Assembly (NCBI GenBank): GCA_964057225.1
Contig: OZ059900.1
Coordinates: forward strand, 6,758,001-6,822,000
Direction of reading: 5' to 3'
Length of the DNA: 64,000 nucleotides
Source of the DNA: Auanema rhodensis
Lineage: Eukaryota > Animalia > Nematoda
Below the pieces are notes generated by a model. That model made no database searches. It worked only from the letters and a program-made list of their open reading frames with translations, and had not been told where the DNA came from. A program made the translations under genes and the position numbers. How positions within the stretch are numbered: position 1 is the first letter of the stretch; each line of letters begins with the position of its first letter. Below, piece by piece: positions 1-64,000 of this stretch.

Positions 1-30
1 ATATATGTGCCATTAACTTGTTATTATTAC

Positions 31-422
31 TCTTTGAATTATATCAGAAACGGAATTCCAGTCTGCTTCAATAATGTATTCTTCACCATCAACCATACCC
101 TGATAACCTTCATGAATGAAGTACACTTTACATCCAAGATATATTCCCATGCGCACAACAGATCGAACAGCACTGTTCATACCTGAAGACAATTTATCAT
201 TCACGTGCCAACAAAAGTCGTCTTTAGTTATTTTTTTTTATAATCCTTACCCTGGGAATCACCACCAGATGTGAAGACGGCTACTCCTCTTCCTTTGTAT
301 TGATTAAATACTATATCAGCACCTTCTTTTCCAACTATCGGAATTATTGAATCTTTCCGGCATTTCGGAACGAAATTGGGCAACGGCCCAATTCCATCCG
401 TTTCATCGATGGATTCATCCAT
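31..422 (-). CDS. pfk-1: ATP-dependent 6-phosphofructokinase, first two visible coding exons (422-251, 182-31); gene continues beyond the window start
   Basis: Spliced translation [10 protein letters not shown]...[17 protein letters not shown]|[32 protein letters not shown]...[10 protein letters not shown] contains the PFK N-terminal TSGGDxQGMN motif. GT-AG intron 250-183 joins in frame, and a GT donor lies at 30-29. The ATG at 422 directly follows a TTTAG acceptor (trans-splice site or an unseen upstream exon). Confidence 0.95.
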
Positions 423-3188
423 CTAAAGTTGAACAATATTTTGAGAAGCATTGAAACATTCAGTTTACACAATTGGCAAAGCAACGTAAAATCAAAGATT
501 AAACCACCATCATTAAGATTATTCAAAATCGTTTCGCGGACAACTCTCAAGCCAGGGAACAAGATTGCCTTGCAATGCTTATATAAGATCAATGAATAAG
601 TAATCTAATTCAAATCTCAAATACGTAGGATATCACGTTTTTGCAATTCCAATAGAATATGAAAATGAGAAAGATATATTAAGCAACAACAAAGAGAATC
701 ATTGGGAAATGTATTGACATCAAAATATGGACGCAGCCTTCTCTATCGTGTCTTTTAAAAGTCTATTAAACGTAAAAGTGACAATGGTATCAGAATATTA
801 AACCATGTGTAGGATATTAGTTTTCATTATTAATCACAGCAATATGATAGATCAATGATTTTTGAAACTTCACAGATATATAATAAACCATTAAAATATA
901 TTAAAAGGTGTAAAAATAATAAAAAACTTGCTAACTTATCAGTATTATGATAAGAAATAAAAATAAGAAATCAAATATCGATAACAGGGATGAACAAATA
1001 TTACTTTTCAATAAAAACGTTGAAGTGCTCATAAAATCAAAAGAATGGCATACACTCTAGAGAAAACAAAAATCATTCAAATGCCTTGTCAGTACTTGGC
1101 ATCGAGCGCGAATGATGATAGACTGATACGATCCTTCTTTATATATAGGGGAAGGTAAAGGCGCGCGCGCCATAGCTTCGGATATTATACGCGAAAAAAT
1201 AATTTTTCTAAATTCAAAAAAGATGGGGATGCCTAATTAGAAAAGATATTTTTACTTCCGTTATTTACTGAGAAAAAGAAAAAAATAGTACATGTACTAC
1301 ACTATTAATGATTTGTGCTATCAAATCAGCGAAAGCTGTTTACAGACAAAAACTAGAATTGAAATTCTTAGAAATTATTTCAAAAAAATAAAACTTGACT
1401 ATCAAGTGACATGTTCTCGAAATCAATGAACTTGCTGGATGTGTTCAGAATTTATTTTATAGTTCAAAATATATTTTTTTCAGTTCTTTCATGAAGACAG
1501 TGATTGTAAAAAACAATTTAGAATGTATAAAAGTAATAATGTTGGCTGAATAATTGAAAACAGAAACTTTCTTGAGTATAGAATAAAACAAATGCGAAAG
1601 GGAAAATAGCAGTAGATCGTTGTGTAAGGCACCACTGGCGTGTTTTAGGCAAGAAACAACGAAAGAGAACAAGAGACCAATCGAGCTAGCAGAAGAAACA
1701 TGGAGAGTTAGACGTTAGTTCAAGTTGGTTATTGACTAAAGACAAGGGAAGAAGCGGTAGAGAGTGCGAGAGATAGAGATAAAAAGAGAATGGCATATAG
1801 AGAGGATGAGAGATAAGTTGAAAGGAATGAGAAACGGCTGCTAGGCTTTGGGCGAATACTACGTGCTATTTGCTAGAATTGAGAAATTCGCAGTTGTGCT
1901 GCTTTAGCAGTATGTCGATAAAGCTGAAGAAAATAAGCTTTGAACTAAACGGATTCAGCGTAGTTCTACGTGACATATGCTAAATATTGAGTTGTGGATA
2001 TATGTTGGATGAGAGTTTAAATTAAGTAATGCAATATATTAGAGACACAGAATTGAGTTGAGCTTATAATAGAATGGATTGTCCTTGATGAATCTGAGAG
2101 GAAATGAGAAGCACATGATCAGATATTTTAAATGAAATTGCAAAGGAAGTGGAGCAAGAAATTGCCATGACTAGTATGCACAACAATATAAATATATTTA
2201 TATACAACTAACAAAGTGAGAAAATAAGGAGCTTCATAAGATATTGCAAATAAGCTCAATTCTTTTTAATTGTACATTGAGTTGTATGCTTATAGCCCCC
2301 ACCCACTCGTTCCTTCAAAACTTCCTCATATGTTTTCCGGTTAGAGAATAATGAGAAGAAAATTGATTCAATTTGGATTTTCATGCTCATTTCGGTCATT
2401 TCAAATGCTGTTTCATCAAGTGATGGTCCACTTTTTTTCATTCGAGCCAGTGAATTGAAGCACATCAAATTCCACTCCAAAACTGGCATGCTTTGCCATT
2501 GGGTAAATACCAAAGATCAACAACAGCTAAACTCTTTTAGCTAAATTTATTTTTGATATCGGTTGGTGTGACCAGATTTATTAAAACTTTAAATTTCTTT
2601 TTTTTAGCAATAAAACAACGTTATGGAGGTGTGAAAGACATAAAATATTAATCGTTTTTTATTCATATGAGATGATTGGATTTGCCCGGATATTAATCGG
2701 AAATCATTTTATGAAACCCCTTCTGCATACAGATGCACAAACTGAAACGTTAGAGCGAAATAGCCACGAAAATCTAGAGTCTGAGATAATGGTGGAAAAT
2801 TGGAAAATGAGAGTAAAAAAATTATTTTAAAACACATTATGGCATGGATCACTGCTGGTATCTATAGCTTATTTTCAAACCAAAGAAAAAGGAATAGCAG
2901 AGTAATAGATTTTTGGCCTTACCACCAAACGTGCCGTTTTAGTCTTCGTTCCATTATTCTTTACCCTCTTGCATTGTCGTCAACTCAATATTTTTAGAAT
3001 AAATTTGCAGCAAACAATGCAGTTGTTTTATTTTTACCATTTTTCTGCAACACTTTAATATTAACATATCCATTTATCAATATAATATCTGTGTCTATCT
3101 GTTCTTTTTCTGAATGTTGATTTCTGCAAAAAATAAAATATTTAAAGTTCTTAAAACATTTATGAAACCTCTTCACCCTCTATCTTCT

Positions 3189-3219
<31 letters not shown>

Positions 3220-3232
3220 TTCCCTCTCTCTC
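3189..3232. repeat. (TC)n microsatellite
   Basis: About 13 perfect TC units from 3189, followed by an imperfect TC tail to ~3232. Confidence 0.9.
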
Positions 3233-4705
3233 TACATTAGTGTCTTCTTTCTTGTATTCAGATATTTTTTCATTATCTTATCTAAGTATTTTATGTATCT
3301 TCAACGTTTACTAACAGAAATTGTAACATAAGCACTTTAGCTAAATGTCATTTTAATTGTTCTTCTGCAAATCTCAGATAATTTTCAATGGTTGAAGAAG
3401 AAACAAAAAATTAACAGAATTGTTGTAATATGTATCGTAGATCTTTTTTCATAGTATTCATCTTATTGTGTTAAGCAAACGTTGATATTAATTAACACTT
3501 CAAGAATTACATTTATATCAGACAAAACTCTGATATATGAAACCTTTTCGATTAATTTAAAATATTGATTAAATGAAAAAACCAACATTTAGTTTTATTT
3601 GTTTACGAAGAATATACATATATAATCTACAATAATCAATAACTGAAATAGAAGCATATCTTTGTTCATGAACTATCTTGTAATTCTTATCATTCTTTAG
3701 TAATAGAAAAAAACTTGAGAAGAAATGATTTTTCTTGCCATATCTTTTTCATCTTCAGCTGCCTAATATAAAGCCAGTCTATATGTCTGTTTGATTTTTA
3801 CTGTTTTTAAAAAAATCTATGCATTTTAATTCAGCAATTTCACGGATTATCCGTTTCGAGCTGTTCATTTTAAAACATAAATTCAGTTGTTATGGAGCAT
3901 AAATCAGCAATTCTCAAACAGCATGCTAATTTTTGATGGATTTTTTTTGTATCTTGATCCTTGACTTAAATAAATTATGACTAAGCAATCAAACAAACAG
4001 ACTGTTGGTTGTTCTCAAGTTTTTGGTTGACATAGCAACAAGGAACAACAATTTAAAAAATGAAAGTGATAAGATATTTTTCACAACTTCCAAGTTGGCG
4101 TAAGTGAATAATATTGAAAAAACTGTAAAGGCTTAAAACCAGAAACAAAAGCAAGATAAGTATTTGCACATATCTCGCTAAAGTAACGAAGCCAATTATT
4201 TTAATTTTGCACACAATTGTCTTCTTAAATGCAACATCCTGATAATGTTTGTCTTCTATTTTCAAGCTTTGTATTTAGAACCGCATAGCTTTTTCTAATT
4301 TTAACCAACTTGTTTCACAGAAATATCAACTAATAGCGTGTTCAGCTTATACAATTGGAAAAAGTTACTTGACAATATTGATTCCTTCATTTAATCTTAT
4401 TATAAATGTGTGTGGTCGTGTTGATTAGGTTCAAAGAAGAATTATTCAAGTATTTGCTCTGTTTAATTTATTTCATCAATTAACATGTTTTAAAAATTAC
4501 ATGCTTTCTTTTTTGATTTAATACAATTATTTTATTAATAATACAAATGAAATCATGCTCTAATCGTAGTTAAAATTCATTTTTTTATGTTGTCATTATA
4601 GTGTGGACCACGGATACACAAATTTCGTTAGAGCCACAGCGCCGCGCATCTCTCTCAATTGTACACACACTTTCGCTTACATTCCGAGATGACTAGACTG
4701 ATCAT

Positions 4706-4784
4706 AGACGCAGAGAACCTATAGTGACCAATCAACGATGAGCACACAATACTCTGCGTCTCTAGCACACTGACCCCTCTGCGT
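4706..4784. promoter_or_regulatory. Cluster of AGACGCAGAG-type motifs, putative USP7 promoter element
   Basis: AGACGCAGAG at 4706-4715, its exact reverse complement CTCTGCGTCT at 4752-4761, and CTCTGCGT at 4777-4784, in a locally GC-richer island ~500 bp upstream of the 5271 acceptor. Confidence 0.45.
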
Positions 4785-5261
4785 GCTACCCTGCCACCTA
4801 AACGCTATTCTTGTATTACTTGTCCTAGAAAAAAAAGGAATTCATTTCCTGACTGACGCATCTCATGCCGCGTTATTCCGTTTGCCATCTTCTGGCTCAT
4901 ATCCAAAAAAATGAACAAAAGTTTTTAATTGAACGCCATGTTTTTTGTCATCAATTTGATGACTGTTGCCATTTCGTTGACATTAGCCGTTTATATACTC
5001 ACAGGTTTTTTTTGCTCTGCATAACATACTCTTTGACATTTAAAAAATTTGGATAATCATAAGCATTATAGTGAAAGCTAATTACAGCAATATCGATATC
5101 GCTAACAAATTATTCTTGCACTTGCGCGCTTCTTTATGATTTCAAAAATATGCTTATTGTTGTCTATGCGTTATTATTGTAACTATTCTAATTATTATAA
5201 TATTATTTAATTATTACATGATGTTCTCTATATGTATGTATGCATTAATAGTCTTTATTAT

Positions 5262-5271
5262 TTATTTTCAG
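5262..5271 (+). promoter_or_regulatory. Probable trans-splice (or 5' UTR intron) acceptor of USP7
   Basis: TTATTTTCAG follows an AT-rich tract and ends 37 nt before the ATG at 5309, matching the nematode TTTTCAG acceptor consensus. Confidence 0.55.
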
Positions 5272-5308
5272 TTTGTTACTGTGTTCTATTGTGTGATATC
5301 GTTGGTGT

Positions 5309-11745
<6,437 letters not shown>

Positions 11746-14229
11746 ATGGACCATGAACTTTGAATCAATAACCATGATTCTACCGCGAGAACTAAGTGGA
11801 CGATCATGTTATATTGCACGCAATTTCAAATATGCGTGCCCCACACTTTTGTGTCTTCTTGTTCTCTTTTTATTCGGGGACCTCTCTTCAAATCTCAATT
11901 TAGTAGCTTAAATTTACCCTATCCTCACAAGTTTATTTATAAATTTCGTTTGGTTTTACTTTTCTTTTTTCCTTACGATCCGATTCCTATATAATCTGAA
12001 TATAGAAGCTATTATTATATGCATATAGCTATTTGTATGTATATACATCTATATGATCTGTAAGTATGTAAATTCTTTTTTTCGTGAAAATTTCCGGAAC
12101 TTCGGTATTCACTCGTGTATTTAGCTTTTCGTTTTCCTTTCCCGTTTCATATATACTAACTTGTTCTCTATTTTTGTAGAGAAGTGTAGAAGCTATCGCA
12201 ATGCTGAGCAGACGAAGTGCTCTTTTCTCTTTGAAAAAATCAGTCGTGTCATCTTGTTTCCAATTCAGCATTATACTGTTCAGCATGCATTTTGGGTTTC
12301 AGCTCCTGTTCTTTTTTTTTCTCTCCGAATTAATACTATTGCACTGCTCAGTTCCTGTAAATTTGTGTGGTTCAACAATTACGAGCATTTTTGTCCGGTT
12401 TATCAATGAAAAAAACCAATTTTTTTGATATGATCTGATGGCGTACACTATATATTTCATATATAAAATCAAATTTGTCCTTAACTATGATGTTTCACTC
12501 ATTATCGTGGTACCCTCTTTTTTTTCAAACCTTTACTAGTTACCCTTATTCGGTCTTAGTGCTTTTAGATGTTTCTCCGATATCTAATTCATGTGCTAAT
12601 CTGTGTACGAAAACACAAAAAAGACAAAAACTTGATACTAGGTAGCGATAATCGTGCTCTGACTGTTGTTCATTTTGTTTCAAAGAATTCTGTAGTTATT
12701 CGATTTAAAAACAAAGCTATTATGCACATGAATATGTTATTGGAGATACATGCTTTCATTTGTTTTTGCTTTAGCTCTTAGTGAACAGTTCCTGATATTA
12801 TTATCTAATATTTCTCTCGTTTATTTTGTATGTATTTTATATATAGGGTAGCCTTATCCTGGCTCATTTTTCTGTAGTAAGCATTGTTTGCAAGCATTCA
12901 TTGAATACATATAGAGATTTATACAGGAAAAATTATAGATATGTATTGATTGAATGTGCATAATAATTGCTTATTGTATATGTATAGTATTAGTTAAATG
13001 ACACATTTTGGGCCTGAAATTAGAAAGAGCGATTCTCTTATTGTGAAACGGTTGTTTTTGTTCTGGTTCTTGACTATCTGTTGACAAATGCTATTAGTAG
13101 TGAAAAAAATCTATCTATCTACATGAATTGTGTTTTAAATTAAGGATATTGACAACTCATTGCAACTTTCCTATTGCATTTTATAAAAATACTGCACAAC
13201 ACACGAAGACACAATAAAAATTAATGTCAAAACTTATCTGATTAATTCGGAAACTAATGTGTTTGGAATGTTTTTTAGTCAAAAAAGTTTGAGATCTTCT
13301 AAACATCTAAATTTACTCTATTGAAGTTTAAATTGAAGTTAAACAATGAAGGAATGTAAGTTTATGAATGAATACACTAGAATCACTAGTTAAAATATAA
13401 TAAATTTAATTATTAATATAATATGGAATCTCTTTTCAAAATGAATGAAAACTTTAGAAGTTTGATAAAAGAGGTTTGGTAGCAAGCGTACAATCCTGCC
13501 TACATTATTCTACATAAACTCTTTTATAACGATTCTTGTATGCAATGCTTTCTTTTTAATTTGATTGAAAATCTTGATGTCTTGGTAGAGTAGTGTAGAA
13601 TATGTAGACTGGAAAACTGAAACTGCAATTTTCAATCTCACTTGTTAGAGATAAAACGGACAAGTATGCTGTCTCTTCGATAACAACAATTTTTTACCAC
13701 TTGCGTTAAGAAGGCTACAAAAGTTAAGATAATGAAATATTCTGTTACAATTTCTTACAGTGAACTAACTTGGATTTGAGAACTTATAACAGTAACTGGA
13801 GTTTTGTGTGAGAGATGGCGGATACTCTAACTGTCTAATTTTCAGTCCTCCACTATTTTTCTATGCGTTGGATATTTGCGTGATCTCAAATAGTTTGAAA
13901 ACGATGCATTTTATACCCAGACATTAAAAGAACACTGTCGCGTGGATACTACAAAGGCAGTTTAGCCGTCATGAACAATAAATGACCGAAAGAAGTGCAC
14001 ATTGAAATCGTTTTTCTACCGTTTCTACACTTGAAACTGACCGTTGATGACTAGAGTACATTCAAAAAATAGAACCAATTCAATAGAATTCCGAAATTCT
14101 TAAACATATCGAGAAGTTTCTTCAGTGAAAATTATAGGGAATAGTCAATTCGAGAAAACTAAAAAAAATCATTTGATTCATTAATATATTTTTTCATAAT
14201 GAAAAGTCTTTAAGAAATATTGGCAATAC

Positions 14230-14235
14230 TTTATT
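14230..14235 (-). terminator. Polyadenylation signal of the Cys-rich peptide gene
   Basis: AATAAA on the minus strand ~70 nt downstream of the stop codon. Confidence 0.55.
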
Positions 14236-14306
14236 AAAAGAAAACTTGAGCTACATAAAATTCCACTTTTTAGAATATGGATGTAGTGTAACTGTTTTTC
14301 TTGTCA

Positions 14307-14545
14307 TCAGTATCGGGAGGGATTAAGCGCAGAGCTTGGTACGCATTGCTCGAGATAACAAGAATATCCTGGTTGGCAGAGGTTATTAATGCATGGTCCA
14401 ACAGCCAAATCAAAAATGGTAGCAGCTGAAATATGTTAATAAATACTGTATAATTTTAAAATTTATGAAGAATCACTCAATTTAAAAACCAACCTTGAGA
14501 GAAAGCCAAGATGGCGAAGAAAACCAGGATGAGAGCACGGATCAT
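14307..14545 (-). CDS. Small secreted cysteine-rich peptide (56 aa), resembling the nematode CC domain
   Basis: Exons 14545-14494 and 14425-14307, joined by a GT...TTTCAG phase-1 intron, give MIRALILVFFAILAFSQAATIFDLAVGPCINNLCQPGYSCYLEQCVPSSALNPSRY*. It has a hydrophobic signal peptide, a GPC-x4-C-xx-GY-x-C-x4-C pattern and a tandem TGA TGA stop. An upstream TATATAA and a downstream AATAAA lie on the same strand. Confidence 0.85.
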
Positions 14546-14631
14546 GGTGAGGAAGGTAGTTTGAAAAAGTCGTAAAGCAAAGATAAAGAGAAAAAGAGCT
14601 GAGGCTTGTTCACTGTTCCGAAAAAATTGTC

Positions 14632-14638
14632 TTATATA
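14632..14638 (-). promoter_or_regulatory. TATA box of the Cys-rich peptide gene
   Basis: TATATAA on the minus strand ~90 bp upstream of the ATG at 14545. Confidence 0.55.
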
Positions 14639-15668
14639 GTGAAGCAGGCGGTCAGTACATTAAGAACCCCTTATTTACATTCAAACAAGAATAACAAGTA
14701 AATGATTCTTATTTTCAGTTAATTTCCGGCTTCTTTGTGTGAACTAGCACGACAACATCTAAGTGATCTTTGGTTATATGAAAAAGGTTTCCATTGTTGA
14801 AGTCTTGAGTGAAAACTTGTCACAAATATTAATAGTATTATGCCCGTACAGACATGCTGCTTGAGATTCGTTGGTGTAATCGACTGAGCAAATATCAGGC
14901 AGTCGTCACAATCTGTTTCCCATAGTTTTGAATGTAGTCGTCTCACTGAGTTCTCAGCGATGAAATGATCAAGAGTAAAGAGAAAATCTTAAATTAACTT
15001 TTGAAAACATGTTTACACATAGATATAGATAAATTAAAAGGAAGAGATAATTCATAAACAAACAGGACAATACTCTGATACATTGGGATACTTTGAAAGT
15101 TTTGATGGTAAAATCTAAATGTATTTATTCTTCTTAAAATTGTTTTAACGTGCACAAACTGGCACCAACTAATAACATAACAAATATTTTTTGATCTTTC
15201 TCTCTATAGCATATTATTACAAAAAATACAATTAATTTAAATTGATTTATTGGATAGGTATTATAGTTCATACTGTAAACCAATCTGAGCAACAACATCC
15301 TTCTAACATATGAATCAAGTTTCTGTACTACATGGCCTTATCGGTTATTTGAAAATCTGGAAATTAATTCGTGGAACTTTTCAAATCGAATTCGGTAAAA
15401 TACAAATTGAACCGCAATGCAAAGGATATAAACATGATAGGTAATAGAAAAAAAATTTAATTAATTCATTAAAATAAAAATTTTGAATTTTGGGACAACA
15501 TAGTTGTATATTGGCTTAGTTGTAGTTGTAGTTTAAACAATATAAAAAACAAATTTGAAAATTTTATTTTTTTTCCCGCATTTTTTTAAAATAATAATGT
15601 TGTTAATAATAAATAATTCTCATTATTTCTTTCTCTCATTTTTTTTGTGTTTTTCGCTTAAGACCATA

Positions 15669-18600
15669 ATATAACTTGCTTGTTCCTGAAAGCTGCAGAT
15701 AAGTTTCTGCCATCTTATGATGTAAGTCGTAAGTTGATTGAAAATGAAGATTTCATTAAAACCAATCAGATTTTATGAGGTAAATGAAACATTTTCTTTT
15801 TTCAAGTTAAATATTATAATTTTGGAACTTTCTCCTGATACATTTCGCGCAATTGATAGTGTTACTGCTTTGGTCCAAGTGAATGATGAAGGAATTCTTA
15901 GTTTTGAAAAAGTTGAATTGATCAGTCCAACTAAGAATGCAACACATTATCTTGAATCATCTTGCTTTATTTTTACTTTATTCAGCTTTAATTTCTTTGA
16001 CCAACTTTTAAGCCCTTTAGCAGAATATACTAAGACGGTACATTTTGATTGACTTGTCAAATAAGAGCAGAAGTCAAACATGGTGTCCAATGGGATAGTA
16101 AGATACATTTAGAATCTGTATACCTTAAAATTCTGGAAACAACCTGTTATATGAACTCAACCCTTCATACTCAATTTACTTAACATTTTCAAGGGTATGA
16201 TATGATATCGCATGGTAATTCAAATATTTTTTCACAGGCGGTTTTTGAAAAGCCACCAACAAATGATAGAGACGACAATAGTGTTGCTTTGGCTGTGCAA
16301 CGTGTATTCTACGATCTTCAGGTACATTACATACCATCAAGTGAGCATCAAATATTTTGTTTCAGCACTCAGATCGTCCTGTAGGAACAAAAAAACTGAC
16401 CAAATCTTTCGGATAGGACTTGGTTGATTCTTGGTCCTGTTTTTGGTCAACAACCTGGGGAAAAAGACGTCTTTTTACTGCTCAAAGTTCACAAAGGTAT
16501 GATAACATATCACATTGTCATACTTGTTAGAAGATTTACTATATCAATGATATTTCTTTTCAGCAGCTAAGCTACAGTAATGGCATATCTGAAAGAACTT
16601 TCGAACAAACTCTAAATGAAGATATAACTTGCTTGTTCCTGGAAGCTGCAGATGAGTTTCTGCCATCTTATGATGTAAGTGGTAGGTTGATTGAAAATGA
16701 AGATTTCATTAAAACCAATCAGATTTTATGAGGTAAATGAAACATTTTCTTTTTTCAAGTTAAATATTATAATTTTGGAACTTTCTCCTGATACATTTCG
16801 CGCAATTGATAGTGTTACTGCTTTGGTCCAAGTGAATGATGAAGGAATTCTTAGTTTTGAAAAAGTTGAATTGATCAGTCCAACTAAGAATGCAACACAT
16901 TATCTTGAATCATCTTGCTTTATTTTTACTTTATTCAGCTTTAATTTCTTTGACCAACTTTTAAGCCCTTTAGCAGAATATACTAAGACGGTACATTTTG
17001 ATTGACTTGTCAAATAAGAGCAGAAGTCAAACATGGTGTCCAATGGGATAGTAAGATACATTTAGAATCTGTATACCTTAAAATTCTGGAAACAACCTGT
17101 TATATGAACTCAACCCTTCATACTCAATTTACTTAACATTTTCAAGGGTATGATATGATATCGCATGGTAATTCAAATATTTTTTCACAGGCGGTTTTTG
17201 AAAAGCCACCAACAAATGATAGAGACGACAATAGTGTTGCTTTGGCTGTGCAACGTGTATTCTACGATCTTCAGGTACATTACATACCATCAAGTGAGCA
17301 TCAAATATTTTGTTTCAGCACTCAGATCGTCCTGTAGGAACAAAAAAACTGACCAAATCTTTCGGATAGGACTTGGTTGATTCTTGGTCCTGTTTTTGGT
17401 CAACAACCTGGGGAAAAAGACGTCTTTTTACTGCTCAAAGTTCACAAAGGTATGATAACATATCACATTGTCATACTTGTTAGAAGATTTACTATATCAA
17501 TGATATTTCTTTTCAGCAGCTAAGCTACAGTAATGGCATATCTGAAAGAACTTTCGAACAAACTCTAAATGAAGATATAACTTGCTTGTTCCTGGAAGCT
17601 GCAGATGAGTTTCTGCCATCTTATGATGTAAGTGGTAAGTTGATTGAAAATGAAGATTTCATTAAAACCAATCAGATTTTATGAGGTAAATGAAACATTT
17701 TCTTTTTTCAAGTTAAATATTATAATTTTGGAACTTTCTCCTGATACATTTCGCGCAATTGATAGTGTTACTGCTTTGGTCCAAGTGAATGATGAAGGAA
17801 TTCTTAGTTTTGAAAAAGTTGAATTGATCAGTCCAACTAAGAATGCAACACATTATCTTGAATCATCTTGCTTTATTTTTACTTTATTCAGCTTTAATTT
17901 CTTTGACCAACTTTTAAGCCCTTTAGCAGAATATACTAAGACGGTACATTTTGATTGACTTGTCAAATAACAGCAGAAGTCAAACATGGTGTCCAATGGG
18001 ATAGTAAGATACATTTAGAATCTGTATACCTTAAAATTCTGGAAACAACCTGTTATATGAACTCAACCCTTCATACTCAATTCACTTAACATTTTCAAGG
18101 GTATGATATGATATCGCATGGTAATTCAAATATTTTTTCACAGGCGGTTTTTGAAAAGCAACCAACAAATGATAGAGACGACAATAGTGTTGCTTTGGCT
18201 GTGCAACGTGTATTCTACGATCTTCAGGTACATTACATACCATCAAGTGAGCATCAAATATTTTGTTTCAGCACTCAGATCGTCCTGTAGGAACAAAAAA
18301 ACTGACCAAATCTTTCGGATAGGACTTGGTTGATTCTTGGTCCTGTTTTTGGTTAACAACCTGGGGAAAAAGACGTCTTTTTACTGCTCAAAGTTCACAA
18401 AGGTATGATAACATATCACATTGTCATACTTGTTAGAAGATTTACTATATCAATGATATTTCTTTTCAGCAGCTAAGCTACAGTAATGGCATATCTGAAA
18501 GAACTTTCGAACAAACTCTAAATGAAGATATAACTTGCTTGTTCCTGGAAGCTGCAGATGAGTTTCTGCCATCTTATGATGTAAGTGGTAAGTTGATTGA

Positions 18601-21600
18601 AAATGAAGATTTCATTAAAACCAATCAGATTTTATGAGGTAAATGAAACATTTTCTTTTTTCAAGTTAAATATTATAATTTTGGAACTTTCTCCTGATAC
18701 ATTTCGCGCAATTGATAGTGTTACTGCTTTGGTCCAAGTGAATGATGAAGGAATTCTTAGTTTTGAAAAAGTTGAATTGATCAGTCCAACTAAGAATGCA
18801 ACACATTATCTTGAATCATCTTGCTTTATTTTTACTTTATTCAGCTTTAATTTCTTTGACCAACTTTTAAGCCCTTTAGCAGAATATACTAAGACGGTAC
18901 ATTTTGATTGACTTGTCAAATAAGAGCAGAAGTCAAACATGGTGTCCAATGGGATAGTAAGATACATTTAGAATCTGTATACCTTAAAATTCTGGAAACA
19001 ACCTGTTATATGAACTCAACCCTTCATACTCAATTTACTTAACATTTTCAAGGGTATGATATGATATCGCATGGTAATTCAAATATTTTTTCACAGGCGG
19101 TTTTTGAAAAGCAACCAACAAATGATAGAGACGACAATAGTGTTGCTTTGGCTGTGCAACGTGTATTCTACGATCTTCAGGTACATTACATACCATCAAG
19201 TGAGCATCAAATATTTTGTTTCAGCACTCAGATCGTCCTGTAGGAACAAAAAAACTGACCAAATCTTTCGGATAGGACTTGGTTGATTCTTGGTCCTGTT
19301 TTTGGTCAACAACCTGGGGAAAAAGACGTCTTTTTACTGCTCAAAGTTCACAAAGGTATGATAACATATCACATTGTCATACTTGTTAGAAGATTTACTA
19401 TATCAATGATATTTCTTTTCAGCAGCTAAGCTACAGTAATGGCATATCTGAAAGAACTTTCGAACAAACTCTAAATGAAGATATAACTTGCTTGTTCCTG
19501 GAAGCTGCAGATGAGTTTCTGCCATCTTATGATGTAAGTGGTAAGTTGATTGAAAATGAAGATTTCATTAAAACCAATCAGATTTTATGAGGTAAATGAA
19601 ACATTTTCTTTTTTCAAGTTAAATATTATAATTTTGGAACTTTCTCCTGATACATTTCGCGCAATTGATAGTGTTACTGCTTTGGTCCAAGTGAATGATG
19701 AAGGAATTCTTAGTTTTGAAAAAGTTGAATTGATCAGTCCAACTAAGAATGCAACACATTATCTTGAATCATCTTGCTTTATTTTTACTTTATTCAGCTT
19801 TAATTTCTTTGACCAACTTTTAAGCCCTTTAGCAGAATATACTAAGACGGTACATTTTGATTGACTTGTCAAATAACAGCAGAAGTCAAACATGGTGTCC
19901 AATGGGATAGTAAGATACATTTAGAATCTGTATACCTTAAAATTCTGGAAACAACCTGTTATATGAACTCAACCCTTCATACTCAATTTACTTAACATTT
20001 TCAAGGGTATGATATGATATCGCATGGTAATTCAAATATTTTTTCACAGGCGGTTTTTGAAAAGCCACCAACAAATGATAGAGACGACAATAGTGTTGCT
20101 TTGGCTGTGCAACGTGTATTCTACGATCTTCAGGTACATTACATACCATCAAGTGAGCATCAAATATTTTGTTTCAGCACTCAGATCGTCCTGTAGGAAC
20201 AAAAAAACTGACCAAATCTTTCGGATAGGACTTGGTTGATTCTTGGTCCTGTTTTTGGTCAACAACCTGGGGAAAAAGACGTCTTTTTACTGCTCAAAGT
20301 TCACAAAGGTATGATAACATATCACATTGTCATACTTGTTAGAAGATTTACTATATCAATGATATTTCTTTTCAGCAGCTAAGCTACAGTAATGGCATAT
20401 CTGAAAGAACTTTCGAACAAACTCTAAATGAAGATATAACTTGCTTGTTCCTGGAAGCTGCAGATGAGTTTCTGCCATCTTATGATGTAAGTGGTAAGTT
20501 GATTGAAAATGAAGATTTCATTAAAACCAATCAGATTTTATGAGGTAAATGAAACATTTTCTTTTTTCAAGTTAAATATTATAATTTTGGAACTTTCTCC
20601 TGATACATTTCGCGCAATTGATAGTGTTACTGCTTTGGTCCAAGTGAATGATGAAGGAATTCTTAGTTTTGAAAAAGTTGAATTGATCAGTCCAACTAAG
20701 AATGCAACACATTATCTTGAATCATCTTGCTTTATTTTTACTTTATTCAGCTTTAATTTCTTTGACCAACTTTTAAGCCCTTTAGCAGAATATACTAAGA
20801 CGGTACATTTTGATTGACTTGTCAAATAAGAGCAGAAGTCAAACATGGTGTCCAATGGGATAGTAAGATACATTTAGAATCTGTATACCTTAAAATTCTG
20901 GAAACAACCTGTTATATGAACTCAACCCTTCATACTCAATTTACTTAACATTTTCAAGGGTATGATATGATATCGCATGGTAATTCAAATATTTTTTCAC
21001 AGGCGGTTTTTGAAAAGCCACCAACAAATGATAGAGACGACAATAGTGTTGCTTTGGCTGTGCAACGTGTATTCTACGATCTTCAGGTACATTACATACC
21101 ATCAAGTGAGCATCAAATATTTTGTTTCAGCACTCAGATCGTCCTGTAGGAACAAAAAAACTGACCAAATCTTTCGGATAGGACTTGGTTGATTCTTGGT
21201 CCTGTTTTTGGTCAACAACCTGGGGAAAAAGACGTCTTTTTACTGCTCAAAGTTCACAAAGGTATGATAACATATCACATTGTCATACTTGTTAGAAGAT
21301 TTACTATATCAATGATATTTCTTTTCAGCAGCTAAGCTACAGTAATGGCATATCTGAAAGAACTTTCGAACAAACTCTAAATGAAGATATAACTTGCTTG
21401 TTCCTGGAAGCTGCAGATGAGTTTCTGCCATCTTATGATGTGAGTGGTAAGTTGATTGAAAATGAAGATTTCATTAAAACCAATCAGATTTTATGAGGTA
21501 AATGAAACATTTTCTTTTTTCAAGTTAAATATTATAATTTTGGAACTTTCTCCTGATACATTTCGCGCAATTGATAGTGTTACTGCTTTGGTCCAAGTGA

Positions 21601-24600
21601 ATGATGAAGGAATTCTTAGTTTTGAAAAAGTTGAATTGATCAGTCCAACTAAGAATGCAACACATTATCTTGAATCATCTTGCTTTATTTTTACTTTATT
21701 CAGCTTTAATTTCTTTGACCAACTTTTAAGCCCTTTAGCAGAATATACTAAGACGGTACATTTTGATTGACTTGTCAAATAAGAGCAGAAGTCAAACATG
21801 GTGTCCAATGGGATAGTAAGATACATTTAGAATCTGTATACCTTAAAATTCTGGAAACAACCTGTTATATGAACTCAACCCTTCATACTCAATTTACTTA
21901 ACATTTTCAAGGGTATGATATGATATCGCATGGTAATTCAAATATTTTTTCACAGGCGGTTTTTGAAAAGCAACCAACAAATGATAGAGACGACAATAGT
22001 GTTGCTTTGGCTGTGCAACGTGTATTCTACGATCTTCAGGTACATTACATACCATCAAGTGAGCATCAAATATTTTGTTTCAGCACTCAGATCGTCCTGT
22101 AAGAACAAAAAAACTGACCAAATCTTTCGGATAGGACTTGGTTGATTCTTGGTCCTGTTTTTGGTCAACAACCTGGGGAAAAAGACGTCTTTTTACTGCT
22201 CAAAGTTCACAAAGGTATGATAACATATCACATTGTCATACTTGTTAGAAGATTTACTATATCAATGATATTTCTTTTCAGCAGCTAAGCTACAGTAATG
22301 GCATATCTGAAAGAACTTTCGAACAAACTCTAAATGAAGATATAACTTGCTTGTTCCTGGAAGCTGCAGATGAGTTTCTGCCATCTTATGATGTAAGTGG
22401 TAAGTTGATTGAAAATGAAGATTTCATTAAAACCAATCAGATTTTATGAGGTAAATGAAACATTTTCTTTTTTCAAGTTAAATATTATAATTTTGGAACT
22501 TTCTCCTGATACATTTCGCGCAATTGATAGTGTTACTGCTTTGGTCCAAGTGAATGATGAAGGAATTCTTAGTTTTGAAAAAGTTGAATTGATCAGTCCA
22601 ACTAAGAATGCAACACATTATCTTGAATCATCTTGCTTTATTTTTACTTTATTCAGCTTTAATTTCTTTGACCAACTTTTAAGCCCTTTAGCAGAATATA
22701 CTAAGACGGTACATTTTGATTGACTTGTCAAATAACAGCAGAAGTCAAACATGGTGTCCAATGGGATAGTAAGATACATTTAGAATCTGTATACCTTAAA
22801 ATTCTGGAAACAACCTGTTATATGAACTCAACCCTTCATACTCAATTTACTTAACATTTTCAAGGGTATGATATGATATCGCATGGTAATTCAAATATTT
22901 TTTCACAGGCGGGTTTTGAAAAGCAACCAACAAATGATAGAGACGACAATAGTGTTGCTTTGGCTGTGCAACGTGTATTCTACGATCTTCAGGTACATTA
23001 CATACCATCAAGTGAGCATCAAATATTTTGTTTCAGCACTCAGATCGTCCTGTAGGAACAAAAAAACTGACCAAATCTTTCGGATAGGACTTGGTTGATT
23101 CTTGGTCCTGTTTTTGGTTAACAACCTGGGGAAAAAGACGTCTTTTTACTGCTCAAAGTTCACAAAGGTATGATAACATATCACATTGTCATACTTGTTA
23201 GAAGATTTACTATATCAATGATATTTCTTTTCAGCAGCTAAGCTACAGTAATGGCATATCTGAAAGAACTTTCGAACAAACTCTAAATGAAGATATAACT
23301 TGCTTGTTCCTGGAAGCTGCAGATGAGTTTCTGCCATCTTATGATGTAAGTGGTAAGTTGATTGAAAATGAAGATTTCATTAAAACCAATCAGATTTTAT
23401 GAGGTAAATGAAACATTTTCTTTTTTCAAGTTAAATATTATAATTTTGGAACTTTCTCCTGATACATTTCGCGCAATTGATAGTGTTACTGCTTTGGTCC
23501 AAGTGAATGATGAAGGAATTCTTAGTTTTGAAAAAGTTGAATTGATCAGTCCAACTAAGAATGCAACACATTATCTTGAATCATCTTGCTTTATTTTTAC
23601 TTTATTCAGCTTTAATTTCTTTGACCAACTTTTAAGCCCTTTAGCAGAATATACTAAGACGGTACATTTTGATTGACTTGTCAAATAAGAGCAGAAGTCA
23701 AACATGGTGTCCAATGGGATAGTAAGATACATTTAGAATCTGTATACCTTAAAATTCTGGAAACAACCTGTTATATGAACTCAACCCTTCATACTCAATT
23801 TACTTAACATTTTCAAGGGTATGATATGATATCGCATGGTAATTCAAATATTTTTTCACAGGCGGTTTTTGAAAAGCAACCAACAAATGATAGAGACGAC
23901 AATAGTGTTGCTTTGGCTGTGCAACGTGTATTCTACGATCTTCAGGTACATTACATACCATCAAGTGAGCATCAAATATTTTGTTTCAGCACTCAGATCG
24001 TCCTGTAGGAACAAAAAAACTGACCAAATCTTTCGGATAGGACTTGGTTGATTCTTGGTCCTGTTTTTGGTCAACAACCTGGGGAAAAAGACGTCTTTTT
24101 ACTGCTCAAAGTTCACAAAGGTATGATAACATATCACATTGTCATACTTGTTAGAAGATTTACTATATCAATGATATTTCTTTTCAGCAGCTAAGCTACA
24201 GTAATGGCATATCTGAAAGAACTTTCGAACAAACTCTAAATGAAGATATAACTTGCTTGTTCCTGGAAGCTGCAGATGAGTTTCTGCCATCTTATGATGT
24301 AAGTGGTAAGTTGATTGAAAATGAAGATTTCATTAAAACCAATCAGATTTTATGAGGTAAATGAAACATTTTCTTTTTTCAAGTTAAATATTATAATTTT
24401 GGAACTTTCTCCTGATACATTTCGCGCAATTGATAGTGTTACTGCTTTGGTCCAAGTGAATGATGAAGGAATTCTTAGTTTTGAAAAAGTTGAATTGATC
24501 AGTCCAACTAAGAATGCAACACATTATCTTGAATCATCTTGCTTTATTTTTACTTTATTCAGCTTTAATTTCTTTGACCAACTTTTAAGCCCTTTAGCAG

Positions 24601-27600
24601 AATATACTAAGACGGTACATTTTGATTGACTTGTCAAATAAGAGCAGAAGTCAAACATGGTGTCCAATGGGATAGTAAGATACATTTAGAATCTGTATAC
24701 CTTAAAATTCTGGAAACAACCTGTTATATGAACTCAACCCTTCATACTCAATTTACTTAACATTTTCAAGGGTATGATATGATATCGCATGGTAATTCAA
24801 ATATTTTTTCACAGGCGGTTTTTGAAAAGCAACCAACAAATGATAGAGACGACAATAGTGTTGCTTTGGCTGTGCAACGTGTATTCTACGATCTTCAGGT
24901 ACATTACATACCATCAAGTGAGCATCAAATATTTTGTTTCAGCACTCAGATCGTCCTGTAGGAACAAAAAAACTGACCAAATCTTTCGGATAGGACTTGG
25001 TTGATTCTTGGTCCTGTTTTTGGTCAACAACCTGGGGAAAAAGACGTCTTTTTACTGCTCAAAGTTCACAAAGGTATGATAACATATCACATTGTCATAC
25101 TTGTTAGAAGATTTACTATATCAATGATATTTCTTTTCAGCAGCTAAGCTACAGTAATGGCATATCTGAAAGAACTTTCGAACAAACTCTAAATGAAGAT
25201 ATAACTTGCTTGTTCCTGGAAGCTGCAGATGAGTTTCTGCCATCTTATGATGTAAGTGGTAAGTTGATTGAAAATGAAGATTTCATTAAAACCAATCAGA
25301 TTTTATGAGGTAAATGAAACATTTTCTTTTTTCAAGTTAAATATTATAATTTTGGAACTTTCTCCTGATACATTTCGCGCAATTGATAGTGTTACTGCTT
25401 TGGTCCAAGTGAATGATGAAGGAATTCTTAGTTTTGAAAAAGTTGAATTGATCAGTCCAACTAAGAATGCAACACATTATCTTGAATCATCTTGCTTTAT
25501 TTTTACTTTATTCAGCTTTAATTTCTTTGACCAACTTTTAAGCCCTTTAGCAGAATATACTAAGACGGTACATTTTGATTGACTTGTCAAATAAGAGCAG
25601 AAGTCAAACATGGTGTCCAATGGGATAGTAAGATACATTTAGAATCTGTATACCTTAAAATTCTGGAAACAACCTGTTATATGAACTCAACCCTTCATAC
25701 TCAATTTACTTAACATTTTCAAGGGTATGATATGATATCGCATGGTAATTCAAATATTTTTTCACAGGCGGTTTTTGAAAAGCCACCAACAAATGATAGA
25801 GACGACAATAGTGTTGCTTTGGCTGTGCAACGTGTATTCTACGATCTTCAGGTACATTACATACCATCAAGTGAGCATCAAATATTTTGTTTCAGCACTC
25901 AGATCGTCCTGTAGGAACAAAAAAACTGACCAAATCTTTCGGATAGGACTTGGTTGATTCTTGGTCCTGTTTTTGGTCAACAACCTGGGGAAAAAGACGT
26001 CTTTTTACTGCTCAAAGTTCACAAAGGTATGATAACATATCACATTGTCATACTTGTTAGAAGATTTACTATATCAATGATATTTCTTTTCAGCAGCTAA
26101 GCTACAGTAATGGCATATCTGAAAGAACTTTCGAACAAACTCTAAATGAAGATATAACTTGCTTGTTCCTGGAAGCTGCAGATGAGTTTCTGCCATCTTA
26201 TGATGTGAGTGGTAAGTTGATTGAAAATGAAGATTTCATTAAAACCAATCAGATTTTATGAGGTAAATGAAACATTTTCTTTTTTCAAGTTAAATATTAT
26301 AATTTTGGAACTTTCTCCTGATACATTTCGCGCAATTGATAGTGTTACTGCTTTGGTCCAAGTGAATGATGAAGGAATTCTTAGTTTTGAAAAAGTTGAA
26401 TTGATCAGTCCAACTAAGAATGCAACACATTATCTTGAATCATCTTGCTTTATTTTTACTTTATTCAGCTTTAATTTCTTTGACCAACTTTTAAGCCCTT
26501 TAGCAGAATATACTAAGACGGTACATTTTGATTGACTTGTCAAATAAGAGCAGAAGTCAAACATGGTGTCCAATGGGATAGTAAGATACATTTAGAATCT
26601 GTATACCTTAAAATTCTGGAAACAACCTGTTATATGAACTCAACCCTTCATACTCAATTTACTTAACATTTTCAAGGGTATGATATGATATCGCATGGTA
26701 ATTCAAATATTTTTTCACAGGCGGTTTTTGAAAAGCAACCAACAAATGATAGAGACGACAATAGTGTTGCTTTGGCTGTGCAACGTGTATTCTACGATCT
26801 TCAGGTACATTACATACCATCAAGTGAGCATCAAATATTTTGTTTCAGCACTCAGATCGTCCTGTAGGAACAAAAAAACTGACCAAATCTTTCGGATAGG
26901 ACTTGGTTGATTCTTGGTCCTGTTTTTGGTCAACAACCTGGGGAAAAAGACGTCTTTTTACTGCTCAAAGTTCACAAAGGTATGATAACATATCACATTG
27001 TCATACTTGTTAGAAGATTTACTATATCAATGATATTTCTTTTCAGCAGCTAAGCTACAGTAATGGCATATCTGAAAGAACTTTCGAACAAACTCTAAAT
27101 GAAGATATAACTTGCTTGTTCCTGGAAGCTGCAGATGAGTTTCTGCCATCTTATGATGTAAGTGGTAAGTTGATTGAAAATGAAGATTTCATTAAAACCA
27201 ATCAGATTTTATGAGGTAAATGAAACATTTTCTTTTTTCAAGTTAAATATTATAATTTTGGAACTTTCTCCTGATACATTTCGCGCAATTGATAGTGTTA
27301 CTGCTTTGGTCCAAGTGAATGATGAAGGAATTCTTAGTTTTGAAAAAGTTGAATTGATCAGTCCAACTAAGAATGCAACACATTATCTTGAATCATCTTG
27401 CTTTATTTTTACTTTATTCAGCTTTAATTTCTTTGACCAACTTTTAAGCCCTTTAGCAGAATATACTAAGACGGTACATTTTGATTGACTTGTCAAATAA
27501 CAGCAGAAGTCAAACATGGTGTCCAATGGGATAGTAAGATACATTTAGAATCTGTATACCTTAAAATTCTGGAAACAACCTGTTATATGAACTCAACCCT

Positions 27601-28972
27601 TCATACTCAATTTACTTAACATTTTCAAGGGTATGATATGATATCGCATGGTAATTCAAATATTTTTTCACAGGCGGTTTTTGAAAAGCAACCAACAAAT
27701 GATAGAGACGACAATAGTGTTGCTTTGGCTGTGCAACGTGTATTCTACGATCTTCAGGTACATTACATACCATCAAGTGAGCATCAAATATTTTGTTTCA
27801 GCACTCAGATCGTCCTGTAGGAACAAAAAAACTGACCAAATCTTTCGGATAGGACTTGGTTGATTCTTGGTCCTGTTTTTGGTCAACAACCTGGGGAAAA
27901 AGACGTCTTTTTACTGCTCAAAGTTCACAAAGGTATGATAACATATCACATTGTCATACTTGTTAGAAGATTTACTATATCAATGATATTTCTTTTCAGC
28001 AGCTAAGCTACAGTAATGGCATATCTGAAAGAACTTTCGAACAAACTCTAAATGAAGATATAACTTGCTTGTTCCTGGAAGCTGCAGATAAGTTTCTGCC
28101 ATCTTATGATGTAAGTCTTAAGTTGATTGAAAATGAAGATTTCATTCAAACCAATCAGATTCTATGAGGTAAATGAAACATTTTCTTTTTTCAAGTTAAA
28201 TATTATAATTTTGGAACTTTCTCCTGATACATTTCGCGCAATTGATAGTGTTACTGCTTTGGTCCGAGTGAATGATGAAGGAATTCTTAGTTTTGAAAAA
28301 GTTGAATTGATCAGTCCAACTAAGAATGCAACACATTATCTTGAATCATCTTGCTTTATTTTTACTTTATTCAGCTTTAATTTCTTTGACCAACTTTTAA
28401 GCCCTTTAGCAGAATATACTAAGACGGTACATTTTGATTGACTTGTCAAATAACAGCAGAAGTCAAACATGGTGTCCAATGGGATAGTAAGATACATTTA
28501 GAATCTGTATACCTTAAAATTCTGGAAACAACCTGTTATATGAACTCAACCCTTCATACTCAATTTACTTAACATTTTCAAGGGTATGATATGATATCGC
28601 ATGGTAATTCAAATATTTTTTCACAGGCGGTTTTTGAAAAGCAACCAACAAATGATAGAGACGACAATAGTGTTGCTTTGGCTGTGCAACGTGTATTCTA
28701 CGATCTTCAGGTACATTACATACCATCAAGTGAGCATCAAATATTTTGTTTCAGCACTCAGATCGTCCTGTAGGAACAAAAAAACTGACCAAATCTTTCG
28801 GATAGGACTTGGTTGATTCTTGGTCCTGTTTTTGGTCAACAACCTGGGGAAAAAGACGTCTTTTTACTGCTCAAAGTTCACAAAGGTATGATAACATATC
28901 ACATTGTCATACTTGTTAGAAGATTTACTATATCAATGATATTTCTTTTCAGCAGCTAAGCTGCAGTAATGG
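15669..28972 (+). repeat. Tandem array A: ~14 copies of a 953-bp monomer made of scrambled USP7 fragments
   Basis: Near-identical ORFs recur every 953 bp (15738, 16691 ... 28127), and copies differ by only a few SNPs. The monomer maps to USP7 segments ~9999-10090, 10248-10466, 8018-8484, 8849-8890, 8222-8272 and 9897-9998, in that order, including intron sequence. Confidence 0.97.
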
Positions 28973-31900
28973 CAGATCAGAAAGAAGTGTCGACCAATTT
29001 TTAAATGGAGATAGAACAAGATGGAAGACTTCTTTCAAATCTCATTTTCTATTCGATGATGTCCTATCAATTGTCTCAGTACCCTTTGCTCCCATCTCCA
29101 ACTATGGAGATAAAGATGTAGAAATACCTGTCAGAAACTTCAATAGTGCATTTATGCAACTATTTATTCGGCAGGAAGCAAACAATATACGGTAAAAATT
29201 TAAATTTTAATCGTTTATTTTTCATTAGGACCTTACTATTCCAATTGACTGATATGGAAAATCCACAACATACCCGTTTTCGTTTCGGACAAGAAAGTTT
29301 GGAAAACAACTGGTGTAATAAAGAAAAAATATAAGTTTATTTGTACATAGAAATTTTATTATATCAATATCATTTCATTTTGGAAGCTCAGTTACAGTAG
29401 TGGCAGATCAGAAAGAAGTGTCGACCAATTTTTAAATGGAGATAGAACAAGATGGAAGACTTCTTTCAAATCTCATTTTCTATTCGATGATGTCCTATCA
29501 ATTGTCTCAGTACCCGTTGCTCCCATCTTCAACTATGGAGACAAAGATGTAGGAATACCTGTCAGAAACTTCAATAGTGCATTTATGCAACTATTTATTC
29601 GGCAGGAAGCAAACAATATACGGTAAAAATTTAAATTTTAATCGTTTATTTTTCATTAGGACCTTACTATTCCAATTGACTGATATGGAAAATCCACAAC
29701 ATACCCGTTTTCGTTTCGGACAAGAAAGTTTGGAAAACAACTGGTGTAATAAAGAAAAAATATAAGTTTATTTGTACATAGAAATTTTATTATATCAATA
29801 TTATTTCATTTTGGAAGCTCAGTTACAGTAGTGGCAGATCAGAAAGAAGTGTCGACCAATTTTTAAATGGAGATAGAACAAGATGGAAGACTTCTTTCAA
29901 ATCTCATTTTCTATTCGATGATGTCCTATCAATTGTCTCAGTACCCGTTGCTCCCATCTTCAACTATGGAGACAAAGATGTAGGAATACCTGTCAGAAAC
30001 TTCAATAGTGCATTTATGCAACTATTTATTCGGCAGGAAGCAAACAATATACGGTAAAAATTTAAATTTTAATCGTTTATTTTTCATTAGGACCTTACTA
30101 TTCCAATTGACTGATATGGAAAATCCACAACATACCCGTTTTCGTTTCGGACAAGAAAGTTTGGAAAACAACTGGTGTAATAAAGAAAAAATATAAGTTT
30201 ATTTGTACATAGAAATTTTATTATATCAATATTATTTCATTTTGGAAGCTCAGTTACAGTAGTGGCAGATCAGAAAGAAGTGTCGACCAATTTTTAAATG
30301 GAGATAGAACAAGATGGAAGACTTCTTTCAAATCTCATTTTCTATTCGATGATGTCCTATCAATTGTCTCAGTACCCGTTGCTCCCATCTTCAACTATGG
30401 AGACAAAGATGTAGAAATACCTGTCAGAAACTTCAATAGTGCATTTATGCAACTATTTATTCGGCAGGAAGCAAACAATATACGGTAAAAATTTAAATTT
30501 TAATCGTTTATTTTTCATTAGGACCTTACTATTCCAATTGACTGATATGGAAAATCCACAACATACCCGTTATCGTTTCGGACAAGAAAGTTCGGAAAAC
30601 AACTGGTGTAATAAAGAAAAAATATAAGTTTATTTGTACATAGAAATTTTATTATATCAATATTATTTCATTTTGGAAGCTCAGTTACAGTAGTGGCAGA
30701 TCAGAAAGAAGTGTCGACCAATTTTTAAATGGAGATAGAACAAGATGGAAGACTTCTTTCAAATCTCATTTTCTATTCGATGATGTCCTATCAATTGTCT
30801 CAGTACCCGTTGCTCCCATCTTCAACTATGGAGACAAAGATGTAGAAATACCTGTCAGAAACTTCAATAGTGCATTTATGCAACTATTTATTCGGCAGGA
30901 AGCAAACAATATACGGTAAAAATTTAAATTTTAATCGTTTATTTTTCATTAGGACCTTACTATTCCAATTGACTGATATGGAAAATCCACAACATACCCG
31001 TTTTCGTTTCGGACAAGAAAGTTTGGAAAACAACTGGTGTAATAAAGAAAAAATATAAGTTTATTTGTACATAGAAATTTTATTATATCAATATTATTTC
31101 ATTTTGGAAGCTCAGTTACAGTAGTGACAGATCAGAAAGAAGTGTCGACCAATTTTTAAATGGAGATAGAACAAGATGGAAGACTTCTTTCAAATCTCAT
31201 TTTCTATTCGATGATGTCCTATCAATTGTCTCAGTACCCGTTGCTCCCATCTTCAACTATGGAGACAAAGATGTAGAAATACCTGTCAGAAACTTCAATA
31301 GTGCATTTATGCAACTATTTATTCGGCAGGAAGCAAACAATATACGGTAAAAATTTAAATTTTAATCGTTTATTTTTCATTAGGACCTTACTATTCCAAT
31401 TGACTGATATGGAAAATCCACAACATACCCGTTTTCGTTTCGGACAAGAAAGTTCGGAAAACAACTGGTGTAATAAAGAAAAAATATAAGTTTATTTGTA
31501 CATAGAAATTTTATTATATCAATATTATTTCATTTTGGAAGCTCAGTTACAGTAGTGGCAGATCAGAAAGAAGTGTCGACCAATTTTTAAATGGAGATAG
31601 AACAAGATGGAAGACTTCTTTCAAATCTCATTTTCTATTCGATGATGTCCTATCAATTGTCTCAGTACCCGTTGCTCCCATCTCCAACTATGGAGATAAA
31701 GATGTAGAAATACCTGTCAGAAACTTCAATAGTGCATTTATGCAACTATTTATTCGGCAGGAAGCAAACAATATACGGTAAAAATTTAAATTTTAATCGT
31801 TTATTTTTCATTAGGACCTTACTATTCCAATTGACTGATATGGAAAATCCACAACATACCCGTTTTCGTTTCGGACAAGAAAGTTCGGAAAACAACTGGT

Positions 31901-34900
31901 GTAATAAAGAAAAAATATAAGTTTATTTGTACATAGAAATTTTATTATATCAATATTATTTCATTTTGGAAGCTCAGTTACAGTAGTGGCAGATCAGAAA
32001 GAAGTGTCGACCAATTTTTAAATGGAGATAGAACAAGATGGAAGACTTCTTTCAAATCTCATTTTCTATTCGATGATGTCCTATCAATTGTCTCAGTACC
32101 CGTTGCTCCCATCTCCAACTATGGAGACAAAGATGTAGAAATACCTGTCAGAAACTTCAATAGTGCATTTATGCAACTATTTATTCGGCAGGAAGCAAAC
32201 AATATACGGTAAAAATTTAAATTTTAATCGTTTATTTTTCATTAGGACCTTACTATTCCAATTGACTGATATGGAAAATCCACAACATACCCGTTTTCGT
32301 TTCGGACAAGAAAGTTCGGAAAACAACTGGTGTAATAAAGAAAAAATATAAGTTTATTTGTACATAGAAATTTTATTATATCAATATTATTTCATTTTGG
32401 AAGCTCAGTTACAGTAGTGGCAGATCAGAAAGAAGTGTCGACCAATTTTTAAATGGAGATAGAACAAGATGGAAGACTTCTTTCAAATCTCATTTTCTAT
32501 TCGATGATGTCCTATCAATTGTCTCAGTACCCGTTGCTCCCATCTCCAACTATGGAGATAAAGATGTAGAAATACCTGTCAGAAACTTCAATAGTGCATT
32601 TATGCAACTATTTATTCGGCAGGAAGCAAACAATATACGGTAAAAATTTAAATTTTAATCGTTTATTTTTCATTAGGACCTTACTATTCCAATTGACTGA
32701 TATGGAAAATCCACAACATACCCGTTTTCGTTTCGGACAAGAAAGTTCGGAAAACAACTGGTGTAATAAAGAAAAAATATAAGTTTATTTGTACATAGAA
32801 ATTTTATTATATCAATATTATTTCATTTTGGAAGCTCAGTTACAGTAGTGGCAGATCAGAAAGAAGTGTCGACCAATTTTTAAATGGAGATAGAACAAGA
32901 TGGAAGACTTCTTTCAAATCTCATTTTCTATTCGATGATGTCCTATCAATTGTCTCAGTACCCGTTGCTCCCATCTCCAACTATGGAGATAAAGATGTAG
33001 AAATACCTGTCAGAAACTTCAATAGTGCATTTATGCAACTATTTATTCGGCAGGAAGCAAACAATATACGGTAAAAATTTAAATTTTAATCGTTTATTTT
33101 TCATTAGGACCTTACTATTCCAATTGACTGATATGGAAAATCCACAACATACCCGTTTTCGTTTCGGACAAGAAAGTTCGGAAAACAACTGGTGTAATAA
33201 AGAAAAAATATAAGTTTATTTGTACATAGAAATTTTATTATATCAATATTATTTCATTTTGGAAGCTCAGTTACAGTAGTGGCAGATCAGAAAGAAGTGT
33301 CGACCAATTTTTAAATGGAGATAGAACAAGATGGAAGACTTCTTTCAAATCTCATTTTCTATTCGATGATGTCCTATCAATTGTCTCAGTACCCGTTGCT
33401 CCCATCTCCAACTATGGAGACAAAGATGTAGAAATACCTGTCAGAAACTTCAATAGTGCATTTATGCAACTATTTATTCGGCAGGAAGCAAACAATATAC
33501 GGTAAAAATTTAAATTTTAATCGTTTATTTTTCATTAGGACCTTACTATTCCAATTGACTGATATGGAAAATCCACAACATACCCGTTTTCGTTTCGGAC
33601 AAGAAAGTTCGGAAAACAACTGGTGTAATAAAGAAAAAATATAAGTTTATTTGTACATAGAAATTTTATTATATCAATATTATTTCATTTTGGAAGCTCA
33701 GTTACAGTAGTGGCAGATCAGAAAGAAGTGTCGACCAATTTTTAAATGGAGATAGAACAAGATGGAAGACTTCTTTCAAATCTCATTTTCTATTCGATGA
33801 TGTCCTATCAATTGTCTCAGTACCCGTTGCTCCCATCTCCAACTATGGAGACAAAGATGTAGAAATACCTGTCAGAAACTTCAATAGTGCATTTATGCAA
33901 CTATTTATTCGGCAGGAAGCAAACAATATACGGTAAAAATTTAAATTTTAATCGTTTATTTTTCATTAGGACCTTACTATTCCAATTGACTGATATGGAA
34001 AATCCACAACATACCCGTTTTCGTTTCGGACAAGAAAGTTCGGAAAACAACTGGTGTAATAAAGAAAAAATATAAGTTTATTTGTACATAGAAATTTTAT
34101 TATATCAATATTATTTCATTTTGGAAGCTCAGTTACAGTAGTGGCAGATCAGAAAGAAGTGTCGACCAATTTTTAAATGGAGATAGAACAAGATGGAAGA
34201 CTTCTTTCAAATCTCATTTTCTATTCGATGATGTCCTATCAATTGTCTCAGTACCCGTTGCTCCCATCTCCAACTATGGAGACAAAGATGTAGAAATACC
34301 TGTCAGAAACTTCAATAGTGCATTTATGCAACTATTTATTCGGCAGGAAGCAAACAATATACGGTAAAAATTTAAATTTTAATCGTTTATTTTTCATTAG
34401 GACCTTACTATTCCAATTGACTGATATGGAAAATCCACAACATACCCGTTTTCGTTTCGGACAAGAAAGTTCGGAAAACAACTGGTGTAATAAAGAAAAA
34501 ATATAAGTTTATTTGTACATAGAAATTTTATTATATCAATATTATTTCATTTTGGAAGCTCAGTTACAGTAGTGGCAGATCAGAAAGAAGTGTCGACCAA
34601 TTTTTAAATGGAGATAGAACAAGATGGAAGACTTCTTTCAAATCTCATTTTCTATTCGATGATGTCCTATCAATTGTCTCAGTACCCGTTGCTCCCATCT
34701 CCAACTATGGAGACAAAGATGTAGAAATACCTGTCAGAAACTTCAATAGTGCATTTATGCAACTATTTATTCGGCAGGAAGCAAACAATATACGGTAAAA
34801 ATTTAAATTTTAATCGTTTATTTTTCATTAGGACCTTACTATTCCAATTGACTGATATGGAAAATCCACAACATACCCGTTTTCGTTTCGGACAAGAAAG

Positions 34901-37900
34901 TTCGGAAAACAACTGGTGTAATAAAGAAAAAATATAAGTTTATTTGTACATAGAAATTTTATTATATCAATATTATTTCATTTTGGAAGCTCAGTTACAG
35001 TAGTGGCAGATCAGAAAGAAGTGTCGACCAATTTTTAAATGGAGATAGAACAAGATGGAAGACTTCTTTCAAATCTCATTTTCTATTCGATGATGTCCTA
35101 TCAATTGTCTCAGTACCCGTTGCTCCCATCTCCAACTATGGAGACAAAGATGTAGAAATACCTGTCAGAAACTTCAATAGTGCATTTATGCAACTATTTA
35201 TTCGGCAGGAAGCAAACAAAATACGGTAAAAATTTAAATTTTAATCGTTTATTTTTCATTAGGACCTTACTATTCCAATTGACTGATATGGAAAATCCAC
35301 AACATACCCGTTTTCGTTTCGGACAACAAAGTTCGGAAAACAACTGGTGTAATAAAGAAAAAATATAAGTTTATTTGTACATAGAAATTTTATTATATCA
35401 ATATTATTTCATTTTGGAAGCTCAGTTACAGTAGTGGCAGATCAGAAAGAAGTGTCGACCAATTTTTAAATGGAGATAGAACAAGATGGAAGACTTCTTT
35501 CAAATCTCATTTTCTATTCGATGATGTCCTATCAATTGTCTCAGTACCCGTTGCTCCCATCTTCAACTATGGAGACAAAGATGTAGAAATACCTGTCAGA
35601 AACTTCAATAGTGCATTTATGCAACTATTTATTCGGCAGGAAGCAAACAATATACGGTAAAAATTTAAATTTTAATCGTTTATTTTTCATTAGGACCTTA
35701 CTATTCCAATTGACTGATATGGAAAATCCACAACATACCCGTTTTCGTTTCGGACAACAAAGTTCGGAAAACAACTGGTGTAATAAAGAAAAAATATAAG
35801 TTTATTTGTACATAGAAATTTTATTATATCAATATTATTTCATTTTGGAAGCTCAGTTACAGTAGTGGCAGATCAGAAAGAAGTGTCGACCAATTTTTAA
35901 ATGGAGATAGAACAAGATGGAAGACTTCTTTCAAATCTCATTTTCTATTCGATGATGTCCTATCAATTGTCTCAGTACCCGTTGCTCCCATCTTCAACTA
36001 TGGAGACAAAGATGTAGAAATACCTGTCAGAAACTTCAATAGTGCATTTATGCAACTATTTATTCGGCAGGAAGCAAACAATATACGGTAAAAATTTAAA
36101 TTTTAATCGTTTATTTTTCATTAGGACCTTACTATTCCAATTGACTGATATGGAAAATCCACAACATACCCGTTTTCGTTTCGGACAAGAAAGTTCGGAA
36201 AACAACTGGTGTAATAAAGAAAAAATATAAGTTTATTTGTACATAGAAATTTTATTATATCAATATTATTTCATTTTGGAAGCTCAGTTACAGTAGTGAC
36301 AGATCAGAAAGAAGTGTCGACCAATTTTTAAATGGAGATAGAACAAGATGGAAGACTTCTTTCAAATCTCATTTTCTATTCGATGATGTCCTATCAATTG
36401 TCTCAGTACCCGTTGCTCCCATCTTCAACTATGGAGACAAAGATGTAGAAATACCTGTCAGAAACTTCAATAGTGCATTTATGCAACTATTTATTCGGCA
36501 GGAAGCAAACAATATACGGTAAAAATTTAAATTTTAATCGTTTATTTTTCATTAGGACCTTACTATTCCAATTGACTGATATGGAAAATCCACAACATAC
36601 CCGTTTTCGTTTCGGACAAGAAAGTTCGGAAAACAACTGGTGTAATAAAGAAAAAATATAAGTTTATTTGTACATAGAAATTTTATTATATCAATATTAT
36701 TTCATTTTGGAAGCTCAGTTACAGTAGTGGCAGATCAGAAAGAAGTGTCGACCAATTTTTAAATGGAGATAGAACAAGATGGAAGACTTCTTTCAAATCT
36801 CATTTTCTATTCGATGATGTCCTATCAATTGTCTCAGTACCCGTTGCTCCCATCTTCAACTATGGAGACAAAGATGTAGAAATACCTGTCAGAAACTTCA
36901 ATAGTGCATTTATGCAACTATTTATTCGGCAGGAAGCAAACAATATACGGTAAAAATTTAAATTTTAATCGTTTATTTTTCATTAGGACCTTACTATTCC
37001 AATTGACTGATATGGAAAATCCACAACATACCCGTTTTCGTTTCGGACAACAAAGTTCGGAAAACAACTGGTGTAATAAAGAAAAAATATAAGTTTATTT
37101 GTACATAGAAATTTTATTATATCAATATTATTTCATTTTGGAAGCTCAGTTACAGTAGTGGCAGATCAGAAAGAAGTGTCGACCAATTTTTAAATGGAGA
37201 TAGAACAAGATGGAAGACTTCTTTCAAATCTCATTTTCTATTCGATGATGTCCTATCAATTGTCTCAGTACCCGTTGCTCCCATCTTCAACTATGGAGAC
37301 AAAGATGTAGAAATACCTGTCAGAAACTTCAATAGTGCATTTATGCAACTATTTATTCGGCAGGAAGCAAACAATATACGGTAAAAATTTAAATTTTAAT
37401 CGTTTATTTTTCATTAGGACCTTACTATTCCAATTGACTGATATGGAAAATCCACAACATACCCGTTTTCGTTTCGGACAAGAAAGTTCGGAAAACAACT
37501 GGTGTAATAAAGAAAAAATATAAGTTTATTTGTACATAGAAATTTTATTATATCAATATTATTTCATTTTGGAAGCTCAGTTACAGTAGTGGCAGATCAG
37601 AAAGAAGTGTCGACCAATTTTTAAATGGAGATAGAACAAGATGGAAGACTTCTTTCAAATCTCATTTTCTATTCGATGATGTCCTATCAATTGTCTCAGT
37701 ACCCGTTGCTCCCATCTTCAACTATGGAGACAAAGATGTAGAAATACCTGTCAGAAACTTCAATAGTGCATTTATGCAACTATTTATTCGGCAGGAAGCA
37801 AACAATATACGGTAAAAATTTAAATTTTAATCGTTTATTTTTCATTAGGACCTTACTATTCCAATTGACTGATATGGAAAATCCACAACATACCCGTTTT

Positions 37901-40900
37901 CGTTTCGGACAAGAAAGTTCGGAAAACAACTGGTGTAATAAAGAAAAAATATAAGTTTATTTGTACATAGAAATTTTATTATATCAATATTATTTCATTT
38001 TGGAAGCTCAGTTACAGTAGTGGCAGATCAGAAAGAAGTGTCGACCAATTTTTAAATTGAGATAGAACAAGATGGAAGACTTCTTTCAAATCTCATTTTC
38101 TATTCGATGATGTCCTATCAATTGTCTCAGTACCCGTTGCTCCCATCTCCAACTATGGAGATAAAGATGTAGAAATACCTGTCAGAAACTTCAATAGTGC
38201 ATTTATGCAACTATTTATTCGGCAGGAAGCAAACAATATACGGTAAAAATTTAAATTTTAATCGTTTATTTTTCATTAGGACCTTACTATTCCAATTGAC
38301 TGATATGGAAAATCCACAACATACCCGTTTTCGTTTCGGACAAGAAAGTTCGGAAAACAACTGGTGTAATAAAGAAAAAATATAAGTTTATTTGTACATA
38401 GAAATTTTATTATATCAATATTATTTCATTTTGGAAGCTCAGTTACAGTAGTGGCAGATCAGAAAGAAGTGTCGACCAATTTTTAAATGGAGATAGAACA
38501 AGATGGAAGACTTCTTTCAAATCTCATTTTCTATTCGATGATGTCCTATCAATTGTCTCAGTACCCGTTGCTCCCATCTCCAACTATGGAGACAAAGATG
38601 TAGAAATACCTGTCAGAAACTTCAATAGTGCATTTATGCAACTATTTATTCGGCAGGAAGCAAACAATATACGGTAAAAATTTAAATTTTAATCGTTTAT
38701 TTTTCATTAGGACCTTACTATTCCAATTGACTGATATGGAAAATCCACAACATACCCGTTTTCGTTTCGGACAAGAAAGTTCGGAAAACAACTGGTGTAA
38801 TAAAGAAAAAATATAAGTTTATTTGTACATAGAAGTTTTATTATATCAATATTATTTCATTTTGGAAGCTCAGTTACAGTAGTGGCAGATCAGAAAGAAG
38901 TGTCGACCAATTTTCAAATGGAGATAGAACAAGATGGAAGACTTCTTTCAAATCTCATTTTCTATTCGATGATGTCCTATCAATTGCCTCAGTACCCGAT
39001 GCTCCCATCTCCAACTATGAAGATAAATATGTTTAAATTCCTGTTAGAAGCTTTGATAGTGCATTTATGCAACTATTTATTCGGCAGGAAGCAAACAATA
39101 TACGGTAAAAATTTAAATTTTAATCGTTTATTTTTCATTAGGACCTTACTATTCCAATTGACTGATATGGAAAATCCACAACATACCCGTTTTCGTTTCG
39201 GACAACAAAGTTCGGAAAACAACTGGTGTAATAAAGAAAAAATATAAGTTTATTTGTACATAGAAATTTTATTATATCAATATTATTTCATTTTGGAAGC
39301 TCAGTTACAGTAGTGGCAGATCAGAAAGAAGTGTCGACCAATTTTTAAATGAAGATAGAACAAGATGGAAGACTTCTTTCAAATCTCATTTTCTATTCGA
39401 TGATGTCCTATCAATTGTCTCAGTACCCGTTGCTCCCATCTTCAACTATGGAGACAAAGATGTAGAAATACCTGTCAGAAACTTCAATAGTGCATTTATG
39501 CAACTATTTATTCGGCAGGAAGCAAACAATATACGGTAAAAATTTAAATTTTAATCGTTTATTTTTCATTAGGACCTTACTATTCCAATTGACTGATATG
39601 GAAAATCCACAACATACCCGTTTTCGTTTCGGACAAGAAAGTTCGGAAAACAACTGGTGTAATAAAGAAAAAATATAAGTTTATTTGTACATAGAAATTT
39701 TATTATATCAATATTATTTCATTTTGGAAGCTCAGTTACAGTAGTGGCAGATCAGAAAGAAGTGTCGACCAATTTTTAAATTGAGATAGAACAAGATGGA
39801 AGACTTCTTTCAAATCTCATTTTCTATTCGATGATGTCCTATCAATTGTCTCAGTACCCGTTGCTCCCATCTCCAACTATGGAGATAAAGATGTAGAAAT
39901 ACCTGTCAGAAACTTCAATAGTGCATTTATGCAACTATTTATTCGGCAGGAAGCAAACAATATACGGTAAAAATTTAAATTTTAATCGTTTATTTTTCAT
40001 TAGGACCTTACTATTCCAATTGACTGATATGGAAAATCCACAACATACCCGTTTTCGTTTCGGACAAGAAAGTTCGGAAAACAACTGGTGTAATAAAGAA
40101 AAAATATAAGTTTATTTGTACATAGAAATTTTATTATATCAATATTATTTCATTTTGGAAGCTCAGTTACAGTAGTGGCAGATCAGAAAGAAGTGTCGAC
40201 CAATTTTTAAATGGAGATAGAACAAGATGGAAGACTTCTTTCAAATCTCATTTTCTATTCGATGATGTCCTATCAATTGTCTCAGTACCCGTTGCTCCCA
40301 TCTCCAACTATGGAGACAAAGATGTAGAAATACCTGTCAGAAACTTCAATAGTGCATTTATGCAACTATTTATTCGGCAGGAAGCAAACAATATACGGTA
40401 AAAATTTAAATTTTAATCGTTTATTTTTCATTAGGACCTTACTATTCCAATTGACTGATATGGAAAATCCACAACATACCCGTTTTCGTTTCGGACAAGA
40501 AAGTTCGGAAAACAACTGGTGTAATAAAGAAAAAATATAAGTTTATTTGTACATAGAAGTTTTATTATATCAATATTATTTCATTTTGGAAGCTCAGTTA
40601 CAGTAGTGGCAGATCAGAAAGAAGTGTCGACCAATTTTCAAATGGAGATAGAACAAGATGGAAGACTTCTTTCAAATCTCATTTTCTATTCGATGATGTC
40701 CTATCAATTGCCTCAGTACCCGATGCTCCCATCTCCAACTATGAAGATAAATATGTTTAAATTCCTGTTAGAAGCTTTGATAGTGCATTTATGCAACTAT
40801 TTATTCGGCAGGAAGCAAACAATATACGGTAAAAATTTAAATTTTAATCGTTTATTTTTCATTAGGACCTTACTATTCCAATTGACTGATATGGAAAATC

Positions 40901-43900
40901 CACAACATACCCGTTTTCGTTTCGGACAACAAAGTTCGGAAAACAACTGGTGTAATAAAGAAAAAATATAAGTTTATTTGTACATAGAAATTTTATTATA
41001 TCAATATTATTTCATTTTGGAAGCTCAGTTACAGTAGTGGCAGATCAGAAAGAAGTGTCGACCAATTTTTAAATGAAGATAGAACAAGATGGAAGACTTC
41101 TTTCAAATCTCATTTTCTATTCGATGATGTCCTATCAATTGTCTCAGTACCCGTTGCTCCCATCTCCAACTATGGAGACAAAGATGTAGAAATACCTGTC
41201 AGAAACTTCAATAGTGCATTTATGCAACTATTTATTCGGCAGGAAGCAAACAAAATACGGTAAAAATTTAAATTTTAATCGTTTATTTTTCATTAGGACC
41301 TTACTATTCCAATTGACTGATATGGAAAATCCACAACATACCCGTTTTCGTTTCGGACAACAAAGTTCGGAAAACAACTGGTGTAATAAAGAAAAAATAT
41401 AAGTTTATTTGTACATAGAAATTTTATTATATCAATATTATTTCATTTTGGAAGCTCAGTTACAGTAGTGGCAGATCAGAAAGAAGTGTCGACCAATTTT
41501 TAAATGGAGATAGAACAAGATGGAAGACTTCTTTCAAATCTCATTTTCTATTCGATGATGTCCTATCAATTGTCTCAGTACCCGTTGCTCCCATCTCCAA
41601 CTATGGAGACAAAGATGTAGAAATACCTGTCAGAAACTTCAATAGTGCATTTATGCAACTATTTATTCGGCAGGAAGCAAACAAAATACGGTAAAAATTT
41701 AAATTTTAATCGTTTATTTTTCATTAGGACCTTACTATTCCAATTGACTGATATGGAAAATCCACAACATACCCGTTTTCGTTTCGGACAACAAAGTTCG
41801 GAAAACAACTGGTGTAATAAAGAAAAAATATAAGTTTATTTGTACATAGAAATTTTATTATATCAATATTATTTCATTTTGGAAGCTCAGTTACAGTAGT
41901 GGCAGATCAGAAAGAAGTGTCGACCAATTTTTAAATGGAGATAGAACAAGATGGAAGACTTCTTTCAAATCTCATTTTCTATTCGATGATGTCCTATCAA
42001 TTGTCTCAGTACCCGTTGCTCCCATCTCCAACTATGGAGACAAAGATGTAGAAATACCTGTCAGAAACTTCAATAGTGCATTTATGCAACTATTTATTCG
42101 GCAGGAAGCAAACAATATACGGTAAAATTTTAAATTTTAATCGTTTATTTTTCATTAGGACCTTACTAATCCAATTCACTGACATGGAAAATCCACAACA
42201 TACCCGTTTTCGTTTCGGACAAGAAAGTTCGGAAAACAACTGGTGTAATAAAGAAAAAATATAAGTTTATTTGTACATAGAAATTTTATTATATCAATAT
42301 CATTTCATTTTGGAAGCTCAGTTACAGTAGTGGCAGATCAGAAAGAAGTGTCGACCAATTTTTAAATGGAGATAGAACAAGATGGAAGACTTCTTTCAAA
42401 TCTCATTTTCTATTCGATGATGTCCTATCAATTGTCTCAGTACCCGTTGCTCCCATCTCCAACTATGGAGACAAAGATGTAGAAATACCTTTCAGAAACT
42501 TCAATAGTGCATTTATGCAACTATTTATTCGGCAGGAAGCAAACAATATACGGTAAAAATTTAAATTTTAATCGTTTATTTTTCATTAGGACCTTACTAT
42601 TCCAATTGACTGATATGGAAAATCCACAACATACCCGTTTTCGTTTCGGACAAGAAAGTTCGGAAAACAACTGGTGTAATAAAGAAAAAATATAAGTTTA
42701 TTTGTACATAGAAATTTTATTATATCAATATCATTTCATTTTGGAAGCTCAGTTACAGTAGTGGCAGATCAGAAAGAAGTGTCGACCAATTTTTAAATGG
42801 AGATAGAACAAGATGGAAGACTTCTTTCAAATCTCATTTTCTATTCGATGATGTCCTATCAATTGTCTCAGTACCCGTTGCTCCCATCTCCAACTATGGA
42901 GACAAAGATGTAGAAATACCTTTCAGAAACTTCAATAGTGCATTTATGCAACTATTTATTCGGCAGGAAGCAAACAATATACGGTAAAAATTTAAATTTT
43001 AATCGTTTATTTTTCATTAGGACCTTACTATTCCAATTGACTGATATGGAAAATCCACAACATACCCGTTTTCGTTTCGGACAACAAAGTTCGGAAAACA
43101 ACTGGTGTAATAAAGAAAAAATATAAGTTTATTTGTACATAGAAATTTTATTATATCAATATTATTTCATTTTGGAAGCTCAGTTACAGTAGTGGCAGAT
43201 CAGAAAGAAGTGTCGACCAATTTTTAAATGGAGATAGAACAAGATGGAAGACTTCTTTCAAATCTCATTTTCTATTCGATGATGTCCTATCAATTGTCTC
43301 AGTACCCGTTGCTCCCATCTCCAACTATGGAGACAAAGATGTAGAAATACTTGTCAGAAACTTCAATAGTGCATTTATGCAACTATTTATTCGGCAGGAA
43401 GCAAACAATATACGGTAAAAATTTAAATTTTAATCGTTTATTTTTCATTAGGACCTTACTATTCCAATTGACTGATATGGAAAATCCACAACATACCCGT
43501 TTTCGTTTCGGACAAGAAAGTTCGGAAAACAACTGGTGTAATAAAGAAAAAATATAAGTTTATTTGTACATAGAAATTTTATTATATCAATATTATTTCA
43601 TTTTGGAAGCTCAGTTACAGTAGTGGCAGATCAGAAAGAAGTGTCGACCAATTTTTAAATGGAGATAGAACAAGATGGAAGACTTCTTTCAAATCTCATT
43701 TTCTATTCGATGATGTCCTATCAATTGTCTCAGTACCCGTTGCTCCCATCTTCAACTATGGAGACAAAGATGTAGAAATACCTGTCAGAAACTTCAATAG
43801 TGCATTTATGCAACTATTTATTCGGCAGGAAGCAAACAATATACGGTAAAAATTTAAATTTTAATCGTTTATTTTTCATTAGGACCTTACTATTCCAATT

Positions 43901-46900
43901 GACTGATATGGAAAATCCACAACATACCCGTTTTCGTTTCGGACAAGAAAGTTCGGAAAACAACTGGTGTAATAAAGAAAAAATATAAGTTTATTTGTAC
44001 ATAGAAATTTTATTATATCAATATTATTTCATTTTGGAAGCTCAGTTACAGTAGTGGCAGATCAGAAAGAAGTGTCGACCAATTTTTAAATGGAGATAGA
44101 ACAAGATGGAAGACTTCTTTCAAATCTCATTTTCTATTCGATGATGTCCTATCAATTGTCTCAGTACCCGTTGCTCCCATCTTCAACTATGGAGACAAAG
44201 ATGTAGAAATACCTGTCAGAAACTTCAATAGTGCATTTATGCAACTATTTATTCGGCAGGAAGCAAACAATATACGGTAAAAATTTAAATTTTAATCGTT
44301 TATTTTTCATTAGGACCTTACTATTCCAATTGACTGATATGGAAAATCCACAACATACCCGTTTTCGTTTCGGACAAGAAAGTTCGGAAAACAACTGGTG
44401 TAATAAAGAAAAAATATAAGTTTATTTGTACATAGAAATTTTATTATATCAATATTATTTCATTTTGGAAGCTCAGTTACAGTAGTGGCAGATCAGAAAG
44501 AAGTGTCGACCAATTTTTAAATGGAGATAGAACAAGATGGAAGACTTCTTTCAAATCTCATTTTCTATTCGATGATGTCCTATCAATTGTCTCAGTACCC
44601 GTTGCTCCCATCTTCAACTATGGAGACAAAGATGTAGAAATACCTGTCAGAAACTTCAATAGTGCATTTATGCAACTATTTATTCGGCAGGAAGCAAACA
44701 ATATACGGTAAAAATTTAAATTTTAATCGTTTATTTTTCATTAGGACCTTACTATTCCAATTGACTGATATGGAAAATCCACAACATACCCGTTTTCGTT
44801 TCGGACAAGAAAGTTCGGAAAACAACTGGTGTAATAAAGAAAAAATATAAGTTTATTTGTACATAGAAATTTTATTATATCAATATTATTTCATTTTGGA
44901 AGCTCAGTTACAGTAGTGGCAGATCAGAAAGAAGTGTCGACCAATTTTTAAATGGAGATAGAACAAGATGGAAGACTTCTTTCAAATCTCATTTTCTATT
45001 CGATGATGTCCTATCAATTGTCTCAGTACCCGTTGCTCCCATCTTCAACTATGGAGACAAAGATGTAGAAATACCTGTCAGAAACTTCAATAGTGCATTT
45101 ATGCAACTATTTATTCGGCAGGAAGCAAACAATATACGGTAAAAATTTAAATTTTAATCGTTTATTTTTCATTAGGACCTTACTATTCCAATTGACTGAT
45201 ATGGAAAATCCACAACATACCCGTTTTCGTTTCGGACAAGAAAGTTCGGAAAACAACTGGTGTAATAAAGAAAAAATATAAGTTTATTTGTACATAGAAA
45301 TTTTATTATATCAATATTATTTCATTTTGGAAGCTCAGTTACAGTAGTGGCAGATCAGAAAGAAGTGTCGACCAATTTTTAAATGGAGATAGAACAAGAT
45401 GGAAGACTTCTTTCAAATCTCATTTTCTATTCGATGATGTCCTATCAATTGTCTCAGTACCCGTTGCTCCCATCTTCAACTATGGAGACAAAGATGTAGA
45501 AATACCTGTCAGAAACTTCAATAGTGCATTTATGCAACTATTTATTCGGCAGGAAGCAAACAATATACGGTAAAAATTTAAATTTTAATCGTTTATTTTT
45601 CATTAGGACCTTACTATTCCAATTGACTGATATGGAAAATCCACAACATACCCGTTTTCGTTTCGGACAAGAAAGTTCGGAAAACAACTGGTGTAATAAA
45701 GAAAAAATATAAGTTTATTTGTACATAGAAATTTTATTATATCAATATTATTTCATTTTGGAAGCTCAGTTACAGTAGTGGCAGATCAGAAAGAAGTGTC
45801 GACCAATTTTTAAATGGAGATAGAACAAGATGGAAGACTTCTTTCAAATCTCATTTTCTATTCGATGATGTCCTATCAATTGTCTCAGTACCCGTTGCTC
45901 CCATCTTCAACTATGGAGACAAAGATGTAGAAATACCTGTCAGAAACTTCAATAGTGCATTTATGCAACTATTTATTCGGCAGGAAGCAAACAATATACG
46001 GTAAAAATTTAAATTTTAATCGTTTATTTTTCATTAGGACCTTACTATTCCAATTGACTGATATGGAAAATCCACAACATACCCGTTTTCGTTTCGGACA
46101 AGAAAGTTCGGAAAACAACTGGTGTAATAAAGAAAAAATATAAGTTTATTTGTACATAGAAATTTTATTATATCAATATCATTTCATTTTGGAAGCTCAG
46201 TTACAGTAGTGGCAGATCAGAAAGAAGTGTCGACCAATTTTTAAATGGAGATAGAACAAGATGGAAGACTTCTTTCAAATCTCATTTTCTATTCGATGAT
46301 GTCCTATCAATTGTCTCAGTACCCGTTGCTCCCATCTCCAACTATGGAGACAAAGATGTAGAAATACCTGTCAGAAACTTCAATAGTGCATTTATGCAAC
46401 TATTTATTCGGCAGGAAGCAAACAATATACGGTAAAAATTTAAATTTTAATCGTTTATTTTTCATTAGGACCTTACTAATCCAATTCACTGACATGGAAA
46501 ATCCACAACATACCCGTTTTCGTTTCGGACAAGAAAGTTCGGAAAACAACTGGTGTAATAAAGAAAAAATATAAGTTTATTTGTACATAGAAATTTTATT
46601 ATATCAATATTATTTCATTTTGGAAGCTCAGTTACAGTAGTGGCAGATCAGAAAGAAGTGTCGACCAATTTTTAAATGGAGATAGAACAAGATGGAAGAC
46701 TTCTTTCAAATCTCATTTTCTATTCGATGATGTCCTATCAATTGTCTCAGTACCCGTTGCTCCCATCTCCAACTATGGAGACAAAGATGTAGAAATACCT
46801 GTCAGAAACTTCAATAGTGCATTTATGCAACTATTTATTCGGCAGGAAGCAAACAATATACGGTAAAAATTTAAATTTTAATCGTTTATTTTTCATTAGG

Positions 46901-48895
46901 ACCTTACTAATCCAATTCACTGACATGGAAAATCCACAACATACCCGTTTTCGTTTCGGACAAGAAAGTTCGGAAAACAACTGGTGTAATAAAGAAAAAA
47001 TATAAGTTTATTTGTACATAGAAATTTTATTATATCAATATTATTTCATTTTGGAAGCTCAGTTACAGTAGTGGCAGATCAGAAAGAAGTGTCGACCAAT
47101 TTTTAAATGGAGATAGAACAAGATGGAAGACTTCTTTCAAATCTCATTTTCTATTCGATGATGTCCTATCAATTGCCTCAGTACCCGATGCTCCCATCTC
47201 CAACTATGAAGATAAAGATGTAGAAATACCTGTCAGAAACTTCAATAGTGCATTTATGCAACTATTTATTCGGCAGGAAGCAAACAATATACGGTAAAAA
47301 TTTAAATTTTAATCGTTTATTTTTCATTAGGACCTTACTATTCCAATTGACTGATATGGAAAATCCACAACATACCCGTTTTCGCTTCGGACAAGAAAGT
47401 TCGGAAAACAACTGGTGTAATAAAGAAAAAATATAAGTTTATTTGTACATAGAAATTTTATTATATCAATATTATTTCATTTTGGAAGCTCAGTTACAGT
47501 AGTGGCAGATCAGAAAGAAGTGTCGACCAATTTTTAAATGGAGATAGAACAAGATGGAAGACTTCTTTCAAATCTCATTTTCTATTCGATGATGTCCTAT
47601 CAATTGTCTCAGTACCCGTTGCTCCCATCTCCAACTATGGAGACAAAGATGTAGAAATACCTGTCAGAAACTTCAATAGTGCATTTATGCAACTATTTAT
47701 TCGGCAGGAAGCAAACAATATACGGTAAAAATTTAAATTTTAATCGTTTATTTTTCATTAGGACCTTACTAATCCAATTCACTGACATGGAAAATCCACA
47801 ACATACCCGTTTTCGTTTCGGACAAGAAAGTTCGGAAAACAACTGGTGTAATAAAGAAAAAATATAAGTTTATTTGTACATAGAAATTTTATTATATCAA
47901 TATTATTTCATTTTGGAAGCTCAGTTACAGTAGTGGCAGATCAGAAAGAAGTGTCGACCAATTTTTAAATGGAGATAGAACAAGATGGAAGACTTCTTTC
48001 AAATCTCATTTTCTATTCGATGATGTCCTATCAATTGTCTCAGTACCCGTTGCTCCCATCTCCAACTATGGAGACAAAGATGTAGAAATACCTGTCAGAA
48101 ACTTCAATAGTGCATTTATGCAACTATTTATTCGGCAGGAAGCAAACAATATACGGTAAAAATTTAAATTTTAATCGTTTATTTTTCATTAGGACCTTAC
48201 TAATCCAATTCACTGACATGGAAAATCCACAACATACCCGTTTTCGTTTCGGACAAGAAAGTTCGGAAAACAACTGGTGTAATAAAGAAAAAATATAAGT
48301 TTATTTGTACATAGAAATTTTATTATATCAATATTATTTCATTTTGGAAGCTCAGTTACAGTAGTGGCAGATCAGAAAGAAGTGTCGACCAATTTTTAAA
48401 TGGAGATAGAACAAGATGGAAGACTTCTTTCAAATCTCATTTTCTATTCGATGATGTCCTATCAATTGTCTCAGTACCCGTTGCTCCCATCTTCAACTAT
48501 GGAGACAAAGATGTTTAAATTCCTGTTAGAAGCTTTGATAATGCATTTATGCAACTATTTATTCGGCAGGAAGCAAACAATATACGGTAAAAATTTAAAT
48601 TTTAATCGTTTGTTTTTCATTAGGACCTTACTAATCCAATTCACTGACATGGAAAATCCACAACATACCCGTTTTCGTTTCGGACAAGAAAGTTCGGAAA
48701 ACAACTGGTGTAATAAAGAAAAAATATAAGTTTATTTGTACATAGAAATTTTATTATATCAATATTATTTCATTTTGGAAGCTCAGTTACAGTAGTGGCA
48801 GATCAGAAAGAAGTGTCGACCAAATTTTAAATGGAGATAGAACAAGATGGAAGACTTCTTTCAAATCTCATTTTCTATTCGATGATGTCCTATCA
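28973..48895 (+). repeat. Tandem array B: ~46 copies of a 431-bp USP7-derived monomer
   Basis: ORF period is 431 bp (29146, 29577 ... 48110). The monomer corresponds to USP7 exon 11-intron 11-5' exon 12 (~9258-9556) joined to intron 13/exon 14 (~9914-10005), plus a short exon 10/intron 10 remnant. Confidence 0.97.
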
Positions 48896-51800
48896 ATTGC
48901 CTCAGTACCCGATGCTCCCATCTCCAACTATGAAGATAAAGATGTTTAAATTCCTGTTAGAAGCTTTGATAATGCATTTATGCAACTATTTATTCGGCAG
49001 GAAGCAAACAATATACGGTAAAAATTTAAATTTTAATCGTTTATTTTTCATTAGGACCTTACTATTCTAATTGACTGATATGGAAAATCCACAACATACC
49101 CGTTTTCGTTTCGAACAAGAAAGTTCGGAAGACAACTAGCATGAAAAAAGAGATGTGGAAGTTAATTAGTACATGGAAGTTTATTATAAGAATAGTATTC
49201 CTTTTGGGAGCTCAGTTACGGCAATGGCAGATAACCTCAAATGGAGATAGATCTGGACTTCTTTCGAAACTCATTTTCTATTTGTTAACAATTTTTTTAG
49301 TTATTATTTTGAAGAGTGGAGTATGTTTGACGATGATGTCCTATCAATTGCCTCAGTACCCGATGCTCCCATCTCCAACTATGAAGATAAAGATGTTTAA
49401 ATTCCTGTTAGAAGCTTTGATAGTGCATTTATGCAACTATTTATTCGGCAGGAAGCAAACAATATACGGTAAAAATTTAAATTTTAATCGTTTATTTTTC
49501 ATTAGGACCTTACTATTCTAATTGACTGATATGGAAAATCCACAACATACCCGTTTTCGTTTCGAACAAGAAAGTTCGGAAGACAACTAGCATGAAAAAA
49601 GAGATGTGGAAGTTAATTAGTACATGGAAGTGTATTATAAGAATAGTATTCCTTTTGGGAGCTCAGTTACGGTAATGGCAGATAACCTCAAATGGAGATA
49701 GATCTGGACTTCTTTCGAAACTCATTTTCTATTCGTTAACAATTTTTTTAGTTATTATTTTGAAGAGTGGAGTATGTTTGACGATGATGTCCTATCAATT
49801 GCCTCAGTACCCGATGCTCCCATCTCCAACTATGAAGATAAAGATGTTTAAATTCCTGTTAGAAGCTTTGATAGTGCATTTATGCAACTATTTATTCGGC
49901 AGGAAGCAAACAATATACGGTAAAAATTTAAATTTTAATCGTTTATTTTTCATTAGGACCTTACTATTCTAATTGACTGATATGGAAAATCCACAACATA
50001 CCCGTTTTCGTTTCGAACAAGAAAGTTCGGAAGACAACTAGCATGAAAAAAGAGATGTGGAAGTTAATTAGTACATGGAAGTGTATTATAAGAATAGTAT
50101 TCCTTTTGGGAGCTCAGTTACGGTAATGGCAGATAACCTCAAATGGAGATAGATCTGGACTTCTTTCGAAACTCATTTTCTATTCGTTAACAATTTTTTT
50201 AGTTATTATTTTGAAGAGTGGAGTATGTTTGACGATGATGTCCTATCAATTGCCTCAGTACCCGATGCTCCCATCTCCAACTATGAAGATAAAGATGTTT
50301 AAATTCCTGTTAGAAGCTTTGATAGTGCATTTATGCAACTATTTATTCGGCAGGAAGCAAACAATATACGGTAAAAATTTAAATTTTAATCGTTTATTTT
50401 TCATTAGGACCTTACTATTCTAATTGACTGATATGGAAAATCCACAACATACCCGTTTTCGTTTCGAACAAGAAAGTTCGGAAGACAACTAGCATGAAAA
50501 AAGAGATGTGGAAGTTAATTAGTACATGGAAGTGTATTATAAGAATAGTATTCCTTTTGGGAGCTCAGTTACGGTAATGGCAGATAACCTCAAATGGAGA
50601 TAGATCTGGACTTCTTTCGAAACTCATTTTCTATTCGTTAACAATTTTTTTAGTTATTATTTTGAAGAGTGGAGTATGTTTGACGATGATGTCCTATCAA
50701 TTGCCTCAGTACCCGATGCTCCCATCTCCAACTATGAAGATAAAGATGTTTAAATTCCTGTTAGAAGCTTTGATAGTGCATTTATGCAACTATTTATTCG
50801 GCAGGAAGCAAACAATATACGGTAAAAATTTAAATTTTAATCGTTTATTTTTCATTAGGACCTTACTATTCTAATTGACTGATATGGAAAATCCACAACA
50901 TACCCGTTTTCGTTTCGAACAAGAAAGTTCGGAAGACAACTAGCATGAAAAAAGAGATGTGGAAGTTAATTAGTACATGGAAGTGTATTATAAGAATAGT
51001 ATTCCTTTTGGGAGCTCAGTTACGGTAATGGCAGATAACCTCAAATGGAGATAGATCTGGACTTCTTTCGAAACTCATTTTCTATTCGTTAACAATTTTT
51101 TTAGTTATTATTTTGAAGAGTGGAGTATGTTTGACGATGATGTCCTATCAATTGCCTCAGTACCCGATGCTCCCATCTCCAACTATGAAGATAAAGATGT
51201 TTAAATTCCTGTTAGAAGCTTTGATAGTGCATTTATGCAACTATTTATTCGGCAGGAAGCAAACAATATACGGTAAAAATTTAAATTTTAATCGTTTATT
51301 TTTCATTAGGACCTTACTATTCTAATTGACTGATATGGAAAATCCACAACATACCCGTTTTCGTTTCGAACAAGAAAGTTCGGAAGACAACTAGCATGAA
51401 AAAAGAGATGTGGAAGTTAATTAGTACATGGAAGTTTATTATAAGAATAGTATTCCTTTTGGGAGCTCAGTTACGGTAATGGCAGATAACCTCAAATGGA
51501 GATAGATCTGGACTTCTTTCGAAACTCATTTTCTATTCGTTAACAATTTTTTTAGTTATTATTTTGAAGAGTGGAGTATGTTTAACGATGATGTCCTATC
51601 AATTGCCTCAGTACCCGATGCTCCCATCTCCAACTATGAAGATAAAGATGTTTAAATTCCTGTTAGAAGCTTTGATAGTGCATTTATGCAACTATTTATT
51701 CGGCAGGAAGCAAACAATATACGGTAAAAATTTAAATTTTAATCGTTTATTTTTCATTAGGACCTTACTATTCTAATTGACTGATATGGAAAATCCACAA

Positions 51801-54800
51801 CATACCCGTTTTCGTTTCGAACAAGAAAGTTCGGAAGACAACTAGCATGAAAAAAGAGATGTGGAAGTTAATTAGTACATGGAAGTTTATTATAAGAATA
51901 GTATTCCTTTTGGGAGCTCAGTTACGGTAATGGCAGATAACCTCAAATGGAGATAGATCTGGACTTCTTTCGAAACTCATTTTCTATTCGTTAACAATTT
52001 TTTTAGTTATTATTTTGAAGAGTGGAGTATGTTTGACGATGATGTCCTATCAATTGCCTCAGTACCCGATGCTCCCATCTCCAACTATGAAGATAAAGAT
52101 GTTTAAATTCCTGTTAGAAGCTTTGATAGTGCATTTATGCAACTATTTATTCGGCAGGAAGCAAACAATATACGGTAAAAATTTAAATTTTAATCGTTTA
52201 TTTTTCATTAGGACCTTACTATTCTAATTGACTGATATGGAAAATCCACAACATACCCGTTTTCGTTTCGAACAAGAAAGTTCGGAAGACAACTAGCATG
52301 AAAAAAGAGATGTGGAAGTTAATTAGTACATGGAAGTTTATTATAAGAATAGTATTCCTTTTGGGAGCTCAGTTACGGTAATGGCAGATAACCTCAAATG
52401 GAGATAGATCTGGACTTCTTTCGAAACTCATTTTCTATTCGTTAACAATTTTTTTAGTTATTATTTTGAAGAGTGGAGTATGTTTGACGATGATGTCCTA
52501 TCAATTGCCTCAGTACCCGATGCTCCCATCTCCAACTATGAAGATAAAGATGTTTAAATTCCTGTTAGAAGCTTTGATAGTGCATTTATGCAACTATTTA
52601 TTCGGCAGGAAGCAAACAATATACAGTAAAAATTTAAATTTTAATCGTTTATTTTTCATTAGGACCTTACTATTCTAATTGACTGATATGGAAAATCCAC
52701 AACATACCCGTTTTCGTTTCGAACAAGAAAGTTCGGAAGACAACTAGCATGAAAAAAGAGATGTGGAAGTTAATTAGTACATGGAAGTTTATTATAAGAA
52801 TAGTATTCCTTTTGGGAGCTCAGTTACGGTAATGGCAGATAATCTCAAATGGAGATAGATCTGGACTTCTTTCGAAACTCATTTTCTATTCGTTAACAAT
52901 TTTTTTAGTTATTATTTTGAAGAGTGGAGTATGTTTGACGATGATGTCCTATCAATTGCCTCAGTACCCGATGCTCCCATCTCCAACTATGAAGATAAAG
53001 ATGTTTAAATTCCTGTTAGAAGCTTTGATAATGCATTTATGCAACTATTTATTCGGCAGGAAGCAAACAATATACGGTAAAAATTTAAATTTTAATCGTT
53101 TATTTTTCATTAGGACCTTACTATTCTAATTGACTGATATGGAAAATCCACAACATACCCGTTTTCGTTTCGAACAAGAAAGTTCGGAAGACAACTAGCA
53201 TGAAAAAAGAGATGTGGAAGTTAATTAGTACATGGAAGTTTATTATAAGAATAGTATTCCTTTTGGGAGCTCAGTTACGGTAATGGCAGATAACCTCAAA
53301 TGGAGATAGATCTGGACTTCTTTCGAAACTCATTTTCTATTCGTTAACAATTTTTTTAGTTATTGTTTTGAAGAGTGGAGTATGTTTGACGATGATGTCC
53401 TATCAATTGCCTCAGTACCCGATGCTCCCATCTCCAACTATGAAGATAAAGATGTTTAAATTCCTGTTAGAAGCTTTGATAGTGCATTTATGCAACTATT
53501 TATTCGGCAGGAAGCAAACAATATACGGTAAAAATTTAAATTTTAATCGTTTATTTTTCATTAGGACCTTACTATTCTAATTGACTGATATGGAAAATCC
53601 ACAACATACCCGTTTTCGTTTCGAACAAGAAAGTTCGGAAGACAACTAGCATGAAAAAAGAGATGTGGAAGTTAATTAGTACATGGAAGTTTATTATAAG
53701 AATAGTATTCCTTTTGGGAGCTCAGTTACGGTAATGGCAGATAACCTCAAATGGAGATAGATCTGGACTTCTTTCGAAACTCATTTTCTATTCGTTAACA
53801 ATTTTTTTAGTTATTATTTTGAAGAGTGGAGTATGTTTGACGATGATGTCCTATCAATTGCCTCAGTACCCGATGCTCCCATCTCCAACTATGAAGATAA
53901 AGATGTTTAAATTCCTGTTAGAAGCTTTGATAATGCATTTATGCAACTATTTATTCGGCAGGAAGCAAACAATATACGGTAAAAATTTAAATTTTAATCG
54001 TTTATTTTTCATTAGGACCTTACTATTCTAATTGACTGATATGGAAAATCCACAACATACCCGTTTTCGTTTCGAACAAGAAAGTTCGGAAGACAACTAG
54101 CATGAAAAAAGAGATGTGGAAGTTAATTAGTACATGGAAGTTTATTATAAGAATAGTATTCCTTTTGGGAGCTCAGTTACGGTAATGGCAGATAACCTCA
54201 AATGGAGATAGATCTGGACTTCTTTCGAAACTCATTTTCTATTCGTTAACAATTTTTTTAGTTATTATTTTGAAGAGTGGAGTATGTTTGACGATGATGT
54301 CCTATCAATTGCCTCAGTACCCGATGCTCCCATCTCCAACTATGAAGATAAAGATGTTTAAATTCCTGTTAGAAGCTTTGATAATGCATTTATGCAACTA
54401 TTTATTCGGCAGGAAGCAAACAATATACGGTAAAAATTTAAATTTTAATCGTTTATTTTTCATTAGGACCTTACTATTCTAATTGACTGATATGGAAAAT
54501 CCACAACATACCCGTTTTCGTTTCGAACAAGAAAGTTCGGAAGACAACTAGCATGAAAAAAGAGATGTGGAAGTTAATTAGTACATGGAAGTTTATTATA
54601 AGAATAGTATTCCTTTTGGGAGCTCAGTTACGGTAATGGCAGATAACCTCAAATGGAGATAGATCTGGACTTCTTTCGAAACTCATTTTCTATTCGTTAA
54701 CAATTTTTTTAGTTATTATTTTGAAGAGTGGAGTATGTTTGACGATGATGTCCTATCAATTGCCTCAGTACCCGATGCTCCCATCTCCAACTATGAAGAT

Positions 54801-57800
54801 AAAGATGTTTAAATTCCTGTTAGAAGCTTTGATAATGCATTTATGCAACTATTTATTCGGCAGGAAGCAAACAATATACGGTAAAAATTTAAATTTTAAT
54901 CGTTTATTTTTCATTAGGACCTTACTATTCTAATTGACTGATATGGAAAATCCACAACATACCCGTTTTCGTTTCGAACAAGAAAGTTCGGAAGACAACT
55001 AGCATGAAAAAAGAGATGTGGAAGTTAATTAGTACATGGAAGTTTATTATAAGAATAGTATTCCTTTTGGGAGCTCAGTTACGGTAATGGCAGATAACCT
55101 CAAATGGAGATAGATCTGGACTTCTTTCGAAACTCATTTTCTATTCGTTAACAATTTTTTTAGTTATTATTTTGAAGAGTGGAGTATGTTTGACGATGAT
55201 GTCCTATCAATTGCCTCAGTACCCGATGCTCCCATCTCCAACTATGAAGATAAAGATGTTTAAATTCCTGTTAGAAGCTTTGATAGTGCATTTATGCAAC
55301 TATTTATTCGGCAGGAAGCAAACAATATACGGTAAAAATTTAAATTTTAATCGTTTATTTTTCATTAGGACCTTACTATTCTAATTGACTGATATGGAAA
55401 ATCCACAACATACCCGTTTTCGTTTCGAACAAGAAAGTTCGGAAGACAACTAGCATGAAAAAAGAGATGTGGAAGTTAATTAGTACATGGAAGTTTATTA
55501 TAAGAATAGTATTCCTTTTGGGAGCTCAGTTACGGTAATGGCAGATAACCTCAAATGGAGATAGATCTGGACTTCTTTCGAAACTCATTTTCTATTCGTT
55601 AACAATTTTTTTAGTTATTATTTTGAAGAGTGGAGTATGTTTGACGATGATGTCCTATCAATTGCCTCAGTACCCGATGCTCCCATCTCCAACTATGAAG
55701 ATAAAGATGTTTAAATTCCTGTTAGAAGCTTTGATAGTGCATTTATGCAACTATTTATTCGGCAGGAAGCAAACAATATACGGTAAAAATTTGAATTTTA
55801 ATCGTTTATTTTTCATTAGGACCTTACTATTCTAATTGACTGATATGGAAAATCCACAACATACCCGTTTTCGTTTCGAACAAGAAAGTTCGGAAGACAA
55901 CTAGCATGAAAAAAGAGATGTGGAAGTTAATTAGTACATGGAAGTTTATTATAAGAATAGTATTCCTTTTGGGAGCTCAGTTACGGTAATGGCAGATAAC
56001 CTCAAATGGAGATAGATCTGGACTTCTTTCGAAACTCATTTTCTATTCGTTAACAATTTTTTTAGTTATTATTTTGAAGAGTGGAGTATGTTTGACGATG
56101 ATGTCCTATCAATTGCCTCAGTACCCGATGCTCCCATCTCCAACTATGAAGATAAAGATGTTTAAATTCCTGTTAGAAGCTTTGATAGTGCATTTATGCA
56201 ACTATTTATTCGGCAGGAAGCAAACAATATACGGTAAAAATTTAAATTTTAATCGTTTATTTTTCATTAGGACCTTACTATTCTAATTGACTGATATGGA
56301 AAATCCACAACATACCCGTTTTCGTTTCGAACAAGAAAGTTCGGAAGACAACTAGCATGAAAAAAGAGATGTGGAAGTTAATTAGTACATGGAAGTTTAT
56401 TATAAGAATAGTATTCCTTTTGGGAGCTCAGTTACGGTAATGGCAGATAACCTCAAATGGAGATAGATCTGGACTTCTTTCGAAACTCATTTTCTATTCG
56501 TTAACAATTTTTTTAGTTATTATTTTGAAGAGTGGAGTATGTTTGACGATGATGTCCTATCAATTGCCTCAGTACCCGATGCTCCCATCTCCAACTATGA
56601 AGATAAAGATGTTTAAATTCCTGTTAGAAGCTTTGATAGTGCATTTATGCAACTATTTATTCGGCAGGAAGCAAACAATATACGGTAAAAATTTAAATTT
56701 TAATCGTTTATTTTTCATTAGGACCTTACTATTCTAATTGACTGATATGGAAAATCCACAACATACCCGTTTTCGTTTCGAACAAGAAAGTTCGGAAGAC
56801 AACTAGCATGAAAAAAGAGATGTGGAAGTTAATTAGTACATGGAAGTTTATTATAAGAATAGTATTCCTTTTGGGAGCTCAGTTACGGTAATGGCAGATA
56901 ACCTCAAATGGAGATAGATCTAGACTTCTTTCGAAACTCATTTTCTATTCGTTAACAATTTTTTTAGTTATTATTTTGAAGAGTGGAGTATGTTTGACGA
57001 TGATGTCCTATCAATTGCCTCAGTAGCCGATGCTCCCATCTCCAACTATGAAGATAAAGATGTTTAAATTCCTGTTAGAAGCTTTGATAGTGCATTTATG
57101 CAACTATTTATTCGGCAGGAAGCAAACAATATACGGTAAAAATTTAAATTTTAATCGTTTATTTTTCATTAGGACCTTACTATTCTAATTGACTGATATG
57201 GAAAATCCACAACATACCCGTTTTCGTTTCGAACAAGAAAGTTCGGAAGACAACTAGCATGAAAAAAGAGATGTGGAAGTTAATTAGTACATGGAAGTTT
57301 ATTATAAGAATAGTATTCCTTTTGGGAGCTCAGTTACGGTAATGGCAGATAACCTCAAATGGAGATAGATCTAGACTTCTTTCGAAACTCATTTTCTATT
57401 CGTTAACAATTTTTTTAGTTATTATTTTGAAGAGTGGAGTATGTTTGACGATGATGTCCTATCAATTGCCTCAGTAGCCGATGCTCCCATCTCCAACTAT
57501 GAAGATAAAGATGTTTAAATTCCTGTTAGAAGCTTTGATAGTGCATTTATGCAACTATTTATTCGGCAGGAAGCAAACAATATACGGTAAAAATTTAAAT
57601 TTTAATCGTTTATTTTTCATTAGGACCTTACTATTCTAATTGACTGATATGGAAAATCCACAACATACCCGTTTTCGTTTCGAACAAGAAAGTTCGGAAG
57701 ACAACTAGCATGAAAAAAGAGATGTGGAAGTTAATTAGTACATGGAAGTTTATTATAAGAATAGTATTCCTTTTGGGAGCTCAGTTACGGTAATGGCAGA

Positions 57801-60800
57801 TAACCTCAAATGGAGATAGATCTAGACTTCTTTCGAAACTCATTTTCTATTCGTTAACAATTTTTTTAGTTATTATTTTGAAGAGTGGAGTATGTTTGAC
57901 GATGATGTCCTATCAATTGCCTCAGTAGCCGATGCTCCCATCTCCAACTATGAAGATAAAGATGTTTAAATTCCTGTTAGAAGCTTTGATAGTGCATTTA
58001 TGCAACTATTTATTCGGCAGGAAGCAAACAATATACGGTAAAAATTTAAATTTTAATCGTTTATTTTTCATTAGGACCTTACTATTCTAATTGACTGATA
58101 TGGAAAATCCACAACATACCCGTTTTCGTTTCGAACAAGAAAGTTCGGAAGACAACTAGCATGAAAAAAGAGATGTGGAAGTTAATTAGTACATGGAAGT
58201 TTATTATAAGAATAGTATTCCTTTTGGGAGCTCAGTTACGGTAATGGCAGATAACCTCAAATGGAGATAGATCTAGACTTCTTTCGAAACTCATTTTCTA
58301 TTCGTTAACAATTTTTTTAGTTATTATTTTGAAGAGTGGAGTATGTTTGACGATGATGTCCTATCAATTGCCTCAGTACCCGATGCTCCCATCTCCAACT
58401 ATGAAGATAAAGATGTTTAAATTCCTGTTAGAAGCTTTGATAGTGCATTTATGCAACTATTTATTCGGCAGGAAGCAAACAATATACGGTAAAAATTTAA
58501 ATTTTAATCGTTTATTTTTCATTAGGACCTTACTATTCTAATTGACTGATATGGAAAATCCACAACATACCCGTTTTCGTTTCGAACAAGAAAGTTCGGA
58601 AGACAACTAGCATGAAAAAAGAGATGTGGAAGTTAATTAGTACATGGAAGTTTATTATAAGAATAGTATTCCTTTTGGGAGCTCAGTTACGGTAATGGCA
58701 GATAACCTCAAATGGAGATAGATCTAGACTTCTTTCGAAACTCATTTTCTATTCGTTAACAATTTTTTTAGTTATTATTTTGAAGAGTGGAGTATGTTTG
58801 ACGATGATGTCCTATCAATTGCCTCAGTACCCGATGCTCCCATCTCCAACTATGAAGATAAAGATGTTTAAATTCCTGTTAGAAGCTTTGATAGTGCATT
58901 TATGCAACTATTTATTCGGCAGGAAGCAAACAATATACGGTAAAAATTTAAATTTTAATCGTTTATTTTTCATTAGGACCTTACTATTCTAATTGACTGA
59001 TATGGAAAATCCACAACATACCCGTTTTCGTTTCGAACAAGAAAGTTCGGAAGACAACTAGCATGAAAAAAGAGATGTGGAAGTTAATTAGTACATGGAA
59101 GTTTATTATAAGAATAGTATTCCTTTTGGGAGCTCAGTTACGGTAATGGCAGATAACCTCAAATGGAGATAGATCTGGACTTCTTTCGAAACTCATTTTC
59201 TATTCGTTAACAATTTTTTTAGTTATTATTTTGAAGAGTGGAGTATGTTTGACGATGATGTCCTATCAATTGCCTCAGTACCCGATGCTCCCATCTCCAA
59301 CTATGAAGATAAAGATGTTTAAATTCCTGTTAGAAGCTTTGATAGTGCATTTATGCAACTATTTATTCGGCAGGAAGCAAACAATATACGGTAAAAATTT
59401 AAATTTTAATCGTTTATTTTTCATTAGGACCTTACTATTCTAATTGACTGATATGGAAAATCCACAACATACCCGTTTTCGTTTCGAACAAGAAAGTTCG
59501 GAAGACAACTAGCATGAAAAAAGAGATGTGGAAGTTAATTAGTACATGGAAGTTTATTATAAGAATAGTATTCCTTTTGGGAGCTCAGTTACGGTAATGG
59601 CAGATAACCTCAAATGGAGATAGATCTGGACTTCTTTCGAAACTCATTTTCTATTCGTTAACAATTTTTTTAGTTATTATTTTGAAGAGTGGAGTATGTT
59701 TGACGATGATGTCCTATCAATTGCCTCAGTACCCGATGCTCCCATCTCCAACTATGAAGATAAAGATGTTTAAATTCCTGTTAGAAGCTTTGATAGTGCA
59801 TTTATGCAACTATTTATTCGGCAGGAAGCAAACAATATACGGTAAAAATTTAAATTTTAATCGTTTATTTTTCATTAGGACCTTACTATTCTAATTGACT
59901 GATATGGAAAATCCACAACATACCCGTTTTCGTTTCGAACAAGAAAGTTCGGAAGACAACTAGCATGAAAAAAGAGATGTGGAAGTTAATTAGTACATGG
60001 AAGTTTATTATAAGAATAGTATTCCTTTTGGGAGCTCAGTTACGGTAATGGCAGATAACCTCAAATGGAGATAGATCTGGACTTCTTTCGAAACTCATTT
60101 TCTATTCGTTAACAATTTTTTTAGTTATTATTTTGAAGAGTGGAGTATGTTTGACGATGATGTCCTATCAATTGCCTCAGTACCCGATGCTCCCATCTCC
60201 AACTATGAAGATAAAGATGTTTAAATTCCTGTTAGAAGCTTTGATAGTGCATTTATGCAACTATTTATTCGGCAGGAAGCAAACAATATACGGTAAAAAT
60301 TTAAATTTTAATCGTTTATTTTTCATTAGGACCTTACTATTCTAATTGACTGATATGGAAAATCCACAACATACCCGTTTTCGTTTCGAACAAGAAAGTT
60401 CGGAAGACAACTAGCATGAAAAAAGAGATGTGGAAGTTAATTAGTACATGGAAGTTTATTATAAGAATAGTATTCCTTTTGGGAGCTCAGTTACGGTAAT
60501 GGCAGATAACCTCAAATGGAGATAGATCTGGACTTCTTTCGAAACTCATTTTCTATTCGTTAACAATTTTTTTAGTTATTATTTTGAAGAGTGGAGTATG
60601 TTTGACGATGATGTCCTATCAATTGCCTCAGTACCCGATGCTCCCATCTCCAACTATGAAGATAAAGATGTTTGAATTCCTGTTAGAAGCTTTGATAGTG
60701 CATTTATGCAACTATTTATTCGGCAGGAAGCAAACAATATACGGTAAAAATTTAAATTTTAATCGTTTATTTTTCATTAGGACCTTACTATTCTAATTGA

Positions 60801-63800
60801 CTGATATGGAAAATCCACAACATACCCGTTTTCGTTTCGAACAAGAAAGTTCGGAAGACAACTAGCATGAAAAAAGAGATGTGGAAGTTAATTAGTACAT
60901 GGAAGTTTATTATAAGAATAGTATTCCTTTTGGGAGCTCAGTTACGGTAATGGCAGATAACCTCAAATGGAGATAGATCTAGACTTCTTTCGAAACTCAT
61001 TTTCTATTCGTTAACAATTTTTTTAGTTATTATTTTGAAGAGTGGAGTATGTTTGACGATGATGTCCTATCAATTGCCTCAGTACCCGATGCTCCCATCT
61101 CCAACTATGAAGATAAAGATGTTTGAATTCCTGTTAGAAGCTTTGATAGTGCATTTATGCAACTATTTATTCGGCAGGAAGCAAACAATATACGGTAAAA
61201 ATTTAAATTTTAATCGTTTATTTTTCATTAGGACCTTACTATTCTAATTGACTGATATGGAAAATCCACAACATACCCGTTTTCGTTTCGAACAAGAAAG
61301 TTCGGAAGACAACTAGCATGAAAAAAGAGATGTGGAAGTTAATTAGTACATGGAAGTTTATTATAAGAATAGTATTCCTTTTGGGAGCTCAGTTACGGTA
61401 ATGGCAGATAACCTCAAATGGAGATAGATCTAGACTTCTTTCGAAACTCATTTTCTATTCGTTAACAATTTTTTTAGTTATTATTTTGAAGAGTGGAGTA
61501 TGTTTGACGATGATGTCCTATCAATTGCCTCAGTACCCGATGCTCCCATCTCCAACTATGAAGATAAAGATGTTTAAATTCCTGTTAGAAGCTTTGATAG
61601 TGCATTTATGCAACTATTTATTCGGCAGGAAGCAAACAATATACGGTAAAAATTTAAATTTTAATCGTTTATTTTTCATTAGGACCTTACTATTCTAATT
61701 GACTGATATGGAAAATCCACAACATACCCGTTTTCGTTTCGAACAAGAAAGTTCGGAAGACAACTAGCATGAAAAAAGAGATGTGGAAGTTAATTAGTAC
61801 ATGGAAGTTTATTATAAGAATAGTATTCCTTTTGGGAGCTCAGTTACGGTAATGGCAGATAACCTCAAATGGAGATAGATCTAGACTTCTTTCGAAACTC
61901 ATTTTCTATTCGTTAACAATTTTTTTAGTTATTATTTTGAAGAGTGGAGTATGTTTGACGATGATGTCCTATCAATTGCCTCAGTACCCGATGCTCCCAT
62001 CTCCAACTATGAAGATAAAGATGTTTGAATTCCTGTTAGAAGCTTTGATAGTGCATTTATGCAACTATTTATTCGGCAGGAAGCAAACAATATACGGTAA
62101 AAATTTAAATTTTAATCGTTTATTTTTCATTAGGACCTTACTATTCTAATTGACTGATATGGAAAATCCACAACATACCCGTTTTCGTTTCGAACAAGAA
62201 AGTTCGGAAGACAACTAGCATGAAAAAAGAGATGTGGAAGTTAATTAGTACATGGAAGTTTATTATAAGAATAGTATTCCTTTTGGGAGCTCAGTTACGG
62301 TAATGGCAGATAACCTCAAATGGAGATAGATCTAGACTTCTTTCGAAACTCATTTTCTATTCGTTAACAATTTTTTTAGTTATTATTTTGAAGAGTGGAG
62401 TATGTTTGACGATGATGTCCTATCAATTGCCTCAGTACCCGATGCTCCCATCTCCAACTATGAAGATAAAGATGTTTGAATTCCTGTTAGAAGCTTTGAT
62501 AGTGCATTTATGCAACTATTTATTCGGCAGGAAGCAAACAATATACGGTAAAAATTTAAATTTTAATCGTTTATTTTTCATTAGGACCTTACTATTCTAA
62601 TTGACTGATATGGAAAATCCACAACATACCCGTTTTCGTTTCGAACAAGAAAGTTCGGAAGACAACTAGCATGAAAAAAGAGATGTGGAAGTTAATTAGT
62701 ACATGGAAGTTTATTATAAGAATAGTATTCCTTTTGGGAGCTCAGTTACGGTAATGGCAGATAACCTCAAATGGAGATAGATCTAGACTTCTTTCGAAAC
62801 TCATTTTCTATTCGTTAACAATTTTTTTAGTTATTATTTTGAAGAGTGGAGTATGTTTGACGATGATGTCCTATCAATTGCCTCAGTACCCGATGCTCCC
62901 ATCTCCAACTATGAAGATAAAGATGTTTGAATTCCTGTTAGAAGCTTTGATAGTGCATTTATGCAACTATTTATTCGGCAGGAAGCAAACAATATACGGT
63001 AAAAATTTAAATTTTAATCGTTTATTTTTCATTAGGACCTTACTATTCTAATTGACTGATATGGAAAATCCACAACATACCCGTTTTCGTTTCGAACAAG
63101 AAAGTTCGGAAGACAACTAGCATGAAAAAAGAGATGTGGAAGTTAATTAGTACATGGAAGTTTATTATAAGAATAGTATTCCTTTTGGGAGCTCAGTTAC
63201 GGTAATGGCAGATAACCTCAAATGGAGATAGATCTAGACTTCTTTCGAAACTCATTTTCTATTCGTTAACAATTTTTTTAGTTATTATTTTGAAGAGTGG
63301 AGTATGTTTGACGATGATGTCCTATCAATTGCCTCAGTACCCGATGCTCCCATCTCCAACTATGAAGATAAAGATGTTTAAATTCCTGTTAGAAGCTTTG
63401 ATAGTGCATTTATGCAACTATTTATTCGGCAGGAAGCAAACAATATACGGTAAAAATTTAAATTTTAATCGTTTATTTTTCATTAGGACCTTACTATTCT
63501 AATTGACTGATATGGAAAATCCACAACATACCCGTTTTCGTTTCGAACAAGAAAGTTCGGAAGACAACTAGCATGAAAAAAGAGATGTGGAAGTTAATTA
63601 GTACATGGAAGTTTATTATAAGAATAGTATTCCTTTTGGGAGCTCAGTTACGGTAATGGCAGATAACCTCAAATGGAGATAGATCTAGACTTCTTTCGAA
63701 ACTCATTTTCTATTCGTTAACAATTTTTTTAGTTATTATTTTGAAGAGTGGAGTATGTTTGACGATGATGTCCTATCAATTGCCTCAGTACCCGATGCTC

Positions 63801-64000
63801 CCATCTCCAACTATGAAGATAAAGATGTTTAAATTCCTGTTAGAAGCTTTGATAGTGCATTTATGCAACTATTTATTCGGCAGGAAGCAAACAATATACG
63901 GTAAAAATTTAAATTTTAATCGTTTTATTTTCATTAGGACCTTACTATTCTAATTGACTGATATGGAAAATCCACAACATACCCGTTTTCGTTTCGAACA
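48896..64000 (+). repeat. Tandem array C: >=33 copies of a 451-bp USP7-derived monomer, sister of array B; truncated by the window end
   Basis: ORF period is 451 bp (49760, 50211 ... 63741). The monomer corresponds to USP7 ~9190-9556 (end of exon 10, intron 10, exon 11, intron 11, 5' exon 12) plus ~9914-10002 with an internal deletion. Confidence 0.97.

Follow-up and report, generated by a model that had tools for sequence, protein, structure and literature searches.

A 953-bp satellite unit in Auanema rhodensis is a decayed, shortened copy of part of the neighbouring USP7 gene

In the nematode Auanema rhodensis, an intact USP7 gene lies only about 5 kb from a tandem array (array A) whose 953-bp unit is a decayed, shortened copy of part of that gene, colinear with it save for one small piece. 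Both lie in the 64,000-nucleotide stretch analysed here (contig OZ059900.1 of assembly GCA_964057225.1, positions 6,758,001 to 6,822,000, forward strand), hereafter the window, in whose numbering positions are given. The unit is satellite DNA from a partial duplicate of USP7 made at the DNA level, and we favour, with a probability of roughly 55%, the reading that the piece sitting at its largest deletion is a templated insertion. A preliminary description had presented the unit as a shuffled, six-part mosaic; we replace this with a colinear, deleted copy plus one probably templated piece.

Results

Parent gene and array A

The plus strand of the window, which is AT-rich (approximately 33% GC), carries an intron-rich USP7 gene with introns of 43 to 53 bp. 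With its exons searched one by one, rather than as a joined spliced protein model, Pfam UCH, USP7_ICP0_bdg and USP7_C2 were matched on separate exons, and the exon with the catalytic-Cys box matched USP7 structures in the PDB (E=1e-26) with a ten-residue box aligned. These matches identify the gene as a USP7, a family marked by MATH/UCH/USP7 C-terminal domains and the catalytic Cys box, and it is intact, with open frames and splice sites. No second USP7 gene was found among the best-scoring candidates in the 181-Mb assembly (180.9 Mb in 112 contigs), a search that very decayed copies could escape.

Array A (Table 1) starts abruptly in mid-unit, and no homology was found to the left of its start at 15669. 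As expected of a satellite, it consists of many head-to-tail copies of high mutual identity (99.3% to 100%, the last, hybrid copy excepted), copies 1 to 13 differing from the consensus at 0 to 4 sites. From about unit position 906, the last copy turns in register into array B, which has a 431-bp unit. There is at most a weak hint of a five-unit higher-order periodicity within array A. Outside its 14 copies, neither the 953-bp unit nor its joins were present among the best-scoring candidates in the assembly. Given that USP7 is single-copy and that the joins are confined to these 14 copies, the neighbouring USP7 gene is the only possible source. Because extended satellite DNA is difficult to assemble, the perfect periodicity of array A could raise the suspicion of an assembly artefact. 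We give this hardly any credence, since the copies carry individual as well as shared variants and unique sequence flanks the array within a contig of 26.9 Mb.

Table 1. Coordinates of the source gene interval, array A with the pieces and joins of its unit, and the surrounding repeats.
Feature	Position	Strand	Gene interval	Description
Source interval in intact, single-copy USP7	8018..10466	+	8018-10466	Intron 4 to exon 16, 2,449 bp
1,024-bp direct repeat, left copy	14162..15185	+		480 bp left of array A
Array A	15669..29010	+		14 head-to-tail copies, unit exactly 953 bp; BLAST of first unit against the window
Unit 1-92	15669..15760	+	9999-10090	Rest of exon 14 and 5' part of intron 14; runs on from unit 848-953 of the copy before
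Unit 93-290	15761..15958	+	10248-10352 and 10374-10466	End of exon 15, intron 15, 5' part of exon 16; holds J4 and J5
Unit 291-762	15959..16430	+	8018-8483	3' intron 4, exon 5 (catalytic-Cys box), intron 5, exon 6, intron 6, 5' exon 7; begins at J6
Unit 763-805	16431..16473	+	8848-8890	43-bp internal piece of exon 9; after J1
Unit 806-847/853	16474..16521	+	8225-8266/72	Sole out-of-order piece, 42-55 bp; bounded by J2 and J3
Unit 848-953	16516..16621	+	9896-9998	Intron 13 minus its first 5 nt, and 5' part of exon 14
J1			8483/8848	364-bp deletion; 2 nt exact overlap
J2			8890/8225	Left edge of small piece; 1 nt exact overlap
J3			8266/9896	Right edge of small piece; 0 nt exact overlap
J4			10090/10248	157-bp deletion; 0 nt exact overlap
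J5				21-bp deletion; 1 nt exact overlap
J6			10466/8018	Head-to-tail join; 0 nt exact overlap
Array B	to about 49 kb			431-bp unit
Array C	past the window, to about 91.6 kb			451-bp unit
1,024-bp direct repeat, right copy	C8:6868149-6869172	same strand		99% identical to left copy; just beyond the far end of the complex

The unit is a colinear copy with one displaced piece

BLAST of the first unit matched the gene at 8021-8483, 8849-8893, 9896-9998, 9999-10083 and 10248-10466, and local alignment added a sixth piece, unit 798-853 against gene 8218-8272 (48/55 identical). Together with the alignments, these matches place the six segments of the preliminary description where it had put them, to within a few bases. 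The disorder that it read from them is largely lost, however, when unit 291 is taken as the first position of the consensus: in a global alignment, gene order is then kept from 8018 to 10466, with deletions of 364, approximately 1,005, 157 and 21 bp (the last placeable at 10353-10373 or 10354-10374). The stretches of USP7 missing from the unit are 8484-8847, 8891-9895, 10091-10247 and 10353-10373. The segments counted as first and sixth are one continuous gene block, 9896-10090, split by the mid-unit start of the array, and one of the two backward joins taken as disorder, 10466/8018, is the obligatory head-to-tail join of any tandem repeat. Only one piece, gene 8225-8266/72, is truly displaced. 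It consists of the last 23 nt of exon 5 and the first 19 to 25 nt of intron 5. Apart from these 42 to 55 bp, the split alignment largely gives a colinear copy, the outcome that the preliminary description had named as refuting a mosaic. As had been noticed, each unit does contain two copies of the exon-5/intron-5 boundary: one in the displaced piece (16474-16521) and the other, strongly diverged, as the unit's own copy at approximately 16171-16213 within unit 291-762.

Introns 5, 6, 13 and 15 are retained in the unit, together with parts of introns 4 and 14. None of the deletions corresponds to an intron, and none ends at a splice site: their ends fall within exons 7, 9, 15 and 16 and introns 13 and 14. 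The copy was therefore made at the DNA level, with no RNA intermediate. Retained introns, none of them precisely removed, rule out an origin as a retrocopy or processed pseudogene, and a repeat built from a spliced transcript deserves as little credence as the assembly artefact, because such an RNA intermediate is excluded by the same two observations.

The 953-bp unit is non-coding and without coding constraint, since stops are present and its exons and introns have diverged equally: copied exon 5 has three stops (two TGA and one TAA), and the exons are 85.1% and the introns 85.2% identical to those of the gene. When three units are placed in tandem, no open frame exceeds 104 amino acids, and no Rfam family was matched in the unit or its flank. 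In having no coding capacity, the unit again resembles satellite DNA.

Microhomology at the joins

At each join, the gene past the left breakpoint was compared in register with the gene preceding the right breakpoint, and the outcome was set against 200,000 pairs of breakpoints drawn at random within gene 8000-10500, for which the mean overlap is 0.74 nt and the probability of an overlap of at least 2 nt is 0.18. In this test the present-day gene is a proxy, at 15% to 20% divergence, for the molecules that were joined, and breakpoints are uncertain by a few bases. Exact overlap at the joins shows no excess: J1, J4, J5 and J6 have 0 to 2 nt, which is the chance level, and homology of 1 nt or more is seen at two of the four simple joins, where chance gives 46%.

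The short shared words on which the preliminary description had based its case fared differently. Its ATC at 10464/8018 drops out as microhomology, both copies of the word being retained (ATCATC) and the overlap being 0 nt; as an abutting 3-mer it reaches p=0.025 for a single join and loses significance when all six joins are allowed for, and an ATCTTG 6-mer near this join has p=0.10 in any register. GTAAT at 8268/9897 is a real shared 5-mer, although the best-fit breakpoint falls 1 nt before it, and under strict parsimony this position of J3 leaves 0 nt of exact overlap. The resemblance at 8886/8221, given as GTCTT/TTCTTT, is better expressed as 10 of 16 in-register matches within ±8 nt of J2, with 1 nt of exact overlap (p=0.0035, post hoc; about 0.02 corrected for six joins). 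Over the same span, J3 has 8/16 matches (p=0.04), and its GTAAT run has p=0.014 (post hoc; about 0.08 corrected for six joins). Summed over J2 and J3, p is 0.0004 to 0.004 for windows of ±6 to ±12 and 0.025 at ±5, before allowing for the picking of two joins out of six, whereas the other four joins summed are at chance (p=0.26-0.70). Compared with random expectation, then, exact overlap is unremarkable and in-register similarity at J2 and J3 is in excess; allowing for six joins or for 15 pairs, this excess is suggestive.

The size of the retained islands is uninformative here. For six retained pieces, islands of 42 to 43 bp are not unusually small (broken-stick P=0.36; P=0.18 for their being adjacent), and we have dropped small island size as support for template switching. 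What template switching does predict, a short templated segment at a breakpoint, is seen in gene 8225-8266/72, which lies between 8890 and 9896 and has its source approximately 625 bp upstream.

Every join is present in 14/14 copies, and the joins thus predate the present amplification, as the preliminary description had proposed. The two routes that it offered, serial template switching or end joining and successive deletions within an older duplication, both survive in reduced form, with four of the six joins at chance overlap. Four joins with 0 to 2 nt of overlap are also what blunt end joining gives, and J1, J2 and J3 are clustered within about 90 bp, as might follow if the gene copy had been shattered in a single catastrophe and its fragments randomly re-ligated by classical end joining. 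We consider such an event very unlikely. All pieces keep the strand of the gene and all but one keep its order (orientation alone has a chance of 1/32 for five pieces), no inverted or shuffled variants of the unit were found in this genome, and the excess similarity at two joins argues against blunt joining there.

Source of the small piece

Besides the gene and the 14 copies of array A, the genome has the small piece at one further site, a relic at C8:6849783-6849832 (window coordinate 91783-91832), which lies approximately 75 kb downstream at the far edge of array C. Relic and insert are 95% to 97% identical and insert and gene 88%, so that the relic is the insert's nearest relative. Beyond the position of the insert's 3' join the relic still follows the gene, and it therefore does not stem from array A. 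Three changes relative to the gene are common to insert, relic and the unit's own copy: a G>C in the Arg codon of an FRK/LRK motif, and two in intron 5. As this Arg is conserved in human USP7 (LRK), the G>C change is derived, and the common derived changes place all three in one pseudogene lineage. On this evidence, the donor of the small piece was a pseudogene copy and not the live USP7 gene. The unit's own boundary copy is approximately 65% to 68% identical to the insert, and over the small-piece stretch it is far more diverged (about 60% to 65% identical); because of this divergence, the exact donor within the pseudogene lineage cannot be named.

The surroundings of the relic constitute a second case. 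At 91.7-92.6 kb, gene 8229-8277 and 8301-8323 are found inside a B/C/D-type unit, between the equivalents of gene 9313 and gene 9368, which leaves a 54-bp gap. Between the two pieces lie approximately 730 bp of A-rich sequence, along with two further scraps of the gene. Read as one event, the relic looks like a templated piece of approximately 95 bp at a 54-bp deletion. The left edges of the piece at the two sites are close, at 8225-8233 in array A and at 8229 in the B/C/D-type unit 75 kb away. That the same ~50-bp exon-5/intron-5 piece of the dead copy served as template more than once is a doubtful proposition. If it were true, the piece would have donated sequence to template switches repeatedly, or would owe its repeated use to a property of its own, for instance its 5' splice site; the locus would then document, in a nematode whose soma is cleared of repeats, how serial template switching accompanied the origin of a satellite.

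A probable older array of a longer unit

Array A is part of a larger satellite complex. Beyond array C, further arrays extend to about 108 kb, giving the complex a length of approximately 93 kb. The units of arrays B and C correspond to gene 9258/9202-9558 plus about 9910-10005, and in the exon-14 block (gene 9910-10005) arrays A, B and C have derived changes in common. Overlapping gene intervals that lie side by side in the same phase point to an older head-to-tail array of a longer unit, and such an array, ancestral to arrays A, B and C, is implied by these sequences. The gene-derived pieces across the complex are on the same strand, with one weak exception, an inverted match to the 3' flank of the gene (74% over 66 bp).

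Such an older array would make it possible to explain the small piece with no template switching at all. The 953-bp unit would then condense two neighbours of a 2.45-kb head-to-tail array: one deletion would begin at 8891 of unit i, cross into unit i+1 and end at 8224 there, another would remove 8267-9895 of unit i+1, and the 42-bp piece would be a leftover. The long-unit array that this demands is implied by the common derived changes and by the in-register transitions between arrays A, B and C; the common strand of the gene-derived pieces, the weak inverted match aside, agrees with it. Small leftovers are to be expected when six pieces sum to 953 bp (the P=0.36 given above), and the two boundary copies differ as strongly as old paralogues of adjacent units would. 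On the other hand, two such deletions offer no reason why excess similarity should fall at exactly J2 and J3 (the chance of this pairing is about 1 in 15), they require one event more than a templated insertion, and two independent deletions would rarely give the 54-bp gap of the distal relic (about 4%). We therefore view this as a possible but rather unlikely history. Island size does not separate it from a templated insertion; the excess similarity confined to J2 and J3 and the analogous relic do. The templated insertion that we prefer has a difficulty of its own, in that 42 to 55 nt from approximately 625 bp away is longer and farther than the inserts from "close proximity" attributed to polymerase theta.

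The whole complex is bracketed by the 1,024-bp direct repeat, which has two copies only in the genome. Beside its right copy lies an 80% match to window 12537-12599. The 1,562 bp between the two left-flank pieces were considered as a transposon family, which they are not, being unique in the genome. We infer that the flanking repeats fit a tandem segmental duplication of the 3' part of USP7 with its flank, although their 99% identity does not match the approximately 80% to 85% of the gene-derived parts unless gene conversion occurred.

Proposed history

Taken together, these data suggest the following course. A tandem segmental duplication of the 3' part of USP7 and its downstream flank would have produced a dead copy extending at least from intron 4 to exon 16, and a 2.45-kb stretch of this copy would have been multiplied head to tail into an array of long units from which arrays A, B and C descend. 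Its units may then have shrunk by end-joining deletions, mostly without microhomology (J1, J4 and J5). At the largest deletion (8891-9895), repair or replication probably switched template, primed on short, imperfect homology, used a sister exon-5/intron-5 boundary approximately 625 bp upstream as template for approximately 42 to 55 nt, and returned at GTAAT; the same switching event may also account for the 43-bp exon-9 piece next to it. The shortened 953-bp unit would finally have been amplified and homogenised, to about 99.5%, by unequal exchange.

Discussion

FoSTeS/MMBIR is a replication-based form of template switching that gives rise to complex rearrangements. The 953-bp unit is similar to its products in having short pieces (43 and 42 to 55 bp) at a deletion joint, taken from a nearby source in direct orientation, and in the short, partly imperfect homology at the switch points. 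It differs in that array A contains no inverted piece and that homology is seen at only 2/6 joins. In addition, the event in array A is ancient and is viewed after 15% to 20% divergence, so that the scar alone is visible.

In germ cells of C. elegans, end joining by polymerase theta leads to deletions with single-nucleotide homology and occasional templated inserts from close by, and about 80% of its simple deletion joins have at least 1 nt of homology (PMC4490562). The scars that this polymerase leaves (PMC4490562, PMC4032859) agree with those in array A in arising in a nematode germ line, in their 0 to 2 nt of homology and in the presence of a probably templated insert. They are, however, mostly small deletions with inserts from close by, whereas the deletions in array A measure 157 to 1,005 bp and the source of its insert lies approximately 625 bp from the left breakpoint, and thus not close to the break. 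The length of the small piece and the distance to its source would fit replication-type template switching better than polymerase theta.

According to the passages searched of a recent preprint, the germ-line genome of Auanema rhodense comprises 180 Mb and is very rich in tandem repeats (bioRxiv 10.64898/2026.08.27.747507). The arrays described in those passages are multi-megabase, with units of 167 to 504 nt, in contrast to the 13 kb and 953-bp unit of array A, and the same passages contain no mention of a USP7-derived array. Nor did our literature searches bring up any satellite derived from USP7. The preprint also describes an elimination motif, the sequence of which is shown there in a figure; in its place we searched for 29-nt palindromes (14-nt arms, at most 2 mismatches) and found none outside the arrays in 124 kb.

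Tandem arrays derived from genes and pseudogenes are covered in general reviews of satellite DNA (PMC5615363), and array A is a clear but ordinary case of gene-born satellite DNA. It reveals no new mechanism or function; its value is that of a well-resolved case, a worked example of how a gene fragment becomes satellite DNA and of which joints bear the signs of homology-primed copying. Like other gene-derived satellites, array A has head-to-tail, near-identical copies, as concerted evolution would leave them, and is non-coding, decayed and located beside its parent. Satellites are usually without a traceable origin. Here, by contrast, the parent gene is intact approximately 5 kb away, the introns are recognisable in the copy, remnants of the dead copy persist, and each of the six joints is legible at the level of single bases; moreover, one dead copy has given rise to three sister arrays with different units.

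A possible duplication around the satellite complex

A 1,024-bp sequence has exactly two copies in the genome, in the same orientation and 99% identical, and the whole ~93-kb USP7-derived satellite complex sits between them (see table). The right copy adjoins an 80% match to window 12537-12599, and on the left side the 1,562 bp separating the 12537-12599 piece from the repeat are unique in the genome. This arrangement suggests that the 3' part of USP7 and its flank once underwent an old tandem segmental duplication and that the 1-kb piece was later gene-converted.

Features of the USP7-derived complex (gene, window numbering of intact USP7; window-equivalent, window numbering extended past the window end)
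Feature	Position	Details
1,024-bp direct repeat	window 14162-15185; OZ059900.1:6868149-6869172	same strand; 99% identical
Array-A variant	unit position 586	copies 1, 6, 11
Array-A variant	unit position 397	copies 3, 8, 13
Array-A variant	unit position 56	copies 7, 12
USP7 scrap cluster	OZ059900.1:6849670-6850670 (window-equivalent 91670-92670)	between arrays C and D; in this order, gene 9202-9313, 8229-8277, an A-rich low-complexity tract of ~550 bp, a weak inverted match to 12226-12161, 10168-10272, 8301-8323, 9368 onward
Purine-rich (GA/A-rich) low-complexity repeats, ~5 kb	window-equivalent ~104000-109300	last USP7-derived array to right flank

In the scrap cluster, the 10272|8301 join has AAAT (4 nt) common to both sides. 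The A-rich tract at window-equivalent 91840-92390 resembles the purine-rich repeats at ~104000-109300.

Uneven divergence within the unit

Identity to the gene is not uniform along the 953-bp unit of array A: window 16204-16430 (unit 536-762; gene 8263-8483) is 92% identical, versus 81% elsewhere in the unit (Fisher p=3e-5). This stretch is bounded on the left by the 3' end of the out-of-order insert's source (8266) and on the right by the 8483|8848 join. These features would fit either gene conversion by the live gene or a segment of younger age. The part immediately to its left, matching gene 8195-8262, shows unusually strong divergence: identity is ~60-70%, and there are two small deletions. 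Compared with the gene, the unit has 11 extra bp directly past the head-to-tail join (10466|8018; window 15959-15990), where the CTTTATT motif of intron 4 is locally duplicated.

Periodicity and border of array A

Variant sites come back every five units in array A (window 15669-29010), and copies differ on average at 1.33 positions at lag 5, compared with ~2 at other lags, which hints weakly that blocks of 5 units (4.8 kb) were recently duplicated. At window 28963-29010, within the last array-A copy, the array-B sequence type takes over. The switch keeps the register and falls within the shared exon-14 block, which makes the A/B border a homologous, in-phase transition and not a random junction.
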